DNA of 64,000 nt from an uncultured candidate division Zixibacteria bacterium (GTDB lineage: Bacteria > Zixibacteria > MSB-5A5 > UBA10806 > 4484-95): positions 192,001 to 256,000 of the forward strand of contig CAXXKA010000006.1 in the NCBI GenBank assembly GCA_963668625.2. Reading direction: 5' to 3'. The translations under genes were made by a program, and so were the position numbers. Below the pieces are notes generated by a model. The model saw only the letters and a program-made list of their open reading frames with translations, was not told the DNA's origin and ran no database searches. Positions 1 to 64,000 of the stretch are shown here, piece after piece (positions within the stretch are counted from its first letter, which is position 1; each line of letters begins with the position of its first letter).

Positions 1-428
1 GACGAGATATAATCCATTACCTGGACATCCATGGGGCAAACCTTGGTACAGGCGTTACAGGCCACGCACCTGAATAACTCGGGATACAGGCTGAATATCT
101 CCTCCGGTGCGCCGGTTAGCTTATCGAAATCGTAGGTAGCGCGATTGGCCGGATAGAACGGTAACTGGGTCAAGTACATATCGGGTTCGACAACGGTCTG
201 GCAGGCCAGGCCGGTGTAGATTTTATAATCGCCCGGTTTGCGATAGACGGTACTGCATGCACCACAAACGCCACCTCGACAGCCGCAACCGCGAATATAC
301 TTATAACCCGCGTATTCCATGGCTTTCATGATAGTCAACGTTTCCGGCACTTCGTATTTCTTCCCCATTATGTAGATGGGGATGAGCTTTGCCTCAACGG
401 TTATTTTCGCCTCATCAGAAACGCTCAT
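1..428 (-). CDS. SdhB/FrdB-like 2Fe-2S + 4Fe-4S iron-sulfur protein (partial, runs off window start; absent from ORF track)
   Basis: Manual translation from ATG at 428: MSVSDEAKITVEAKLIPIYIMGKKYEV...GCGCRGGVCGAC...GLACQT...CVACNACTKVCP. GAGG RBS upstream. Confidence 0.8.
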   Translation of the reverse strand, partial: MSVSDEAKITVEAKLIPIYIMGKKYEVPETLTIMKAMEYAGYKYIRGCGCRGGVCGACSTVYRKPGDYKIYTGLACQTVVEPDMYLTQLPFYPANRATYDFDKLTGAPEEIFSLYPELFRCVACNACTKVCPMDVQVMDYIS

Positions 429-469
429 TTTTACCTCACTAGATGTATTAAAATATTGAACATTATTTT

Positions 470-1360
470 CTAAGCCGTTACTTCTTTTAAGATATTTTTA
501 TCTTTGAGAATTTCGGTAGCGCTTGGCCTGTTCAGCTCGAGATGCAGGGTGTCTGGGGAGCAGCCTAAGGCCAGCGCCAGTAGTTGCGAGAAATAAAACA
601 CCGGGATATCTTTGGCATCCTCGAATTTCTGCAGCATCATACCCTGACGGCGAGACAGATTGTAATCGCATAAGGGGCAGGTTAACACCATAGCCTCCGC
701 GCCACGGGTCGAGGCATCCTTTAAGATATCGTAGGACACGTTCAGGGCGGCATCGGGATTGCCCAGCACCTGGTAGCTACCGCAGCATTCGGTGGCCATC
801 GAAAAGTCAACCACCTCCGCGCCGAGAGCTTCCATGAATTTATGGAACAACTCGGGATTATCAGGGCTGTCTAAGGCGACATCTTTTGGTCTTAGCAGGG
901 TGCAGCCGTAGTAAGGCGCCACCTTTATGCCGTTAAGCGGATTAGCGACTTTTTCTTTGAGCTTATCGAAACCGTACTCATCACGTATGTAGTCGAGGAA
1001 ATGTATCACCTTGACTTCGCCGAAGTAATCCGGTTCTTCATCCATGAACGAGTTGATAGTGTTTCTTTTCTCCTCGTCGTTTTTCATCAGTTCGTTGGCT
1101 CGAGCCAGCGTATTGTAGCACATCGAGCAAAGAGTGATAACCGTATCGTTACCCTGCTCTTTAACCCTGATCAAATCGCGAACCGGGGCGACGATATGAA
1201 TCAAGTCGTCATCGGCCAGCGAGTAGACGGCGCCGCAACAGTTCCACCGGGGCAGTTCCTCGTATTCGACACCGAGAGTATCTAAAGCCGCCAGCGCGGA
1301 CTTTTCGAGATTTTTGGCTTTCGTTTTTAACGTGCAGCCGGGGTAGTAACTTATTTTCAT
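470..1360 (-). CDS. hdrB: Heterodisulfide reductase subunit B-like CCG-domain protein
   Basis: YYPGC, WNCCG, CSMC, PYYGC, CCG and CPLC motifs. The ATG at 1360 follows GAGGAAAG; the ORF track starts at 1372. Confidence 0.85.
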   Translation of the reverse strand: MKISYYPGCTLKTKAKNLEKSALAALDTLGVEYEELPRWNCCGAVYSLADDDLIHIVAPVRDLIRVKEQGNDTVITLCSMCYNTLARANELMKNDEEKRNTINSFMDEEPDYFGEVKVIHFLDYIRDEYGFDKLKEKVANPLNGIKVAPYYGCTLLRPKDVALDSPDNPELFHKFMEALGAEVVDFSMATECCGSYQVLGNPDAALNVSYDILKDASTRGAEAMVLTCPLCDYNLSRRQGMMLQKFEDAKDIPVFYFSQLLALALGCSPDTLHLELNRPSATEILKDKNILKEVTA

Positions 1361-1368
1361 AGCTTTCC

Positions 1369-1776
1369 TCACGATGTCATTTTACGGAAGGTGGAAACCA
1401 TGGCGATCTGGGGAGTCTCTTTGATATCCTCAGGGTCGAGGCTGGATGGTTCCAATTGGTTGACGTTCCGGCGAAGCTTTATCAAGCGCAAAGCCTCCAT
1501 CACCTTCGGGATATCGATATCCCTCGGACATCTCACCTGGCAGGTATGGCAAGAGGCGCAAACCCAGGGGGTATTGGCCATATCCAGAGCCTCGGACTGT
1601 CCGTATTGTAACATTATCATCACCTGGCGTGGCAGCAACCCGATTTCCTCGTTCATCGGGCATGACCCTGAACATGTTCCGCATTGGAAACATTGACCGA
1701 CATTCTGGCCGCTAATCTCCATCACCTTGAGGCGAAGCTTATTGTTAATGGTTCGCTTTGAGATTTTTAATGCCAT
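1369..1776 (-). CDS. hdrC: Heterodisulfide reductase subunit C-like 2x[4Fe-4S] protein
   Basis: CFQCGTCSGSCP and CASCHTCQVRCP motifs, directly upstream of hdrB. Confidence 0.85.
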   Translation of the reverse strand: MALKISKRTINNKLRLKVMEISGQNVGQCFQCGTCSGSCPMNEEIGLLPRQVMIMLQYGQSEALDMANTPWVCASCHTCQVRCPRDIDIPKVMEALRLIKLRRNVNQLEPSSLDPEDIKETPQIAMVSTFRKMTS

Positions 1777-1941
1777 TGTAACCTCTAAGTTGTTAATTTT
1801 ATTGGGAATAGACTTTTTTCAAAGGAAATGAATATGACTAAGTATTTAAAAGGTAATGTCATACGTGCACAATCCAAAGTCGCAAGCTCCTGTTATAGCT
1901 TGACTGAAATATAGTGAATTTGAAATTGCATGACAACATCT

Positions 1942-1959
1942 TTGCGAAATATTTCACAC
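1942..1959. promoter_or_regulatory. Putative Rex operator
   Basis: TTGCGAA-ATAT-TTCACAC has 2 mismatches to TTGTGAA-N4-TTCACAA and lies upstream of hdrC. Confidence 0.45.
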
Positions 1960-2151
1960 ATTTTTAAAGAAAAGTATGATTTTCTATTGTTCGTAGATAT
2001 GGATATCTATGGAGAAACAAATATTCGTTGCTAAAAGTTAATTAATTTAAGAAAAAAATGAACCTTCATTCGTTTTGACGATAATATAATAAATGGCTTG
2101 ACTTTTAGTGTAATATACATATTCTAGAAAGTAAGAAAGGGTGAATGAAAC

Positions 2152-3201
2152 ATGAGATTAACAAAGTTTTTAACGGTAACATTCCTAGCTGTTTTATTAC
2201 CTGTGTCTCTGACTTTCGGGCAAACCGGAACATCCGCTCAGAAACCTGCGGTGGCGAAACAAAAAGCGACTATCGAGGACGCGAGTAAATCGAAAGATAG
2301 AAATCCTGTTATTTCCAGGTCAAAAAAGCAAGAACCTGAACCGGAAATACCACTTTCTGATGCCAGAATCGCGTTTGAGTATTCAAAGTTTGATTTCGGC
2401 ACGGTTCCGAACGGCGCCCAGATGACACATTATTTCCCGGTCACGAACATCGGGCCGGATACTCTGTATATTACAAAAATCAAAGCTGGGTGAGGATGCA
2501 CTACGTCAAAAGCGAGCGGGATAGTTATTCCGCCAGGAGATAGCGCCTTAATAGATGTTTCTTATCGTTCATCTAAATCGACTAAGAATACCAGGCGCAT
2601 AACCAAGCGTATCAGCGTTCACTCGAACGATTCCTCGAATCCTGTGGCCAGCCTGACTATTCAAGCCCAGGCTAATATGTCGGAATCCGTGTTAAAATGG
2701 AATCCTGACAAGGCTGAATTCAATCAGGTACTTATCGGTAAAGGTGATAAGTTCAAACTCGAACTCCAGAACACCGATAGCACCGATATAAGGCTTGAGG
2801 TCGTAAGCGAACCTGATCCGCAAATCGTTAAAAAGTATAAAATAAAGAAAGATAAACTCAAACCCAATCAGACTACCGAGATTGAGTTCGAATTGAGAGA
2901 AGATTTACCTCCGGGAGTTTTCAAAACGACCTTAACCGCCCAGATAGAGGGTAGTGGCTCTAACAGGTTCTCGATACCTATTACCGGCACTGTGGTTGAG
3001 AAAATTAGCCCGGAAAAACCGGTGGCGGCCTCTCACAAAAAACCGCCCGCAAAGAAGAGCAGCAATGTTAAATCAGGCAAAAAATTTGACCCTAATACCG
3101 GCATACAGGTTAAAAAACCGGTCGTTAATGATAGGGCCGAATCGAAACCTGCTACACAAACTATACCGCTCTCCACTATCGACGATTCTGATCTCAAATA
3201 A
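2152..3201 (+). CDS. Secreted DUF1573-like Ig-domain protein, predicted selenoprotein (349 aa, Sec114, U-G-C)
   Basis: Signal peptide. In-frame TGA at 2491-2493 aligns with the Cys of KPGCGCT in the paralog at 3350. The frame stays open through 2644 to TAA at 3201, and a hairpin lies at 2516-2533. Confidence 0.85.
2516..2533 (+). promoter_or_regulatory. Candidate bacterial SECIS upper stem-loop
   Basis: GCGGGATA-GT-TATTCCGC begins 23 nt after the UGA, with the apical G at +31. Confidence 0.7.
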
Positions 3202-3229
3202 TCTTTATCTTAAATTCACGAAATTAGTA

Positions 3230-3253
3230 AACCGGTCTTATGGCCGGTTTTTT
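3230..3253 (+). terminator. Rho-independent terminator
   Basis: AACCGGTC-TTAT-GGCCGGTT followed by a T-run. Confidence 0.65.
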
Positions 3254-3349
3254 GTTATCGGTATTTTCCCGTCATTTTCAGTTTTAGCTCAATTGAGGTT
3301 CATAACATTTCATTAAGTATATTCGATTTTTAACGGAAGGAGTAAAACG

Positions 3350-4267
3350 ATGTACGGACGTATCAATTTCATGATTTGCTTGATTGCTGTGCTGGTTCTA
3401 TCGAGTGGTGTTCAGGTCTCTTTCGGCCAAACAGCGAAAACAAGAACCAAACCCCTCACGAAAACCAAATCCAAAATTGTAACTCAAAAAGATAAATCTA
3501 CCCCGGAGATACCCCCGAATAATTCAACGATCACTTTCGATCATGAGCAGTTCGATTATGGTGTCGTGCCCAGGGGAGAGCAAGTTACGCATCATTTCCC
3601 CGTGAAAAATACCGGTACCGATACATTGACGATTACCCGGATTAAACCCGGATGCGGTTGTACGACCACCCGTAAGAGCAGTATTGTGCTGCCTCCCGGT
3701 GAAAGTTCGCTGATAGATATCACTTATCGATCCTCAAAATCAGCGAGATCGGGGCATAAGGTTACCAAGAGAATTCGCATAGAATCAACCGACTCGCAAA
3801 AACCTACCCTGCAACTTTCGATTTCCGCCCGTACCGACACAGCGGATTGTATGTTAAGATGTCGCCCGGAGATGGTTGATTTGGGCGAGGTTTTAATAGG
3901 TAAGGATGATAAATTCGAGGTTGAAATAACTAACATCGATTCTCTGAAGTCGGAGATTATGGTGGTCAGTGAGCCGACTTCCGAATTCATAAAAAAGTTC
4001 AAGATCAAGAAAGACAAATTAAAATCAGATCAGAAAACGAAAATCGAATTTCAGCTTCAGGATAATATTCCTCCGGGCGAATTCAAAACGGCTCTTACTA
4101 TCGAGGCGAATAACGATTCTAAATCTCGTATCTCCATTCCGATTCATGGCAAAATAGTCGAATCATTTAGCGAAAAGAAAACCAGCAAAGCCGGGCAGGA
4201 GATGTCGTCATCGGCCGTTAGCGGCCACCCTAAAGTATCTACCGTTGACGATTCGGATTTAAAGTAG
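3350..4267 (+). CDS. Secreted DUF1573-like Ig-domain protein, Cys paralog (C102-G-C104)
   Basis: Signal peptide, FDYGVV..HFPVKNTG.D.L.I..IKPGCGCT...LPPGES pattern, second Ig-like domain, AAGGAG RBS. Confidence 0.88.
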   Translation: MYGRINFMICLIAVLVLSSGVQVSFGQTAKTRTKPLTKTKSKIVTQKDKSTPEIPPNNSTITFDHEQFDYGVVPRGEQVTHHFPVKNTGTDTLTITRIKPGCGCTTTRKSSIVLPPGESSLIDITYRSSKSARSGHKVTKRIRIESTDSQKPTLQLSISARTDTADCMLRCRPEMVDLGEVLIGKDDKFEVEITNIDSLKSEIMVVSEPTSEFIKKFKIKKDKLKSDQKTKIEFQLQDNIPPGEFKTALTIEANNDSKSRISIPIHGKIVESFSEKKTSKAGQEMSSSAVSGHPKVSTVDDSDLK

Positions 4268-4415
4268 AGTGATATCGAGAACATACATTTTAAATCCATA
4301 GAACTAGCCGGGTTTTCTTTATTTTTAGCTGTTCACACGACAGTTTTTACATTAAATTCGGTGAAGGAAAACAGGAGGTGGATATCGTTAGTAATCGTTC
4401 GAGGGATAGAGCTAA

Positions 4416-5171
4416 ATGATGAATAAGATTATCCCGGTTTTAAAGTCAATAGTCATGGTGTTTGCGATGGTCGGAGCGTCTATGGCTCAAAACTCCGGTA
4501 ATGAAATTACTGCCAACTCGACGGTTGATGCGGTCATTAATTTCGAACACATGGAATTTGATTTTGGAGCGATACCGCCGGGCGCCGGGGTTGCGCACGA
4601 ATTTTCCGTAAAAAACGAGGGCTCGGACACCCTTGTCATTCATCGAATTAAACCCGGCTGAGGTTGTACGACTTTAGATAAGAGTGCGATAGTTATCGCG
4701 CCGGGCGAAAGTTCTGAGATCGGAATTATTTATAAAGCGCCGAAAACCGACAAATATATTGGCAAGCAAAGAAAAAGGATAACGGTTTATTCCAATGATC
4801 CGGTTAATCCGGTACTTGCTATATATATAGCCTCTTCAGTTAACAGACCTGATATGCCTTTTGCAGTCGAGCCTGCCGAGGTTGATTTCGGCGTGGTGAT
4901 GGCCGGCGAATCTAAAACCCGGACGGTTACGATTGCAAATGTGAGTCAACTGGATTTGAGTCTGTTGGCTATCGATGAACCTGATGATATCTTTATAAGT
5001 GATTATAAGTTACAGTCTGCTGATTTAAAGTCCGGTCAGTCGACAGCATTAAGTATTACTCTTCAAAGTGAACACGTAGTCGAGGAATTCGTTACCTCTA
5101 TTACGCTCGAGACAAGCGGGCAATTCGCCAAACGCTTATCGATTCCGATTCATGGCATGATCGTGAAATAA
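4416..5171 (+). CDS. Secreted DUF1573-like Ig-domain protein, predicted selenoprotein (251 aa, Sec82, U-G-C)
   Basis: IKPG-TGA(4659-4661)-GCTTLDKSAIVIAPGES. The frame is open through 4854 to TAA at 5171, and a hairpin lies at 4684-4701. Confidence 0.85.
4684..4701 (+). promoter_or_regulatory. Candidate bacterial SECIS upper stem-loop
   Basis: GTGCGATA-GT-TATCGCGC begins 23 nt after the UGA with the apical G at +31, and covaries with 2516-2533. Confidence 0.7.
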
Positions 5172-5363
5172 TCATCCTCCAAAATTAATTAACATACAAC
5201 TATAGGTAATATAGACAGCCTATATTTCTAATATATGAGTTAATTTCTGCATTGTTGCATTCCTGTTAAGAGGGTGAACGTTTTGATGGAAGGTAATGTA
5301 TCTGCGAGCATTCTTTCCGAAAATAAAAACAAAGAAACATCAGAGATGAAATTGGAGGAAAGG

Positions 5364-6950
5364 ATGAGAACTATTAAACTCCTTGCTGTGGCCGTTATTA
5401 CTATTTTGATTTGTGCCACAACAGTCAATGCCCAGGGTTTTTCCTCGCTTATAGAGAAGCTGGATCAACTTGAAGCCAAATTGGCCGAACTGGAGAATTC
5501 ACAAAAACAGGATGTTGCCAATTTAAAGAAAGAGTTGGCCAACTCACCGAAAGGCGCTAATAACTCTGAAAGCCAGGCCGCTATCAAGAAGATGTCGTCC
5601 AAGCTGGATGCTATGAACGCTGAGCTGACCGAGGTGAAAACAGGTTCCGAGAAGATACAAGCTAACTATGATATGTTGATGGCCGAGCTATTAGAGCTTA
5701 CTTACGCTCTCAAACAGACTATGAAGGAACAGGACGCGACCGGTCATAAACCTGCTTATCGCGCCGAGGTGTCATCGCCCAAACCGATGTCGAGCCAGGC
5801 GCCGAAATCCGAAAAATCGGCTAAACCTATCTCGAATGGTGAGCCGTCCCTGAGTTATCAGCCGTATGGTTATATCAAACTTGACGGTTCTTACGATCAG
5901 AATTTGACCAGCCACGGTAATTTCGCAATGTGGGTGAAGCCAAAATCTTATGAAAAAGATGATGAGCAACTGAACATGACCGCCAACCAGAGCCGCCTCG
6001 GATTTAAAATCGATAGCCAGAATTATGGCGAATATAAGCTTCATGGGCAGTTCGAGGTTGACCTCTATGCCAGTGTCTCCGGTGGAGTGGCCGAGAACAA
6101 GGGAATGTTCCAACTTCGTCATGCGTTTTTCTCGATAGAAAAAGGTAACACCAAACTACTGGCCGGCCAGTATTGGGACCTTTACAGCCCATTAAATCCC
6201 TCTACCATTAACTATCCGGTGCTCTGGGGCGCCGGTAACACCGGTTACCGTCGCGCGCAGATTACGCTGGCTCAGTCATTCTCTATGGGAACGCAAACTA
6301 CGGGCACGCTTTCCGGCGGCGCGTTCCGTACTATCGGTTCTGATTTGACTCCGACGCTCGAGTGGAGCCTCGAGGATTCCAGCGAAACCTCCGATGGCGA
6401 GGATGACGGCACCGATGCCGGTATTCCCACGGTTCAGGGAAGGCTCGATATCAATCACAGTTTCGCTTCAGGTTCAAAACTGTTGGTGGGTGTTTCCGGT
6501 TTATGGGGCCAACTCAAGGCCGAGACCAATCGCGGCAACAACAACACTTACGAAAGTTGGGGTGTATGCGGCCATATGAAATGGTCGTGGAGCAAATTCG
6601 GTTTGGCCGGTGAATATTACAGCGGCTCGAACCTCGGATCCTATTTCGGCGGTATACTCAATTCGAGCACTATAGACGGCACCAATGCGCAAGGTGGCTG
6701 GGGATTCGCCTGGATAAAGACCTCACCCAAGACGAAGCTCGGATTCGGTGTAGGCAACGATACGGCTAAAGAGGAGGATATCTCCTCCGGCAGCCGTCTG
6801 AAAAATCAATCGATTTTCGGTAATATCAATTACTCGATAGTCAAGAACGCTACTGTTGGCCTCGAGCTCTCTCAGTGGCAAACAGAGTATAAGGATGGCG
6901 AGACCGAGAAGAGTTTCCGCGCCCAGACAGCTTTCACGTTTAGTTTCTAA
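5364..6950 (+). CDS. DcaP-like outer-membrane porin with N-terminal coiled coil
   Basis: Signal peptide after a GGAGG RBS (ATG 5364). YGYIKLD, ANQSRLG, LRHAF and LAGQYW motifs, terminal Phe. Confidence 0.75.
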   Translation: MRTIKLLAVAVITILICATTVNAQGFSSLIEKLDQLEAKLAELENSQKQDVANLKKELANSPKGANNSESQAAIKKMSSKLDAMNAELTEVKTGSEKIQANYDMLMAELLELTYALKQTMKEQDATGHKPAYRAEVSSPKPMSSQAPKSEKSAKPISNGEPSLSYQPYGYIKLDGSYDQNLTSHGNFAMWVKPKSYEKDDEQLNMTANQSRLGFKIDSQNYGEYKLHGQFEVDLYASVSGGVAENKGMFQLRHAFFSIEKGNTKLLAGQYWDLYSPLNPSTINYPVLWGAGNTGYRRAQITLAQSFSMGTQTTGTLSGGAFRTIGSDLTPTLEWSLEDSSETSDGEDDGTDAGIPTVQGRLDINHSFASGSKLLVGVSGLWGQLKAETNRGNNNTYESWGVCGHMKWSWSKFGLAGEYYSGSNLGSYFGGILNSSTIDGTNAQGGWGFAWIKTSPKTKLGFGVGNDTAKEEDISSGSRLKNQSIFGNINYSIVKNATVGLELSQWQTEYKDGETEKSFRAQTAFTFSF

Positions 6951-6976
6951 AGCAATCAGAATACGACAAACTTACG

Positions 6977-7003
6977 AACCGCCTCATAATGGGGCGGTTT
7001 TTT
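6977..7003 (+). terminator. Rho-independent terminator
   Basis: AACCGCCTCA-TAA-TGGGGCGGTT plus a T-run. Confidence 0.7.
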
Positions 7004-7290
7004 CATTACCTTTTTTGTTATGATACTTATTTTATTCAATGCTCATAATATTATTGGAGCCACAGATGAATCAATTTCTCGGATCAAAATCCTTCGCTAA
7101 GCGCCTGGGCCATACGATCGAGACTTTAAACTTTAGTCTCTCCTACGCAATGAATTTATGTTTTGAAAAAGTTCGAAAAACACCGGACACTAATAATAAA
7201 GGATCTATAATGTATGGTATGGATCCGTCTTATTTAATCGGTAGTAAGTAATAGAACCGTAAATGCCTAATGTTCGATATGGATTAAGGA

Positions 7291-7950
7291 ATGATTATGA
7301 ATTCGAATCGTATTATAATTGCAGTAATAATGTTATTAACTTTTGCTTTCTCCTCCACCGTGTTTTCTCAATCGATGTTCTTGCAGAACGAGCAATCCGG
7401 CATTTTATTAGGAGGAGGTATCGAATTCCGTGAGAGCGCTCAAGCTTACGAGGTTTTTGCCTCGTATTCGTTAGCGTCGGTATTGGATATATCGGCGTTT
7501 ATTGGCGATTTGAACGCCGGGAATGCGGACTACAGTGATGGTAATTACATGGGATTCGGGCTAATGGCACATTTATTGAGATCAGGCGCCAATTTAAGCT
7601 ATTCGATTGCCCCGATGTTCTCGCATAGTAAGATAAATTACGATGCTATCTCAGATGATCAAGTTACCGATACTTACGGCGGCTTTTTATATATTCGAAG
7701 CAACAGCTTACGATCCAGATTTTTCCTGGTTGGTGTTGGCATTACCAATTCGAAATCCTCGCTTGAGGTCGGTGGAGATAAGTTTTCCGAGGAAGAGATG
7801 GGATTTACGATAGATTTCAATTCACCATTGTCCGGCCTTCCCATCTCGTTGCGAAGCGCTGCTTCGCAACGTGACTTTTGGGCCGGCAAAATGCGCATTC
7901 TACATGACACAAGAAGGTTTCCAAGCAGCGCTTGGAAACCAGGGAACTAA
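7291..7950 (+). CDS. Hypothetical secreted beta-rich protein; C-terminus probably derived from a palindromic repeat
   Basis: Signal peptide and amphipathic beta-strand character. The last ~35 codons overlap the REP-like doublet. Confidence 0.55.
   Translation: MIMNSNRIIIAVIMLLTFAFSSTVFSQSMFLQNEQSGILLGGGIEFRESAQAYEVFASYSLASVLDISAFIGDLNAGNADYSDGNYMGFGLMAHLLRSGANLSYSIAPMFSHSKINYDAISDDQVTDTYGGFLYIRSNSLRSRFFLVGVGITNSKSSLEVGGDKFSEEEMGFTIDFNSPLSGLPISLRSAASQRDFWAGKMRILHDTRRFPSSAWKPGN
7845..7942. repeat. REP-like inverted doublet of hairpins
   Basis: CGTTGCGAAGC-GCT-GCTTCGCAACG (7847-7871) and GGTTTCCAAGC-AGC-GCTTGGAAACC (7916-7940). Confidence 0.7.
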
Positions 7951-8270
7951 GCCTAACATAGGCAGGACATATCAGGATGCATGATACGCTGAATATATAA
8001 TTATATCGGAAAACATCTTTCACTAACAATTCCAAGGAGAATTTTAAAGTTTACTGAAAAACACCGGACACTAGTGATTTCAATTATTGTGTTAATCTGC
8101 AAAGCGGTAATAAATTTATCATTAATCCAAGTTTACTCTTTATCGATGATGAAACCGTAACCGGCATTAAATTTGCTTTCATGCTGAGTAATATGTAGCT
8201 TATACTTATTGAGATATCCAAATCGAATGTAGAGAAAAGTAAGTTTTCTAACTTGAAATAAAACTAATAT

Positions 8271-9326
8271 CTATGAATCTCGCCCGCCCAGCATCACACC
8301 GATAGGCTCGAGGCTTTCGACATTATCGCATACGACTTTCACCGCCGCGGTAATCGGAATTGCCAGGATAATACCGATAGCTCCCCAGAGATAACCCCAG
8401 ATTATGGAGGAGATAAGCACTGCCAGAGGATTCAAATTAACAGAATCCGAGGTTAGTTTGGGTGTTATCACATTGGATTCGAGTATCTGTACGATAGCGA
8501 ACAGCAATGCCGGAGGTATCATCGCCGTAAACGAGTTGTTGGTTATTCCTGCGATAATTATCGGGGGGATGGCTCCGATGACCGCGCCGACATAGGGGAT
8601 AAGATTCAATATGCCGGCCAGCGGCCCCCAGATGTAAGCGTACGGCACTTTCATTATTAACAGCCCGGCAGTGAATACTAACGACATGGCGATCGTAATC
8701 ATCACCTTGACATTTATGAATCCGCGCAGTTGCTTGTTTATTTCGTGAAGGATATTGGACGTGGTAGCTTTTTTATCCGTGCCGAACAGTAATTTCATTT
8801 TATCGACGAACATATCGTAGTCGCTCAGTAAAAAATAAGTGAGAAAGAAAAGCAGGAATCCCTGGAAAAGAAATGATGTTAGCGAGCCAATGCTTTTGAA
8901 GAATATTTTTCCGGCTCCCGAGAAATAGCTTGGATCCAACTGAAAATCTTTTAGCTGCGGGAAGATTCCACCCAGCTTGTTGAGATAAAAACCGATCGTA
9001 TCTTTATATTTGTTGAACGTGTCGATACCTGCCTGTTGGTATTTAGGCAGGTCTTTCGCAAGGTTGGCGAATCCGGAGATAATCACTATGGTGATGAGCA
9101 CGCCTAACACCAGTAACACCATCATGACAATAAACACGGCCAGGGCATGCGGAAATTTAATTCGTTTCAACAGGCCGATAATCGGGGCCAACGTATATGC
9201 GGTTGCGGCGGCGATAGCCATGGGTATTAAAATCGGCGCGGCAATATGAAAGAAAAAAGCGGCAGCGGAAATTGCCAGTACCGGCAAGGCGATAGAGCTT
9301 AAAGTTATCGAATTGCTGTTATTCAT
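8271..9326 (-). CDS. AI-2E (PerM/TqsA) family transporter
   Basis: Multi-TM protein with NLIPYVG, ESNVITPKL and WG..G.ILAIP motifs. GGAGG RBS before ATG 9326. Confidence 0.9.
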   Translation of the reverse strand: MNNSNSITLSSIALPVLAISAAAFFFHIAAPILIPMAIAAATAYTLAPIIGLLKRIKFPHALAVFIVMMVLLVLGVLITIVIISGFANLAKDLPKYQQAGIDTFNKYKDTIGFYLNKLGGIFPQLKDFQLDPSYFSGAGKIFFKSIGSLTSFLFQGFLLFFLTYFLLSDYDMFVDKMKLLFGTDKKATTSNILHEINKQLRGFINVKVMITIAMSLVFTAGLLIMKVPYAYIWGPLAGILNLIPYVGAVIGAIPPIIIAGITNNSFTAMIPPALLFAIVQILESNVITPKLTSDSVNLNPLAVLISSIIWGYLWGAIGIILAIPITAAVKVVCDNVESLEPIGVMLGGRDS

Positions 9327-9339
9327 AATACCTCCGCTA

Positions 9340-9789
9340 TCATTTATTATTTTCGTGTCTGAGTATGTCTTTAGCCACATCCCTGGATTGGCCGGTTAGT
9401 TTTTTTATGTCGTATCCGCGAAGTTTATCCAGCAGGTCTAAAAAATTTTCGGCCTGCAATTTTCTTATCAGCATACCCAGCGGGCGCGGTTTGAGATTCA
9501 ACGCCGCCATCCAGGAATAATGCGAGGCCATCTCATGCTTTCGCCATTTCTCCAGGGTCGGGAATTGACCTGTCTCGGCCAGAGTCGCGAGTTTCTCCTT
9601 GATTGCCTTGCCTGCTCCGGGGATTTTATCCCATTCACTATTTGACACCACCCGGTCGTATGGCTCCTCTAACGCAGACAGGGCGGCCGCGACCTTGCGA
9701 TACGAGCTTGATTTGAACGGCAGTTCGCCGGCCAGGTCAAGCAGGTCGGCCAATTCTAAAAATAATTCCGCTACTTCCCGGTTGGTCAT
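9340..9789 (-). CDS. Stand-alone PolX/Pol beta N-terminal (8-kDa, HhH) domain protein
   Basis: MTNREVAELFLELADLL...PFKSSSYRK...KIPGAGKAIKEK...ETG. No nucleotidyltransferase or PHP domain follows. Confidence 0.75.
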   Translation of the reverse strand: MTNREVAELFLELADLLDLAGELPFKSSSYRKVAAALSALEEPYDRVVSNSEWDKIPGAGKAIKEKLATLAETGQFPTLEKWRKHEMASHYSWMAALNLKPRPLGMLIRKLQAENFLDLLDKLRGYDIKKLTGQSRDVAKDILRHENNK

Positions 9790-9790
9790 A

Positions 9791-11872
<2,082 letters not shown>

Positions 11873-11963
11873 TTAAGCTTTAACTTGACACGGTATGCTT
11901 GTTTACCGTATTTTCATGAACTATGTATCAAGGATTAATCCGACAAGATTGGGAGATAAGAAT

Positions 11964-13721
11964 ATGAAAAAAGTTGCCTTTTTTATCGTACTCGTAGGCC
12001 TTATGATAACCGCCTGCCTGTTTAAGCCCTCCACCGATATGGATAAAACGAAAATGGTATTAGCCACGGTCGGAGATAAAACGGTTAACGCCGGTGAAAT
12101 GGATTCGCTGGCTATGGCGGAAGGATTTATCATTACTGATACCACCGATGTCGAACCGATCAAAGAGGCGTTACTTGATTCATTAATAGATGGTAAGCTA
12201 ATCGATATACTGAAAGATTCAATTGCCCTGACACTCAACAATGATCTCGACTTCGTCGAAAGCCGCAACCGCGAGGTCGGTAATGCCGTTTTTCGCCTGA
12301 TGTTCGAAGGCGAGGTACAGGCGGTAGTTAAGGTCGATTCCGTTGATGTTCAAAAGCATTATGATGACAACAGCGAGACATACTATACGGCCGAACAGGT
12401 CAAAGCCTCGCATATTCTCATACCGCCGCCCAGGCCCGATACCGTCGGTGTGAAATCGAAAGATAAGATAGCCGCTATAATCGAAAAGAACGATATGGAA
12501 ACGCTCGAGAGAGCTACGGCGGTTTACAAGCAGGCGATTGCCGGTGAAAATTGGGACAGCCTCGTTGTCAAATACTCTCAGGATGCTACGAATAACAAAA
12601 AGGGTGGTGACCTGGGTTATTTCGCTCGGGGACGAATGGTGGCCGCTTTCGATTCGGCCGCGTTTGCCGGCAAGGTCGGTGATATTGTCGGGCCGGTGAA
12701 AACCCGTTACGGTTACCATGTAATCAAGATTGATGATCATAAGATGCCCGAGCCGATCCCGCTGGATTCCGAGCTCAGAACCGAGATTCAGGCGTTGATG
12801 AGATCGAAGCAGGAGAAGGCTCGCGCCGATGAATTCCTCGATTCATTAAAGGCCGAGGGAATATATGAGTATAACGAGGAGGCGCTGGCCAAAGAGGATA
12901 GCCTGGTAGAACCCACCACCTGGGTTCTGGTGGTTAATAACAGCGATACCGTTTATCAACAGCGGGTGACGAAAGACTTTCCGAAATACCGCCGGTTCCA
13001 TAAAATAGATGAGTGGACTGTTGATGATAAAAAAGCTATGTTGAAAGAGGTATCGGCGACATTCCTGCTGCGCGCCGCCGGCAAGAAACTCGGTTATTAC
13101 GAGAAGCCGGGAGCACTCGATGCTAAAAACAAGTTCACCGACCGAGAGGCGACTACCAGGTCTATTAATTTTTTAAGAGATCTCGAGTACAAACCCTCCG
13201 AGGAGGAGATTGAGGCTTATTATAACGCCAATTTCGATGAGCTTTACAGGGAGAAAAAGCCGATACATGTTCAGCATATAATTTTCGAGGATTCCGCCAG
13301 AGCTATGGCGATTCGTGATTCCCTGGTTAACGGCGCCGATTTTAAGGAGATGGCTTTGAAATATTATCCGGGTGAGCCTGAAATAAGAGAGGTCGCATAC
13401 GATCTCGGGTTTATCTCGGAGGAGGAATTGGGCAAAGAGTTTTTCGACCATATCTCGGGATTAGAATCCGGTGATATCTCCATGCCTTTTAAAACCGAAT
13501 GGGGATATCATGTTGTTAGACTTGTTGATAAGAGAAAAGATAAGAAAATCGATCAGGTTCGCCCGGGAATTCGTAAAAAGTTAATGGAGGCAGCCGACCG
13601 AAAAGTTAAAGATAATTATCTAAACGCTAAACGCCAGGAAGTAGTTGTAAAGATAAATCATGACGCGGTCAAAAAATACAAATTACCAGAATCGCTGCAC
13701 TCAATCGAAATCAAACCTTGA
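11964..13721 (+). CDS. PpiC/parvulin-type peptidyl-prolyl isomerase lipoprotein (two rotamase domains)
   Basis: Lipobox-like ITAC. KASHIL, GGDLGYF, GYHVIK motifs, then a second HVQHII...WGYHVV domain. Confidence 0.88.
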   Translation: MKKVAFFIVLVGLMITACLFKPSTDMDKTKMVLATVGDKTVNAGEMDSLAMAEGFIITDTTDVEPIKEALLDSLIDGKLIDILKDSIALTLNNDLDFVESRNREVGNAVFRLMFEGEVQAVVKVDSVDVQKHYDDNSETYYTAEQVKASHILIPPPRPDTVGVKSKDKIAAIIEKNDMETLERATAVYKQAIAGENWDSLVVKYSQDATNNKKGGDLGYFARGRMVAAFDSAAFAGKVGDIVGPVKTRYGYHVIKIDDHKMPEPIPLDSELRTEIQALMRSKQEKARADEFLDSLKAEGIYEYNEEALAKEDSLVEPTTWVLVVNNSDTVYQQRVTKDFPKYRRFHKIDEWTVDDKKAMLKEVSATFLLRAAGKKLGYYEKPGALDAKNKFTDREATTRSINFLRDLEYKPSEEEIEAYYNANFDELYREKKPIHVQHIIFEDSARAMAIRDSLVNGADFKEMALKYYPGEPEIREVAYDLGFISEEELGKEFFDHISGLESGDISMPFKTEWGYHVVRLVDKRKDKKIDQVRPGIRKKLMEAADRKVKDNYLNAKRQEVVVKINHDAVKKYKLPESLHSIEIKP

Positions 13722-14358
13722 GGAAGAACTAGCCCCTGAAGGTATAAGCAGGAAAGATAAATCTTATCTCAGTTTCAGGGGCGAGCTATTCCGTAAGGGT
13801 ATACACCTGTGCTCGCTGTTAATACCTGCGTTTTATTTTCTGTTTAATTCTACTATAGTTATATCTATTCTTTTGGGCGGATTTATCCTGTTGTCCGGTC
13901 TCGATTTAGTCAGGTTGTATGGTAATTATGCCGTCCGTAAGTATCTCGGCATCGCTATAGGCTTTATGCTAAGGCCGCGAGAGCAGAAAAGTTTTTCCGG
14001 CGCAACTACTATTGTCTTTGCCGGTTTGTTGGTATACCTGTTCTACGATTTGCCGATAGCGGCCGCCTCGATGGTGATTATCATTATCGGTGATCCGGCT
14101 GCGGCTGTTATCGGAAGGATAGTGGGTAAGATTCGATTCAATAATAAGAAATCACTGGAGGGCACATTGGCGTTCATAATGTTCTCTCTTCTGGGGGTAC
14201 TGATTATACCGGGTCTCGATTTCCAACTTGGATTAGCGGGCGTCCTCGTTGGCGCTTTATTCGAAATATTGCCTGTGCCTATCGATGATAATATCAGTGT
14301 GCCGATTATCGCCGGCGGAGTAATGCAGGTTATGCTTACGTATCAGATGTTTCCCTGA
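13660..14358 (+). CDS. CTP-dependent polyprenol/diacylglycerol kinase (SEC59/DGK1/VTE5 family)
   Basis: RKGIH, GDPAAAVIGR, KKSLEGT and IDDNISVP motifs. Start codon uncertain. Confidence 0.85.
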   Translation: MTRSKNTNYQNRCTQSKSNLEEELAPEGISRKDKSYLSFRGELFRKGIHLCSLLIPAFYFLFNSTIVISILLGGFILLSGLDLVRLYGNYAVRKYLGIAIGFMLRPREQKSFSGATTIVFAGLLVYLFYDLPIAAASMVIIIIGDPAAAVIGRIVGKIRFNNKKSLEGTLAFIMFSLLGVLIIPGLDFQLGLAGVLVGALFEILPVPIDDNISVPIIAGGVMQVMLTYQMFP

Positions 14359-14524
14359 TTGTCTGAAACTTTCGACTTAGACTCGCATATAAATTTACAG
14401 AATGGTTAAGAATGTTGCGGAAACATTCGCCAAAAGTTAGTTTTTGACAACATTATGGTTGACTGATGTTGGAGAACTTATTATTATATAATAGGTCTTT
14501 TCCAAACATAGAACAGGAGGCTAT

Positions 14525-14728
14525 ATGCTCAAAGGCAAGGTAAGTTGGTTTAACGACTTAAAGGGTTATGGTTTCATCACGAGCCAGAGCTTACCTGAAT
14601 CGGTGTTTGTCCGTTTTCTGGACATTCGCACTCCTGGATATAAGACGCTTAAAAAGGGGGATAATGTATCATTTGATGTTGAGCGATCGACGCTCGGTGT
14701 AAGAGCGACTAACGTAACGAAGATGTAA
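14525..14728 (+). CDS. csp: Cold-shock domain protein
   Basis: GKVSWFNDLKGYGFI...VFV...GYKTL, with an AGGAGG RBS. Confidence 0.92.
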   Translation: MLKGKVSWFNDLKGYGFITSQSLPESVFVRFLDIRTPGYKTLKKGDNVSFDVERSTLGVRATNVTKM

Positions 14729-14781
14729 TTCGTAGACAATATTAATTTAACCTGGCTATCTTATTCGATAGTTAATAATGA

Positions 14782-14815
14782 AATAGGCCGCTGCCCCCCA
14801 GCGGCTTATTTATTT
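14782..14815 (+). terminator. Terminator-like hairpin
   Basis: AATAGGCCGCTG-CCCC-CAGCGGCTTATT. Confidence 0.55.
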
Positions 14816-14825
14816 CGGAGGCTTG

Positions 14826-15848
14826 ATGGGCGATTTTGTTGATTTGCGGTCCGATACGGTTACCCGGCCCTCTAAAGGGATGCGTGAGGCTATAGCCGGG
14901 GCGAAAGTCGGGGATGACGTGTTCGAGGATGATTATACCGTACAGGAATTGGAACGCAAAGTCGCCGATATCCTGGGCAAAGAAGCGGCCTTGTTCGTAC
15001 CCTCGGGGACTATGGCGAATCAGATATCACTGCGGGTGTTATGTAATCCCGGAGATGAGGTGATTTGCGAACGAAATAGCCATATCATTAATTATGAAGT
15101 AGCCGCCGCCTCTGCTATATCGGGTATTATGCTTTCCCCTTATGACGGCGATAAAGGCAAGCTCTCATTGTCGCAAATATCGGATGCAGTCAGAGTTCCT
15201 GATGTTCATCACCCTAATACTAAATTAGTGGCTCTGGAAAATACCCATAACAGGGCTGGTGGCGCAGTTTTAGAACTTGAGTATATCGGTGAGACCGAGA
15301 AACTGGTGCGGGAGCTTGGTCTGGGATTCTATCTTGATGGCGCCCGTCTGTGGAACGCGGCTATTTCCCTGGGCGTTGAACCCTCACAGATTGCCGGTCA
15401 TTTCGATATGGTCTCAGTGTGTTTCTCGAAAGGTCTGGGTGCGCCTATTGGCTCGGCGGTTTGCGGCAGTAAGGATAATATCATTAAAGCCCGGCGAATA
15501 AGGAAAATGCTCGGCGGCGGTATGAGGCAGGCCGGAATTATCGCCTCGGCGGCTTTATACGCGGTCAGCAATAATTATACTCGTCTGGCTGATGACCACA
15601 AACGCGCGGCATATTTCGCTGAAAAAATTGCCGGAATCGATGGTATTGAAATAGACTATAAGAGCGTTCAAACCAATATCGTGATTTTCAGCCCCAAATC
15701 GCCTGTCGATGAATTCCTGGAAAAAGCGAGGTTGAAAGGTTTATCGATGGTGCCGTTCGGTAAAAAACAGGTGCGGGCCGTGATTCATCTGGATATATCC
15801 GATTCTGATATAGAAAAAGCGGTAGAAATCATATCAAGTATTGTCTGA
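14826..15848 (+). CDS. ltaE: Low-specificity L-threonine aldolase
   Basis: DLRSDTVT, PSGTMAN, LENTHN, DGAR, SKGLGAP (PLP Lys) and GGGMRQAG motifs. Confidence 0.93.
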   Translation: MGDFVDLRSDTVTRPSKGMREAIAGAKVGDDVFEDDYTVQELERKVADILGKEAALFVPSGTMANQISLRVLCNPGDEVICERNSHIINYEVAAASAISGIMLSPYDGDKGKLSLSQISDAVRVPDVHHPNTKLVALENTHNRAGGAVLELEYIGETEKLVRELGLGFYLDGARLWNAAISLGVEPSQIAGHFDMVSVCFSKGLGAPIGSAVCGSKDNIIKARRIRKMLGGGMRQAGIIASAALYAVSNNYTRLADDHKRAAYFAEKIAGIDGIEIDYKSVQTNIVIFSPKSPVDEFLEKARLKGLSMVPFGKKQVRAVIHLDISDSDIEKAVEIISSIV

Positions 15849-15967
15849 TAACTGAATATATCCCTCCAATCGCCGATAAATTAATAAAATACAGTAATAA
15901 TCGAAGGGGGATTAGTATTAAGTCGATCCTGATTAATGTTTTTATTTTATTTATCTGGACTGCCAGT

Positions 15968-17407
15968 ATGGCGTTGGTTTATACTCATAATTATTCGGAT
16001 AAACCAACCGCTGATCTTGCATCAATAAACCAAGTATCCGATATTGAGCCGGGCACTAAGCGTTGGTATGATGTCCAGCTTAACGGTAACAAAATCGGAT
16101 ATGCCATGATGTCGTACAATAAATCCCCGTTGGGATACGTGTTTAAAGACTACTCGCTTTTGCGTATGCCGATGGCCGGTGTGATGCGTGAAGTGCTTTT
16201 GGATTTCTATGCGGTTGTCGACAAAGAGTACTCGGTGAAATCGTTCACGTTCGGATTGGCCTCCGGCGACTACACCACCGATATCTTCGGCGGCGTTCAG
16301 GGTGGCTTTCTGGAGATGGATGTTCGCACGGAAGGCGAACCCACCCATATAGCGATTCCTCTCGTGGATGGAGTATATCTTCCCGGTATGGTTCCGTTAT
16401 TATTAGCCTCGCGGGGATTTCCCGCCGGCGAGTTCGGCCTTACCAGCCTGGATCCGTTTAACCTGGCCGTGGGCGAGATGGTTGTCAGGGTGATCGGTAA
16501 GGAAAGTATAAAGGTGGATGGCGATAAATACGAGACTAACAAGATTGAAATAGAGAACTCAGGAATGAGTACCACGATGTTCGTTCTGGATGATGGCACG
16601 GTGGTCAAAGAGATCGAGACTGCCGGTATGGAAATGCATCTGACCAGCCGCGAAAAAGCGCTGGATATACCTGAGATCAATCCCGATTGGGATATCCTGA
16701 AAAGCCTGGCGGTTGGTGTCGATCGCGAACTCGATAATCCTCGCGAGGCGGCTTATATGAAAGTCGAACTTCAGGGGATAGAGAAGGCCGGATTTAATCT
16801 CGAAGATGATTTCCAGAACAAGCTTTCGGATAAACCACTGGTGATTGAGATGTCCTCCGATGAATGCGCTTTTAATGATAATGACACGGGTATCGTTAAT
16901 TTAGATAGATATCTCAAGCCCGAGAATTTCATCCAAAGCGATGATCTGAATATTATCCGTCAGGCATTACTGATAATCAAAGATATGGAGGATGATCGTA
17001 TCAAGGCGCGGGCGATTGCCGACTGGGTATATAGTAATATCGAAAAAGACTACGCAATATCACTACCCTCGGCCACGGATGTTTTAAGGGTGCGACGTGG
17101 CGATTGCAACGAGCATTCGGCATTATATACGGCGCTGGCGAGAGCTGCGGGTATCCCGACCAAGATTTGCCTGGGGGTGGTTTACAGCCAGGATATGTTC
17201 TACTATCACGCCTGGCCTGCCGTATATCTCGATGGATGCTGGATAGCTATCGATCCTACCCTGGGGCAGGAGGTTGCCGACGCCACGCATATCATGCTGC
17301 TGCAGGGGGGATATGACGCTCAGGCCAGCTTGATGAGAATAGTAGGTAAACTACAAGTTAAAGTATTAGAATATAAAACATCAACACGAGTAGCAAGCAC
17401 GCAATGA
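15968..17407 (+). CDS. Transglutaminase-like domain protein (membrane-anchored; start may be an upstream ATT)
   Basis: Catalytic triad motifs GDCNEHS, YHAW and DPT. Confidence 0.85.
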   Translation: MALVYTHNYSDKPTADLASINQVSDIEPGTKRWYDVQLNGNKIGYAMMSYNKSPLGYVFKDYSLLRMPMAGVMREVLLDFYAVVDKEYSVKSFTFGLASGDYTTDIFGGVQGGFLEMDVRTEGEPTHIAIPLVDGVYLPGMVPLLLASRGFPAGEFGLTSLDPFNLAVGEMVVRVIGKESIKVDGDKYETNKIEIENSGMSTTMFVLDDGTVVKEIETAGMEMHLTSREKALDIPEINPDWDILKSLAVGVDRELDNPREAAYMKVELQGIEKAGFNLEDDFQNKLSDKPLVIEMSSDECAFNDNDTGIVNLDRYLKPENFIQSDDLNIIRQALLIIKDMEDDRIKARAIADWVYSNIEKDYAISLPSATDVLRVRRGDCNEHSALYTALARAAGIPTKICLGVVYSQDMFYYHAWPAVYLDGCWIAIDPTLGQEVADATHIMLLQGGYDAQASLMRIVGKLQVKVLEYKTSTRVASTQ

Positions 17408-18132
17408 TTAAAATCACGAATTTGACCAAGAAGTACGGCGAGCATATTGCTGTAGATAATTTGAGTCTCGGTATAAAGCCCGGTGAACTATTCGGTTTTT
17501 TAGGACCCAACGGCGCCGGCAAAACCACCACTATCAAGATGATGACCGGGATATTGAAACCGACCGAAGGTAGTATCGAGATCAACGGGATCAATATCGA
17601 AAGCGAGCCGGAAAAAGCCAAAAAGCTCATAGGATATATCCCGGACGATCCATACCTGTACGACAGATTGAGCGCCCGCGAATATCTTCGTTTCGTCGGT
17701 GGTTTGTATAACATGGAGCCTGAGCTTATCGAGGAGAGATCGAAAGAGCTATTCGATATTTTCGGGATGAATAGTTGGGTGGACAAACATTGCGAGGAGT
17801 TTTCGCATGGTATGAGGCAGAAAATAGTATTTTGCTCGGCATTCCTTCATCGCCCGAAAGTAATGATAGTCGACGAACCGATGGTGGGGCTCGATCCGCA
17901 ATCGAGCAGGCTGGTTAAGGATATGATGAAGCAGTACGCCATTGACGGCAACACCGTATTCATCTCCACTCACGTACTTTCGGTGGCCGAGGAGCTATGC
18001 GATCGGATAGGAATAATCAACAGGAGCAAACTCATAGAAACCGGCACGTTTACTGAATTGAAAGCCAAAGCCGCCCGGGAGGACGTTAATCTCGAAACGT
18101 TGTTTTTAGAGCTAACCGAAAACAGGATTTAA
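17404..18132 (+). CDS. ABC transporter ATP-binding protein
   Basis: GPNGAGKTT, FSHGMRQK and DEP motifs. ATGA overlap with the upstream gene. Confidence 0.93.
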   Translation: MIKITNLTKKYGEHIAVDNLSLGIKPGELFGFLGPNGAGKTTTIKMMTGILKPTEGSIEINGINIESEPEKAKKLIGYIPDDPYLYDRLSAREYLRFVGGLYNMEPELIEERSKELFDIFGMNSWVDKHCEEFSHGMRQKIVFCSAFLHRPKVMIVDEPMVGLDPQSSRLVKDMMKQYAIDGNTVFISTHVLSVAEELCDRIGIINRSKLIETGTFTELKAKAAREDVNLETLFLELTENRI

Positions 18133-18135
18133 CGT

Positions 18136-19833
18136 ATGTTTCTTCTTAAGCATATTCTCGCCTATAAATATATCAATATAACCTCGTATTTGAAAGGCTC
18201 CGATCTCGAAAGGAAACTTCGCGTATATACCGGCGCTTTTATAATGCTTTTATTTTTTGCAGGAAGTTTATACTTTTTCTACTACATATTCGATTACCTG
18301 GCCGGGTTACAGGATATCGGTTTTTTGCTTATCGACAAAATTCTTTCGATAGCGTTCCTGGCAATATTCATAATGTTGATGATTTCCAATATCATAACGG
18401 CCGTCTCGACTTTGTATCGTTCGGAGGAAACGATATATTATTTTTCCACACCGGTCTCGCATCTCAAGGTGTTCGCGATAAGGTTTATCGATAATGTCAT
18501 GTATTCCACCTGGGGAGTTTTACTACTGGGCATACCTCTTATTATCGCTTATGGCATCGTTCGGGATTTCAGTTGGTGGCATTATTTCGTAGAGATTTTG
18601 TTCGTGATGATTCCCTATACGATTATACCGGCATGTATAGGCGTGGGATTTACGCTATTGTTATATTTGCTTTCGAAATACATTCATCCTCGTTCGACAT
18701 TTCTGGTAATTATTTCCTTATCGGTCGCGGTTGCCGTGGTATATTTGAAAATCGGTGGCACCTCATCGCTTGCCCATAATGTCATGACCGACTGGCGAGT
18801 ACTCAACAGGTTCTTAGGCTCGCTGGCGGCAACCTCGTTTCCGTATCTTCCGAGTTTCTGGATCGCGGAGACATTGAAAAGTATGGCCGCCAATTCGGGC
18901 AAAGATTTCGCGATTTACCTGCTCGCGTTGATATCGAATGCGCTGTTTTTACTCAGGTTCGTATTCGTATTGGCCGAGCATTGTTATTATATGAGCTGGC
19001 AAGCCTCGGTTAACCTTCATACGACCGAACCCTCGAAAGTATCGAAAGATTGGAAAGCCCCGAAGTTTTTCAGACTGCCTGCCTGGTTACCCTCCGATTT
19101 CAGGAGTGTGTTGGCCAAGGATCTGAAATTGTTCGTTCGCGATCCGGCTCAGTGGGGGCAGTTTTCGGTACTGCTGGTTCTTTTGATAATTTACCTGGTT
19201 AATCTCAGGTATTTTCCGCAAAGTATGAATGATAAGTTCTGGCGTACCGTCATCAGTTTCGCCAATTTCGCCTTTACTGGTTTTATCCTGGCGACTTTAT
19301 CGGTGCGATTCGTATATCCCAATATCAGCCTCGAGGGCAAATCATTTTGGGCCATTTCATCTTCGCCAATGACAATCAAGAAGCTTTTCTGGGAGAAATT
19401 CTGGTTGGCTTTCTTGATATTCGCTTTTATCGCCGAGGTACTGGCTGTTATCTCCAATATAATGCTGGGCCTTCAGGGCTATATGATGATACTTAGTTTC
19501 TTCTCGATACTTCTCATGTCGATTGCCTTAACCAGCTTGTCGGTGGGGATGGGCGCGGTGTTCCCTCGTTTCGAGGAATCGAATCCCGGGAGGATAGCCT
19601 CCTCGATGGGCGGAATGATTACCACCGTGCTGAGCCTGGTGTATGTTGGCTTGATGGTAATTATACTGGCGCTGCCGACATACCATTACACCTCCTACAT
19701 AATGGATGGACTGAAAAGTTTCCCGGTATATGAATTCGTGTTTGCCGGTATTTTAATGCTGGTTTTAAATTTGACAACGATCATATTTCCTATTAAAATC
19801 GGTTTGAAAAGTTTAAGCTCGAGGGATTTTTAA
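18136..19833 (+). CDS. ABC-2 type exporter permease (large, ~14 TM)
   Basis: Highly hydrophobic, with AKDLKLFVRD and ISLEGKSFW segments, downstream of the ATPase. Confidence 0.8.
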   Translation: MFLLKHILAYKYINITSYLKGSDLERKLRVYTGAFIMLLFFAGSLYFFYYIFDYLAGLQDIGFLLIDKILSIAFLAIFIMLMISNIITAVSTLYRSEETIYYFSTPVSHLKVFAIRFIDNVMYSTWGVLLLGIPLIIAYGIVRDFSWWHYFVEILFVMIPYTIIPACIGVGFTLLLYLLSKYIHPRSTFLVIISLSVAVAVVYLKIGGTSSLAHNVMTDWRVLNRFLGSLAATSFPYLPSFWIAETLKSMAANSGKDFAIYLLALISNALFLLRFVFVLAEHCYYMSWQASVNLHTTEPSKVSKDWKAPKFFRLPAWLPSDFRSVLAKDLKLFVRDPAQWGQFSVLLVLLIIYLVNLRYFPQSMNDKFWRTVISFANFAFTGFILATLSVRFVYPNISLEGKSFWAISSSPMTIKKLFWEKFWLAFLIFAFIAEVLAVISNIMLGLQGYMMILSFFSILLMSIALTSLSVGMGAVFPRFEESNPGRIASSMGGMITTVLSLVYVGLMVIILALPTYHYTSYIMDGLKSFPVYEFVFAGILMLVLNLTTIIFPIKIGLKSLSSRDF

Positions 19834-20762
19834 TGAAGAGAGTAGTAATTACAGGGGGAGCCGGTTTTATCGGTTCGCAGGTCGCGGATGCTTTGATTGC
19901 CGAGGGTAATCATGTCGAAATTATAGATAATCTATTTACCGGCAGGTTGGAAAACGTTCCTGATAAAGCTGTTTTTCACGAGGTAGATATTCGCGACAGC
20001 AAGGTCGACCATATTTTCCGTGAAGGGAAATTCGATGTCATGTACCATCTGGCGGCTCAGATGGATGTGCGCAAAAGCGTCGCTGATCCCGCGTTCGATG
20101 CCGATGCCAATATACTTGGAGGTATAAACCTTTTGCAGGCATGCCGAAAACATAAAGTAGCGAAGGTGATATTTTCCTCCACCGGCGGCGCAATCTATGG
20201 CGAGCAGGAAAGCTTCCCCGCCGATGAGAGCCACTCCCAGAATCCGAAATCACCTTATGGAATATCCAAGCTTGCGTTCGAAAAGTACCTTCAGTTTTAT
20301 CATTGGGAGCACGGATTGAATTATATAGCCCTTCGATATGCCAACGTATACGGGCCCCGTCAGCGCGGGGATGGTGAAGCTGGCGTTGTCGCGATATTTT
20401 TCAATAAATTATTGCGAGGCGAAAAGGCCGTAATATACGGTGACGGCAAACAGACTCGAGATTTCGTCTTCGTCGGAGATGTCGTTCAGGCGAACGTGCT
20501 GGCTTTGAGCTACGAAAAATGTGGAGCGTTCAATGTCGGTACCGGCGTGGAGACCGATATTAACGAGTTGTTCGATGCGATTAAAGATACGGTCGGTTCC
20601 TTGCAGGAGCAGATACACGAGCCCGCGTTACCGGGCGAGCAGCGACGCAGCGTCATCGATAATTCGCTTATCAAAAACACACTCGGCTGGAAACAAAACT
20701 ATACTCTTCGCGAGGGGCTGGCTAAAACCGGCGAGTATTTTCGCGAAAAAGTGAATGCCTGA
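19833..20762 (+). CDS. NAD-dependent epimerase (UDP-glucose 4-epimerase-like)
   Basis: TGGAGFIGS, YGISK and NVYGPRQ motifs. Confidence 0.92.
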   Translation: MKRVVITGGAGFIGSQVADALIAEGNHVEIIDNLFTGRLENVPDKAVFHEVDIRDSKVDHIFREGKFDVMYHLAAQMDVRKSVADPAFDADANILGGINLLQACRKHKVAKVIFSSTGGAIYGEQESFPADESHSQNPKSPYGISKLAFEKYLQFYHWEHGLNYIALRYANVYGPRQRGDGEAGVVAIFFNKLLRGEKAVIYGDGKQTRDFVFVGDVVQANVLALSYEKCGAFNVGTGVETDINELFDAIKDTVGSLQEQIHEPALPGEQRRSVIDNSLIKNTLGWKQNYTLREGLAKTGEYFREKVNA

Positions 20763-21531
20763 CAGGATAATCATTAATAGCACCGGCTGTGGTAACTACT
20801 CGAATAAAACCGCCGGGTCATCGTTTTTCATACAGGTAAAAAACTCCCTATATCAATTCGAAGCCGATGAGGGAATTTCCAGCGTCATCAATAAGAGCAA
20901 GCTGGATATAAACTCGATACGGTCTATCTTTATCTCGCATCTTCACCCGGACCATATTGTCGGTTTGTTTGTAGAATTGCAATCTATGCACCTTGCCGAA
21001 CGTATTGAGGCGCTCGAACTATATGTGCCGGGAGAGGGTATCACCCAGCTGGAAAGTTTTCTCGATATGCTGTACCTTTTTAAAGAGAAAATGCAGTTCA
21101 AATTGGTTGTCAAGCCCATCGATGTGGGATTATTTTTTGATGACGATGATCTCTCGGTTACGGCGATCGGGAATAGTCATCTAAACAAAAATGCTCGGTT
21201 GATAGATGAAAACGACAGATCGAATAAATGTCAATCTTATAGTTTCAAAATAGAGTGCGGTGACAAACGCGTATACTATAGCGGCGATATAGCCTCGATT
21301 GATGAGCTTACCGGAAAACTTGATAATATCGATATCGTTATTTCCGAGTTGTCGCATGTCGAGCCGCTCGAGGTGATCGATTTATGCGTAGAAAGAGGAG
21401 TTGAAAAGCTAATCTTCATCCATTTCATGGAAGACATCACTTTCGACCCGGATACAGTCCTCGGCAATTCTCGAAAGCGCGATTCGATTGATATTCACCT
21501 GGCGCATGAGGGGATGGTAATATCTATTTGA
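20755..21531 (+). CDS. MBL-fold hydrolase (RNase Z-like)
   Basis: SHLHPDH, YSGD and IH motifs. Confidence 0.8.
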   Translation: MPDRIIINSTGCGNYSNKTAGSSFFIQVKNSLYQFEADEGISSVINKSKLDINSIRSIFISHLHPDHIVGLFVELQSMHLAERIEALELYVPGEGITQLESFLDMLYLFKEKMQFKLVVKPIDVGLFFDDDDLSVTAIGNSHLNKNARLIDENDRSNKCQSYSFKIECGDKRVYYSGDIASIDELTGKLDNIDIVISELSHVEPLEVIDLCVERGVEKLIFIHFMEDITFDPDTVLGNSRKRDSIDIHLAHEGMVISI

Positions 21532-21615
21532 TTTATGAATGGCGCTATGGGAACATTTTTAAGCTATCTGCTTTTCTTATACATGTTGTAATAAACGATG
21601 AAAGGATTTTGAAAA

Positions 21616-22038
21616 TTGCCTGAAATAAAAAAAGCCAGAGTGAAATGGGTCGAGAACATGAAATTCGTCGGAACCGGCCCCAGTGGTAAGTCATTGATTA
21701 TGGATGCCCCCGAAAAATCGGGTGGTGACGGCAGCGCGGTTACGCCGGGCGAGTTAATGCTGATTGGCCTGGGCGGCTGCACCGGCGTGGATGTCGTCAG
21801 TATGTTGAAGAAGATGCGCGTACCGTTAAGGGATTTACAGGTTGAGATCGAGGCCGAGCCCGTAGAGGAGCACCCTAAAATATACAAATGGGTGAAAGTG
21901 ATTTATCGATTTTTCGGGTGTGAAAACGAGGCAAAGGCCGCCAAAGCTGTGGGAATGTCTAAAGAGAAGTATTGCTCCGTTTCGGCTATTCTCGGTAAGT
22001 CCGCCGAGATGAGGCATGAAGTTATTTTCGAAAAATAA
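21616..22038 (+). CDS. OsmC/YhfA family protein
   Basis: PGELML.GLGGCTG.DV and KYCSV motifs, TTG start. Confidence 0.88.
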   Translation: MPEIKKARVKWVENMKFVGTGPSGKSLIMDAPEKSGGDGSAVTPGELMLIGLGGCTGVDVVSMLKKMRVPLRDLQVEIEAEPVEEHPKIYKWVKVIYRFFGCENEAKAAKAVGMSKEKYCSVSAILGKSAEMRHEVIFEK

Positions 22039-22132
22039 CGTTACGTCTCATAAGGTTAACTGTTTCTCCCAGATAATCCCTTGACTTGAGGGAACATAAC
22101 AATCATTATAATATTTTATATTTAATTGGCTT

Positions 22133-23872
22133 ATGCAGAAAACCGCGTCCGAAATAGTAAAATCCTACCTCTACGGTCACAAGCGCATGTGGGCATATGG
22201 CGTGATAACGGTGATCATTACGACCGTATTCACGATGGCCGCTCCGTGGATATTAAAGCAGGCCGTGGATGCCTTGACCGAGAAAGTCTCCGTAAGTCTC
22301 CTGGCCTGGTATGCCGCCGCGATTGTTGGCGTAACTATAGTGCAAGGCGTATTCAGGTTTTTGATGCGCCAGACCATGATAGTGACCTCGCGAAATATCG
22401 AGTACGAGATTCGCGGTGATTTATTCGAGCATATATTGACTCTGGACAGACCGTATTTCGATAAGACGCCCACCGGCGATATAATGGCTCGTATGACTAA
22501 CGACCTGCTGGCGGTGAGAGCCATGGTCGGGCCGGGTATCATGTATTTCGTGCAAACGATATTCACTTTCTCGATAGCTATCGTTTTAATGTGGCTAATC
22601 AATCTCAAGCTGACATTAATATCCCTGGCGCCGCTTCCTATTATAAGCGGGTTGACATATTTCGTAGGGAAAGAGGTGCATAAACGTTACGCTAAGATAC
22701 AGGAACAGTATTCGACTATAACCTCGGAAGTGCAAGAGAATCTGGCCGGCATCCGGGTGGTGAAAGCGTATGTCCAGGAGGAAAACGCCATTAAGCGATT
22801 CTCTGATATGAATAATAGTTACGTGAATAAAAACATGGGCATGATACGTGTCTGGGGATTGTTTTTCCCGGTTATTTTCGGTTTCTCCAGCCTGGCCATA
22901 GCGTTGGTGCTGTGGATCGGCGGCAGCCTCGTTATCGATGAAGTCATAACCATCGGCGACCTGGTAGCCTTTACCTCGTACCTGGTGCTCTTGATGTGGC
23001 CTATGGCGGCGCTTGGCTGGGTGATTGGCCTGTACCAGCGAGGCATGGCCTCCATGGAACGTATCGCGAATATATTCAACGCCTCCCCGTCCATTAAAAC
23101 CGATCCTGGTTCTATCGTTGCGGAAGAAATTAAAGGTAGGATCGAGTTCAAGAATTTAACTTTCGCTTATGATGATGATAAAATCGTATCTGATATTAAT
23201 CTGACAATCGATTCAGGCCAGACCGTGGCGATCGTAGGACATACCGGCAGTGGTAAATCCACGCTGGTCTCGTTAATCCCGCTTTTATACCCCCTACCGA
23301 GGAGCATGTTGCTAGTCGATGGTGTCGATGTAAATGATTACGAGTTGGAATCGCTTCGTTCTCAAATCGGTTACGTGGCCCAGGAATCGATACTGTTCTC
23401 GCAATCGATACAGAATAATATTGCATTCGGTCCCGGTGTGGTGGAAAAAAGCGTCAAAGAATCGGCGGCGATTGCCGGGATATCCGGCGATATCGAGAGC
23501 TTTCCGTTGGGATATGAGACCATGCTTGGCGAAAGAGGTATAACTTTATCGGGAGGGCAGAAACAAAGAACCGCGCTGGCGAGAGCGCTGGCGATTCAGC
23601 CTAAAATTCTTATTCTCGATGATGTCTTCTCTTCGGTCGATACCTCTACCGAGGAACAGATTCTCCAAAACATGCGTAAGGTATTTTCCGCCTGTACCAC
23701 CCTGATTATCTCACATCGCGTTTCCACCGTAAAAAATTCTGATTTGATTATTATACTCAAAGACGGACGAATAGCCGAACAGGGTAACCATCAAGAGTTG
23801 TTGAAACAAGGCGGCATATACGCCCAGCTTCACGAGCAACAATTACTCAAACAGGAGCTGGAGTCGCTATGA
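22133..23872 (+). CDS. Heterodimeric ABC exporter subunit (MdlA/YheI-like)
   Basis: TMD plus GHTGSGKST, LSGGQKQR and a degenerate LDD Walker B. Confidence 0.9.
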   Translation: MQKTASEIVKSYLYGHKRMWAYGVITVIITTVFTMAAPWILKQAVDALTEKVSVSLLAWYAAAIVGVTIVQGVFRFLMRQTMIVTSRNIEYEIRGDLFEHILTLDRPYFDKTPTGDIMARMTNDLLAVRAMVGPGIMYFVQTIFTFSIAIVLMWLINLKLTLISLAPLPIISGLTYFVGKEVHKRYAKIQEQYSTITSEVQENLAGIRVVKAYVQEENAIKRFSDMNNSYVNKNMGMIRVWGLFFPVIFGFSSLAIALVLWIGGSLVIDEVITIGDLVAFTSYLVLLMWPMAALGWVIGLYQRGMASMERIANIFNASPSIKTDPGSIVAEEIKGRIEFKNLTFAYDDDKIVSDINLTIDSGQTVAIVGHTGSGKSTLVSLIPLLYPLPRSMLLVDGVDVNDYELESLRSQIGYVAQESILFSQSIQNNIAFGPGVVEKSVKESAAIAGISGDIESFPLGYETMLGERGITLSGGQKQRTALARALAIQPKILILDDVFSSVDTSTEEQILQNMRKVFSACTTLIISHRVSTVKNSDLIIILKDGRIAEQGNHQELLKQGGIYAQLHEQQLLKQELESL

Positions 23873-24450
23873 GCTATGTTTTGTCCGAGGATCTGGCCGA
23901 CCTGGAGCGCAACCTGGGCCGGCCGCTGGAATTGTCCACGACGTTCAGTATGTCATCCGCCGAGATGGATATAGTGAGAGGTAGTCAACGAAACGGTCGC
24001 GCTCATGATATAACGATGTTCATTCACAAAGGCAAACAGTTGCTATTCAATGCCAAGCATTTTTATCCCAAAGAACTGCTACGCGCCCCCTCGGGAGGGT
24101 CGAATCCCGGCGAAACTATCGAGGCGGGGGCAAAGCGCGAGGCTTATGAGGAAACGGGCGCGGTGATAGAGCTCGAACGTTACCTGGCGCGAATCAATGT
24201 GAGATTTTATAGCAGGGATAACAGCGATGAGAATATCGATTGGACCTCTTATGTGCTCATGGCAAGATATATATCGGGTGAGATAGAGCCGATAGATACG
24301 CACGAGATCCGCGAGGCCAGGTTCGTCGATATCGATGAGATACCGACATTTAACAAGATAATGAAACGATCGGATAGAGGTGGCTTTCACTACCGCGCTT
24401 ATATATCCGAAAAAATAACGCCGTTAATAGTTAAGGACATCTCCGAATGA
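23869..24450 (+). CDS. NUDIX hydrolase
   Basis: Nudix box G-x5-E-x7-REAYEETG. Confidence 0.88.
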   Translation: MSYVLSEDLADLERNLGRPLELSTTFSMSSAEMDIVRGSQRNGRAHDITMFIHKGKQLLFNAKHFYPKELLRAPSGGSNPGETIEAGAKREAYEETGAVIELERYLARINVRFYSRDNSDENIDWTSYVLMARYISGEIEPIDTHEIREARFVDIDEIPTFNKIMKRSDRGGFHYRAYISEKITPLIVKDISE

Positions 24451-26246
24451 GTCAGGATATTCACGAGGAAGAGGTATTAGGTAAGGCTTATGACAGCCGT
24501 TTGATGCGGAGGCTTCTATCGTATCTCAAGCCCTATAGATGGCTGGTGGCCGTTAGCGTTACCGTTCTTATCATCTCCTCACTGGCACAGCTCGCCGGGC
24601 CATATATCACTAAGATCGCTATCGACGAGTATATTGTCAAAGGCGATAAGGACGGGCTTTTCAAAATTATCCTGATCTTCCTCGGCACGATCGGTATCGG
24701 ATTCAGTCTTCAGTATTTTCAGGTTTACCTTATGGAGTATGTCGGGCAGCGTGCGATGTATGACCTTCGCATGCAAATATTCTCGCATGTGCAACGGATG
24801 GACCTGAAGTTTTTCGATAAGAACCCGGTTGGCCGTGTATTGACGCGTATCACATCCGACGTTGAAACTCTTCACGAGTTGTTTACCTCCGGCGTGGTTG
24901 CCATATTCGGAGATATATTCACTCTGGCGGGTATCGTTATAGTGATGCTATCGGTTAACTGGAAGATGGCGTTGGTTATATTTTCGGTATTGCCGATTTT
25001 GATCGTTGCTACGATGATATTTCGTAGAAAAGTAAGGCAGTCTTTTAGGGATGTCAGAACCTCGACCGCTAAAATCAATTCGTTTGCCCAGGAGCATATC
25101 TCGGGTATCACCGAGGTGCAAAGCTATATAGCCGAGGAACGAACGAGTTCGGGTTATAATATCATAAACGATGAGCTACGCGGGGCGCATGTCAGAACAG
25201 TGTTTTACTACGCCGTGTTCTATCCGGTTGTCGAGCTTGTCGGAGCCGTATCGCTGGCGTTGATTATCGCCTACGGCGGCGGGCTGGTACTCGAGGGAGC
25301 GTTTACTCTGGGTGCGCTGGTGGCGTTCATTCAATATGCAGACAGGTTTTTCAGACCTATACGCGATCTATCGGAGAAATACAATATTCTGCAATCGGCG
25401 ATGGCCTCCTCCGAGAGAATATTTAACCTGATCGACGGCGAAAGCAGCGTTATCAGTCCGGCTAAAGGCGTCAAATCGGGCAGGGCGGATGGCAAGATAG
25501 AATTCAAAGATTTCCATTTCGAATACGAGAAAGATAATCCCGTTCTCAAGGGGATAAACCTGAAAATCGAGCCGGGCGAAAAGATCGCTATCGTAGGAGC
25601 CACCGGTTCGGGTAAGTCTACCCTGGTATCATTGCTTTGCCGTTTCTACGAATACGAGCGGGGGGATATACTGGTAGATGATATCTCGTTGAAACGATAT
25701 AATGAACAGGAACTTCGTAAAAATATCGCCCTGGTGCTTCAGGATGTTTACCTGTTCTCCGGTGATATAGCTCGCAATATTCGTCTCGATGAAAAAGATA
25801 TTCCGATTGAACGAGTAAAACAGGCGGCCAGGGAAGTAGGCGCCGACAGATTTATCGAGCATTTAAAGGATGGCTACAATTACAAGCTTACCGAACGCGG
25901 CGCCAATCTGTCTGTCGGTCAACGGCAGTTAATCGCGTTCGCGCGCGCATTGGCGTTCGATCCGGCGATTCTGATACTCGATGAGGCGACATCATCTATA
26001 GATACCGAAACGGAGATACTCATACAGAAAGCATTGAAAAGGCTATTAGCCAATCGTACCTCGATAGTGATCGCCCACAGGCTTTCGACTATCAAAGGCG
26101 TCGATAAGATCGTCGTGATGCATAAAGGCGCTATCAGGGAGATGGGGACGCACGAGCAGTTACTGAAGCAGGAGGGTATCTATTACCGCCTCTACCAGTT
26201 ACAGTACAAGGATCAGGAGGTATTAGCAGAAAATGGGCAAGTATGA
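24447..26246 (+). CDS. Heterodimeric ABC exporter subunit (MdlB/YheH-like)
   Basis: TMD plus GATGSGKST, LSVGQRQ, LDEATS and IAHRLS. Confidence 0.9.
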   Translation: MSQDIHEEEVLGKAYDSRLMRRLLSYLKPYRWLVAVSVTVLIISSLAQLAGPYITKIAIDEYIVKGDKDGLFKIILIFLGTIGIGFSLQYFQVYLMEYVGQRAMYDLRMQIFSHVQRMDLKFFDKNPVGRVLTRITSDVETLHELFTSGVVAIFGDIFTLAGIVIVMLSVNWKMALVIFSVLPILIVATMIFRRKVRQSFRDVRTSTAKINSFAQEHISGITEVQSYIAEERTSSGYNIINDELRGAHVRTVFYYAVFYPVVELVGAVSLALIIAYGGGLVLEGAFTLGALVAFIQYADRFFRPIRDLSEKYNILQSAMASSERIFNLIDGESSVISPAKGVKSGRADGKIEFKDFHFEYEKDNPVLKGINLKIEPGEKIAIVGATGSGKSTLVSLLCRFYEYERGDILVDDISLKRYNEQELRKNIALVLQDVYLFSGDIARNIRLDEKDIPIERVKQAAREVGADRFIEHLKDGYNYKLTERGANLSVGQRQLIAFARALAFDPAILILDEATSSIDTETEILIQKALKRLLANRTSIVIAHRLSTIKGVDKIVVMHKGAIREMGTHEQLLKQEGIYYRLYQLQYKDQEVLAENGQV

Positions 26247-27032
26247 TAACAGGCTGGCGACCGCCATCGATGCAGCCAAGGCGGCTGGATCGTATCTATT
26301 AGAGATTTTAAACGATAAACGCGATATCAGTAAAAAGGGCGTAGTCGATATAGTAACCGACGCCGATAAAGGCGCGGAGAAAATCATCCACGAGATAATA
26401 AATATAGAATTTCCCCAGGATCAGTTTTTGCCGAGGAGGGCACCGAGGATAAGGGGATCAGCGGACTCACCTGGATTGTCGATCCCCTGGACGGCACCAC
26501 GAACTATGCCCATCGATTCCCGGTATTTTGCGTATCTATCGGGTTGGTCAAGGATGGCGAGCCGATTTTAGGCGTTATATACAATCCTAATATGGATGAG
26601 CTTTTCACCTCGTACAAAGGCGAGGGCGCATACTTGAATGGTCAGAAAATCAGCGTATCATCGAACGATAAATTGATTGAAAGCTTACTGGCAACCGGTT
26701 TCCCATATGATATCAGGGAATCGGAAAAGGATAACCTCGATAATTTCGCGCTGTTCTATAAACGGGGCGCGCAGGCTGTCAGGCGGGCCGGTTCGGCGGC
26801 GATTGATCTGGCATATACCGCCTGTGGTCGTTTCGATGGTTTCTGGGAGATGAAACTTCATGCCTGGGATATAGCGGCCGGGATACTCCTGGTTGAGGAA
26901 GCCGGTGGTACGGTAACCGATTTCAATGGTGATAGGGTAGACCTTTTCAAAGGAGAGGTGATCGCTTCCAACGGAGTGATTCATTCTCAGATGAAGCAGA
27001 TATTAGAGGATTCTAAAGCGGGCGTGAAATAA
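26233..27032 (+). pseudogene. suhB: Inositol monophosphatase, frameshifted near 26425-26430 (possible sequencing error)
   Basis: Adding one base gives DQF-AEEG...WIVDPLDGTTNYAH, which continues into GSAAIDL and WDIAAG. Confidence 0.85.
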
Positions 27033-27314
27033 TGATCATCCTTATCTCTGGTTTCTCCCGCCTGTTGTGATTGTTGAAAAAGTCCAAATTAGGCAGTTGC
27101 GGTGTCAGGAATACTTTCCTGAAACCTGTTACATGCGGGATGTCGCCGGGAAAGGATGAACAACGGATTTCGTCCGCCCAGTGACTCATGGAATAGATAT
27201 TTTCAACAACCCCGCCGTTTAGTGATGTGCTTTCCTTTTAGTAGACAGCGTTTCTACGACGCGTTAGCAAGTTCCTACGCAGCGCTCCAGAGCCAGAGGT
27301 ATGAGTAACCGGGC

Positions 27315-28025
27315 TTATTTAACACCAACGATCTCCATCTCCGGCGCGCAGGCGAAACCATTGGCTTTGATATAATCGATGATATAACGCGCCTCTTTTT
27401 CCAACTCAAGATATTCCGGTAGATGTTTTATTTTCTGCAGGCGTTCCTCTGTTTCTTTTATTTCCCTTTCCACTTTTCCATCTTTTTCGGGATCACATTT
27501 GGTGCATAGGTACTCATCCAACTCGTATTTGGAAAGTTTTAAGCCCTCGATTAGCTCTATGATCTCATCACGTTTCAATGATGGATAATGCGATTTGCCC
27601 TCCAGTCTATCGATTTTGGAGTGCCAGTGATGCATCAGCATATCCGAGGTCTGTTTCTCGTTCAGGTTATCGCCGTACATCTCGCGTATTACCAGAAGCC
27701 CGCCTGGTTTTAGCACGCGTTTTAGCTCAAACATACATTTCTTCGGATCATCCAGATGATGAATGCCCACGTTCATAGCAACTATATCGAAACAATTATC
27801 TCTAAATGCCAGTTGATGAGCATCCGTAACAATGAAATCTCTATCACTTTCCTGAAATATTTTATTGTCTTTCGTATAACCTTTTGTATAACGATCAGCT
27901 CCCACAATATATTTATAGCTTTTAATATTTTTAGTGATAGTGTTAATGAAATCCCCCGAATAAGTCGCGACATCGAGGATATAGCCGAAGTCCTTCCCCT
28001 CTAGATATTTATCAAACAAGCTCAT
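27315..28025 (-). CDS. Class I SAM-dependent methyltransferase
   Basis: ILDVATYSG, DAHQLAF.DN.FD, IHH and RVLKPGG motifs. Confidence 0.85.
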   Translation of the reverse strand: MSLFDKYLEGKDFGYILDVATYSGDFINTITKNIKSYKYIVGADRYTKGYTKDNKIFQESDRDFIVTDAHQLAFRDNCFDIVAMNVGIHHLDDPKKCMFELKRVLKPGGLLVIREMYGDNLNEKQTSDMLMHHWHSKIDRLEGKSHYPSLKRDEIIELIEGLKLSKYELDEYLCTKCDPEKDGKVEREIKETEERLQKIKHLPEYLELEKEARYIIDYIKANGFACAPEMEIVGVK

Positions 28026-28228
28026 ATTGTCTCCCGGTGAATAATAAGTATTGGCAATATGATATCATAATAGTTTGCCAGATGGAAGATAAATTTGAAA
28101 ACATCTAATTTCTTGATCTTTTAGGCGCGTTTTATTATCCTGTAAGTCTATGCGAGAGCGTTTGACATCATTATGAACCATACGAAAATGTGTAAAATCT
28201 AATAAATCGATTAACTCAAGGAGAGGAT

Positions 28229-29083
28229 ATGGAAGTCAAAAAGTTAGGTATCTGCGGATTTGGCCAGATGGGTTCGGGCATCGCCGAGGTCGCGGCCAAG
28301 GCTGGCGTAGAGGTCGTAGCTCGGGAGATCAACACTGATCTTCTGGATAATGGACTCGGCCGGGTACAGAAATCATTAGGCCGTGCGGTGAAAAAAGGCA
28401 AGCTGGAGCAGGCCGCCGCCGATGAGATATTCGGCAGGATTAAAGGCACGACGGCTCTCGAGGATCTGGCCGAATGCGACCTGGTTGTCGAGGCTATAAT
28501 CGAAAATATCGATGAGAAACTGGCTGTCTGGAAAACGCTCGATAGTATTATCAAAAAAGATGCCATCTTCGCCTCCAACACCTCCTCGCTGTCTATCACC
28601 GAGATGGGTGCGGCTACCGGCCGTCCCGAGCAGTTTTGTGGGCTGCACTTTTTTAATCCGGTCCCGGTAATGAAATTAGTCGAGGTGGTCAGGACTATCG
28701 CCACCAGTGATGCTGCTTTCGAAACCGCTAAAGCTTTCGGCGAGAAAGTCGGCAAGGTCGTTGTCACATGTAAAGATTCACCGGGATTCGTGGTCAACCG
28801 CCTGTTGGTACCGTACTTGTTCGATGCTATCCGGGCGTTCCAGGACGGCGTTGCCACCAAAGAGGATATCGATAACGGTATGAAGCTGGGCTGTGGCCAT
28901 CCCATGGGGCCGCTCGAGCTTAATGACTATATCGGTCTGGACACGATGTATTATATCGGCGAGATATTTTTCGATGAGTTCAAGGATGATCACTACGCGC
29001 CCCCGCCACTTCTGAAACAGATGGTTAAAGCCGGTTATCTCGGTCGTAAATCAGGACGCGGTTTCTACGACTACTCGAAGTAA
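28229..29083 (+). CDS. hbd: 3-hydroxybutyryl-CoA dehydrogenase
   Basis: G.GQMGSGIA, ASNTSSL, HFFNPVP, PGFVVNR and HPMGP motifs. Confidence 0.93.
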   Translation: MEVKKLGICGFGQMGSGIAEVAAKAGVEVVAREINTDLLDNGLGRVQKSLGRAVKKGKLEQAAADEIFGRIKGTTALEDLAECDLVVEAIIENIDEKLAVWKTLDSIIKKDAIFASNTSSLSITEMGAATGRPEQFCGLHFFNPVPVMKLVEVVRTIATSDAAFETAKAFGEKVGKVVVTCKDSPGFVVNRLLVPYLFDAIRAFQDGVATKEDIDNGMKLGCGHPMGPLELNDYIGLDTMYYIGEIFFDEFKDDHYAPPPLLKQMVKAGYLGRKSGRGFYDYSK

Positions 29084-29095
29084 GGGAGAGATACG

Positions 29096-29878
29096 ATGGA
29101 TTATAAGAATATCAAATTCGAGATAGATGCCCCGGTGGCGATTGTCACTATCAACCGTCCCGAGGTGCTAAACGCGCTTAACGCCGATACTATCACCGAG
29201 CTGGAGCATTGTTTCGATGCTTTAGCTGAGGCGAAGCAGGTGAAATGTGTCATCCTGACAGGCGCTGGCGAGAAATCGTTCGTGGCCGGCGCGGATATCA
29301 ACGAGCTTAACACCGATACGGTTATCACCGGTAAAAACCGCTGCCTTCGCGGGCAGATGGTATTCTCGAAAATCGAGAACCTGCCTAAGCCGGTTATCGC
29401 CGCGATTAACGGGTTCGCGCTCGGCGGCGGCTGTGAGCTATCGCTTGCCTGCGATATCAGGCTGGCCTCGGAGAACGCCAAGATGGGGCAGCCCGAGGTG
29501 AACCTGGGGATCATCCCCGGTTACGGTGGCACGCAGCGGTTGGCGCGTGTGGTCGGCCCGGGCATGGCCAAGAAGATGATTTTCTCCGGCGATTTCGTGC
29601 GCGCGGATGAGGCGCTTCGTATCGGCCTGGTCGAGGCAGTTTACCCTCTGGAGGAGCTTTTAAACGAGGCTAAGAAGCTGGCGCAGAAAATCTGCACTAA
29701 AGGCCCGTTGGCAGTTACCTACGCCAAGCAGGCTATCAACCTCGGGTTGGATACCGACCTGAAGAGCGGCCTGGCGTTCGAGGCGGAGGCATTCGGCGGC
29801 ATATGCGGCACGGATGACAAGAATGAAGGCACAGGAGCATTCCTGGAGAAGCGAGAAGCCAAGTTTGAGGGGAAATAA
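29096..29878 (+). CDS. crt: Short-chain enoyl-CoA hydratase (crotonase)
   Basis: AGADI, ALGGGCEL and QPEVNLGIIPGYGGTQRL motifs. Confidence 0.9.
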   Translation: MDYKNIKFEIDAPVAIVTINRPEVLNALNADTITELEHCFDALAEAKQVKCVILTGAGEKSFVAGADINELNTDTVITGKNRCLRGQMVFSKIENLPKPVIAAINGFALGGGCELSLACDIRLASENAKMGQPEVNLGIIPGYGGTQRLARVVGPGMAKKMIFSGDFVRADEALRIGLVEAVYPLEELLNEAKKLAQKICTKGPLAVTYAKQAINLGLDTDLKSGLAFEAEAFGGICGTDDKNEGTGAFLEKREAKFEGK

Positions 29879-29894
29879 AGAGTTTTGGTTTGGT

Positions 29895-29925
29895 GGGGCG
29901 TTCGGATAGAGCGCCCCTTTTATTT
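29895..29925 (+). terminator. Rho-independent terminator
   Basis: GGGGCGTTC-GGATA-GAGCGCCCC-TTTTATTT. Confidence 0.75.
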
Positions 29926-30093
29926 ACTTATTTTGCTGTATTAATTGTTCGCCATTCTCACTTCTTAAATTCATATCGCTTATAAACCTAGAACGTAGTC
30001 TGTTTCTGCTTCTGCCTGCGCTCGTATAAGCATCAGAACTTAATCTTCTGTGAGCATGAATAATGAATAGATAATCCTTAACCGAGTAGCCGC

Positions 30094-30120
30094 GTAGGTC
30101 AAAACCCCTGCGGTTTTGAC
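30094..30120 (+). repeat. GTAG-type REP element
   Basis: GTAG-GTCAAAACC-CCTGC-GGTTTTGAC, with further copies at 44018 and 44195. Confidence 0.75.
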
Positions 30121-30258
30121 GTTTTAAAAAAGATGCACTGATTTTTCCTTCATAGGACAACTTTTTCAGGGAGCCTGAAAATCCCAAAAACAATTTTCAC
30201 CATCTTAGCGTTATATACTATATTAGCCATACCAACACACGCCGATTAAGGAGAGACT

Positions 30259-31056
30259 ATGGATATACCAAAACCGATTCATTATTTCGTCGAGCTGCAC
30301 GGCACGCGCAAGGGCTGGCCGGATAATATGACCGAGGCCGAAGAGCAGGTGATGAACGAGCATTGCCTGTATCTTAAAGAACTCACTCTCAAAGGCAAGG
30401 TGCTGATGGCCGGGCCGGTGTCCGGCAAATTCGGCATGATCGTGCTATCGGTATACAGCAAAGATGAGGCCCGTACGATCATGCAGGCCGAGCCCTCGGT
30501 TAAAGCCGGAGTGCATACCTACACCATGACCGAGATGACAACCTCGCTTGTAGCTAACTGCACGCCAACTTTTCGTTATGCTGAAAATGTCACGGATAAA
30601 GCGATTCGCAAAGAGGTGATAGTAAGCGGTACGCTTCCTGAGGTATGGCATGCCTGGACCACCACCGAGGGCGTGAGCACGTTTTTCTCGCCGACCGCAA
30701 AGGTGGAGCTTAGACAGGGCGGGCCGTTCGAGATATATTTCCTGAACGATAATCCCTACGGCATGAGAGGCTCGGAGGATTGCAAGATACTGTCATATCT
30801 GCCTGAGAGGATGCTCTGTATCGAATGGAACGGGCCGCCGCAGTTCGGGAAGCTTCGCTACAAGAAAACGCAGGTGAATATCTTTTTCACCGAAATCGAT
30901 CCGGGTAAGGTGAAAGTCGAGTTCATCCAACATGGCTGGGGTAATGGTGAGAACTGGGATAAGCTGTATGATTATTTCGATAAGGCCTGGGAATATGTGC
31001 TGGGCAACCTGGTCAAGCGTTTCGAGAGCGGGCCACTTAATTGGGATGCGGAATAA
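30259..31056 (+). CDS. YciI-like + SRPBCC/AHSA1 fusion protein
   Basis: N-terminal H..YL..L...G....AGP...EP.V (YciI). C-terminal EVWHAWTT.EG...HGW...W (SRPBCC). Confidence 0.8.
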   Translation: MDIPKPIHYFVELHGTRKGWPDNMTEAEEQVMNEHCLYLKELTLKGKVLMAGPVSGKFGMIVLSVYSKDEARTIMQAEPSVKAGVHTYTMTEMTTSLVANCTPTFRYAENVTDKAIRKEVIVSGTLPEVWHAWTTTEGVSTFFSPTAKVELRQGGPFEIYFLNDNPYGMRGSEDCKILSYLPERMLCIEWNGPPQFGKLRYKKTQVNIFFTEIDPGKVKVEFIQHGWGNGENWDKLYDYFDKAWEYVLGNLVKRFESGPLNWDAE

Positions 31057-31227
31057 AAAAAGCTTTACTGGCTTCCGCTATCGGGCTTTAAAAAAAAAAC
31101 TGCCTTATGCATCGCCGGGCGTACGAAGTTCTTTGTTCATCCTTTCCCGGCGGCATACTGCGTGAAAACTGTAGGAAGGAAAGGATTCCCTCCTTCTCAG
31201 TAAAACCTCTCAGCCAAATATTCTTCC

Positions 31228-31262
31228 GGATTGCTTCAATTACTTCGCTCATTCGCAATGAC
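31228..31262. repeat. Palindromic element of GTCATTGCGA...GAAGCAATC type (degenerate copy at ~31811-31842)
   Basis: The minus strand reads GTCATTGCGAATGAGCGAAGTAATTGAAGCAATCC. Confidence 0.5.
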
Positions 31263-31448
31263 GATATGAGGACTTTTTCAACAAGCCCGTCCATGGGATG
31301 ATATCGAAATTTATTGTACAATTGATAATCATAATTTTGTGTTATTCCATACCACTTGCCAAACTGGTTTAACCGTTATATAATAATCGGTAGTTGTAAT
31401 AAGAGTTACTGTCGATAAGGTGCTAATGAAAACAGTCTGGAGCATCAT

Positions 31449-31757
31449 ATGGAACCGCAAAAACCAAACGCCTACCTAGTGAAACTTACCGCTACTCGAG
31501 AGGGCTGGCCGGGAGATATGTCCGCCGAGGAGTTTTCTGTCATCCGGGAACATATCGATTATCTGAAAGATTTACAGGTGCGAGACAAACTGATTCTATC
31601 CGGGCCTGTGCTAGAGCCGTTTTATAGTATAATCATCCTTAAAACCGAATCACGCGAGGAGGCTGAGGCGCTGATAAATAGCGATCCCACGGTTGCAGCC
31701 GGACTGCAGAACTATACGGTTGAGCCTATGCGCGTGGATATCCCGCTGATGTTTTAA
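31449..31757 (+). CDS. YciI family protein
   Basis: EH.DYL..L...SGP...DP.V pattern; paralog of the N-terminus of 30259. Confidence 0.8.
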   Translation: MEPQKPNAYLVKLTATREGWPGDMSAEEFSVIREHIDYLKDLQVRDKLILSGPVLEPFYSIIILKTESREEAEALINSDPTVAAGLQNYTVEPMRVDIPLMF

Positions 31758-31930
31758 GAATATAAAATTAGTTTTCGTTATCTTGGTGACAGTTTAGCTA
31801 AAGTCAACTAATTGCATCGTTCGCTTCGCTACCTCGCAATATCAGGTATAACTCGATGTGATAATATCTTATTTATAAAAGGTATGCAGCCGGGCCGGTT
31901 GACCCGACTGCACAGGGGGCAAATAATACA

Positions 31931-34168
31931 TTAGAGATCGAAAAACATCTTGTAGGTAAGGCGAAAATTTCGGCCCGCCTCCGGCAATATCGATTTCACT
32001 CGTGATAGATGGTTGCGATACTCAGTATCGAATACGTTATCGAGGTTGACCGATATCGTATGAATGTACCTGGTTGTGGGCAAGGTATATTGAGAGTACA
32101 AGTTCAGCAATGCGTAACCGGCGGTAGGCTCCTCGAACTCATCGACACGCGTTTGTTTAGCCGCGTACCGGCAGTTAATACCGGAGGTAAGCTTCACGGC
32201 GCTATATTTTAACTCTACCTGACCTTTCAGCGGCGGTATCTGGGGGAGAGGGTTGCCCGATGTTTTGAATTCACCAATTGTGTAGCTTACCGAACCGACG
32301 AAATCTATCCTGTCGGTTATACCATATTTCAGCTCACTCTCAATACCATATAGACGAGCTCTCACTCCAGTTGCGGCGTAAACCGGAAGCACCGTGGTCC
32401 AGTTGATTTCTCCGGTATTTCGGTGTATGATATAATTATCGAGATCGTTGTAGAAAGTGTTGAGCATGAAATACAGCTTGTCGGAATTCTGGTAGATAAA
32501 AACCTCGCCGCCAACGCCTTTCTCCAAACTTAAATCGGGATTACCGGTCTCGAATGAGTATGCCGCCAGATGCGGTCCCTCGGAGAACAATTCCTCGATC
32601 GTGGGGGTACGCGTGGAGCGGCTGATATTACCGCCAATGCTCCAGTAGCGATCCAGCTCGTAAAGAATCGAAAGGGAGGCCGAAACCGAATTAAACTTAC
32701 GCTCTCTTATGTAGCCGATGCGCGAATCAGGATTGTCGTGATCGGGTTCGATAGCCGAGAAATTGTATCTGATACCGGTCTCGAAATTCAGCTTGCCCAG
32801 CTTGAAACTTTCGATAAGATACGGCGAGACGTTTAGCGAGCGAGATGGTGGACTGAATATCAAACCACCCAGATCGAGATCGCGATGCTCATAAGCGATG
32901 CCGAAAGTGCCGGTGTCGAATTGTCCCAACGCGCGATGATTGATATTTGTGTAGCCCAGGTAATTAACTATCTTGAATTCAGTGCCTATAGCTCCCGAGG
33001 CCTCGAATTCTTTATGACGGTAATACGCTCTCGTGAAATGTGTTTCGATGTTCTCCAGAAAGCTTTCGCTAAAATCCAGCCGGGCTTTCAGATTGTATCG
33101 ACGTTTTTTCATATCGATATCCACACCGTTGGGGTGCGCGCCAACGAATCCACCGGGTACGCCGTATTCGAGATCGAAATACCTGAACGATGCGCCGATG
33201 AAACCACGGCTCCCAGCATATGCACCCCCGATACCGTAGTCGAGATTTTCCGAATACGAATTCCCCAGCTTGCCTTGCGGAGTATTCAAATCGGAGGACT
33301 CTTTCCTGTTTATTTCGCCTCGCAGCATCATTCGGTTCACGGGTATGGTAAGTGAGGCGGAGTTTAGATAGCCTGAGTTGGCGGATTCGGCGTATGCTCC
33401 TATCGAGCCGAAAATATCGTTTCGGGCATCCTGCGGTATCTCGTGACGGATGACATTCACCACACCGCCAATCGTTGTCGAGCTATATTTCAATACTTGA
33501 GGCCCGCGTATCACCTCGATACGCTCGATCGAGAATGGTTCGATAGTCACCGCGTGATCCGGCGAGGTGGCCGACAGGTCTGTGGTTTTGCCGCCATCCT
33601 CGCTTATAGTAACACGGTCTCCGCCCAGGCCGCGAATTACAGGCCGGGCCGGAGCAGGGCCCATCGAGCGCATAGCCAGGCCGGTTTCGTTTTTCAATGT
33701 CGAGGCCAGAGTTTGGCCAAGCTCTTTCTGAAGCTCCTTACCTGATAGCGTGTGTGATAATTCGGATAGCTCATCGAATTTAGTATGCGTGTGACGGGTA
33801 GTTACCACGACGGGCGATATCTCGATCGGACGACTCATCAAGTAAACCGCCAGTTCCGCACCTTCGTTTTCCGTAATCTCGAAACTAATCTGGTTCTGAT
33901 AGTACCCGAGGCGGCTAACCGCGATGGTATAATAACCCGGTTGGATATTGCTGATTAGAAATGAACCATCCGATGAGCTTGAAACTTTTTGCCGCGATTC
34001 CTGAATCTCTACGACAGCACCGGCGACAGGCGCGCCATTTCCCTCATCGATAACGACACCGCTTAACTCGCCGGCATCTAAAACGCCCCCAAAAAGTAGC
34101 AAGGCGATGGGAATCACCGCCAAAAACAGACAGTGACTCCCATTGGTTATGTACTTTAACATTCTCAT
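31931..34168 (-). CDS. TonB-dependent receptor, ZnuD-like metal uptake type
   Basis: Carboxypeptidase-regulatory-like N-domain, plug motifs RPVIRGLGGDRV and DHAVTIEP, IEVIRGP, EL...GPH, YRNHLS. Confidence 0.88.
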   Translation of the reverse strand: MRMLKYITNGSHCLFLAVIPIALLLFGGVLDAGELSGVVIDEGNGAPVAGAVVEIQESRQKVSSSSDGSFLISNIQPGYYTIAVSRLGYYQNQISFEITENEGAELAVYLMSRPIEISPVVVTTRHTHTKFDELSELSHTLSGKELQKELGQTLASTLKNETGLAMRSMGPAPARPVIRGLGGDRVTISEDGGKTTDLSATSPDHAVTIEPFSIERIEVIRGPQVLKYSSTTIGGVVNVIRHEIPQDARNDIFGSIGAYAESANSGYLNSASLTIPVNRMMLRGEINRKESSDLNTPQGKLGNSYSENLDYGIGGAYAGSRGFIGASFRYFDLEYGVPGGFVGAHPNGVDIDMKKRRYNLKARLDFSESFLENIETHFTRAYYRHKEFEASGAIGTEFKIVNYLGYTNINHRALGQFDTGTFGIAYEHRDLDLGGLIFSPPSRSLNVSPYLIESFKLGKLNFETGIRYNFSAIEPDHDNPDSRIGYIRERKFNSVSASLSILYELDRYWSIGGNISRSTRTPTIEELFSEGPHLAAYSFETGNPDLSLEKGVGGEVFIYQNSDKLYFMLNTFYNDLDNYIIHRNTGEINWTTVLPVYAATGVRARLYGIESELKYGITDRIDFVGSVSYTIGEFKTSGNPLPQIPPLKGQVELKYSAVKLTSGINCRYAAKQTRVDEFEEPTAGYALLNLYSQYTLPTTRYIHTISVNLDNVFDTEYRNHLSRVKSILPEAGRNFRLTYKMFFDL

Positions 34169-34173
34169 CGTAC

Positions 34174-35037
34174 CTATTGCACTGTGATATCGACAGGCGT
34201 AAACGTTTTGCCTATTTCATCATCATGATACAAATATACAGTGATAGTGGCGGAACCAGCGCTATTGCCATATAGCTTGAACGCCCACGGTTCATCCTCA
34301 ACCTGACCGACTATCGTGACAATATTGGTATCAGAGCTTTCAACTACAAGCGAATGAGGAGGTACCGGCGGGAAGAATTCGATATCGTTGGTATCGAAAA
34401 ATAAAGCCTCTATATGATCGGTGGAATCATTAGCAGAAACAGACAAGCTACCCTCGGTGCTATCAGTAGCGGCCAGCCAGGCGGTTGCCAAAAGCTGCTC
34501 GGTTTCCTCATCATAGAGTCGAACCCCGACAGGCTCATCATGAAGGACTTCCGTGCCGACTACCACCGGTATCGGCAGCGTGGTGAAATCCGAGTGTCCC
34601 TCGTGCATAACGTTGAACTCGACCGTGCAACTTCCCGATTCCAATCCTCTGATATGAAACTCGAACGCGCCGTCCTCGCCCTCGTGCCACCATAGCTCGG
34701 CCAGCTCGGAAGTGAATGTTGCCGCGAAAGTCTGATGTCCGCCCTCATCGGGGGTAAGCGGCGGATCGATCTGTTCCCCGTCCTCATCATAAAAATATGC
34801 CTTCCAGTGAGGATTCAAGCCGAGGCTCAATTGAAGGGTATCGAGGTATGCTATGTCATCCCCGGCCTGGTAATCGGGGCCGTAATAGTCAAGAACGATG
34901 ACGCCGGATTGTTGGATGATGATCCCCACAGCATCGAAATGCTCCTCCTGGCCGGTTATATCGTTGTCATCATCACAGCCAACAAACGAGAACGCTAATG
35001 TCAAAACGAATATGATTAACAGAGTATTTCTGAACAT
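34174..35037 (-). CDS. Acidic His-containing lipoprotein (two repeated beta-sandwich domains)
   Basis: Lipobox FVGC, EEH and MHEGHSDF motifs, internal duplication. Confidence 0.75.
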   Translation of the reverse strand: MFRNTLLIIFVLTLAFSFVGCDDDNDITGQEEHFDAVGIIIQQSGVIVLDYYGPDYQAGDDIAYLDTLQLSLGLNPHWKAYFYDEDGEQIDPPLTPDEGGHQTFAATFTSELAELWWHEGEDGAFEFHIRGLESGSCTVEFNVMHEGHSDFTTLPIPVVVGTEVLHDEPVGVRLYDEETEQLLATAWLAATDSTEGSLSVSANDSTDHIEALFFDTNDIEFFPPVPPHSLVVESSDTNIVTIVGQVEDEPWAFKLYGNSAGSATITVYLYHDDEIGKTFTPVDITVQ

Positions 35038-35102
35038 GGAATGCTCCTTGGTAAAACAATTATAACAGGTTTAGTAAACTAATTATTGATACAAAAGACA
35101 GA

Positions 35103-35399
35103 TTATGCGGGTGGAGCGCGATCTCCCGGCGCACGATAATGCTCTGAATGAACGAGTTTAAGTAACTCTTCTGATTCTAAAATATATAATTGCGTGATCG
35201 TGCAATCGTCAATGGGAAGCGCGGCTTGGTCGACGAGGAAAGCGGCCTCGAACAGGTGTGCCGGGCAGTTGTCATGATCGTGACCGTCATATTCGTGATC
35301 GTGCGCGAAATTGGAGAGAGCAGGTAATGCTAATACGAAAACAATAAGCATTATCGCCATCAGTGGCGAGATTGTCAGTATTTTAGAATTTCGTTTCAT
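35103..35399 (-). CDS. DUF2946-like His-rich leader protein with C-terminal RAPP motif
   Basis: Signal/TM segment, HDHEYDGHDHDNCPAH, ending in ...GDRAPPA. Confidence 0.75.
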   Translation of the reverse strand: MKRNSKILTISPLMAIMLIVFVLALPALSNFAHDHEYDGHDHDNCPAHLFEAAFLVDQAALPIDDCTITQLYILESEELLKLVHSEHYRAPGDRAPPA

Positions 35400-35593
35400 G
35401 CTTATTAATTAACCTGTATTTCCAGGATCGGGTTCATCATTTTTCCAATCAGATAATATTTATTTGATGATTAAAATACAAGAGATATTCGATTCGGGTT
35501 CAATTTCTTCATAAATGATAATTATTTAACCCTTGCCTCATGCTGCATAATAATATAATTTCCTCATTCAAAGCTAAAACCAGGAGAATAATA

Positions 35594-37705
35594 ATGTCAA
35601 ATAGTCTCGATAAAATATTCAAACCGAAAACAGTTGCCGTAATAGGCGCCTCTAATAAACCCGGCTCGATCGGAAACGTTATCGTTAACAACCTGCTCAG
35701 GTACGAATTCAAGGGTAAAATATATCCGATTAATCCCAAAACCGATAAGATCGATTGGCTACAATGCTACCCCAGCATACTCGATGTTACCGATGAGATC
35801 GACCTGGCGATTATAGTCGTGCCGCGTGATTTCGTTGCGGCCTCGCTGGAGCAATGCGGGCAGAAAGGCGTGAAAGGTATCCTGACTATCACCGCCGGGT
35901 TCAAAGAGATAGGCGGCGAGGGGATCGAAAAAGAAAAAGAGCTTATCGATATAGTAAAAAAATATGGCATGAGAATGGTCGGACCCAACTGTTACGGTCT
36001 GGTTAACTCGGCTGATGATATCTCTTTGAACTGCACTTTTTCCAAGCTTAATCCGCCGCGTGGTGGAGTGGCGTTCATGTCGCAATCCGGCGCGCTGGGC
36101 GAGGTCGTGATCGACTATACCAGCAGGCTCAATATAGGATTCTCGCAATTCGTCTCGGTGGGCAATAAAGCCGATATCTCCGATATAGATATGCTTCGCT
36201 ACTGGGAGAACGATGATACCTGTAAGATGATACTTCTGTATCTGGAAAACGTGGAGAACGCCGCCGAGTTCACGAAAGTAGCAGGCCAGATAACTAAAAA
36301 GAAACCGATTTTCGCGGTCAAAACCGGCAGATCGAAAGCTGGCGCGAAAGCGATCAGCTCTCATACCGGCGTACTGGCCGGTGGGGACGCTGCAACCGAT
36401 GCCGTGTTCAAGCAATGCGGTATCATCCGGGCCGACTCTATCGATGAGATGTTTTTGAATGCGATGGCGTTTACTCATCAACCGATGCTTAAAGGCGACC
36501 GAATAGCCGTTATAACCAATGCCGGAGGCCCGGGTATTCTCTGCACCGATGCTGTTGAGATGTTGGGGCTGGAGATGGCGCAGTTCGATCCGAAGACGAA
36601 AGAGTACCTGCGGGCTAATCTGCAATCGATGGCGGCGGTTAACAACCCCATCGATGTCATCGCCTCGGGCGGCCCTGATGCCTACGCCGCCTCGATGGAA
36701 GCAGTACTGACCGATAGAAATGTCGATGGTGTCATTTGTATATTCGTGCCGCCGATACTGGTCGATTCCAAAGCCGTATTGAAAGCAGTTGCCGATAAAG
36801 TCAAAGAGCATGGCAATAATAAAACCGTGCTGGCCTGTTTGATGGGCTCTCCCGATGGCATCCCCGGTTCGGAGTATCTCGATGAGGTCAATGTGCCGTC
36901 ATACACGTTCCCTGAGGCAGCAGCTAAGGCTCTCAGGTCGATGGCTGAGTTCCGAGGCTGGTTGAACCGTAAAAAAGGCAAGCTGCCGAAATTCGATGTT
37001 AAAGAGAAGTCGGTCAGGAAGATTATCGATAGCGCCGTTAAACATGGCCGCAAGGCGATACTTGGCCGTGATGCTTATAAAATCCTCAAAGCTTACGGTA
37101 TCCCAATCGCGAAGGTTGCCCGGGCAAAGGATAGCAAAGAACTTAGCAAAGCTATCGATAAAGTGAAACTTCCGTTGGTGATGAAAATAGAGGATGACTC
37201 GATCTCGCATAAATCGGATGTCGGCGGGGTGATGGTCGGACTGGCAACGAAAAAAGAGGTCAACCGAGCGTTTAAGGATATGAAATCCAAATTCCCCGGC
37301 AAGGATGGCGAGTTTGCCGGCGTACTTCTGCAGGAGATGGTTTCGGATGGTGTTGAGACTATCATGGGCATGAATCAGGACCCGACTTTCGGGCAGGTTA
37401 TAATGTTTGGCCTCGGTGGAATTTTCGTGGAGATATTGAAGGATGTCTCACTGAAACTTAATCCGATTACGGATATAGACGCCGAGGAGATGATTAAATC
37501 GATTAAAAGCTCTAAAATACTTGAGGGTGCAAGGGGCGCAAAGGGTGTTGATACCGATATTCTGAGGGATACACTTCTGAAACTTTCGCAATTGGCTATG
37601 GATTTCCCGGAAATCAAATCTATCGACTTGAATCCGTTCCTGATCAGTAGCGAAAAGAAGTATTCCAAAGCGGTGGATGCCAGGTTTATCCTCAATGAGG
37701 ATTAA
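35594..37705 (+). CDS. ADP-forming acetate/acyl-CoA ligase, fused alpha-beta
   Basis: VAVIGAS, GPNCYG, SQSGAL, SHTG (phospho-His), TNAGGPG and HKSDVGGV (ATP-grasp). AGGAG RBS. Confidence 0.9.
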   Translation: MSNSLDKIFKPKTVAVIGASNKPGSIGNVIVNNLLRYEFKGKIYPINPKTDKIDWLQCYPSILDVTDEIDLAIIVVPRDFVAASLEQCGQKGVKGILTITAGFKEIGGEGIEKEKELIDIVKKYGMRMVGPNCYGLVNSADDISLNCTFSKLNPPRGGVAFMSQSGALGEVVIDYTSRLNIGFSQFVSVGNKADISDIDMLRYWENDDTCKMILLYLENVENAAEFTKVAGQITKKKPIFAVKTGRSKAGAKAISSHTGVLAGGDAATDAVFKQCGIIRADSIDEMFLNAMAFTHQPMLKGDRIAVITNAGGPGILCTDAVEMLGLEMAQFDPKTKEYLRANLQSMAAVNNPIDVIASGGPDAYAASMEAVLTDRNVDGVICIFVPPILVDSKAVLKAVADKVKEHGNNKTVLACLMGSPDGIPGSEYLDEVNVPSYTFPEAAAKALRSMAEFRGWLNRKKGKLPKFDVKEKSVRKIIDSAVKHGRKAILGRDAYKILKAYGIPIAKVARAKDSKELSKAIDKVKLPLVMKIEDDSISHKSDVGGVMVGLATKKEVNRAFKDMKSKFPGKDGEFAGVLLQEMVSDGVETIMGMNQDPTFGQVIMFGLGGIFVEILKDVSLKLNPITDIDAEEMIKSIKSSKILEGARGAKGVDTDILRDTLLKLSQLAMDFPEIKSIDLNPFLISSEKKYSKAVDARFILNED

Positions 37706-37911
37706 AAGGTATTTTATAAATATAAAAATTTCATAATATCTATTTATTTATAACCTTTCACGGCTTTTGTTAGTTATTTGAAAATTATACGCTGACATCG
37801 GCTTTTAAAGGCAAAACCTAAATAGAAGATAAATAATTCAATCTACTAACCGATACAATGACAAGAGGATAGGAAGGTAGTAGATTGGGGAATTACCGAT
37901 AAGGGCAAATT

Positions 37912-39906
37912 ATGTGTGGCATTGCTGGATATTTTCGGATAAATAAAGATAAGTCATTGGATGATATGCTCCTTACCCGAATGGTAAATATATTGGAGCA
38001 TCGCGGCCCCGATGAGTTTGGGGCTTATATTGATGATGATTGTGCTTTAGGTCAAGCACGGCTTTCCATCATCGATTTATCTACAGGACAACAACCTTTA
38101 TGTAACGAGGACGAAACCCTGTGGATCACGTTTAATGGTGAGATATATAACTACATAGAGCTTCGCGAGGAGCTTGAAAAAGCCGGCCATAAATTCCGCA
38201 CCAAATCCGATACCGAAACCATAGTTCACGCGTTCGAGCAATGGGGCCCTGATTGCGTACAGCACATGAACGGCCAATTCGCATTCGCGATATATAACAG
38301 CGTCGATAAATCAGTATTCATCGCCCGCGACAGGGTGGGCATCAGGCCGCTTTTCTACACCATTCACGATGGTATACTGTATTTCTCATCAGAGATAAAA
38401 GCGATATTTTGCGAACGATCGATTCCACGAAAGCTGGATTTTCTTGGCTTAGATGAGATTTTCACCTGGTGGACTACCAGCCCGCCGCGTACAGCATTCG
38501 AGAATATCAATGAACTCGATCCCGGCTCGACCTTGCTTATCAGGGACGGCCAGTTGAAAAAGACGAGATACTGGCAGATGGAATTTCCCGAGCAGTACGA
38601 TAACGCTCGCTCGCTCGAATCATGGGCGGAGGAACTTCACGAGTTATTAGTCGATTCGGTGAGACTTCGGTTGCGTGCCGATGTTCCGGTCGGCGGCTAT
38701 CTCTCCGGCGGACTCGATTCCTCGGCAACGGTAGCATTGATCAAGAGATTCACCTCGAATAAAATCGAGACATTCTCGATAGCGTTTCAGGATAAAGCTT
38801 ATGATGAGTCGGAGTACCAAAACCAGATGGCAGAGTACCTGGGCACGAACCATCACCAGGTAACCTGTACTTATAACGATATCGCCACCAGTTTTCCGAG
38901 CGTTATCTGGCATTCGGAGAAACCGATACTCAGAACCGCGCCGACGCCGCTTTATCTGCTTTCGAGACTGGTACGGGATAACGATTTTAAAGTCGTTCTA
39001 ACCGGTGAGGGTTCCGATGAGATACTCGGTGGTTATGATTTATTTAAAGAGACACTGATCCGCCGTTTCTGGGCAAAAGATCCCGAATCCGCCTGGCGTC
39101 CGCTTCTTCTGAAAAGGCTGTACCCGACACTGCCGTTAACCGGCGCGAGGGCGAAATTCTATCTCGAAACTTTCTACAAGAAAGGCCTGGCCGAGATAGA
39201 TAAATACTATTTCTCGCATATGCAGAGAATCAGTACGACAACCAAAGTTAAAGATTATTTCACGAATGATATTAAAGCTGCCATAAAGGATAATGATGCC
39301 GTCTCCGCGTTCGGCAACGATCTGCCCTCGGGATTTTATAACTGGCATCACCTGGCTCGCGCGCAATTCCTGGAGGCAAAATCATTACTTTCGGGATACC
39401 TGTTATCCTCGCAGGGTGACAGGGTAGCAGCCGCCAACTCGATCGAGACGCGTTTCCCGTTTTTGGATCATCGCGTGATAGAGTTTGGCGCGACTATTCC
39501 GCCGAAGCATAAGCTTTTAGGTTTGAAAGAAAAGTACGTGCTCAAAAAGGCGATGAGCAAAGAGCTGCCGCCCGAGATTATAGCCAGGGTGAAACAGCCG
39601 TATATGGCGCCCGATTCGAACTCGTTCTTCCAGAGCGATTCGCCCGAGTGGATTAGCGATGTACTCTCGGAAAGCTCGCTTGCTAAAACCGGCGTGTTCA
39701 ATCATGCCTATGTCGAAAAGCTGAAAGCTAAATGCAGCAAGCTTTCGCACGCTCATCTTTCGTTTAAAGATAACATGTCGATAATCGGGATACTATCGAC
39801 TCAACTGTTAGCGAGTCAATATCTGGATGGTTACGAACCGGCGGAGATGCTGGCCAAAGAAAAATTCACCACCTGGGTTGACCGGAGAGCCGCGATTGTG
39901 GCATAA
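37912..39906 (+). CDS. asnB: Asparagine synthase (glutamine-hydrolysing)-like amidotransferase
   Basis: MCGIAG, HRGPD, LSGGLDSS, VLTGEGSDE and RFPFLD motifs. Confidence 0.92.
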   Translation: MCGIAGYFRINKDKSLDDMLLTRMVNILEHRGPDEFGAYIDDDCALGQARLSIIDLSTGQQPLCNEDETLWITFNGEIYNYIELREELEKAGHKFRTKSDTETIVHAFEQWGPDCVQHMNGQFAFAIYNSVDKSVFIARDRVGIRPLFYTIHDGILYFSSEIKAIFCERSIPRKLDFLGLDEIFTWWTTSPPRTAFENINELDPGSTLLIRDGQLKKTRYWQMEFPEQYDNARSLESWAEELHELLVDSVRLRLRADVPVGGYLSGGLDSSATVALIKRFTSNKIETFSIAFQDKAYDESEYQNQMAEYLGTNHHQVTCTYNDIATSFPSVIWHSEKPILRTAPTPLYLLSRLVRDNDFKVVLTGEGSDEILGGYDLFKETLIRRFWAKDPESAWRPLLLKRLYPTLPLTGARAKFYLETFYKKGLAEIDKYYFSHMQRISTTTKVKDYFTNDIKAAIKDNDAVSAFGNDLPSGFYNWHHLARAQFLEAKSLLSGYLLSSQGDRVAAANSIETRFPFLDHRVIEFGATIPPKHKLLGLKEKYVLKKAMSKELPPEIIARVKQPYMAPDSNSFFQSDSPEWISDVLSESSLAKTGVFNHAYVEKLKAKCSKLSHAHLSFKDNMSIIGILSTQLLASQYLDGYEPAEMLAKEKFTTWVDRRAAIVA

Positions 39907-39978
39907 TAACATTTTAATTTGATAATTTCTAAATTTACGATAAAGTCGACACATGTAGCTCTGTAATAAGGAGGACTT

Positions 39979-40224
39979 TTGGATATCAAGGCACAGATCA
40001 GGGAATTCATCGTTGATAACTTCATGATGGGAAGAGATCCCGAGGAACTGAAAGATAACAACTCACTACTCGAGATGAACATTATCGACTCGACCGGCGT
40101 ACTGGAGATGGTTGGTTTCTTAGAGGAGACTTACGAAATCACTATCGAGGATGATGAGTTAATTCCCGATAATCTAGATTCACTAGTTAAAATGGAAGCA
40201 TTCATAAATCGTAAGAAACAATAA
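39979..40224 (+). CDS. Acyl carrier protein
   Basis: Small acidic protein with an IIDSTG phosphopantetheine Ser. AGGAGG RBS with a TTG start. Confidence 0.88.
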   Translation: MDIKAQIREFIVDNFMMGRDPEELKDNNSLLEMNIIDSTGVLEMVGFLEETYEITIEDDELIPDNLDSLVKMEAFINRKKQ

Positions 40225-40231
40225 GGTACTT

Positions 40232-41770
40232 ATGCTCGTCCATCATTTCCTGGAGGATAACTCCGAGAAGTATCCCTATAAGGATGCCGCTATTCATTTC
40301 GGAGGGCGGATAAACTACCTGGAGTTGGAGGCGGCCTCGAACAGGCTGGCCAACCATCTCATTGAGGCAGGTGTTGTGCCTGGCGACAGGGTGGCGCTTC
40401 TATTGGAATCCTCGATAAATTATATCATAGCTTATTTCGCTATATTGAAAGTCGGCGGCGTTGTAGTTGCTTTAAACACCCAGGCCGCTATAAGAAATTT
40501 CAAAACGATAATGGCCGACTGTACTGTCAGCGCTATTATCGTGCAGAAAAAACTGGCAAGCGTTATCAAGCAGGTACATGAAGACTTGCCATCCTTAAAG
40601 CACGTTGTATGTGATGGCAGCTATGACCGCTTGCCCAAAGAGTTGAGCCAGGAGTTCTGGCTGGATATCATGCTCAAAGGTGATCCATCCAGGCCGAGCG
40701 TTAGCCGCTCGAACGAGGATTATGCCCAGATTATCTATACCTCCGGTACTACCGGCTCGCCCAAAGGCGTGACATTATCTCATAAAAACCTCGTTACCAA
40801 CACCGAATCGATAGTGCAGTATCTTGGACTAACTCACGAGGATAGGGTGATGTCTATCCTGCCGTTCTATTATAGCTACGGCAACTCACTTCTGCTTACG
40901 CATATGTACTGCGGCGGCAGCCTGGTCATAGATAATCGTTTCGCGTACCCTAACGTTATATTGGAGCTGATGTCTCAGGAGCGGGTAACCGGCTTTTCGG
41001 GAGTACCCTCGACATTTGCCATATTGATGCACAAATCGAACATTCACAGCTACAGGTTCGATCATCTGAGATACCTCACCCAGGCAGGCGGCCCGATGAC
41101 ACCGGCGCTTACGCAGAAGATATTAGAGGCGATGCCGCATATACGAATATTTATCATGTACGGCCAGACCGAGGCCTCGGCGAGACTGTCTTATCTCGAA
41201 CCGGAGAAGCTTCTGGAGAAGATCGGTTCGATCGGTAAAGCAATTCCCGGAGTAACGCTCGAGGTGAAAAACGATAAGGGTAAGTCATGTAAGGTGGGCG
41301 AGACCGGCGAGATAGTAGCTCGCGGAGATAATATCATGACAGGCTACTGGAATCAGCCCGAGGCGACAAAGACCGTGCTCAAAGAGGATGGCCTTCACAC
41401 GGGCGATTTAGCGCATATTGATGAGGACGGGTATTTCTATATAGTAAGCCGTAAAACGGATATGATAAAAAGCGGCGCGCATCGTATCTCTCCCAAGGAG
41501 ATCGAGGAGATATTCGCCGAATTCCCGGGGCTGGTGGAAACCGCCGTGGTGGGTGTTCCCGATGAGATACTGGGCGAGGCGCTGGTTGCCTATATAGTAC
41601 CGAAACAGAAAATAGATACGAAGGAGCTGAGAAAACATCTTAGACTAAACCTGGCTCCGTTTAAAATCCCGAGAGAAATTATCGAGGTGAAAACTCTTCC
41701 CAAAACACCCTCGGGAAAAATACAGAAATTCAAACTGGTGGAAAATCACTCTAAGAAAGAGGTGAAATAA
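40232..41770 (+). CDS. AMP-forming acyl-CoA/acyl-ACP ligase (exosortase-associated type)
   Basis: YTSGTTGSPKG, MYGQTE, TGDL and PKTPSGKI motifs. Confidence 0.9.
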   Translation: MLVHHFLEDNSEKYPYKDAAIHFGGRINYLELEAASNRLANHLIEAGVVPGDRVALLLESSINYIIAYFAILKVGGVVVALNTQAAIRNFKTIMADCTVSAIIVQKKLASVIKQVHEDLPSLKHVVCDGSYDRLPKELSQEFWLDIMLKGDPSRPSVSRSNEDYAQIIYTSGTTGSPKGVTLSHKNLVTNTESIVQYLGLTHEDRVMSILPFYYSYGNSLLLTHMYCGGSLVIDNRFAYPNVILELMSQERVTGFSGVPSTFAILMHKSNIHSYRFDHLRYLTQAGGPMTPALTQKILEAMPHIRIFIMYGQTEASARLSYLEPEKLLEKIGSIGKAIPGVTLEVKNDKGKSCKVGETGEIVARGDNIMTGYWNQPEATKTVLKEDGLHTGDLAHIDEDGYFYIVSRKTDMIKSGAHRISPKEIEEIFAEFPGLVETAVVGVPDEILGEALVAYIVPKQKIDTKELRKHLRLNLAPFKIPREIIEVKTLPKTPSGKIQKFKLVENHSKKEVK

Positions 41771-42735
41771 TGGCCTTTACTCTGGACTCACTCAATATCG
41801 ATTGTGAGATAGTAACGAAGCAACTTATCGAATTCCTGCAGCAAGAAGTGTATGTAAAAATGAAACGCGGCGGCGCCGTAATTGGCACCTCAGGTGGTAT
41901 CGACTCAGCCGTGGTGGCGGCGTTATGCTCCAAAGCGTTCGGCTCGGATAAAATGCTGGGCGTTCTTTTGCCCGATAAGGATTCCTCACCCGATTCGGCG
42001 ATGCTGGGCAAGGAACTGGCAAGCACATTCGGTTATGATTATATCACTGAGGATATTTCAGATGGCCTTACCGGCGCCGGTTGTTACACCCGTCGTGATG
42101 AAGCTATAGCACGCGTGTTCCCCGAATACAAACACGGCTGGAAAGCCAAGATCGTGTTGCCGACGGATATCCTCGAGAAAAGCCGTTTTAACGTATTTCG
42201 CCTGACAGTTACGCCTCCCGGAGGCGAGCCCCAGACCAAACGTCTACCGGTAAAAGAATATTTGCAGATCGTAGCCGCCTCGAATATGAAACAGCGTATC
42301 AGGATGCTGACACTGTACTATCATGCCGAGCGATTAAACTATGCCGTGATCGGTACCGGTAACAAGAACGAGCATATGCAGGGCTTTTTCGTCAAATATG
42401 GCGATGGCGGCGCTGATATAAAGCCGATAGCTCATTTGTATAAAACTCAGGTGTTCCAGCTTGCCGAGTATCTCGGCGTGCCCGAGGGTATACGTTCGCG
42501 TACTCCTACCACCGATACCTATCCCGATGAGCAGACCCAGGAGGAGTTCTTCTTCGGTTTGAAATTCAAAACCATGGATTCGATCTGGTATGCCAAGGAA
42601 AACGGTGTTTCGCTGGAGGAGACCGCCAAGGTGACCGGTTACACCATCGAGCAAATACAGCGCGTGTGGGATGATCTCGATCAGAAAGAGAGAACCACCG
42701 ATTACCTGAGAATGGAGCCGACCGAGGTTAAATAG
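41770..42735 (+). CDS. NAD+ synthetase-like (NadE) protein with internal insertion
   Basis: SGGIDS, SNMKQRIRM, GFFVKYGDG and HLYKTQV motifs, plus an extra segment around GCYTRRDEAI. Confidence 0.85.
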   Translation: MAFTLDSLNIDCEIVTKQLIEFLQQEVYVKMKRGGAVIGTSGGIDSAVVAALCSKAFGSDKMLGVLLPDKDSSPDSAMLGKELASTFGYDYITEDISDGLTGAGCYTRRDEAIARVFPEYKHGWKAKIVLPTDILEKSRFNVFRLTVTPPGGEPQTKRLPVKEYLQIVAASNMKQRIRMLTLYYHAERLNYAVIGTGNKNEHMQGFFVKYGDGGADIKPIAHLYKTQVFQLAEYLGVPEGIRSRTPTTDTYPDEQTQEEFFFGLKFKTMDSIWYAKENGVSLEETAKVTGYTIEQIQRVWDDLDQKERTTDYLRMEPTEVK

Positions 42736-42757
42736 ATTACTTGATCAGATTAGTTCA

Positions 42758-42788
42758 AAGCCGCCTTTAACCGGGCGGTTTTTTTGTT
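42758..42788 (+). terminator. Rho-independent terminator
   Basis: AGCCGCC-TTTAACCG-GGCGGTT plus a T-run. Confidence 0.7.
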
Positions 42789-42908
42789 GATATATTATTC
42801 ACTGGAGTTATGTAAGCTGTAATATTGACTTGTAGCAGATATTGGTTAAATTAATAGTGGAATAATGTTGTAAAAGATATTTTAACTTTGCTAAGAAAGG
42901 GTAAGATA

Positions 42909-44021
42909 TTGCGAACAATATATCTAGATGAGAGTGAATTTTCGCCTCCTAATAATTATATTGGTTATGGGGCCTTAGTTGTAGATAATAAGTTGACAGA
43001 TCAACTAATTATTAATGCAATTAATAGCTTAAAACAGGATAAAGATTCTTATAATAATAATCTCGACCAAAGGACTATTTCGAAAAATTATTTTCATGCA
43101 TCAGCAGATAGTAAAAATGGTCACTCACATTTATGTAGGCAAATTAGCAAATATATAGATGGAGAATTTTACTCAAATTATTTTGATCTAAAAATCATGA
43201 AGCAGAAAAAATACGACTCCAATATATTATTAAAACTATCCTCTAAGTTGAGTTCTATGAAAGCTTTAAATACTATAAATGAAGTAGATATTATTTTTGA
43301 AAGGCGGGATGGCTTAAGTAATGAATCTTTAAATAGATGGTTAGAGGAACTTGAGAATGATTTGATACTAACCACCTATGATCAACCTTATATGCCTAAC
43401 TATTTCCCCAAAGTTAATTTGATAATATCAGATAAAAATAATCCAGGTATACAGTGTTGTGATTTTGTTTTATGGGCTGTTAATAGGTTTGTAAATAATG
43501 ATAGTACTTGGATCGATCGTTTGGATTATAGAGTATATTGGTTTTGCGATATGAAGGATGGCGGATACGATTTTAGTATTTCACTTAATAAAGGTATAAA
43601 TGATATCGTATATAATTACTCAAAAAGTGATATTCCTAAAAACCCTGATAACTTAGTTAACCATGAGATGCTAATAAAATTCTATCTTTATGCTAATAAA
43701 ATAATTGAATATTATAGCATAAACAATATTCCAAGCTCAATAAAACATTTCCGCATGAATATTATAAAGCTTTATCAAAATAGGAATAATATTCAATTTC
43801 ACAACTACATAGATAATTTGTCAAGAATTTATTTAAAATTGTTTGATATGGTACCACTAATTGATGGTAATACTACGAAGGAGGATAAGGAATTTCTTTT
43901 ACTTTCCAAAAAGTATCTTGGCCTAACTCTTCGCCATGAACTAATAAACGGTGTGAGGACAAATCATTATTTAACAAAATGCAGATTAAACCAGATACAA
44001 AATAACATTAACCAGGAGTAG
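42909..44021 (+). CDS. DUF3800-like (RNase H-fold) protein, very AT-rich
   Basis: IYLDES, FHAS and GIQCCDFV motifs. Base composition is far more AT-rich than the neighbours. Confidence 0.6.
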   Translation: MRTIYLDESEFSPPNNYIGYGALVVDNKLTDQLIINAINSLKQDKDSYNNNLDQRTISKNYFHASADSKNGHSHLCRQISKYIDGEFYSNYFDLKIMKQKKYDSNILLKLSSKLSSMKALNTINEVDIIFERRDGLSNESLNRWLEELENDLILTTYDQPYMPNYFPKVNLIISDKNNPGIQCCDFVLWAVNRFVNNDSTWIDRLDYRVYWFCDMKDGGYDFSISLNKGINDIVYNYSKSDIPKNPDNLVNHEMLIKFYLYANKIIEYYSINNIPSSIKHFRMNIIKLYQNRNNIQFHNYIDNLSRIYLKLFDMVPLIDGNTTKEDKEFLLLSKKYLGLTLRHELINGVRTNHYLTKCRLNQIQNNINQE

Positions 44022-44221
44022 GTCAAAATCCCCGCGGTTTTGGCGACTTTATCTTAAAAAAGTATACGAGTCCCGTAGGTAAGCTTCACCTCAAAGAGAA
44101 ACGGAGAGGTTAGACTTACACTCTGCCGCAAGATAAAATCAGGTTAATCCCTTCGCTATCGCTCTGGATGAACCTGATCTACGATGAACCAGGAGTAGGT
44201 CAACCCCCCTGCGGTTTTGAC
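44018..44221. repeat. Cluster of four GTAG-headed hairpins (REP/BIME-like)
   Basis: 44018-44044 (+), 44075-44119 (+), 44138-44182 (-) and 44195-44221 (+). Confidence 0.7.
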
Positions 44222-44273
44222 AATCATATCATAAAAACAATAAGATAAAAACAGAGTTATAGCAGATAGTTCT

Positions 44274-44906
44274 TTACTTATTAAACGGGAGAAAATCGTA
44301 AATAACCGGCACGAATGCTTTCTCGAAATGATCCAGCGCTTGCAGGCTTTGAGGATTATCCACGGCAACGAAACGCACGAAAGCGACATCCGTGGGGCGC
44401 AGTGTGAGTGAGCTGAGCATGGTGTAGAGCTTGAATTTGTAATCGTTGGCGGTTTCGCCTCGACGAGTTATATACCAGAAATCCATCACCTGCTTGTTTT
44501 CGCCCAACCTGAGATGAAAGCGGCTGCCGTTAATGATATATCCATTGATATTTATTTGCCTCGGCTCAGAACCCAGTATTGCCCATCCTGAACCCGGCAG
44601 GCAATTGCGGGGTGAATGCACACCGCCGGAGGATGCGCCGCCGCGGGCGAAATAGTCGAAAAATAGCTGAACCCGGTTGCCGGCGCTGTTGGCGTAGGTG
44701 GCATTGAAAAAGTGATCAGGATTGAGCATATCCAGAGTAGCCTGCTCGATAACATCCACCCTGCCATTCCAGCCCTGGTACTGTGTCGGGAATTGGTTCA
44801 AGTCCCTGACCTCATGACCGGCGGGTGCGATAAATTTGACAGCGTATGAGAAACCGAAAACAGCTACCAGTACGATAGCTATTCCGATGAATGTTTTCCG
44901 GGCCAT
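44274..44906 (-). CDS. epsI: EpsI family exosortase-associated protein
   Basis: N-terminal TM, FP...W.G and VHSPRNCLPGSGW motifs. Confidence 0.88.
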   Translation of the reverse strand: MARKTFIGIAIVLVAVFGFSYAVKFIAPAGHEVRDLNQFPTQYQGWNGRVDVIEQATLDMLNPDHFFNATYANSAGNRVQLFFDYFARGGASSGGVHSPRNCLPGSGWAILGSEPRQININGYIINGSRFHLRLGENKQVMDFWYITRRGETANDYKFKLYTMLSSLTLRPTDVAFVRFVAVDNPQSLQALDHFEKAFVPVIYDFLPFNK

Positions 44907-45757
44907 TTTAATATCGCTCCTAATATAAACATCATTATCATTGCCGTGAAAAATACTATCATGCCGGAAAGCTCGTGAAGGAAATCCTCGGCGAGTTTGG
45001 TGCTGATAGCGTACGCTCCAACGGCCGTAAACAGCAAGCGGATTATATTGGTAACAATCGCTATCGGGATGGTGGAAGCAAACAGGATAAGCGGCCGAAC
45101 TTTGCCGGGCAGAGTTAGATGACCGTATAACGCTCCCAGTGCCATCAGTGTTGCCAGGCTTCTAAGGCCGCTGCAAGCCTCGGCTACCTCCAGAGTGTAT
45201 TCGGGAAGGTATAAGATATTACCCTGACGAACGCAGGGCACGCCGATTATCCCCAAAAAATAATGAGTGGCTTTGGTGGCAAAGAGCTGCATAGGTAACG
45301 TGCCGGAATGATAGATTATAGCCGGTATCGGTATCATGAAAATCAAGAAGAAAAACGCGAACCAGACTTTCCTGAAATTAGATGCGCCAAGATAGTATAG
45401 CGATAATCCGGTGATAATCAGGACCAGCGCGAAACGGGTCGTAAAATACTCACTGGCAGCCACACCGAATATGAATCCCAGAGAACCGGCAGCTATCATC
45501 AGTAAACCGAATTTGCATACAGGGGCGGGAAATGTAAGCTCGTTGCGTTTGCGATATAGTAGGAATATCGAGATCGGGACAACGAGGAAACCATGCGAGT
45601 AGTTATCGTTGATATACCAATCATATATCAGGTCTTTGAACACCGGCAGATTTAACATTACTATCAAGCCCAGTAGGATATAGTAATACCGGTGGTTTTT
45701 GATATGCGTGGTTATTTCGACTCCCGATATATTCATAGCATCTCCTAAAGAATACAA
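44879..45757 (-). CDS. Exosortase (EpsH family)
   Basis: YSHG, VAEACSGLRS (Cys), NIIR (Arg) and FLHE (His) motifs. Confidence 0.93.
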   Translation of the reverse strand: MYSLGDAMNISGVEITTHIKNHRYYYILLGLIVMLNLPVFKDLIYDWYINDNYSHGFLVVPISIFLLYRKRNELTFPAPVCKFGLLMIAAGSLGFIFGVAASEYFTTRFALVLIITGLSLYYLGASNFRKVWFAFFFLIFMIPIPAIIYHSGTLPMQLFATKATHYFLGIIGVPCVRQGNILYLPEYTLEVAEACSGLRSLATLMALGALYGHLTLPGKVRPLILFASTIPIAIVTNIIRLLFTAVGAYAISTKLAEDFLHELSGMIVFFTAMIMMFILGAILKWPGKHSSE

Positions 45758-45817
45758 TCGGATTGTATCTCGATATTCTTAATAACACAAGCTTAAATAA
45801 TGGAAAAGTGAGATCGA

Positions 45818-48109
45818 TTAGAATAAATACCTTATCCCGAGGCTGGGAATTATGCCCATATCATATATGAAACCATCGCTGGTGTTCATTATCGGGTTAT
45901 CATGATCAGTCACATTCAGAGCGCAGATATATAGCTCGAAACTCGAGAATTTGATATCCATGAAAAGATTGATATCGAAATTGATAGGAAACCGGTCGGT
46001 GTTTTCCAATGCCAGATATCGAGAGAAATAACCCTGATTATAGGGAGCGGAATCACCGGCTGAGAATATACCGTATGAGGGCGTATAAGCGTATCCCGAT
46101 CTGATATTGAATTCCGAGGAGAATGAGATGAAGCTGTTCAGGCGGTAGTCGAACCGGGCGTAGAACCGATGCGGAGATATCAGGTTAAATTTCTGTGTCG
46201 TGCCGAACGTGTATTTTCTGGCGTGCGTGTAACCGTAGTACAATTCGAGTGATAATTTATTGTCAAGAAAGTCCTCCAGTTCGAAACCTATATCGCCGCC
46301 GTAGAATTTCAGTTTATCGAGAGATTGCATGGTTAAAAACGATTGCTGTCCGATCATATCGAAATCAGGCGCGAGTACCGGCATATCATGAATTCTTTTA
46401 TCGAACAGGTTGATACTTACACTCCCTAGATTCAGATTCAACGATAATAGTCGGATGTTAATCGGTTTTAGACTTTCCCTGAAATCATGAATCAATACCT
46501 GGTATGGCTCGGTAAGCCTGTTAAGCGGGCTCTCGGAGTAAGTACCATATGCCAGCTTTAATCGGTATTCAGGCTTAAAATCGTATTTCATGGTAAACCT
46601 GTATGAGAGCTTGTTACTCTCGGATAAATTACCAAAATATTCCGACCTGATTCCCGATTCGATTTTCAATCGCCCGATTATTTTCTCATATGATACGAAG
46701 GAAGAGTTATTTACCTCGGATTGATAATCTTTATAATCGCCATATAGCCGGTTTAATTCATTCTGATAGATATAAGGATTATCACTGATATAATCGGGGG
46801 GTAAAAAATTCCAGTTTTGCTGTCTCAGATAAACCTCGCGTTTGGATGTCACCTCGAGACGATTTCCTATCACCAGTCTCGAGTCTGGATTTATGAACTC
46901 GATTTGAACTATACCCTGATGTATCTCGTGGTACGAATCGAGATCGACGAAAAACTCGTTTTCTTGTATTTCTCTATTGGGCTTAGCCATATAATTTTCT
47001 TTGCCCGCCCTGATACCATATCCGACTTTTATCAGTTTGTTATCATACAGTGATTGGAATCTCAAGCCCAGGAATGTATCATCGGTTTCCTGAGAGGTTT
47101 GCAGTCCGTTTGGATTGGCATTAGTCCGATCCGTAATGTAGTAAAGATAATCGCGGACATAATATTGGTCGAGGCAGAGCGAGGAATTTTCGGAAAATTT
47201 AATTCCGGTTGAAATGAAAAAATCCTGGAAATTGGTTGGTGGCAACCTCTTGTTCGTAGTCTGATTGTCGATTTTGTTTATTAGCTTATCCAGCATTGAT
47301 TTTCTTAATGAGGATATGATATAGAAATCATCCGTACCGGCCGAATACACGCCTGTAGCCTCGATAAATGATAAATTAAACTCGCCCTCCGAATGTTTTT
47401 CGAATCTTGATCGTGTGCTTAAATCGATAATGCTGGGTAGCGGATATTCACCGGTAGTACCCTGGGGATAGAATTTCAACTGGTCGACTATAGAGGCCGG
47501 GATTATGGTGAACATACCATAATGATTCGGATCGTAACCTATATCGAATCCATTGATATAATACCTGGGGCTGCTGCCGTTGACCCTGATTTTCGAGGAG
47601 TGATTGGAGCCCGATCTGGCCACCTGGGGCTGCTTGATTACCTGGATGGGATCGGTTCCTATAAGCGAATGCTTGGAATTGGAAATGATGACCCTGTTAT
47701 CTACCGCCATATCGGTAAATCGAGGTTGTTTTTGCGGCGTGACGATTATATTCGAGGTTCGAACCGGATTTGTTTTCAAGGATAGTACGATATTCGAGGT
47801 TTCGGCCGAGAGATCAATTGGCCGCGAGATGTTCTCGTATCCGATAGCTAATACCTCAAGGTCAATTTTCGTCGAGTCATCCCCAACGCCCCAAATAGTA
47901 AATAAGCCCGAGGTATCAGTGGAGGCGCCGGATATAACCTGATTGTTGATTTTAAGAAATACCGCCGCGCCGATTACCGGCTGACTATCCTCGTTTAGCA
48001 CTACACCATCTAGAACGAACGGCGCCGGGGCTGCAGCCAGAGCAGTCGAAAAACAGAGTACAGCATATAAGAGAATGAGGAAAAAAGCATCCGTTAATCT
48101 TGGCAGCAT
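45818..48109 (-). CDS. TonB-dependent receptor-like outer-membrane protein
   Basis: Signal peptide, carboxypeptidase-regulatory-like domain, plug-like region and terminal IIPSLGIRYLF. Confidence 0.75.
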   Translation of the reverse strand: MLPRLTDAFFLILLYAVLCFSTALAAAPAPFVLDGVVLNEDSQPVIGAAVFLKINNQVISGASTDTSGLFTIWGVGDDSTKIDLEVLAIGYENISRPIDLSAETSNIVLSLKTNPVRTSNIIVTPQKQPRFTDMAVDNRVIISNSKHSLIGTDPIQVIKQPQVARSGSNHSSKIRVNGSSPRYYINGFDIGYDPNHYGMFTIIPASIVDQLKFYPQGTTGEYPLPSIIDLSTRSRFEKHSEGEFNLSFIEATGVYSAGTDDFYIISSLRKSMLDKLINKIDNQTTNKRLPPTNFQDFFISTGIKFSENSSLCLDQYYVRDYLYYITDRTNANPNGLQTSQETDDTFLGLRFQSLYDNKLIKVGYGIRAGKENYMAKPNREIQENEFFVDLDSYHEIHQGIVQIEFINPDSRLVIGNRLEVTSKREVYLRQQNWNFLPPDYISDNPYIYQNELNRLYGDYKDYQSEVNNSSFVSYEKIIGRLKIESGIRSEYFGNLSESNKLSYRFTMKYDFKPEYRLKLAYGTYSESPLNRLTEPYQVLIHDFRESLKPINIRLLSLNLNLGSVSINLFDKRIHDMPVLAPDFDMIGQQSFLTMQSLDKLKFYGGDIGFELEDFLDNKLSLELYYGYTHARKYTFGTTQKFNLISPHRFYARFDYRLNSFISFSSEFNIRSGYAYTPSYGIFSAGDSAPYNQGYFSRYLALENTDRFPINFDINLFMDIKFSSFELYICALNVTDHDNPIMNTSDGFIYDMGIIPSLGIRYLF

Positions 48110-48127
48110 TTATACTCCTATATTACA

Positions 48128-48147
48128 TTGCACAAAAGGCATGCCAA
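48128..48147 (-). promoter_or_regulatory. Possible sigma54 -24/-12 promoter
   Basis: The minus strand reads TTGGCATGCCTTTTGT (GG-N10-GT, one mismatch at -12). Confidence 0.35.
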
Positions 48148-48348
48148 TTTGGAGCAAAATTCCTGCTATATGTAAAGTATTGTTTAGCTGGATGTTAAGG
48201 ATATAGTACAAGAGCTCATAAACTGGAGCTGGGAGTTATATATGCAAAGGACATTATACTTTGTGAAAATATTTACTTAATGGTGGATATCCATAGCTAT
48301 GCCGCCGGATTTAACCGGCGGCTGTTCTAACCAGCAATCATCGTCTTG

Positions 48349-51042
48349 CTACTGTAGTTTGCGACCCTTAAGCAATTTCACGAGTGATGGTAAAAACACT
48401 ATCGAGGTCATGAAGCAGGCGGCTACGCCGATTACCAAAAGCGAACCCAGGCTGGCGAAACCCCGGTATTTTGCCATCATGAGTGAACCGAATCCGGCTA
48501 TAGTGGTCAGCGAGGTTAGCAGTATCGCCCGGCCGGTGCTGCCCAGCACGGCTTTTAAGTTATTCCAGCCCTCGACTCTGAAGCGATGCATCAGGTGCAC
48601 CCCGTCATCTATACCGATACCGATTATCATAGGAATAGCCATGACATTTACCATCGTAAATTTGAGCCCGAATGAGGTCATCAAGCCAACCATCCAGATA
48701 GCCCCGGTGATAAGAGGAACCAGAGCGATTACAGCCAGCTTGAACTCCCTGAAATCTGCCCATAGCAACAAAAATACGACCACCAATGCCAGCAGGCTGG
48801 CCCATTTGCCGTCCTCGCCAATCAGGTACACGAGGCGAAGCATGAGTGGCGGCGTGCCGGTGATACTCTCGCTCAAACGCTGCATCTGATCGGTAAACCT
48901 GGCCAGGAATTTATAGTCCCATATTTGTTCTTTGGGAAAAATAGTCAGCAGGAATCTATCGCCTTTTTCATTTACATATCTGTTTTTGATATGCTCCGGA
49001 ATCATAGTCAAATCGATTTCCTCGCTGTTGGCCATACCGGTGGCCAGTTCTTTCATCCTGGGTTTGAATTGTTCCTGGTAATCATTCAGTCGTTTTATTA
49101 CTGTCCGGGGAGCAGTCTTTAATTTATCAGCCAATTCTAAAATGATACTCCGGCTTTTCTCGTTTTCTGGATCGCCTATTATCATCTTACATTTCGAGTC
49201 AACCTTATCCTGACCGCCCAGGAAAGCCATCTGACCCATCTCATATATGTTCATATCCAGACGTTCCAACTGCTCGACTATTCGCCCGATATTCCCTTCG
49301 GTAATCGGCTTTGATTTCGTAGAATTGTCTATTTGACTTTGAACCAATTCGATATACTTCGTTCGCACCGATTGTTGTTCGTTCGAGGGTAAATAATTCG
49401 TAATAGTTTCAACCATGCTCACGGAGGGCAGCTTCCTAGCATCCTCCGCGATTCGCCTCAGGCTGTCAAGCGAGGTCGAGGTCACCATAACGAAATCGGG
49501 ACTCAAATCGAATGCGTCAAGCATCGAATCCTGCAATGCCACCGAGGGTATGCCTTTGGGTTCCATGTTGAGATAATTATAATCGTATTTAGCCTCCAGC
49601 GCGAATATCAGCAGGATGATAGAAACGACGATCGAGCCGACCAATGTCATAACAGGTTTTTCCCCGATGAATTTACCGATAGAACCGAGGAATGAGAATT
49701 CGACCGGCCTGATCTTTTTAGAATCGAAAACTCTTCCCGAAATCCTCTCTCTTATTGCCAGCAAGGAGGGCAGCAAAAATACGGTCATCAACATGACCGA
49801 TATGATGCCCACACCCAATACCAGCCCCATCTCGAATATGCCTTTTGTATGGGAAATCATCAGGCTGAAAAATGCCACTGAAGTTGTCATCGCCCCGGTG
49901 ACAATGCCGGCGCCCGATTGAGCCAGAGCAGCCGACAGTGTGGAAGCTATATTCTCGTCGGCAGCATGCTTTTCGTAAAATAGTGATATAATATGAATCG
50001 AGAAATCGATACCCAGTCCAATCAGGATTACGGCGAACATGGCGGTCATCATGTTCAAACTGTCTACGAACAGCGAGATCATACCGGCGGCGAACATGAC
50101 GCTTAACATGAGATTCAAGCCGGCCAAAATAGGCGCGGAAATAAACCTGAACGCAACGATGAACAATATTAGCACGAGAATGAGAGCAACTATCGAGGTT
50201 TTGCTCATGTCCTCCTTGGAATATACCATCTCATCCCTGGCTAATGGAATAGTACCTGTCAAGCCAGCGTACAGGGAGGGATAATTTTCGAGCGTATTGT
50301 CGATCAACGCTTGTATCGTATCGGTAGAGGCGACACATTTATCGACATCAATTATATCGAAATTCGGATCGATGATTATCAACAGCATGCGCTTGTCATA
50401 TGATATGAGATAAGGATCGCCGATTAACAGCATGTTGGCTGTCTCGGCAGGGGAGGTCATGGTGTTTTGATCGTTCTCTATATAGCTATCGAGCGAGTTA
50501 ATAAAATATTGTAAACCATCAAGACCCGCAACCGCGCCGTCCTCTTTTTCCTTATCCGATAAACTCTCTTCATCTCCGATATAAACATCTTCGAAATTGT
50601 CATTGGTATGTTCGAGATAGCCCGCCAGGTTGAAATCGGAGAATAGATTGTTTTCTTGCATGTTGCGAAGGTCTTTTGTTTTGAGCAGCATTAAGCCATG
50701 CTTTTTATAAAAATCCTCCTCGAGCTTATAATTGATATGCTTGACATATGGTTCGAGCGCATTTATATGGGGTACGATCTCCTCGGCGAACGCTTTGGTT
50801 TTATCCTGGTCACCCACTACTACGACTATACTGTTGGCCGTACCGACATATTCCTCGCGGATTTTGTCGAACTCCTGAACCATTGGATCGCTTTTGGGCA
50901 TCAAATCCGACCATTGCATTTTGATCGAAAGACGTGAGGCCATCACAACCGAAAGCACGGCTATTACGATCGAAATGATGAAAATTTTCCAGGAATGACC
51001 GGCTGATAATTCTCCCCATCTGGATAGTATTTTTTCGCGCAT
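48349..51042 (-). CDS. MMPL/RND family transporter
   Basis: Duplicated TM bundles with GLGIDFSIH and GIGIDDGVH, plus SLTTIAGF. Confidence 0.92.
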   Translation of the reverse strand: MREKILSRWGELSAGHSWKIFIISIVIAVLSVVMASRLSIKMQWSDLMPKSDPMVQEFDKIREEYVGTANSIVVVVGDQDKTKAFAEEIVPHINALEPYVKHINYKLEEDFYKKHGLMLLKTKDLRNMQENNLFSDFNLAGYLEHTNDNFEDVYIGDEESLSDKEKEDGAVAGLDGLQYFINSLDSYIENDQNTMTSPAETANMLLIGDPYLISYDKRMLLIIIDPNFDIIDVDKCVASTDTIQALIDNTLENYPSLYAGLTGTIPLARDEMVYSKEDMSKTSIVALILVLILFIVAFRFISAPILAGLNLMLSVMFAAGMISLFVDSLNMMTAMFAVILIGLGIDFSIHIISLFYEKHAADENIASTLSAALAQSGAGIVTGAMTTSVAFFSLMISHTKGIFEMGLVLGVGIISVMLMTVFLLPSLLAIRERISGRVFDSKKIRPVEFSFLGSIGKFIGEKPVMTLVGSIVVSIILLIFALEAKYDYNYLNMEPKGIPSVALQDSMLDAFDLSPDFVMVTSTSLDSLRRIAEDARKLPSVSMVETITNYLPSNEQQSVRTKYIELVQSQIDNSTKSKPITEGNIGRIVEQLERLDMNIYEMGQMAFLGGQDKVDSKCKMIIGDPENEKSRSIILELADKLKTAPRTVIKRLNDYQEQFKPRMKELATGMANSEEIDLTMIPEHIKNRYVNEKGDRFLLTIFPKEQIWDYKFLARFTDQMQRLSESITGTPPLMLRLVYLIGEDGKWASLLALVVVFLLLWADFREFKLAVIALVPLITGAIWMVGLMTSFGLKFTMVNVMAIPMIIGIGIDDGVHLMHRFRVEGWNNLKAVLGSTGRAILLTSLTTIAGFGSLMMAKYRGFASLGSLLVIGVAACFMTSIVFLPSLVKLLKGRKLQ

Positions 51043-51075
51043 TATATATCTCCTGTTTATCTAAAATCCGTTACG

Positions 51076-52242
51076 CTAAAAGAAAACTTTAAATCTTAAA
51101 ACTCCGCTGTAACCCTGCTCGACCGAGTACGCCTTGCTATCCTCGCCGAGATTGAAATTCAAGAATAAATCCATCTCGATATTCTGGTACATGCTGTAAT
51201 TCATCGAGGGTACCAGGCTGATCGAACGATCGGATAAGCTGGTTATAAACGAGTTGCTCAGATGTATATAATCGGTCACGGGGTAGTCCAGATAGAGATA
51301 GAGGTTATCTCGTGATATTGTCCTGATCTCGCCGGTGAGAAACCGCAGCCAGTCATTGAGATCGTATTCTTCGTATTCGGATTTACCGAGCCCGTTGCGA
51401 TAGTATTCGGCCATAACGTACAGTTCGTTATCGAAAGTGTAGTCGGCGCCGGCGAGGATTTCCTTGAAATCATCAACACCGGAGAGCGTATTGTAACCGA
51501 ACTCGGCCCATACGCCAAGCCCCAGAAGCTCGCCTACGATATCACCGCCATACATATGACGGATATCATTTACGGGCATATCGTTGATATAATCTCCGAG
51601 ATTCCATTGCTTTTCGGAATAGATCAGGCTGAAATCGAAATGTGATATGCCGCTTTTTAGCCTGACTAATTTGCCTGAGTTATTCCAGTCATCCTCGGGG
51701 AAATAAATCAATACGGTATTGAATTTCGGAGCAATGGCGGCATCAACTCTTATCGCCGAATGTCCGGGCTGCTCATAGGTAGGGTCGATAGCGTCCTTAC
51801 TGTTGAACAGGTCGGTCGGGTTCCAGGCGTAACCGGTTCCTGGCGAAATTTGCTGTTTTCCCAGTGTGATATCGAATATCGATTTCGTAAATTTCATGTA
51901 AGCGTTGTCGAGGTAAATAGTGTCATCGTAATCATAGGTAAAGTAATCGAGCTGCGAACTATCGACAGTTTGTCGAATAGTTTCGGGGATGTATTGCATC
52001 AGATCCCAGTCTCTTCGGCCACCATAAGTTATATAATCGAAATTGGCGGCGAATTTCACCTCATCCAGATCGGATTGCATATCGACTCTTAGCTTGTTGG
52101 AAAACAGTTGCGAGTATTCATCCTCATACTGCACGCCCATATACTGAGGCTCGAAATACCCGAATATCTCCAGCGATTGGCCGTATATCGGGGAGCCGAC
52201 AGCAGACAGGATAGTAGCGATCATTACGATATACAGTTTCAT
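51076..52242 (-). CDS. Outer-membrane beta-barrel protein
   Basis: Signal peptide, GKQQIS.G.G..WNPTD motif and terminal Phe. Confidence 0.75.
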   Translation of the reverse strand: MKLYIVMIATILSAVGSPIYGQSLEIFGYFEPQYMGVQYEDEYSQLFSNKLRVDMQSDLDEVKFAANFDYITYGGRRDWDLMQYIPETIRQTVDSSQLDYFTYDYDDTIYLDNAYMKFTKSIFDITLGKQQISPGTGYAWNPTDLFNSKDAIDPTYEQPGHSAIRVDAAIAPKFNTVLIYFPEDDWNNSGKLVRLKSGISHFDFSLIYSEKQWNLGDYINDMPVNDIRHMYGGDIVGELLGLGVWAEFGYNTLSGVDDFKEILAGADYTFDNELYVMAEYYRNGLGKSEYEEYDLNDWLRFLTGEIRTISRDNLYLYLDYPVTDYIHLSNSFITSLSDRSISLVPSMNYSMYQNIEMDLFLNFNLGEDSKAYSVEQGYSGVLRFKVFF

Positions 52243-53003
52243 TTTTTCATGCCTCTTTCGGTGAAAAGCTCATCATCGAGTTTTATATCGTACGTAATCT
52301 CATCGTATACCATATAAGTCGAGGAGTTATCCTGAAGATTTTGCATTTCCATTTTCATGGCGGTAGGCACGCCCTCGATTATCCTTATATCGGAAAATAT
52401 CAAACGCTTGACCTGGTAGGATGGATCGTTCTCATCATAGTAATCTAACTGCAGGGGGAAGTAGTTTTCTTTGCTGACCCACATCACCTCGCGGGAATAG
52501 CCGGATTCCGCCTCGTCTTTCGCAGTCATCTCGATAACGAAACATTCTTTGCCATCCACCTTGCCATCCTCCAGAAGCTTATGGCTGAAATCCGTCAGCC
52601 AGGAATCGCCCGAACCCATGTCCTCATAGGAGAAATCGCTGCCCTCGAATTTTTGTTTCTTGGCGTGCGTTGCCAGCTTTCTTACCCGGTTGGTACGGGG
52701 AAAGTACGACCAGATATCATCGGCGTTATTGAGCATCAGCACCGCCTGGTCTTTCACCCTGCTGGGAGCGATATATTTGATCAGATTTTTCTCACCTTTA
52801 TCCTTGGAGTATGACTCATATGTAAAAGTTCTTTCTTTGCCCGAGGACGTAGTAATAGTCATATTAAGCAGGGCTTTGGCCTGATCCTGATTAACTAACT
52901 CGTTTACTTTATCAACGATCGCTTTTGCTGTTTGATCCTGGGCTGTGATTATTCCGAAGAAAAGAATCAGGTTCGCTAATATTAAAATGATGGTTCTGGT
53001 CAT
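52239..53003 (-). CDS. Outer-membrane lipoprotein-sorting (LolA-like) protein
   Basis: IWSYFP...RVRK, FEGSDFSYED and FTERGM motifs. Confidence 0.85.
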   Translation of the reverse strand: MTRTIILILANLILFFGIITAQDQTAKAIVDKVNELVNQDQAKALLNMTITTSSGKERTFTYESYSKDKGEKNLIKYIAPSRVKDQAVLMLNNADDIWSYFPRTNRVRKLATHAKKQKFEGSDFSYEDMGSGDSWLTDFSHKLLEDGKVDGKECFVIEMTAKDEAESGYSREVMWVSKENYFPLQLDYYDENDPSYQVKRLIFSDIRIIEGVPTAMKMEMQNLQDNSSTYMVYDEITYDIKLDDELFTERGMKK

Positions 53004-53016
53004 TTATGCCTCCATG

Positions 53017-53634
53017 TTAACCATTATTCTTTATGCCGTTTATGAATAAATCTATCAGGGTGTCAGCCATCTCCTGAAAATGAAATGTCCGAGGGTCTAT
53101 TACCCATTGTACCTGCAAACCGTCAATGATACCGATTATTGCCGAGGCGAACATATGCGTATCGATTGGGCGGAACTCGCCGCAGTCGATACCAGCCTGC
53201 AAGATTCGTTTATATGTTTCGCGCAATTCATCGTATATCGGTTTGATATCGATAAGGCCTTTTTCGGGTTGATACTGGTTGCGAATACCCTCGGCCCAGA
53301 AATCAGTGATGAAGGCTGACATCTCCGGCGTGAATTTATCTGAAAACTCCAGCGAAGTCTTTGTCATAGCGCGAATTTTCTCCATAGGGGGGAGATCGGA
53401 ATTCGCGACTATCTTGATATCATTGGTGATGTCCGCGATCATCTGGTTGCAAGCATCGATGAATATCTCATCCCGCCCGCTAAAATACTCGTAAATAGTC
53501 CCCTTACCGATTCCCGCTTCAGCGGCGATATCGGCAATCTTAGAGCTTTTCAATCCTTTTTCTGCAAAAACCTTTATCGCCGATATCATTATATGTTGTT
53601 TTTTTTCCTCTTTATCGACCTTACGTGGCGTCAT
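53017..53634 (-). CDS. TetR/AcrR family regulator
   Basis: HTH IADIAAEAGIGKGTIYEYF. ATG 53634 follows AGAGG; the ORF-track start overlaps the operator. Confidence 0.92.
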   Translation of the reverse strand: MTPRKVDKEEKKQHIMISAIKVFAEKGLKSSKIADIAAEAGIGKGTIYEYFSGRDEIFIDACNQMIADITNDIKIVANSDLPPMEKIRAMTKTSLEFSDKFTPEMSAFITDFWAEGIRNQYQPEKGLIDIKPIYDELRETYKRILQAGIDCGEFRPIDTHMFASAIIGIIDGLQVQWVIDPRTFHFQEMADTLIDLFINGIKNNG

Positions 53635-53651
53635 ATCTTCCTCTTTTAAAT

Positions 53652-53669
53652 TGACCGACTGTTCGGTCA
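53652..53669. promoter_or_regulatory. TetR-type operator palindrome
   Basis: TGACCGA-CTGT-TCGGTCA immediately upstream of the tetR RBS. Confidence 0.7.
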
Positions 53670-53851
53670 TATTATATAAATTATATTCGGATGATCAACA
53701 GAAAAGTTTCTAAAAATTATGCAGATTGTATTGAGAATAAGTCTCAGATTCGATAACTTGTTATTATACAATACTATAAAGTATTAATATAATATTGAAT
53801 AATATGTTAATTTATTAGATGATCGAGGCGCTAATAATCATTAATCCCCAG

Positions 53852-55146
53852 ATTAGTGTAAATTCAATTGTGTAAATTTGTATTTATTGATGTATTAAAG
53901 AATTACGGGTATATCCAGCAGAAAACGCTAATCTTCAAGGAGGATATACCCGTGAAACCACTTAGGTTTGCTGATGAAAATGTAGGTTATGTATTTGCCG
54001 GAGTCAAGAGTTATTGGGAGGAGGATGTTCGGGGTGTGGTGTTGAAGCATGCTCGCCGTCATTTGGAACGGATGTTGAATGTTGAGTTTAGGATAGCGGT
54101 TGGCTGCGGAAAGTATGAGCGGAGTGAGGAGCGGGCGGATTATCGGAATGGTTATTACCGTCGGGGTTTGCTGAGTTTATACGGCTGGTTAGAGGAGGTA
54201 AAGGTTCCCCGGCTGCGTTATGGCAGCTTTGAGTCGAGTGTCTTGCGGAAGCACAAACGGCGTTCGCAGCTATTGGATCGGCTGATTTTAGAGGGCTTTC
54301 TGCTTGGTCATTCTACCCGCAAGACAGCACGGATGTTCAAGCGGGCCTATGGTGAAAGCATCAGCGCCCAGGCTGTCTCGAACGTAGTTAAGGCATTAAA
54401 CGATGAGGTTGGCAGCTTCCACTGTCGGGCTTTGGGCGATGATTATCGTTTTATTCATCTGGATGGTTTATGGGTGAAGATAACCTCTCCGGTTAAGGTG
54501 AAGAAGGTGTTGCTTGTGGCCTACGGTGTCCGTCACGATGGCAGCCGTGAGCTTATCGACTTCATGCTGGCTGGCTCTGAGAGCGAGGCCTACTGGTGGG
54601 GCTTTCTGTCGGATCTCAAGCAGCGAGGTCTGCGCGGTCATTTGTTGGAGGTTGTTGTTCACGATGGTGGTAAGGGGCTGATTAAAGCTCTGGCCGGGTT
54701 ATATCCGCGGGTGAAATCACAGCAATGTGTCTTCCACAAGCTGTCGAATATCAGCCAGAATCTGGATGAACGTAAAAACCGCAGCCGAATCACCAGGGAT
54801 GCTGCTGCGGTCTATCAGGCCGAGACGGAGAAAGAGTTGAAGGCACGATTGAAAGCTTTCAAGGCCAAATGGCGATTGAAAGAACCTAAAGCTGTTCGAT
54901 CATTTATTCGCGGCTTTGATCGAACACTGATTTATCGAGAATATGCTGAACCTGAAAGAACTCAAATAAAGACCAATAATCCTCTGGAGCGATATCTGGA
55001 GGAATTGCAAAGGAGGATAAAACCGTTCAGGAAATTTGTTAATGCCAAAAGTGTTGATCGAATCGTTTATGGAATAGTCGCTTATGTGCTGGATAACCGA
55101 AAATCTGAAAATCATTACAAATTTACACAATTCCCTTGATAAGATC
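53852..55146 (+). mobile_element. IS256-family insertion sequence
   Basis: 17-bp perfect subterminal IR AATTGTGTAAATTTGTA (53866-53882 / 55116-55132). 8-bp target duplication ATCCCCAG (53844-53851 / 55147-55154). Confidence 0.92.
53952..55139 (+). CDS. IS256 (Mutator-type DDE) transposase
   Basis: YRNGY, HLDG, HDG, QQCVFH and TNNPLER motifs. GTG start after AGGAGG. Confidence 0.93.
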   Translation: MKPLRFADENVGYVFAGVKSYWEEDVRGVVLKHARRHLERMLNVEFRIAVGCGKYERSEERADYRNGYYRRGLLSLYGWLEEVKVPRLRYGSFESSVLRKHKRRSQLLDRLILEGFLLGHSTRKTARMFKRAYGESISAQAVSNVVKALNDEVGSFHCRALGDDYRFIHLDGLWVKITSPVKVKKVLLVAYGVRHDGSRELIDFMLAGSESEAYWWGFLSDLKQRGLRGHLLEVVVHDGGKGLIKALAGLYPRVKSQQCVFHKLSNISQNLDERKNRSRITRDAAAVYQAETEKELKARLKAFKAKWRLKEPKAVRSFIRGFDRTLIYREYAEPERTQIKTNNPLERYLEELQRRIKPFRKFVNAKSVDRIVYGIVAYVLDNRKSENHYKFTQFP

Positions 55147-55345
55147 ATCCCCAGCCTAGCTGGTATTAAAACTTGACATATTAATGGCTTATCATATATT
55201 AAAAAAGCAAGTGGTTGTTCAACCGGGGCTCTTGGAACCTCTACCTGAACGCAACTTTTAGCACGAGATATAAAATAACTACAATTTGGGTAAATGCTGC
55301 AAGGAATAACATCTGCATCTTTCTAAAATTACGGGGAGGTATTTA

Positions 55346-58300
55346 ATGCAAATTACAGTAAGTAAATCTGCATTAATCATTAGTTTTCTAATTATTTTGT
55401 TTACGGCGAATTACGGTTACTGCCAGGATTTGATCGAATATTCAGTCTCGATTACTACCGAAAAATCGGATTTGAAATTCGGCGATGTCGATACTTATGA
55501 TAAAGTGTTTTTTGAGGATGGCGATTATGCTGTCGCGGTTGGGGCGCCGATGATACCCTCACGGGTGGTACGGGTGGCTCTGTCGGCCGGTATGAAAGCC
55601 ACCGGAGTTGAGCTGGTTAACTCGAGCAAGGTCGAGTTATCGGGTGAGTATAATATTGTTCCGATGCAACCGGCCGGTAAAATCAGTGATAGCGGTACAC
55701 TTCAATTTGTCGAACCAGAACCATCGTATTATACATCCTCGGATATTTTCCCCGGAATAAACGCGGAGTTACTCGGTCAGGCCGATCTTGCAGGCCAGGC
55801 GTTCGCGATTGTAAGAGTATTTCCTTTGCAATATATAGCCGCTCAAAAGAGCCTGACACTCTATGATAATATAGAGCTTAAAATTACCGGCGAGCACGGA
55901 TATATCTGCGGCGATTATATGTCGCCGAAATATACTGCCGAGGAGGAGAAGGAAGTGCGTTCTACGGTGGAGGGGATGGTAATCAATCCACTGAACGTCA
56001 GGTTGGAATCATCCTCCCAACTACCATTCGTTAGCGGCGTTGCCTCCGGCGATTATGATTATGTAATTATCACGCCGGCCTCATATACGGGCTATTATCA
56101 GGTGTTGTTAGACTGGAAAAACAAGAAAGGTGTCAGGGCAACTTTGGTAACCACCTCCTGGATTTACTACACCGGAGGTTATTCGGGCGATAATCAGTCG
56201 AAAATTCGCCAATTCGTGCAGGATGCTTATTCCACCTGGGGCGCCCGTTATTTCCTATTGGGTGGCGATACTAACCTCATTCCGGCGCATTCTAGGACTA
56301 TAGATGGTGATGCTATTCCTAACGATACTTACTATGCCGATTTCGATGATGACTGGGTTGCCGAAGCTCATATAGGCAGGGTACCCGGTAGAAGCGGTTC
56401 TGATATGAGTAATTTCGTCAGTAAGGTAATAACGTACGAACAGGATCCGCCGATGACGAATTACGCTTTGAATGCCTCACTTCTGGGTTTCGATCTCGAT
56501 TACTATACCGAGGGCGAAGATTGTAAGACTTATATCGATAGCTACTATATCCCCTCCAGTTGGACGATGACGAATGTTTATGATGACCATAGCGGAAGCC
56601 ATCTGAGTAACGCCAATGCGGCTATGAATGCCGGGCAGAACCTGGTTAATCATATTGATCATTGCAATGAGTACTATATCGGTGTCGGCAGCTACAATCA
56701 CGATACGGGTTGGGGAACCGGCAACGTTGATGCATTCAGTAACGGAGACAGGCAGAGTATTTTCTACTCGCTCGGATGCTGGGCTAACGCCTACGATTAC
56801 ACGGAATGTATATCCGAGCACATGATGAACGATACTAACGGCGGCTCGGTAGCGCTGGTAGGCAATTCTAGATACGGATGGTATTATCAGGGAAATACCA
56901 GTGGTTTGTCTTTCGCTTATGATAGGGCATTTTTTAACTCGCTGTTCCAACAAAACCAATACCGTGTCGGCAATTGTTTTTCCGATCATAAGAATGACGC
57001 TTACACCAACGATGAGACAATGCAATATATATTTACCGAGTTGACTTTACTGGGCGATCCGGAAATGCCCATGTGGACCGCTCAGCCGGCCGAACTGGTT
57101 GTCAGCCATCCCGATGAACTAATGCTCGGACAATCGCAGTTCGTGGTACATGTAGAGGATACCGGCGGTAGCAGTATAGCCTCGGCGCTCGTTTGCCTGA
57201 TGAAAGATGATGAGGTTTACCTGACAGCCTATACGTATTCGAACGGTAACGCTACTTTCAACCCGGAGCCGACTACTTTAGGTGATTTGGAAGTTACCGT
57301 AACCAAGCAAAATTTCTTACCCTCGGAAACGCAGGCGGCGGTTATAGATCCGCTCGGAGAGATAACCGGTTATATAAAGAATAGCGATTTGCATGCGATT
57401 GTGGGAGTCGAGGTTTCTTGCAGCAGCCCCAGCCTCAATGATGTTTCCGATACCAGGGGTTATTACTCGTTATACGGTTTCGAGGTCGGTACGTACGATA
57501 TCACCTATTCGCATCCCGAATACCAGGATACCACGGTTGAGGATGTTTACGTTGCCGAAGGTGCCATCGTCAATCTCAATGTTACCTTAAAGCCATATAC
57601 CGATGATGTCGGAGCTTCGATTATTTTCACCCCGGCCGATACGATTATGATGGATGTACCGAGTACTGTGGTTTGCGAGATATTCAATAACGGTACCGAA
57701 ACGAATTCATTTAATGTTCAATTTCAGGCACAGGCTTTGTACTCCACGATGATCGAGTTTACTTCCTCGATAGCTGTTAACGATATGCCCGGAGGAACGG
57801 TGGATACTATCGTATTTAACGATGCTTTCTCACCGGCCATGGATACCGTATATAACATCATAGTGTCGACGAATTTGAGTGGTGACATGAATCCCGGCAA
57901 CGATGCGGTTAGCTCCACCTGCCGAAGTGTACAGGGAATAACGGTTTGGTACGGCAATATGGATGGTTCGCCGATTACGGCTTATGTTGGAGAAAGATTC
58001 GATGTTGATGTATATGCCAGCACCTCCCCGGATGTCTACGTTGCCGACCTTCACCTTTGCCTGGGCGCGATGGATGAATATGTAACCGGATTTCATAGCC
58101 ATACTGATGGCACGGTATATAACCAAATAAGCGAATGGGCTCTGGTTGAATTCTTCGATCCGCAAAGCGATCCAAATCCCGAGGGTTGGAGCAGCCAGTC
58201 ATTCTGGGGAATAACCAGGCTCTCTTTGCTGGGAATATTCGAACCGTTCGATGATGCTCCCTGGCTTCACACCGATGTGCCCACACATATCGTAACATTC

Positions 58301-58795
58301 GTTTTGGAAGCCGCTGATGATTCTTTGCTCGCCGGCGAGGCAGTCAACTGTCTCGGATACGGCCTTAATCAGCCGCAAGGGCCATCCAATGCAGGCGATT
58401 CGCTGGGCGGTCTCGGTTATAAATTGGCGGAAGTTTTCAGCCCTGTTCTTTTCCGTTCGCCGACCGGTGAGTGCGATTATATGCCAGGCGATGTTAATGG
58501 TGACAAATCGGTTATTGGCGCCGATGTCAGCTACCTGGTCAATTATTTCAGAGGCACGGGCAACCCGCCACCCGATTCGTGCTGGAACGAACTTGACTCC
58601 GATTGGCTGTATAGCGCGGCCGATGCCAATGGCGATTGTTCGGTTATAGGCGCCGATGTTACTTACCTGGTCAATTATTTCAGGGGGCTTCAAACCGGCC
58701 TGAGATGGTGTATCGAAACCCCGCCGATGGAGATTCCGGTATCGGTTTTGGATGATCCGGGGCAATTTGACGATAATAATTCAGGAACCGAATAG
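55346..58795 (+). CDS. C25 (gingipain-like) peptidase with propeptide, Ig/CarboxypepD-reg domains and C-terminal dockerin-like repeat
   Basis: YVIIT, LLGGD, D.YY, IGRVP, SLGC, GNSRYGW and LLGDP motifs. Duplicated GD.NGD.SV.GADV.YLVNYF. Confidence 0.88.
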   Translation: MQITVSKSALIISFLIILFTANYGYCQDLIEYSVSITTEKSDLKFGDVDTYDKVFFEDGDYAVAVGAPMIPSRVVRVALSAGMKATGVELVNSSKVELSGEYNIVPMQPAGKISDSGTLQFVEPEPSYYTSSDIFPGINAELLGQADLAGQAFAIVRVFPLQYIAAQKSLTLYDNIELKITGEHGYICGDYMSPKYTAEEEKEVRSTVEGMVINPLNVRLESSSQLPFVSGVASGDYDYVIITPASYTGYYQVLLDWKNKKGVRATLVTTSWIYYTGGYSGDNQSKIRQFVQDAYSTWGARYFLLGGDTNLIPAHSRTIDGDAIPNDTYYADFDDDWVAEAHIGRVPGRSGSDMSNFVSKVITYEQDPPMTNYALNASLLGFDLDYYTEGEDCKTYIDSYYIPSSWTMTNVYDDHSGSHLSNANAAMNAGQNLVNHIDHCNEYYIGVGSYNHDTGWGTGNVDAFSNGDRQSIFYSLGCWANAYDYTECISEHMMNDTNGGSVALVGNSRYGWYYQGNTSGLSFAYDRAFFNSLFQQNQYRVGNCFSDHKNDAYTNDETMQYIFTELTLLGDPEMPMWTAQPAELVVSHPDELMLGQSQFVVHVEDTGGSSIASALVCLMKDDEVYLTAYTYSNGNATFNPEPTTLGDLEVTVTKQNFLPSETQAAVIDPLGEITGYIKNSDLHAIVGVEVSCSSPSLNDVSDTRGYYSLYGFEVGTYDITYSHPEYQDTTVEDVYVAEGAIVNLNVTLKPYTDDVGASIIFTPADTIMMDVPSTVVCEIFNNGTETNSFNVQFQAQALYSTMIEFTSSIAVNDMPGGTVDTIVFNDAFSPAMDTVYNIIVSTNLSGDMNPGNDAVSSTCRSVQGITVWYGNMDGSPITAYVGERFDVDVYASTSPDVYVADLHLCLGAMDEYVTGFHSHTDGTVYNQISEWALVEFFDPQSDPNPEGWSSQSFWGITRLSLLGIFEPFDDAPWLHTDVPTHIVTFVLEAADDSLLAGEAVNCLGYGLNQPQGPSNAGDSLGGLGYKLAEVFSPVLFRSPTGECDYMPGDVNGDKSVIGADVSYLVNYFRGTGNPPPDSCWNELDSDWLYSAADANGDCSVIGADVTYLVNYFRGLQTGLRWCIETPPMEIPVSVLDDPGQFDDNNSGTE

Positions 58796-58828
58796 CATAT
58801 TTATTAGTACAACACATAGAGTTTTAAT

Positions 58829-58858
58829 GAAAGCAGGGTAATGCCTGCTTTCTTTTTT
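58829..58858 (+). terminator. Rho-independent terminator
   Basis: GAAAGCAGG-GTAATG-CCTGCTTTC-TTTTTT. Confidence 0.75.
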
Positions 58859-58924
58859 GATTAAGGATGAGAACCTGATTAATAAGTTGACAGTTTATCG
58901 TAGCGTTAATATATTTGTAACCCT

Positions 58925-60238
58925 GTGAAAGTATCATTTAAAATACTAATTAGCCTGCTGGCGCTATCGCTTTTCCATCATTCGGCTGCACTAGCTCAAA
59001 AAACCGAGATCAGGGGTACCATTATTGCCGGTCCGACTATCTCGCTTATATCGATGGCTGTTGATGATTTCAAACAAAGTGATAACATGACCTCAGCGGT
59101 CGACACGGCATTTACCAATGATTTGAAGAACACTCTTATAGATGATTTGATGTTCACTCTGTATTTCAACGTGGTCGTACCCGATTCGAGTTTTCTGGCC
59201 GATTTCGCCAAGGGTGATATGAAACTGGATGACTGGATATACCTGGGCGCCCAGATGCTAGTCCGGGCGAGAATCGAGAAACGTGAAGAGTTATATACCG
59301 TTGGTGTGCAGGTTGTAGATGTTTTCCGGGATAAGATGGTTTATAACAACGAGTTTTTAGGATCATCCCAGAACTATCGGGCATTATCTCATCGCATTGC
59401 CGCCGATCTGCTGTTTAATCTGACCGGTGAAGAAGGAGTGTTCGATACGAAAATCGTGTACTCGGCCGAGATAGACCGAAACCGTGAAATTTATGTATGC
59501 GATTACGACGGCTACAATCCCATAAAAATCACCGATGATCCGGGGCTTGACCAGATGCCGGCCTGGAGTCACAACGGCGATAGGGTATATTTCACCTCCG
59601 ATCGCAAGAACAATCATGATCTTTTCTGTTATATTTTCGAGAAAGATAAAATCTATACGGTTTCCAACCGTGAGGGATTGAATTTCGCGGCGGCGCCATC
59701 TCCTGATGGCAATTATATCGCGCTTACTTTATCGATAGCCGGTAACTCCGAAATTTATCTTCTTGATAGCTCCGGCAGAATTATGCGCCGCCTGACATAT
59801 TCCTGGGCAATCGACACCTCGCCCACCTGGTCTCCGAATTCACGGGAAATCGCGTTTATTTCAGATAGAGCCGGGAATCCACAATTGTATGTAACCGATG
59901 TTGATGGAATTAACACCCGTCGCCTGACATATTATGGCGATTATATCGCCGATCCGGTGTGGTCGCCGAAAGGCGATTATATCGCGTATTGTTCACGCGA
60001 GGCCTCTCAGTTCCATATTTATATTGTTGACATCACAGGCCAAAACGCTTATAAATTAACGGAGATTGGATCGAATGAGACACCTTCGTGGTCTCCCGAT
60101 GGTTTACATCTGGTGTACGCATCCAATGTTGATGGGGCTTACAGCCTGTGGACAATGAACTATGACGGCTCCGGCAAAAGGAAATTGAATTTGAGGGGAG
60201 CCTGTAAGTCACCCGATTGGTCTGTTAATTTGAGATAG
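58925..60238 (+). CDS. tolB: Tol-Pal beta-propeller protein TolB
   Basis: PD40 repeats (PAWS, PTWSP, PSWSPDG), upstream of pal. Confidence 0.92.
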   Translation: MKVSFKILISLLALSLFHHSAALAQKTEIRGTIIAGPTISLISMAVDDFKQSDNMTSAVDTAFTNDLKNTLIDDLMFTLYFNVVVPDSSFLADFAKGDMKLDDWIYLGAQMLVRARIEKREELYTVGVQVVDVFRDKMVYNNEFLGSSQNYRALSHRIAADLLFNLTGEEGVFDTKIVYSAEIDRNREIYVCDYDGYNPIKITDDPGLDQMPAWSHNGDRVYFTSDRKNNHDLFCYIFEKDKIYTVSNREGLNFAAAPSPDGNYIALTLSIAGNSEIYLLDSSGRIMRRLTYSWAIDTSPTWSPNSREIAFISDRAGNPQLYVTDVDGINTRRLTYYGDYIADPVWSPKGDYIAYCSREASQFHIYIVDITGQNAYKLTEIGSNETPSWSPDGLHLVYASNVDGAYSLWTMNYDGSGKRKLNLRGACKSPDWSVNLR

Positions 60239-60275
60239 AAAATAACAAATACTTATTTATCAAGGAGGTTTATCC

Positions 60276-60782
60276 GTGATTAGAAAATTAGGGCTACTTT
60301 TGTTAATTATGGCCGCAATGGCGAATATCTTCGGCCTTTGCGGACCAAAACCTATACCAGCTCCACCTCCGCCGCCGGAACCGGCCCCGGAGACGACTGT
60401 TGTTGAAGAACCGCCACCGCCTCCGCCACCGCCTCCGCCATTGGAGCTGACTAAGATTCATTTTAACTACGATAAGTACAACCTCACTACCGAGGCTCAG
60501 GATATTTTGGCTGCGAACGCTCGTGGTTTGACCTCTGAAGATTATCAGAATGTCACTATCAGGATCGAAGGTCACTGTGATGAACGTGGTTCGGATGAGT
60601 ACAACATGGCGTTAGGTGAAAAACGTGCCGCGACAGCCCGTGACTATCTAGTCAACTATGGTGTCGATGCCGGCCGTATCGCGATTATCAGCTATGGCGA
60701 GTCTCGCCCTGTCTCGATGGGGCATGATGAAGCTGCCTGGCGGATTAACAGGCGCGCCGAGTTTATCAAAGTTTCCGAATAA
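60276..60782 (+). CDS. pal: Peptidoglycan-associated lipoprotein
   Basis: IEGHCDERGSDEYNMALGEKRA, SYGE and NRRAEF motifs, with a Pro-rich linker. Confidence 0.93.
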   Translation: MIRKLGLLLLIMAAMANIFGLCGPKPIPAPPPPPEPAPETTVVEEPPPPPPPPPPLELTKIHFNYDKYNLTTEAQDILAANARGLTSEDYQNVTIRIEGHCDERGSDEYNMALGEKRAATARDYLVNYGVDAGRIAIISYGESRPVSMGHDEAAWRINRRAEFIKVSE

Positions 60783-60809
60783 CCAATACTCCATTGGCGA
60801 ATTTTCAAG

Positions 60810-60840
60810 AGACGGTCTTTTGTGGCCGTCTTTTTTTTTT
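60810..60840 (+). terminator. Rho-independent terminator
   Basis: AGACGGTC-TTTTGT-GGCCGTCT plus T10. Confidence 0.75.
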
Positions 60841-61175
60841 GTGCCATAAATTTTATAAAGGATGTTAGTAAAAATCGCGAAATCTTTGCATTAAATCTTG
60901 CTGATAAAGTACGCCTCAGGATGTCGTACCTTCCAGCCTGAGGTATCAGGGCAGAATCATATGTTTTATTATAAAGATAAGGGCATATGCCAGGATGAAA
61001 GCGAAGCGACATCCTGACACTGAAAAACGACACAAGTATTGCTAAATGTTAAGGGGAATGAACCTGTAACTTCTCTTTTTACGTACAATCTCTGTTTGAG
61101 CGAACCTTTGGCTTGACTTACGCATTAAATATTCAGTAAGCATAGATAGTCGAATAAAACGAGAGGGATTAGGAT

Positions 61176-61916
61176 ATGAAAAAAAGATATTGGTTGTTAC
61201 TTGTTCTCGCGATTGCGGTACTCGGCTCCGGATGCGCCACCCGTCGCCAGGTGGCTGAGGTTCAACTGGATATGGATTACCTGAAAAGCGAACATCAGAA
61301 CCTGAAAACTATGCTTGCGCGTATCGATTCGATGCTGGTTGAAACCGGCGATGGTCAGAAACGTCTTAACGCCGAGTTGAAAATGAGTATGGGAGCCATC
61401 GAGGAGAGAATGCTCCTGGTTGAGCAAAGGCTTGCGGATGCCGGCATGATGGTTAACAATGCCGTTAATGTTATGGAAAGCAATCGCTCCCATAATGCCA
61501 CCCCAGCCGATTCCTCCGACACTACCAGGGTTGAGGGCACCGTCGATCAATTGGAACTGTACAGACTTGCATATTCCGATTTGACCAAGGGTAATTACGA
61601 TCTGGCGATTAAAGGTTTCGAGGAACTGCTCAAGGGGCATGCCAAATCGGCCCTGGCCGACAATGCCGTTTATTGGATAGCCGAGTGCCATTATATCAAG
61701 AAATCGTATGCCAACTCGCAAAGCTGGTACGAGAGGCTGTTGAAAGACTACCCAAAATCGGAACACTTCGCCTCCTCGAAATACAAACTGGGGATGTCGT
61801 TATACAATCAGCGATATATCACCAAGGCTAAACAGTATTTTCAGGATGTGGTTAAGGATTATCCGGGAACCTCCGAGGCCGATAAAGCCGCAGAGATGCT
61901 GGCCCGGTATAAATAA
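61176..61916 (+). CDS. cpoB: Tol-Pal system TPR protein CpoB/YbgF
   Basis: Lipobox GSGC, coiled coil and TPR (ADNAVYWIAE), downstream of pal. Confidence 0.88.
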   Translation: MKKRYWLLLVLAIAVLGSGCATRRQVAEVQLDMDYLKSEHQNLKTMLARIDSMLVETGDGQKRLNAELKMSMGAIEERMLLVEQRLADAGMMVNNAVNVMESNRSHNATPADSSDTTRVEGTVDQLELYRLAYSDLTKGNYDLAIKGFEELLKGHAKSALADNAVYWIAECHYIKKSYANSQSWYERLLKDYPKSEHFASSKYKLGMSLYNQRYITKAKQYFQDVVKDYPGTSEADKAAEMLARYK

Positions 61917-62016
61917 TCGGTTATATTGATAGACTGGACAATTCTGATTTAACTTGAACTTATTTTTCCGATAGATTATATTGGATGCTCGAAATATTGG
62001 ACGAACTTGTCTAACC

Positions 62017-62100
62017 GGAGGATTAGCTCTAATTGGTAAGGCAGCGGTCTTGAAAACCGCCGGCCGAAAGGCCATGGGGGTTCGAATCCCTCATCCTCCG
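62017..62100 (+). tRNA. tRNA-Ser (anticodon TGA)
   Basis: Acceptor GGAGGAT/ATCCTCC, anticodon arm GCGGT-CTTGAAA-ACCGC, long variable arm GGCC-GAAA-GGCC, GGTTCGAATCC, discriminator G. CCA is not encoded. Confidence 0.93.
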
Positions 62101-62472
62101 CTTTATTCCCCTAAAGCTTAATATTTTGTATGAAAATAGCCTGCATATCATATTACGGTTATACCGCTTATTTCAATACGATCTCGAGTCTATCATGATA
62201 TATAAAAGCCCGCCTTGATAACCGGTTTTTGTTTTATCATTTTCGCCGTGATGTTCTGGCGCCTGATCAGAATGCATAACAGCGCCAAAGCTTAATAGTG
62301 ATGATCAATCGAATATACTTATTGCCAGTATTTTTTTATCAAAATTATCTGCCATGTATCGGCAGGCTGAAGTTATCCTGTCTCACGCGCTATCATTATC
62401 GTACTAAAAAAGCGAACCCACCTCATGGCATCAAGCCTGAGGTGGATTCGTATGTTTACGCAGCTATATTCC

Positions 62473-64000
62473 TTAATAATCGAAGCCTTTGAATTTAACC
62501 CTGAAAAATAATGAGTAGAGCAGAGGCACGAAACCGAGCGTAAGAATCGTGGCGAACAACAGCCCGAATATAATAGCCACCGCCATGGTGCTGAAAAGCG
62601 GGCCGCCGCCGAACCAGAGCGGAATCATACCGCCTATTGTCGTGGCGGTCGTCAGGATTATCGGTCGCAACCGTCTTTGCGAGGCCTCGATAATGGCGCG
62701 GTTGGCCTCGAGACCGTTTTCGTCCTGTTCGATTCTGATTCGATCCAGCAGTACGATTGCGTTGTTAATCACGATTCCCGCCAGTGAAATAATTCCCAGG
62801 AAAGTCATGAATCCCAGCGAGCCCCCTGTTATTAGCAGACCGATAAATACGCCGATTAACGCCAACGGAATTGTGGCCAGTATGATTACCGGCCGTCTAA
62901 GGCTGTTAAACTGCGCAACCAGCAAAAACGCTATGATGGCGAAGGCAAAAGGCAGCTTGGCCATAATCGCCTCGTTAGCCTCGACCGAGCTTTCCAATTC
63001 ACCACCGTATTCATATTTATATCCTAAAGGCCAGGATTCGGATAGCTCCTTAACGTACGGATCGATAAGGTTAATTATTTTAATAGCGTTGACTCCCGAT
63101 TCGACATACGATTTGATCGTAACGGTTTTAATCCGATCTCGCCGTATTACTTTGGATGGTTCCCAGGTCACCTCAATATCGGCCACCTGTTTAAGCGGAA
63201 CCGTTCTGCCCGTTGTCTGTGAATAAATATCCAGTGTTTCCAGCTTGTTCAAATCATCGCGATAAGTTTGCTCGGCGCGAAGCGTAATCGGGATTACCTT
63301 GTCATCCTCCCTGAACTGAGTTGTCTCCAACCCTGTAAGGATTGATTGCAGACTAACTGCGATATCCATATTGGTTACGCCGGCGCGCTGGGCACGGGGT
63401 CGGTCTATTTTCACGATCAACTTTTTCTTCCAGATACCCCAGTTATTTTCGATATTTTTGGTGCCCGGAATGCTATCGAGCATCGACTGCACCCGATCAA
63501 CGATATTAAACAGTGTCTCCTGGTCTTTGCCCGATATCCTGATCTGCACGGGAGCTTCAACCGGCGGTCCGTAGTCGAGAGCCTCGAGGATAGTTGTGGC
63601 ATCGGGGAAATGAGCTTGAACGAAGTTCTCCAGCCGGGGAATCAGGCTATCGACTTGCTCTCTCGAGGTAGTGTTGGCAATGATATAAGCCAGCTCCTCT
63701 TTCTGTGGTTCGGGGTTCGCCGAAAGATAAAACCTGGGGCCGCCCTCTCCAATGAACATGGCCCAGTTAACGATACCCGCTTCACGGCTGTCGTCGACCC
63801 GGAGGCTATCGTTTATGAATTTCTCTATGCGGTCAACCATCATGTTGGTTTGTTCTATCGGCGTACCGATAGGCAGGGTGAATGAACCGCGCAGGAAAGC
63901 CCTGTCGGAGGTCGGGAAGAACATCGCCGGAATGAAAGCTGTAAGTTGCATCGCGCCTATGAATATCGCTATTGCCGCCAGCAATGATAGCACCGGTCGT
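62473..64000 (-). CDS. RND efflux permease (AcrB/AcrD/AcrF family), partial
   Basis: GIVINNAIVL and RRLRPIILTT motifs; 5' end lies outside the window. Confidence 0.92.
   Translation of the reverse strand, partial: RPVLSLLAAIAIFIGAMQLTAFIPAMFFPTSDRAFLRGSFTLPIGTPIEQTNMMVDRIEKFINDSLRVDDSREAGIVNWAMFIGEGGPRFYLSANPEPQKEELAYIIANTTSREQVDSLIPRLENFVQAHFPDATTILEALDYGPPVEAPVQIRISGKDQETLFNIVDRVQSMLDSIPGTKNIENNWGIWKKKLIVKIDRPRAQRAGVTNMDIAVSLQSILTGLETTQFREDDKVIPITLRAEQTYRDDLNKLETLDIYSQTTGRTVPLKQVADIEVTWEPSKVIRRDRIKTVTIKSYVESGVNAIKIINLIDPYVKELSESWPLGYKYEYGGELESSVEANEAIMAKLPFAFAIIAFLLVAQFNSLRRPVIILATIPLALIGVFIGLLITGGSLGFMTFLGIISLAGIVINNAIVLLDRIRIEQDENGLEANRAIIEASQRRLRPIILTTATTIGGMIPLWFGGGPLFSTMAVAIIFGLLFATILTLGFVPLLYSLFFRVKFKGFDY

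What the first reader, a model, noticed from the sequence alone, without database searches (positions are those of the whole stretch)
2152..5171. Tandem array of secreted DUF1573-like proteins, two of them predicted U-G-C selenoproteins
Seen: three paralogs with signal peptides. Copy 2 reads IKPG-C-GCTTTRKSSIVLPPGES. Copy 1 reads IKAG-TGA-GCTTSKASGIVIPPGDS (TGA 2491-2493). Copy 3 reads IKPG-TGA-GCTTLDKSAIVIAPGES (TGA 4659-4661). In both, the frame continues without a stop and stays homologous, giving 349 aa and 251 aa proteins, and the ORF track splits each in two. Two independent nonsense mutations at the same Cys codon in diverged paralogs are unlikely. TGA is a normal stop elsewhere in the window. 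Established: UGA aligned with a conserved Cys plus a downstream hairpin is the signature of SelA/SelB/SelC selenocysteine insertion. Inference: these are exported Ig-fold selenoproteins with a UxC redox or metal-binding motif, unlike the thioredoxin-fold and molybdoenzyme selenoproteins. I cannot verify whether this family already appears in published selenoproteomes.
Basis: partly seen in the sequence, partly recalled or inferred. Interest (0 to 1): 0.93.

Follow-up and report, generated by a model that had tools for sequence, protein, structure and literature searches.

The report
Tandem DUF1573 selenoprotein genes, known family
Two of three neighbouring genes for exported DUF1573 proteins very probably encode selenocysteine at an in-frame TGA, but this protein family is already listed in published selenoprotein catalogues, so these are new members, not a new kind.

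Summary
Three tandem + strand genes (2152-3201, 3350-4267, 4416-5171) encode signal-peptide-bearing DUF1573 (PF07610) proteins. Copies 1 and 3 carry one in-frame TGA at the first Cys of the invariant CGC motif; copy 2 has TGC.

Evidence for real selenocysteine codons:
- The genome has tRNA-Sec and a selD-selA-selB cluster.
- TGA is otherwise an ordinary stop.
- All 51 in-frame TGAs I aligned, from the window and 37 of 41 related genomes, fall in this one column. No TAA or TAG was seen.
- A 7-bp hairpin with an AGUU loop sits 26-43 nt after each TGA. It is 97% paired with compensatory changes in Sec forms, but only 59% paired (chance level) in Cys paralogs.
- Purifying selection continues downstream of the TGA.

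The family is not new. It was published as OS_HP2 (pfam07610, UxC) in 2007/2008, appears in 2022 and 2026 reviews as a "DUF1573 domain-containing protein, UGC", and has an NCBIfam model (NF041425). The window's proteins score below that model's cut-off.

What is new is local: a lineage-specific triplication, a Sec-to-Cys convert (copy 2), and near-universal presence in the phylum (apparently Zixibacteria). Function remains unknown; an exported selenylsulfide redox centre is my best guess.

The parts
2152..3201 (+). DUF1573 copy 1, predicted selenoprotein of 349 aa (signal peptide, DUF1573 Ig-like domain with UGC, second Ig-like domain, basic low-complexity tail ending DDSDLK)
   Evidence: Translation with TGA=U. 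PF07610 83.4 bits and NF041425 73.3 bits, below that model's cut-off of 100. It is the ortholog of the single Sec gene at the same locus in same-genus genomes (51.5% and 48.6% identity in one HSP across the TGA).
2491..2493 (+). In-frame TGA read as selenocysteine (U114), at the first position of the U-G-C motif
   Evidence: It aligns with the invariant first Cys of CGC. All 51 in-frame TGAs in 88 aligned domains fall in this column.
2516..2533 (+). bSECIS-like hairpin GCGGGAU-AGUU-AUUCCGC, 26-43 nt from the U of UGA
   Evidence: Fold. In 10 Sec genes of this clade, 97.1% of cells are paired and 3 pairs change on both sides, reached by 0 of 500 shuffles. The same structure on 8 Cys paralogs is 58.9% paired, equal to shuffles.
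3229..3250 (+). Terminator-like hairpin with a T run after copy 1
   Evidence: Consensus scan: 9 pairs, 5 of them G-C, followed by TTTGTTATCG. This is a pattern match only.
3350..4267 (+). DUF1573 copy 2, Cys form (CGC), 305 aa, inferred Sec-to-Cys convert
   Evidence: Translation; PF07610 86.3 bits. In the tree it is the only Cys row in an 11-row set whose other 10 rows are Sec (SH-aLRT 80).
3653..3661 (+). TGC-GGT-TGT codons of the C-G-C motif in copy 2
4416..5171 (+). DUF1573 copy 3, predicted selenoprotein of 251 aa (signal peptide, DUF1573 domain with UGC, second Ig-like domain, no tail)
   Evidence: Translation with TGA=U. PF07610 94.8 bits and NF041425 76.9 bits.
4659..4661 (+). In-frame TGA read as selenocysteine (U82)
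   Evidence: Same alignment column as copy 1. It is covered without a listed difference by contigs of runs X1 and X2 and by one contig of X5, a run of another study.
4684..4701 (+). bSECIS-like hairpin GUGCGAU-AGUU-AUCGCGC, at the same offset as in copy 1
   Evidence: Relative to copy 1, pair 29:40 is G-C to C-G, pair 30:39 is G-U to G-C, and pair 27:42 is C-G to U-G.

Best explanation
The region holds a lineage-specific tandem triplication of a gene for an exported two-domain Ig-like protein of the DUF1573 family (PF07610).

Copies 1 and 3 are selenoproteins. Their single in-frame UGA replaces the first Cys of the family's invariant C-G-C-T motif. I infer that it is decoded by the genome's own SelB/tRNA-Sec system, guided by a 7-bp hairpin with an AGUU loop 26-43 nt downstream inside the coding sequence. 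Copy 2 is a duplicate that has changed Sec to Cys.

Shown by computation: family membership; the TGA column shared with 49 homologues in related genomes; presence of tRNA-Sec, selA, selB and selD; hairpin covariation specific to Sec forms; purifying selection across the TGA; TGA as a normal stop elsewhere.

Inferred: export by a Sec-type signal peptide, and the function. For the function I commit to a redox-active selenylsulfide/disulfide centre (U-G-C) on an exported Ig-like scaffold, meaning a thiol-disulfide or chalcogen oxidoreductase of the cell envelope (about 50%). Soft-metal or metalloid binding is the main alternative.

The protein family is the already published selenoprotein family OS_HP2 / 'DUF1573 domain-containing protein, UGC'. 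The confidence given is for the selenoprotein reading, not for the function.
For: Sec machinery in the 95.9%-complete genome:
- tRNA-Sec at 68 bits over the Rfam cut-off, also called tRNA-SeC(tca) by ARAGORN.
- selB 347.9 bits, selA 467.8 bits, and selD 353.8 bits (itself with 1 in-frame TGA), adjacent on contig C1:154251-158454, plus a second selD.

Codon column:
- Among 150 listed PF07610 matches in 41 class-level genomes, 51 had exactly '1 TGA', 99 had no stop and 0 had TAA/TAG; 39 matches were unlisted.
- After HMM alignment of 88 domains, all 51 TGAs sit in the first-Cys column and each domain has only that one TGA. The other rows were TGC 28, TGT 4, other residues 5. I fetched all TGA-flagged loci but only the top-scoring others, so the TGA:TGY ratio is not a frequency.
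- In a phylum-wide draw of 151 genomes, 34 of 150 listed matches had '1 TGA' and none had another stop; 461 matches were unlisted.

Hairpin:
- Sec clade A1: 97.1% paired, 3 pairs with both-side changes, 0/500 shuffles, slid controls 26-71%.
- The covarying columns 27:42 and 30:39 are third codon positions.
- Cys sister clade A5, encoding a similar G-I-V-x-P-P peptide: 58.9% paired against a shuffled mean of 58.0% (249/500).
- A second clade of 15 Sec genes has a different, longer stem at +16..+43, 91.7% paired.
- Mean 60-nt folding energy is -19.4 kcal/mol for Sec forms and -16.1 for Cys forms, Mann-Whitney p = 1.5e-4.

Selection: for copy 1 versus its G001 ortholog, pN/pS is 0.19/0.59 in the 45 codons upstream, 0.23/0.59 in codons +1..+60, and 0.28/0.79 in codons +61..+175.

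Code: TGA closes 14 of 48 long frames in the window.

Reads: contigs of X1 and of a second run of the same sample (X2) cover both TGAs with 0 differences.

Literature: OS_HP2 = pfam07610, UxC, 2 Sec and 354 Cys sequences in GOS; DUF1573/UGC rows in review tables.

For the redox reading: U and C of the motif are the only Sec/Cys residues in the whole of copies 1 and 3. Another UGC selenoprotein listed in print is a TlpA-family disulfide reductase.
Against: - There is no experimental evidence of selenium incorporation.
- No run on record as RNA was listed for this stretch, so expression is not addressed.
- The hairpin is short. Whole 60-nt folds are not unusual against shuffles (z = -0.74 and -1.05).
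- Gly (GGN) and Pro (CCN) codons flanking I-V-I give some pairing for free; the Cys control shows a 59% baseline.
- No Rfam family matched the hairpins.
- The three proteins, and 11 Sec domains of 10 related genomes, score 48-85 bits on NF041425, below its cut-off of 100. By NCBI's own criterion they are outside the curated OS_HP2 subfamily.
- The Sec machinery is present in all 41 relatives, including the 4 with only Cys forms. The proposed correlation of TGA with machinery therefore has no negative cases in this phylum and could not be tested.
- Function: no conserved gene neighbourhood outside the genus and family. The only solved relative found by sequence (2qsv_A) lacks the CGC motif. No structural model could be made.
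Confidence: 0.88

Rival explanations
1. Same selenoproteins, different function. The U-G-C / C-G-C pair is a soft-metal or metalloid ligand (Cu(I), Hg, Cd, As, or Se/S species), and the exported Ig-like protein is a binding, chaperone or detoxification protein rather than an oxidoreductase.
For: The selenoprotein tables that list DUF1573 also list several Sec-containing metal-handling proteins, such as MerP/MerT-like proteins, a cation-transporting ATPase and a YHS domain protein. A vicinal CxC pair is a common metal ligand (recalled knowledge, not tested). Copy 2 has an additional CxxxC pair at residues 167 and 171.
Against: There are no metal-resistance or transport genes next to the arrays in any of the 10 loci examined. 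Most Sec/Cys pairs in known selenoproteins are catalytic redox residues (the general statement in the reviews; only passages were read).
Confidence: 0.3
2. The TGAs are genuine stops. Each 'gene' is really two genes, or a pseudogene: an N-terminal fragment plus a separately started C-terminal ORF, as the ORF track and public gene callers show.
For: Table-11 ORF calling gives two pieces each. The public protein collection holds many 116-207-aa pieces that begin at query positions 122-182, including the window's own 185-aa ORF P0010.
Against: The break would fall inside one Ig beta-sandwich domain (PF07610 match 73-172 spans U114). All 51 TGAs fall in one column, with no TAA/TAG. The gaps of 150 and 192 nt between the pieces (2494-2643 and 4662-4853) stay in frame, homologous and under purifying selection. 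The hairpin is kept only in TGA forms. The full Sec machinery is present.
Confidence: 0.03
3. TGA is reassigned to a standard amino acid in this organism (Trp or Gly, as in codes 4 or 25), or the TGAs are sequencing or assembly errors.
For: None beyond the open frames.
Against: TGA ends 14 of 48 long frames in the window. The aligned residue in homologues is Cys (TGC 28, TGT 4). Two runs of the sample give identical contigs over both TGAs. Forty-nine homologues in other assemblies have TGA at the same codon.
Confidence: 0.01

Closest known systems
OS_HP2 / 'DUF1573 domain-containing protein' selenoprotein family (Zhang and Gladyshev 2007, PMC1976440; 2008, PMC2398784; review tables in PMC9312934 and PMC13188914; NCBIfam NF041425)
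   Same: Same Pfam family (PF07610). Same U-x-C / U-G-C motif, with Sec at the first Cys. Predicted bacterial SECIS hairpin after the UGA. Cys homologues far outnumber Sec forms. Function is unknown in both.
   Different: The published members came from deltaproteobacterial worm symbionts and ocean metagenomes. These are from a genome whose relatives are labelled Candidatus Zixiibacteriota, and they score 73-82 bits against NF041425's cut-off of 100. Here the gene is triplicated in tandem with mixed Sec/Cys copies. I could not see the papers' Figure 4 alignment or supplements, so identity of the Sec column rests on the tables' 'pfam07610, UxC/UGC' entries.
[quoted passage not shown]
   Same: It has a U-G-C motif and belongs to the TlpA disulfide reductase family, known for periplasmic thiol-disulfide reductases (that location is recalled). 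This supports the idea that UGC can be a redox centre outside the cytoplasm.
   Different: It has a thioredoxin fold (cd02966), not an Ig-like beta-sandwich, and shows no sequence relationship to these proteins.
PDB 2qsv_A, 'uncharacterized protein' (the only solved bacterial relative found by sequence profile, E 1.7e-8)
   Same: A two-domain Ig-like protein. Its C-terminal domain aligns with the DUF1573 domain, including the NxG...L...PG...NDP framework.
   Different: The stretch aligned with 'VkptCGCTsa' reads 'VTTRNPALTA'. It has no Cys pair, so it says nothing about the active site.
HYDIN / ASH / PapD-like Ig domains (PF22544, PF15780; ciliary Hydin chains in the PDB)
   Same: Fold-level homology for both domains (PF22544, E about 1e-23; Hydin, E 4e-19).
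   Different: These are eukaryotic ciliary structural repeats without the CGC motif. The relationship concerns the scaffold only.
N-terminal domain of DsbD (a periplasmic Ig-like domain with a redox-active Cys pair). Recalled from memory, not tested here.
   Same: A precedent for an Ig-like beta-sandwich carrying a catalytic thiol-disulfide pair in the cell envelope.
   Different: No sequence match was found or sought, the Cys spacing differs, and membership is not claimed.

Membership tests
Pfam PF07610 (DUF1573) | HMM score above the gathering cut-off (26.1 bits) | tested here: met
   83.4, 86.3 and 94.8 bits for copies 1, 2 and 3.
Pfam PF07610 (DUF1573) | Conserved C-G-C-T motif in the domain | tested here: met
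   C45, G46, C47 and T48 are invariant in 20 Cys-form domains. The window copies read UGCT, CGCT and UGCT.
NCBIfam NF041425, OS_HP2 family (seleno)protein | Score at or above the curated cut-off of 100 bits | tested here: not met
   73.3, 82.4 and 76.9 bits. Eleven Sec domains of 10 related genomes and the Cys paralog on contig C1 of the window's own genome score 47.8-84.8 bits. No match in the own genome passes the cut-off.
Published OS_HP2 / DUF1573 selenoprotein family | pfam07610 domain with Sec in a UxC (UGC) motif | tested here: met
   Tables in PMC2398784, PMC9312934 and PMC13188914 define it this way. The window has U-G-C in a PF07610 domain.
Bacterial SelB-dependent selenoprotein gene | In-frame UGA aligned with Cys in homologues | tested here: met
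   TGA 51, TGC 28, TGT 4 in one column. Copy 2 and the C1 paralog of the same genome have Cys.
Bacterial SelB-dependent selenoprotein gene | Stem-loop (bSECIS) shortly downstream of the UGA | tested here: met
   A 7-bp stem with an AGUU loop at +26..+43, with covariation specific to Sec forms. It was not matched by any Rfam family. The spacing and loop-G rules of bSECIS predictors are recalled and were not run.
Bacterial SelB-dependent selenoprotein gene | tRNA-Sec, SelA, SelB and SelD encoded in the genome | tested here: met
   All are over their curated cut-offs.
Bacterial SelB-dependent selenoprotein gene | Selenium actually present in the protein | not testable with these tools
   This needs 75Se labelling or mass spectrometry.
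Exported thiol-disulfide oxidoreductase (functional class, not a sequence family) | Solvent-exposed redox pair with exchange activity, and a periplasmic or extracellular location | not tested
The signal peptide was judged only by a hydropathy heuristic.

The most novel reading that the evidence does not exclude
The mixed Sec/Cys tandem arrays of DUF1573 genes may be selenium-responsive isoform sets of a core envelope redox protein of Zixibacteria. The arrays are U-C-U here, and other mixes occur in at least six related genomes (G026, G027, G030, G035, G037, G040). At least one Sec form is present in 37 of 41 genomes. In this reading the Cys copy, freshly converted from Sec, serves when selenium is scarce. 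This would resemble the Sec/Cys isoenzyme pairs of methanococci (recalled), but for an exported Ig-fold protein whose chemistry is still unknown.
Probability: 0.15. Interest if true: 0.5.

Novelty: new member of a known kind. Interest (0 to 1): 0.25.

Why it matters
The main value is for annotation. These genes, and dozens like them across the phylum, are split or truncated by standard gene callers: C-terminal fragments are frequent in the public protein collection. They also fall below the cut-off of the one curated model meant to catch them. The DUF1573 selenoprotein family has been catalogued since 2007, but I found no function for it in the passages I read. A lineage in which nearly every genome carries a Sec form, often beside Cys paralogs, is a reasonable place to work out what an Ig-fold U-G-C protein does. 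The finding does not reveal a new mechanism or a new selenoprotein family.

Tried and rejected
- **Pseudogene, split-gene, recoding and sequencing-error readings:** rejected; see the rival explanations.
- **Rfam scan of 1800-5400 at E up to 10:** only chance-level sRNA/CRISPR/snoRNA matches and no SECIS family.
- **PDB by sequence:** P0003 alone gave nothing below E 0.48. The profile of 20 domain sequences gave no hit. The full-length profile found Hydin repeats and 2qsv_A, which lacks the motif.
- **ESM Atlas:** P0003 is not held.
- **The search for related loci:** the single protein found nothing. The 7-row alignment gave 8 loci, whose titles gave the taxon label.
- **Gene neighbourhood as a clue to function:** synteny with a divergent hdrC/hdrB-like-ferredoxin-flavoprotein operon holds only in the genus and in one other genome of the family. 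Other families show unrelated neighbours.
- **Correlation of TGA with Sec machinery:** not informative, because selA is in 41 of 41 relatives.
- **Expression:** no RNA holder was listed.
- **Runs X3 and X5:** they hold only short parts of the stretch. X5's one contig (4429-4694) spans the second TGA with 3 other letters, of which only one (4515) is listed, so I do not count it as firm independent support.
- **Other TGA-split genes in the window:** none besides the two DUF1573 genes; copy 1 is not listed by this scan because its stop-to-stop frame holds more than one TGA. The other 8 candidates are antisense frames within longer ORFs.
- **Literature searches:** 'Zixibacteria' with 'selenocysteine', 'Zixibacteria' with 'selenoprotein', 'DUF1573' and 'PF07610' found no paper describing these selenoproteins in Zixibacteria. 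Supplements were closed and not consulted.
Full report
**1. What is in the sequence**

Three genes lie head to tail on the + strand. Read with TGA as Sec, they are:
- Copy 1, 2152-3201, 349 aa, ...ITKIKAG-U-GCTTSKASGIVIPPGDS, TGA at 2491-2493.
- Copy 2, 3350-4267, 305 aa, ...ITRIKPG-C-GCTTTRKSSIVLPPGES.
- Copy 3, 4416-5171, 251 aa, ...IHRIKPG-U-GCTTLDKSAIVIAPGES, TGA at 4659-4661.

Under table 11 the two TGA genes fall apart into 113 + 185 aa and 81 + 105 aa ORFs.

Each protein begins with 1-2 basic residues and a 12-residue hydrophobic stretch, and has no later membrane-like segment. That pattern fits a Sec-type signal peptide, but this is a heuristic, not a predictor result.

All three match Pfam DUF1573 (PF07610; 83-95 bits against a cut-off of 26.1) and the HYDIN/VesB Ig-like model. 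A second Ig-like domain follows.

In copies 1 and 3 the U and C of the motif are the only Sec/Cys residues in the whole protein.

A terminator-like hairpin follows copy 1 (3229-3250).

**2. Are the TGAs selenocysteine codons?**

*Sec machinery.* The window is G000:C6:192001-256000 of a 4.3-Mb, 10-contig genome estimated 95.9% complete. It encodes:
- a tRNA-Sec (68 bits over the Rfam cut-off; ARAGORN calls tRNA-SeC, anticodon tca);
- a selD-selA-selB cluster on C1:154251-158454, in which selD itself holds one in-frame TGA;
- a second selD.

*TGA is otherwise a stop.* It closes 14 of 48 long frames in the window, which rules out a reassigned code.

*Homologues.*
- A PF07610 search of 41 class-level genomes listed 150 of 189 matches. 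Of these, 51 had exactly one TGA inside, 99 had no stop and none had TAA or TAG.
- I fetched every TGA-flagged locus and aligned 88 domains to an HMM built from the window's three copies. All 51 TGAs are in the column of the first Cys of C-G-C, and each of those domains holds no other TGA. The remaining rows have TGC (28), TGT (4) or, in degenerate second domains, other residues (5).
- Because I fetched the TGA loci on purpose, this ratio is not a frequency.
- By genome, 37 of 41 have at least one TGA form. The other four (G008, G024, G032, G033) have only Cys forms.
- A draw of 151 genomes from the phylum found DUF1573 in all. Of the 150 listed matches, 34 have '1 TGA' and none has another stop; 461 matches were unlisted.

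*The hairpin.*
- Both window genes fold a 7-bp stem with an AGUU loop at +26..+43 from the U of UGA (2516-2533 and 4684-4701).
- Across the 10 Sec genes of this clade, 97.1% of cells pair and three pairs change on both sides. None of 500 shuffles reaches this, and slid registers give 26-71%. The covarying columns are third codon positions.
- There is a real caveat: the encoded peptide G-I-V-I-P-P puts GGN opposite CCN, which gives some pairing for free.
- I therefore ran the same structure on eight Cys paralogs of the same genomes that encode a similar peptide. They are 58.9% paired, exactly the shuffled expectation of 58.0% (249/500). The stem is thus maintained only where there is a TGA.
- Another clade of 15 Sec genes keeps a different, longer stem at +16..+43 (91.7% paired).
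- Over all rows, Sec forms fold more stably than Cys forms (-19.4 versus -16.1 kcal/mol, p = 1.5e-4).
- Against this, the 60-nt folds of the two window genes are not unusual against shuffles (z = -0.74 and -1.05), and no Rfam family matches.

*Selection.* Between copy 1 and its same-genus ortholog, pN/pS is 0.19/0.59 in the 45 codons before the TGA, 0.23/0.59 in the 60 codons after it, and 0.28/0.79 in the second domain. Synonymous sites are near saturation, so only pN well below pS is meaningful. There is no relaxation downstream. tblastn alignments cross the TGA in one piece.

*Reads.* Contigs of run X1 (possibly the source) and of a second run of the same sample (X2) cover both TGAs with no difference. 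A contig from another study (X5) spans the second TGA, but not all of its three differences are listed, so I give it little weight. No run on record as RNA was listed.

**3. History of the array**

Two same-genus genomes and one same-family genome have a single Sec-DUF1573 gene at this locus. It lies divergent from the same hdrC-like / hdrB-like (CCG domain) / ferredoxin operon, to which a flavoprotein (FAD_binding_2) gene is added in G001 and G009.

In G001 the order is ligA, HHH, AI-2E transporter, DUF1573, hdrC, hdrB, ferredoxin. The window has the same frame but holds three DUF1573 genes plus two extra ORFs (5274-6950 and 7291-7950).

The tree used 80 domain rows. Of the 88, I dropped 5 with other residues at the column and 3 shorter than 70 aa. 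It was a quick search with SH-aLRT support only, on 103 columns.
- The window's three copies sit in an 11-row set (support 80) that is otherwise all Sec. Copy 2 is its only Cys row.
- A Cys-only clade (support 95) containing the genome's fourth paralog (C1:439066-439860) lies beside it.
- Parsimony needs 14 Sec/Cys changes over the tree, of which at least 4 are forced by well-supported branches.

The simplest reading is a local triplication followed by Sec-to-Cys conversion of copy 2. Copy 2 has a 6-bp hairpin in a shifted register (3678-3692), which may be a relic or chance.

Mixed Sec/Cys tandem arrays also occur in G026, G027, G030, G035, G037 and G040. All-Sec arrays occur in G028 and G029.

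**4. Taxon**

Related loci fetched from named records carry these labels:
- 'Candidatus Zixiibacteriota bacterium' MAGs: 3 of 8.
- 'uncultured Ignavibacteria bacterium': 3 of 8.
- 'uncultured bacterium': 1 of 8.
- A beta-proteobacterial record, with a weak match: 1 of 8.

I take the organism to be a member of Zixibacteria. This rests on labels of relatives only.

**5. Comparison with what is known**

The family is already a published selenoprotein family.
- Zhang and Gladyshev named it OS_HP2 in the Olavius symbiont metagenome, with two Sec sequences (PMC1976440; I read section 12 and Table 2).
- The GOS study lists 'OS_HP2, pfam07610, UxC, 2 selenoproteins, 354 Cys homologues' (PMC2398784; table passage only).
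- Two reviews list 'DUF1573 domain-containing protein, pfam07610/PF07610, UGC' (PMC9312934 and PMC13188914; table passages only).
- NCBIfam has NF041425, 'OS_HP2 family (seleno)protein'.

The window's proteins hit that model at 73-82 bits, below its cut-off of 100. The 11 Sec domains I tried from 10 related genomes also fall short (48-85 bits). By the curated criterion they are outside the OS_HP2 subfamily, while sharing its Pfam family and motif.

Public gene calls show the consequence. Among the best 150 of 13,188 relatives of copy 2, many are 116-207-aa pieces that start just after the Sec position.

The library searches named under 'tried and rejected' found no paper on these proteins in Zixibacteria. 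Supplements were closed.

**6. Function**

Nothing I could run settles it.
- The neighbourhood is not conserved beyond close relatives.
- The only solved bacterial relative found, 2qsv_A, has no Cys at the motif.

My best guess, at about 50%, is a redox-active selenylsulfide centre on an exported Ig-like scaffold. The reasons are that Sec replaces the first, presumably attacking, Cys of an invariant vicinal pair; that the pair is the only Cys/Sec in the mature protein; and that another UGC selenoprotein in print belongs to the periplasmic TlpA disulfide reductase family. Soft-metal or metalloid binding is the main alternative, at about 30%.

**7. Verdict**

The kind of protein is already known. 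These are new members of a known kind. The modest added points are the tandem Sec/Cys/Sec array, the recent Sec-to-Cys convert, the near-universal presence across the phylum, and the annotation gap left by the existing model.

Noticed in passing
G000:C1:154251-158454 (loci L019, L017, L009; outside the window): selD, selA and selB lie adjacent. This selD has one in-frame TGA, so it is probably itself a selenoprotein. A second selD without TGA is at C8:1138152-1139072.
   Followed up: partly
window 3848-3862: Copy 2 (the Cys form) has an extra C-x-x-x-C pair (C167, C171; 'TADCMLRCRP') in the linker between its two Ig-like domains. Copies 1 and 3 have no Cys or Sec other than the UGC pair.
   Followed up: no
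window 3181-3198 and 4247-4264: Copies 1 and 2 end with the same C-terminal hexapeptide, DDSDLK, after otherwise dissimilar basic low-complexity tails. Copy 3 and most orthologs lack it, though one G025 gene ends SSSSDLK. Its meaning is unknown.
   Followed up: partly
window 5274-7950: Two ORFs (558 aa with an N-terminal coiled-coil-like stretch and a beta-rich, porin-like remainder; 219 aa with no Pfam match) lie between the array and the AI-2E transporter gene. tblastn found neither in the 16-kb syntenic stretch fetched from the same-genus genome G001, so they belong to the same local expansion or insertion as copies 2 and 3.
   Followed up: partly
window 3-1776 (- strand): An operon of hdrC-like (4Fe-4S), hdrB-like (CCG domain) and 2Fe-2S/4Fe-4S ferredoxin genes lies divergent from the array. 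It is 75-90% identical and syntenic in G001, G002 and G009; in G001 and G009 a FAD_binding_2 flavoprotein gene follows. It looks like a thiol:fumarate-reductase or succinate-dehydrogenase-like module. No functional link to DUF1573 is shown.
   Followed up: partly
window 62017-62099 (+): A weak match to the tRNA-Sec model (39.3 bits, below the cut-off of 47). It is probably an ordinary long-variable-arm tRNA (L004). The real tRNA-Sec is on contig C2.
   Followed up: no
L085 (G034:C2:153045-154178): One relative has TGA at the Sec column, but it is followed by G-L-Y-L-S instead of G-C-T. The open frame is only 108 aa and the tree branch is very long, so this is possibly a decaying copy.
   Followed up: no
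public protein collection, e.g. P0010 = window 2644-3201: Many database entries related to these proteins are 116-207-aa pieces that start just after the Sec position. This suggests that Sec forms of DUF1573 are widely mis-called as truncated genes.
   Followed up: partly

Follow-up and report, generated by a model that had tools for sequence, protein, structure and literature searches.

Candidate SECIS hairpins behind in-frame UGA codons of two DUF1573 paralogs in a probable Zixibacteria contig

Two hairpins located 3' of in-frame UGA codons in a pair of DUF1573 paralogs are probably ordinary bacterial SECIS elements of OS_HP2-like selenoprotein genes. They were found in a contiguous stretch of 64 kb (hereafter the window), whose host is likely a member of the Zixibacteria. 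Genes A and C, as we call the two paralogs, would accordingly represent full-length DUF1573 selenoprotein genes, in which selenocysteine (Sec) replaces the first Cys of a C-G-C motif; we assign a probability of about 0.7 to both statements taken jointly. The proposal of the initial annotation that a SECIS hairpin follows each of two Sec-UGA codons is upheld: both hairpins fit the published bacterial SECIS model in each of its constraints, the UGA codons align with Cys, and DUF1573 proteins with a "UGC" motif are already listed among the selenoprotein families. The relevant features are listed in Table 1.

Table 1 Positions of the three DUF1573 paralogs, the two in-frame TGA codons and the two candidate SECIS hairpins in the window.
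Feature	Position	Strand	Remarks
Gene A, putative exported DUF1573 / OS_HP2-like selenoprotein	2152..3201	+	349 aa with TGA as Sec (U114); motif G-U-G-C-T-T
In-frame TGA of gene A, proposed Sec codon	2491..2493	+	Cys in paralog B and in 9/9 full-length homologs
Candidate SECIS hairpin 1	2516..2533	+	stems 2516-2522 / 2527-2533; loop AGUU 2523-2526
Gene B, Cys paralog between A and C	3350..4267	+	TGC at 3653-3655; 305 aa; internal control
Gene C, putative exported DUF1573 / OS_HP2-like selenoprotein	4416..5171	+	251 aa with TGA as Sec (U82)
In-frame TGA of gene C, proposed Sec codon	4659..4661	+	read-through translation; alignment to Cys
Candidate SECIS hairpin 2	4684..4701	+	stems 4684-4690 / 4695-4701; loop AGUU 4691-4694

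Gene callers break gene A into two pieces (P0163 and P0162) and gene C likewise, into P0037 (81 aa) and P0024 (105 aa). When the TGA is read through, the frame of gene A remains open up to position 3201, and an intact frame of 235 codons (A) or 169 codons (C) with no other defect follows the TGA. The read-through translations of A and C carry signal-peptide-like N-termini, and a single match to the Pfam domain DUF1573 (PF07610) spans the TGA in each of them (residues 73–172 in A and 41–132 in C). The domain scores of 83.4 (A), 94.8 (C) and 86.3 bits (B) are all above the gathering cut-off of 26.1. In addition, the UGA column coincides with the first Cys of the CGC motif in paralog B and in all nine full-length homologs, with the site reading G-U-G-C-T-T in A and C and G-C-G-C-T-T in the Cys-containing proteins. 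Similarly, three N-terminal fragments encoded on other contigs (P0165, P0168 and P0169; 53–73% identical) all end with ...LYITKIKAG, directly before the Sec position. A reassigned genetic code was ruled out, because TGA serves as the ordinary terminal stop of 13 of the 46 window ORFs.

A "DUF1573 domain-containing protein, motif UGC" is tabulated as a selenoprotein family (PMC9312934, PMC13188914), and OS_HP2 was first reported in 2007 from the metagenome of the Olavius algarvensis symbionts (PMC1976440). That OS_HP2 and the DUF1573 "UGC" family are one and the same is suggested by the name of the NCBIfam entry together with the ordering within the review tables. The NCBIfam model NF041425, "OS_HP2 family (seleno)protein", matches all three paralogs with E-values from 1e-20 to 1e-23. 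Its scores of 73.3 (A), 76.9 (C) and 82.4 bits (B) are all under the curated cut-off of 100, and the three proteins are therefore relatives outside the curated subfamily. The legend of Figure 5 in the 2007 report describes SECIS drawings for five families, OS_HP2 not being among them (PMC1976440), and the literature that we consulted yielded no published SECIS for the OS_HP2 family.

The hairpins GCGGGATAGTTATTCCGC (2516–2533) and GTGCGATAGTTATCGCGC (4684–4701) agree in letters and position with the initial annotation. Their common register was likewise reproduced: in A and C alike, the first base of the stem is the 23rd nucleotide after the TGA and the loop G stands at +31. The shape originally drawn, 8 bp closed by a loop of 2 nt, had to be revised, since a 2-nt loop is sterically impossible; RNAfold instead gives a 7-bp stem with an AGUU tetraloop. 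According to the legend of Fig. 2 in a recent review, the bSECISearch model of Zhang and Gladyshev comprises a loop of 3–9 nt on a stem of 4–16 bp, a G within the first two loop positions that is usually followed by G or U, a distance of 16–37 nt from the UGA to the loop, and a minimum free energy (MFE) of at most −7.5 (PMC13188914). In both genes, the loop has 4 nt and the stem 7 bp, the G occupies loop position 2 and is followed by U, the loop begins 29 nt behind the UGA, and the hairpin lies 3' of an in-frame UGA at the Cys column of the homologs. The bare hairpins reach −7.7 (hairpin 1) and −7.9 kcal/mol (hairpin 2), which is below the energy threshold by a narrow margin. The initial suggestion of a lineage-specific SECIS with a long spacer finds no support: the spacing of 29 nt falls inside the ordinary range of 16–37 nt, and therefore no new SECIS class is needed.

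Within a context of 31 nt, RNAfold yields −8.9 kcal/mol for each hairpin. The mean pair probability in four contexts is 0.86–0.96 for hairpin 1 and 0.59–0.91 for hairpin 2, the latter being about 0.6 in three of the four; in the 70-nt context of gene C, a competing fold takes the MFE. Compared with dinucleotide shuffles, the hairpins show z-scores of only −1.9 and −0.9, and the 70-nt folds z-scores of −0.67 and −1.10. RNAalifold applied to A and C selects the 7-bp helix as the main common structure; it indicates no conserved lower stem and no other common helix within 16–37 nt of the UGA. A second helix common to both genes starts 51 nt after the UGA (columns 52–69) and forms a 7-bp AGAU hairpin in C. 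This helix was rejected as a SECIS candidate, both for its loop, which begins about 55 nt after the UGA and thus outside the range of 16–37 nt, and for its weakness in gene A.

Next, we estimated how often such structures occur in coding sequence. For this background, only contiguous stems were counted, in 46 ORFs picked by hand from the 62 ORFs of at least 130 aa, leaving out 16 that overlap a longer ORF. A bSECIS-type hairpin follows 406 of 17049 in-frame codons (2.4%) in these ORFs. The corresponding counts are 3 of 154 for Cys codons, 1 of 13 for true TGA stops and, across the window, 51 of 2235 for TGA triplets. The sites in A and C are the only combinations of TGA and hairpin with long sense-strand ORFs on both sides. 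Synonymous resampling (20000 trials) recovered the exact hairpin in 2.8% (A) and 2.3% (C) of the trials, and a hairpin of at least 7 bp in the same register of both genes in 0.07%. Apart from this site, the synonymous positions of A and C are saturated, with identical codons at 28 of 79 identical residues (35%). Taken over both genes, the codon choice favours the hairpin. When each gene was resampled on its own, significance was weak: gene C gave p = 0.025 for both local MFE and stem, and gene A gave p = 0.25 for local MFE and p = 0.13 for the stem. The invariant core GATAGTTAT, which had been offered as further evidence, carries no such weight: it occurs twice in the window versus 0.72 expected, a number reached by 17 of 100 shuffles, and it consists of two consecutive identical codons, while 35% of the codons for identical residues match anyway.

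All three differences between the helices of A and C preserve pairing (C-G to U-G, G-C to C-G and G-U to G-C), as the initial annotation had noted; this amounts to one two-sided and two one-sided changes between only two TGA sequences. The claim that they prove true covariation was not sustained, as it depends on a single compensatory pair in two sequences. Once paralog B is added, the observed percentage of paired positions is reached in 61 of 500 shuffles and the covariation score in 41 of 500. The comparison with Cys-encoding homologs, which the initial annotation had named as a refuting test, was small in scale. Paralog B lacks the hairpin in the register of A and C, where 4 of 7 pairs form and the bSECIS model fails, but it has a shifted hairpin of its own nearby (3678–3692), which is stable, has 6 bp and a UUG loop, lies 3 columns off, and shows pair probabilities of 0.66–0.99; sliding the partner by −3 in the paralog comparison leaves 76% of the cells paired. 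As the G stands at the third place of this loop and none at the first two, this hairpin also fails the bSECIS model. B nevertheless folds stably at almost the same place, and therefore the potential to form a hairpin here is not exclusive to the TGA genes. A hairpin that fits the model is present at none of five distant Cys homolog sites. At the place of I-V-I, homologs carry TVI, III, DRV, TLL and others, so this triplet is not kept in the wider family, and the nucleotide sequence is not fixed by the protein motif alone.

We further searched for Sec machinery and additional homologs within and beyond the window. The 64-kb window contains no tRNA-Sec, selA, selB, selD or Sec-machinery domain, and no further selenoprotein gene was detected in it, including by a scan for TGA codons followed by a hairpin. 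Three more sites of this kind, flanked on either side by 40 or more open codons, were discarded, all of them being antisense to annotated genes. An Rfam scan of the window gave no match except a tRNA. Also located in the window is an IMPase gene with an apparent frameshift. A profile search of genome contigs, in which the Sec column of the alignment was set to X to avoid a bias towards TGY, retrieved four distant loci (Melainabacteria, Ferruginibacter), all of them with Cys. The tblastn search against plasmids gave five distant Bacteroidota-type records with 28–36% identity, too remote to serve as controls. Among the best 150 matches of an exhaustive protein search, giant multi-domain proteins prevailed, and the only new entries were the two fragments of gene C itself. 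A protein tree, in which C has a long branch, does not discriminate between Sec in the ancestor and two independent gains; protein databases do not show Sec-containing homologs at full length.

The most plausible explanation for these observations is that SelB would bind the hairpins and deliver Sec-tRNA(Sec) to the UGA instead of release factor 2, leading to Sec insertion, with selA, selB, selC and selD presumably encoded elsewhere in the genome. A and C probably owe the hairpin to a shared ancestor that already contained Sec, and in paralog B it may have been lost or shifted after TGA became TGC. The selenoprotein genes could, in an unlikely variant, be real and the hairpin a by-product of the conserved coding stretch Ser-x-Ile-Val-Ile-x-Pro, with SelB reading another or a non-consensus structure. 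The hairpin of the Cys paralog B at nearly the same place fits such a by-product, as do the non-significant resampling of gene A alone (p = 0.13–0.25), the competing fold as MFE in gene C, the three-sequence covariation that does not exceed its shuffle control, and the statement in a review that some bacterial SECIS elements do not conform to the consensus model (PMC13188914). Against a by-product, only 0.07% of the synonymous resamplings place a hairpin in one common register of A and C, despite saturated synonymous sites. Moreover, the I-V-I triplet varies across the wider family, A and C share no other helix within 16–37 nt of the UGA, and the hairpin of B, without a G in the first two loop positions, fails the model.

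Doubts about Sec itself carry far less weight. In other systems, read-through can be promoted by a hairpin located 3' of the stop codon, and the window lacks tRNA-Sec, selA, selB and selD, so that a decoding of TGA without Sec machinery, by near-cognate read-through or by recoding to Trp, Cys or Gly with the hairpin as a general stimulator of read-through or pausing, is conceivable. We consider it very improbable given that the UGA falls on a Cys position of a redox-type CxC motif, the family being tabulated among selenoproteins, that TGA terminates 13 of the 46 window ORFs, and that the hairpin agrees with the SECIS model in its loop G-U and its spacing. Even less credence is due to the idea that the TGA codons are real stops of pseudogenes, split genes or sequencing errors and the hairpins meaningless, although gene callers do split both genes and the IMPase gene of the same window has an apparent frameshift: two independent paralogs have TGA at the same Cys column of otherwise intact frames, one domain match spans each TGA, and the fragments from three further contigs break off at this very residue.

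Beyond the reading as ordinary SECIS elements, a more far-reaching but doubtful possibility is that SelB of this lineage, probably Zixibacteria, prefers a 7-bp stem capped by an AGUU tetraloop at 29 nt from the UGA, and that this target was kept since the duplication of A and C via coupled amino-acid replacements, as seen in Gly-GGG...Pro-CCG of A versus Ala-GCG...Ala-GCG of C. If this were true, the amino acids of a beta-strand would have been shaped by an RNA structure, and the motif could provide a lineage-tuned probe for an undescribed selenoproteome, including exported U-G-C proteins in an Ig-like fold.

Knowledge of Sec decoding itself is left unchanged by the hairpins of A and C; the finding is real but ordinary. 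Its value lies in annotation, where recognition of Sec would restore two complete exported DUF1573 proteins, and the splitting at UGA by gene callers seems to affect at least three other contigs as well. It would also extend Sec use to a candidate phylum that has received little study, and the arrangement of a Cys paralog between two Sec paralogs offers a natural comparison of the fate of a SECIS when Cys replaces Sec.

Compared with the bacterial SECIS consensus, the window hairpins contain nothing that the model excludes. Like the OS_HP2 / DUF1573 selenoproteins, proteins A and C combine PF07610 with a U-G-C motif, have Sec in place of the first Cys and are accompanied by abundant Cys homologs. 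They differ from OS_HP2 in that the window proteins score below the NF041425 cut-off and have a second Ig-like domain, with a long C-terminal tail in A and B; furthermore, the OS_HP2 host is a deltaproteobacterium, whereas the window likely stems from the Zixibacteria. In the SECIS of Escherichia coli fdhF, about 11 nt separate the UGA from the minimal hairpin, which has a bulged U17 and a GGUC loop whose G23 and U24 are contacted by SelB. The window hairpins similarly expose a loop G-U on a short GC-rich stem 3' of the UGA. In contrast to fdhF, however, their stem base follows a spacer of 22 nt, which makes the loop G nucleotide 34 rather than 23 from the U of the UGA; the 7-bp stem is uninterrupted, without a bulged U, and the loop reads AGUU instead of GGUC.

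The two hairpins located 3' of the TGA codons that stand in frame in genes A and C are probably (we put this at roughly 0.7) SECIS elements belonging to two genes from a known selenoprotein family, and both fit the standard bacterial model. Both genes encode DUF1573 (PF07610)/HYDIN-like Ig-domain proteins with a hydrophobic, signal-peptide-like N-terminus in the read-through translation, and a single Pfam match spans the TGA in each (residues 73–172 in A, 41–132 in C). Their paralog B, lying between them, has TGC at the matching position, and the local motif is G-U-G-C-T-T for A and C, as against G-C-G-C-T-T for B. Cysteine occupies this column in B and in 9/9 full-length homologs. Since TGA terminates 13 of 46 ORFs of the window (TAA 21, TAG 11), the standard code is in use.

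This assignment finds a precedent in the selenoprotein lists of two reviews (PMC9312934, PMC13188914), which name a "DUF1573 domain-containing protein, PF07610, motif UGC" among the prokaryotic selenoproteins and credit it to Zhang and Gladyshev 2007 (PMC1976440); the list in the latter holds an OS_HP2 family with two selenoproteins. The NCBIfam model NF041425, "OS_HP2 family (seleno)protein", matched A, B and C at 73–82 bits, under its cut-off of 100 bits. In addition, a search among shorter proteins returned three fragments that cover the N-terminal part and are encoded on other contigs (P0165, P0168 and P0169; 53–73% identity), all of which stop at ...LYITKIKAG, directly before the Sec position, where the codon would presumably be TGA. 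The same search recovered the C-terminal pieces P0164, P0166 and P0167 along with the window's own fragments. For each of P0165, P0164 and the B-like Cys protein P0004, a single source contig is reported, 6187 bp long, which suggests the same Sec-Cys tandem elsewhere. The 64-kb window yielded neither selA/B/C/D nor tRNA-Sec nor any further selenoprotein gene. Among the papers listed by a literature search on Zixibacteria and selenocysteine, we found none that describes Sec use in this phylum; one names it only as a genome bin. An OsmC-family protein gives a weak match (30 bits vs a cut-off of 95) to NF041052, the model for OsmC-related (seleno)proteins; being complete and free of in-frame TGA, it represents the Cys form.

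The hairpin sequences and coordinates of the initial annotation proved exact. Its drawing with a two-nucleotide loop cannot form; RNAfold instead gives 7 bp closed by an AGUU tetraloop, with −8.9 kcal/mol for each hairpin in a 31-nt context and −7.7 and −7.9 kcal/mol for the bare hairpins. As to the proposed covariation, pairing is kept at all three differences between A and C (C-G to U-G, G-C to C-G and G-U to G-C). At the codon level, the helix reads aGC-GGG-ATA-GTT-ATT-CCG-Cca in A and aGT-GCG-ATA-GTT-ATC-GCG-Ccg in C, the two-sided change coupling Gly to Ala with Pro to Ala. RNAalifold of the two 70-nt stretches returned this 7-bp helix as their main shared structure. Mean pair probabilities were 0.86–0.96 for A across four contexts and 0.59–0.91 for C, where a competing fold is the MFE structure in the 70-nt context. 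Gene C also carries a second stable hairpin about 55 nt after the UGA (4710–4727; 7 bp, AGAU loop), whose counterpart in A is weak.

How often such a hairpin arises by chance was assessed against 46 non-overlapping ORFs, retained from 62 ORFs of at least 130 aa after removal of 16 overlapping a longer one. A contiguous-stem version of the published model was matched behind 406/17049 in-frame codons (2.4%), 3/154 Cys codons and 1/13 true TGA stops; under a stricter rule (at least 7 bp and G in the first two loop positions) the counts were 885/17279 codons (5.1%), 6/158 Cys codons, 44/948 out-of-frame TGAs and 1/13 TGA stops. On both strands of the window, 51 of 2235 TGA triplets are followed by a model hairpin, and the frame stays open for at least 40 codons to either side of only five of them: the two DUF1573 sites and three others that, considered as selenoprotein genes, were rejected, all being antisense to annotated genes. 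The identical spacing in A and C is by itself sufficiently explained by their gap-free alignment (37% identity over 214 residues). When synonymous codons were resampled with window codon usage (20000 trials), the exact hairpin appeared in 2.8% (A) and 2.3% (C) of the trials, and a hairpin of at least 7 bp arose in both genes in 0.07% in the same register and 0.3% when any such hairpin was counted. Identical codons at identical degenerate residues amount to 28/79 (A-C), 38/106 (A-B) and 36/87 (B-C); A and C can be treated as nearly independent draws because synonymous sites between the paralogs are saturated. Single-gene tests were weak overall (local MFE p = 0.25 and stem p = 0.13 for A; p = 0.025 for both in C), and z-scores from dinucleotide shuffling were −1.9 and −0.9 (31-mers) and −0.67 and −1.10 (70-mers). 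Two further results likewise point towards chance: the window holds two copies of the 9-mer GATAGTTAT vs 0.72 expected, a number reached in 17/100 shuffles, and for A, B and C together the observed percentage paired was reached in 61/500 shuffles and the covariation score in 41/500.

The Cys forms serve as a further control. In the register where A and C pair 14/14, B pairs 4/7, and it does not conform to the bacterial SECIS model. B does form a hairpin of its own three columns off this register (3678–3692; 6 bp, UUG loop), with pair probabilities of 0.66–0.99 and resampling p values of 0.065 and 0.19. This hairpin could be the decaying remnant of an earlier SECIS or could have arisen by chance from the same stretch; in both cases it weakens the claim that folding here is confined to TGA genes. 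Four distant loci contain seven matches to the motif pattern; five lie in frames that encode DUF1573, and all are Cys. A model hairpin is absent behind each of them, and one shows a 7-bp stem whose CAACC loop is at a spacing of 36. A 21-protein tree places A, B and C, along with Cys forms, in a single clade of eight (support 98/99); B joins the homologs P0004 and P0041 (100/98), A is sister to this group (84/85), and the branch of C is long. Because gene calling conceals Sec homologs of full length, this topology is compatible with ancestral Sec and later Cys as well as with two separate gains. With register and loop shared, a common origin is likelier.

The surroundings of the trio offer additional observations. 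The C-termini of A and B form a conserved acidic tail (...STIDDSDLK, 3172–3198; ...STVDDSDLK, 4238–4264) that is absent from C and recurs in P0004 and P0164 (...SIDDSDIR and ...STIDDSDFR); it may act as a C-terminal sorting or recognition signal. Three Fe-S proteins are divergent from A, and the two ORFs following the trio gave no Pfam and no meaningful NCBIfam match. Among the 120 matches listed for the LigA of the window, the best relatives that carry a name are all Zixibacteria proteins (7 named hits, the top one at 69% identity), so that the window probably derives from this candidate phylum. A LigA from another contig, P0175, is 71% identical to that of the window; for it and for the C-terminal DUF1573 fragment P0167 alike, the longest source contig is reported as 24927 bp, which hints at a conserved linkage of the DUF1573 cluster with ligA. 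The inositol-monophosphatase (IMPase)-family gene appears frameshifted near a T5 run at ~26424–26428, reflecting an error of assembly or else a pseudogene. The EpsH and DUF3485 pair indicates a PEP-CTERM-type sorting system.

Features of the DUF1573 region and its neighbourhood (window positions)
Feature	Position	Strand	Remarks
Partial TfrB/SdhB-like ORF	3–428	−	Fe-S protein group, 3–1776
HdrB-like	470–1372	−	CCG domains; same group
HdrC/QmoC-like	1369–1776	−	same group
Gene A	2152–3201	+	349 aa with TGA 2491–2493 read through; U114
Hairpin of A	2516–2533
Gene B	3350–4267		305 aa; TGC 3653–3655
Gene C	4416–5171	+	251 aa with TGA 4659–4661 read through; U82
Hairpin of C	4684–4701
ORF directly after trio	5274–6950		558 aa
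ORF after trio	7291–7950		219 aa
LigA	9791–11842	−
OsmC-family protein	21616–22038
IMPase-family gene	26227–27032		N-terminal part in frame of 26227–26571, rest in frame of 26370–27032
Exosortase (EpsH) and DUF3485 (EpsI-like) partner	44274–45757	−
Mutator-family (IS256-like) transposase	53868–55139

According to the Fig. 2 legend of PMC13188914, a bacterial SECIS has a loop of 3–9 nt on a stem of 4–16 bp, a G at loop position 1 or 2 with, in most cases, G or U next to it on the 3' side, 16–37 nt from UGA to loop, and an MFE of at most −7.5 kcal/mol. Both hairpins lie within all four limits (AGUU loop, 7 bp, 29 nt, −7.7/−7.9 kcal/mol). Their spacing is therefore ordinary, and the initial description of a lineage-specific element with a long spacer becomes unneeded. 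The result is useful for annotation but unsurprising. The SECIS of E. coli fdhF has a shorter spacer, a bulged U and an exposed loop G-U; the hairpins described here differ from it in their longer spacer and the lack of the bulged U, and share with it the exposed G-U of the loop.
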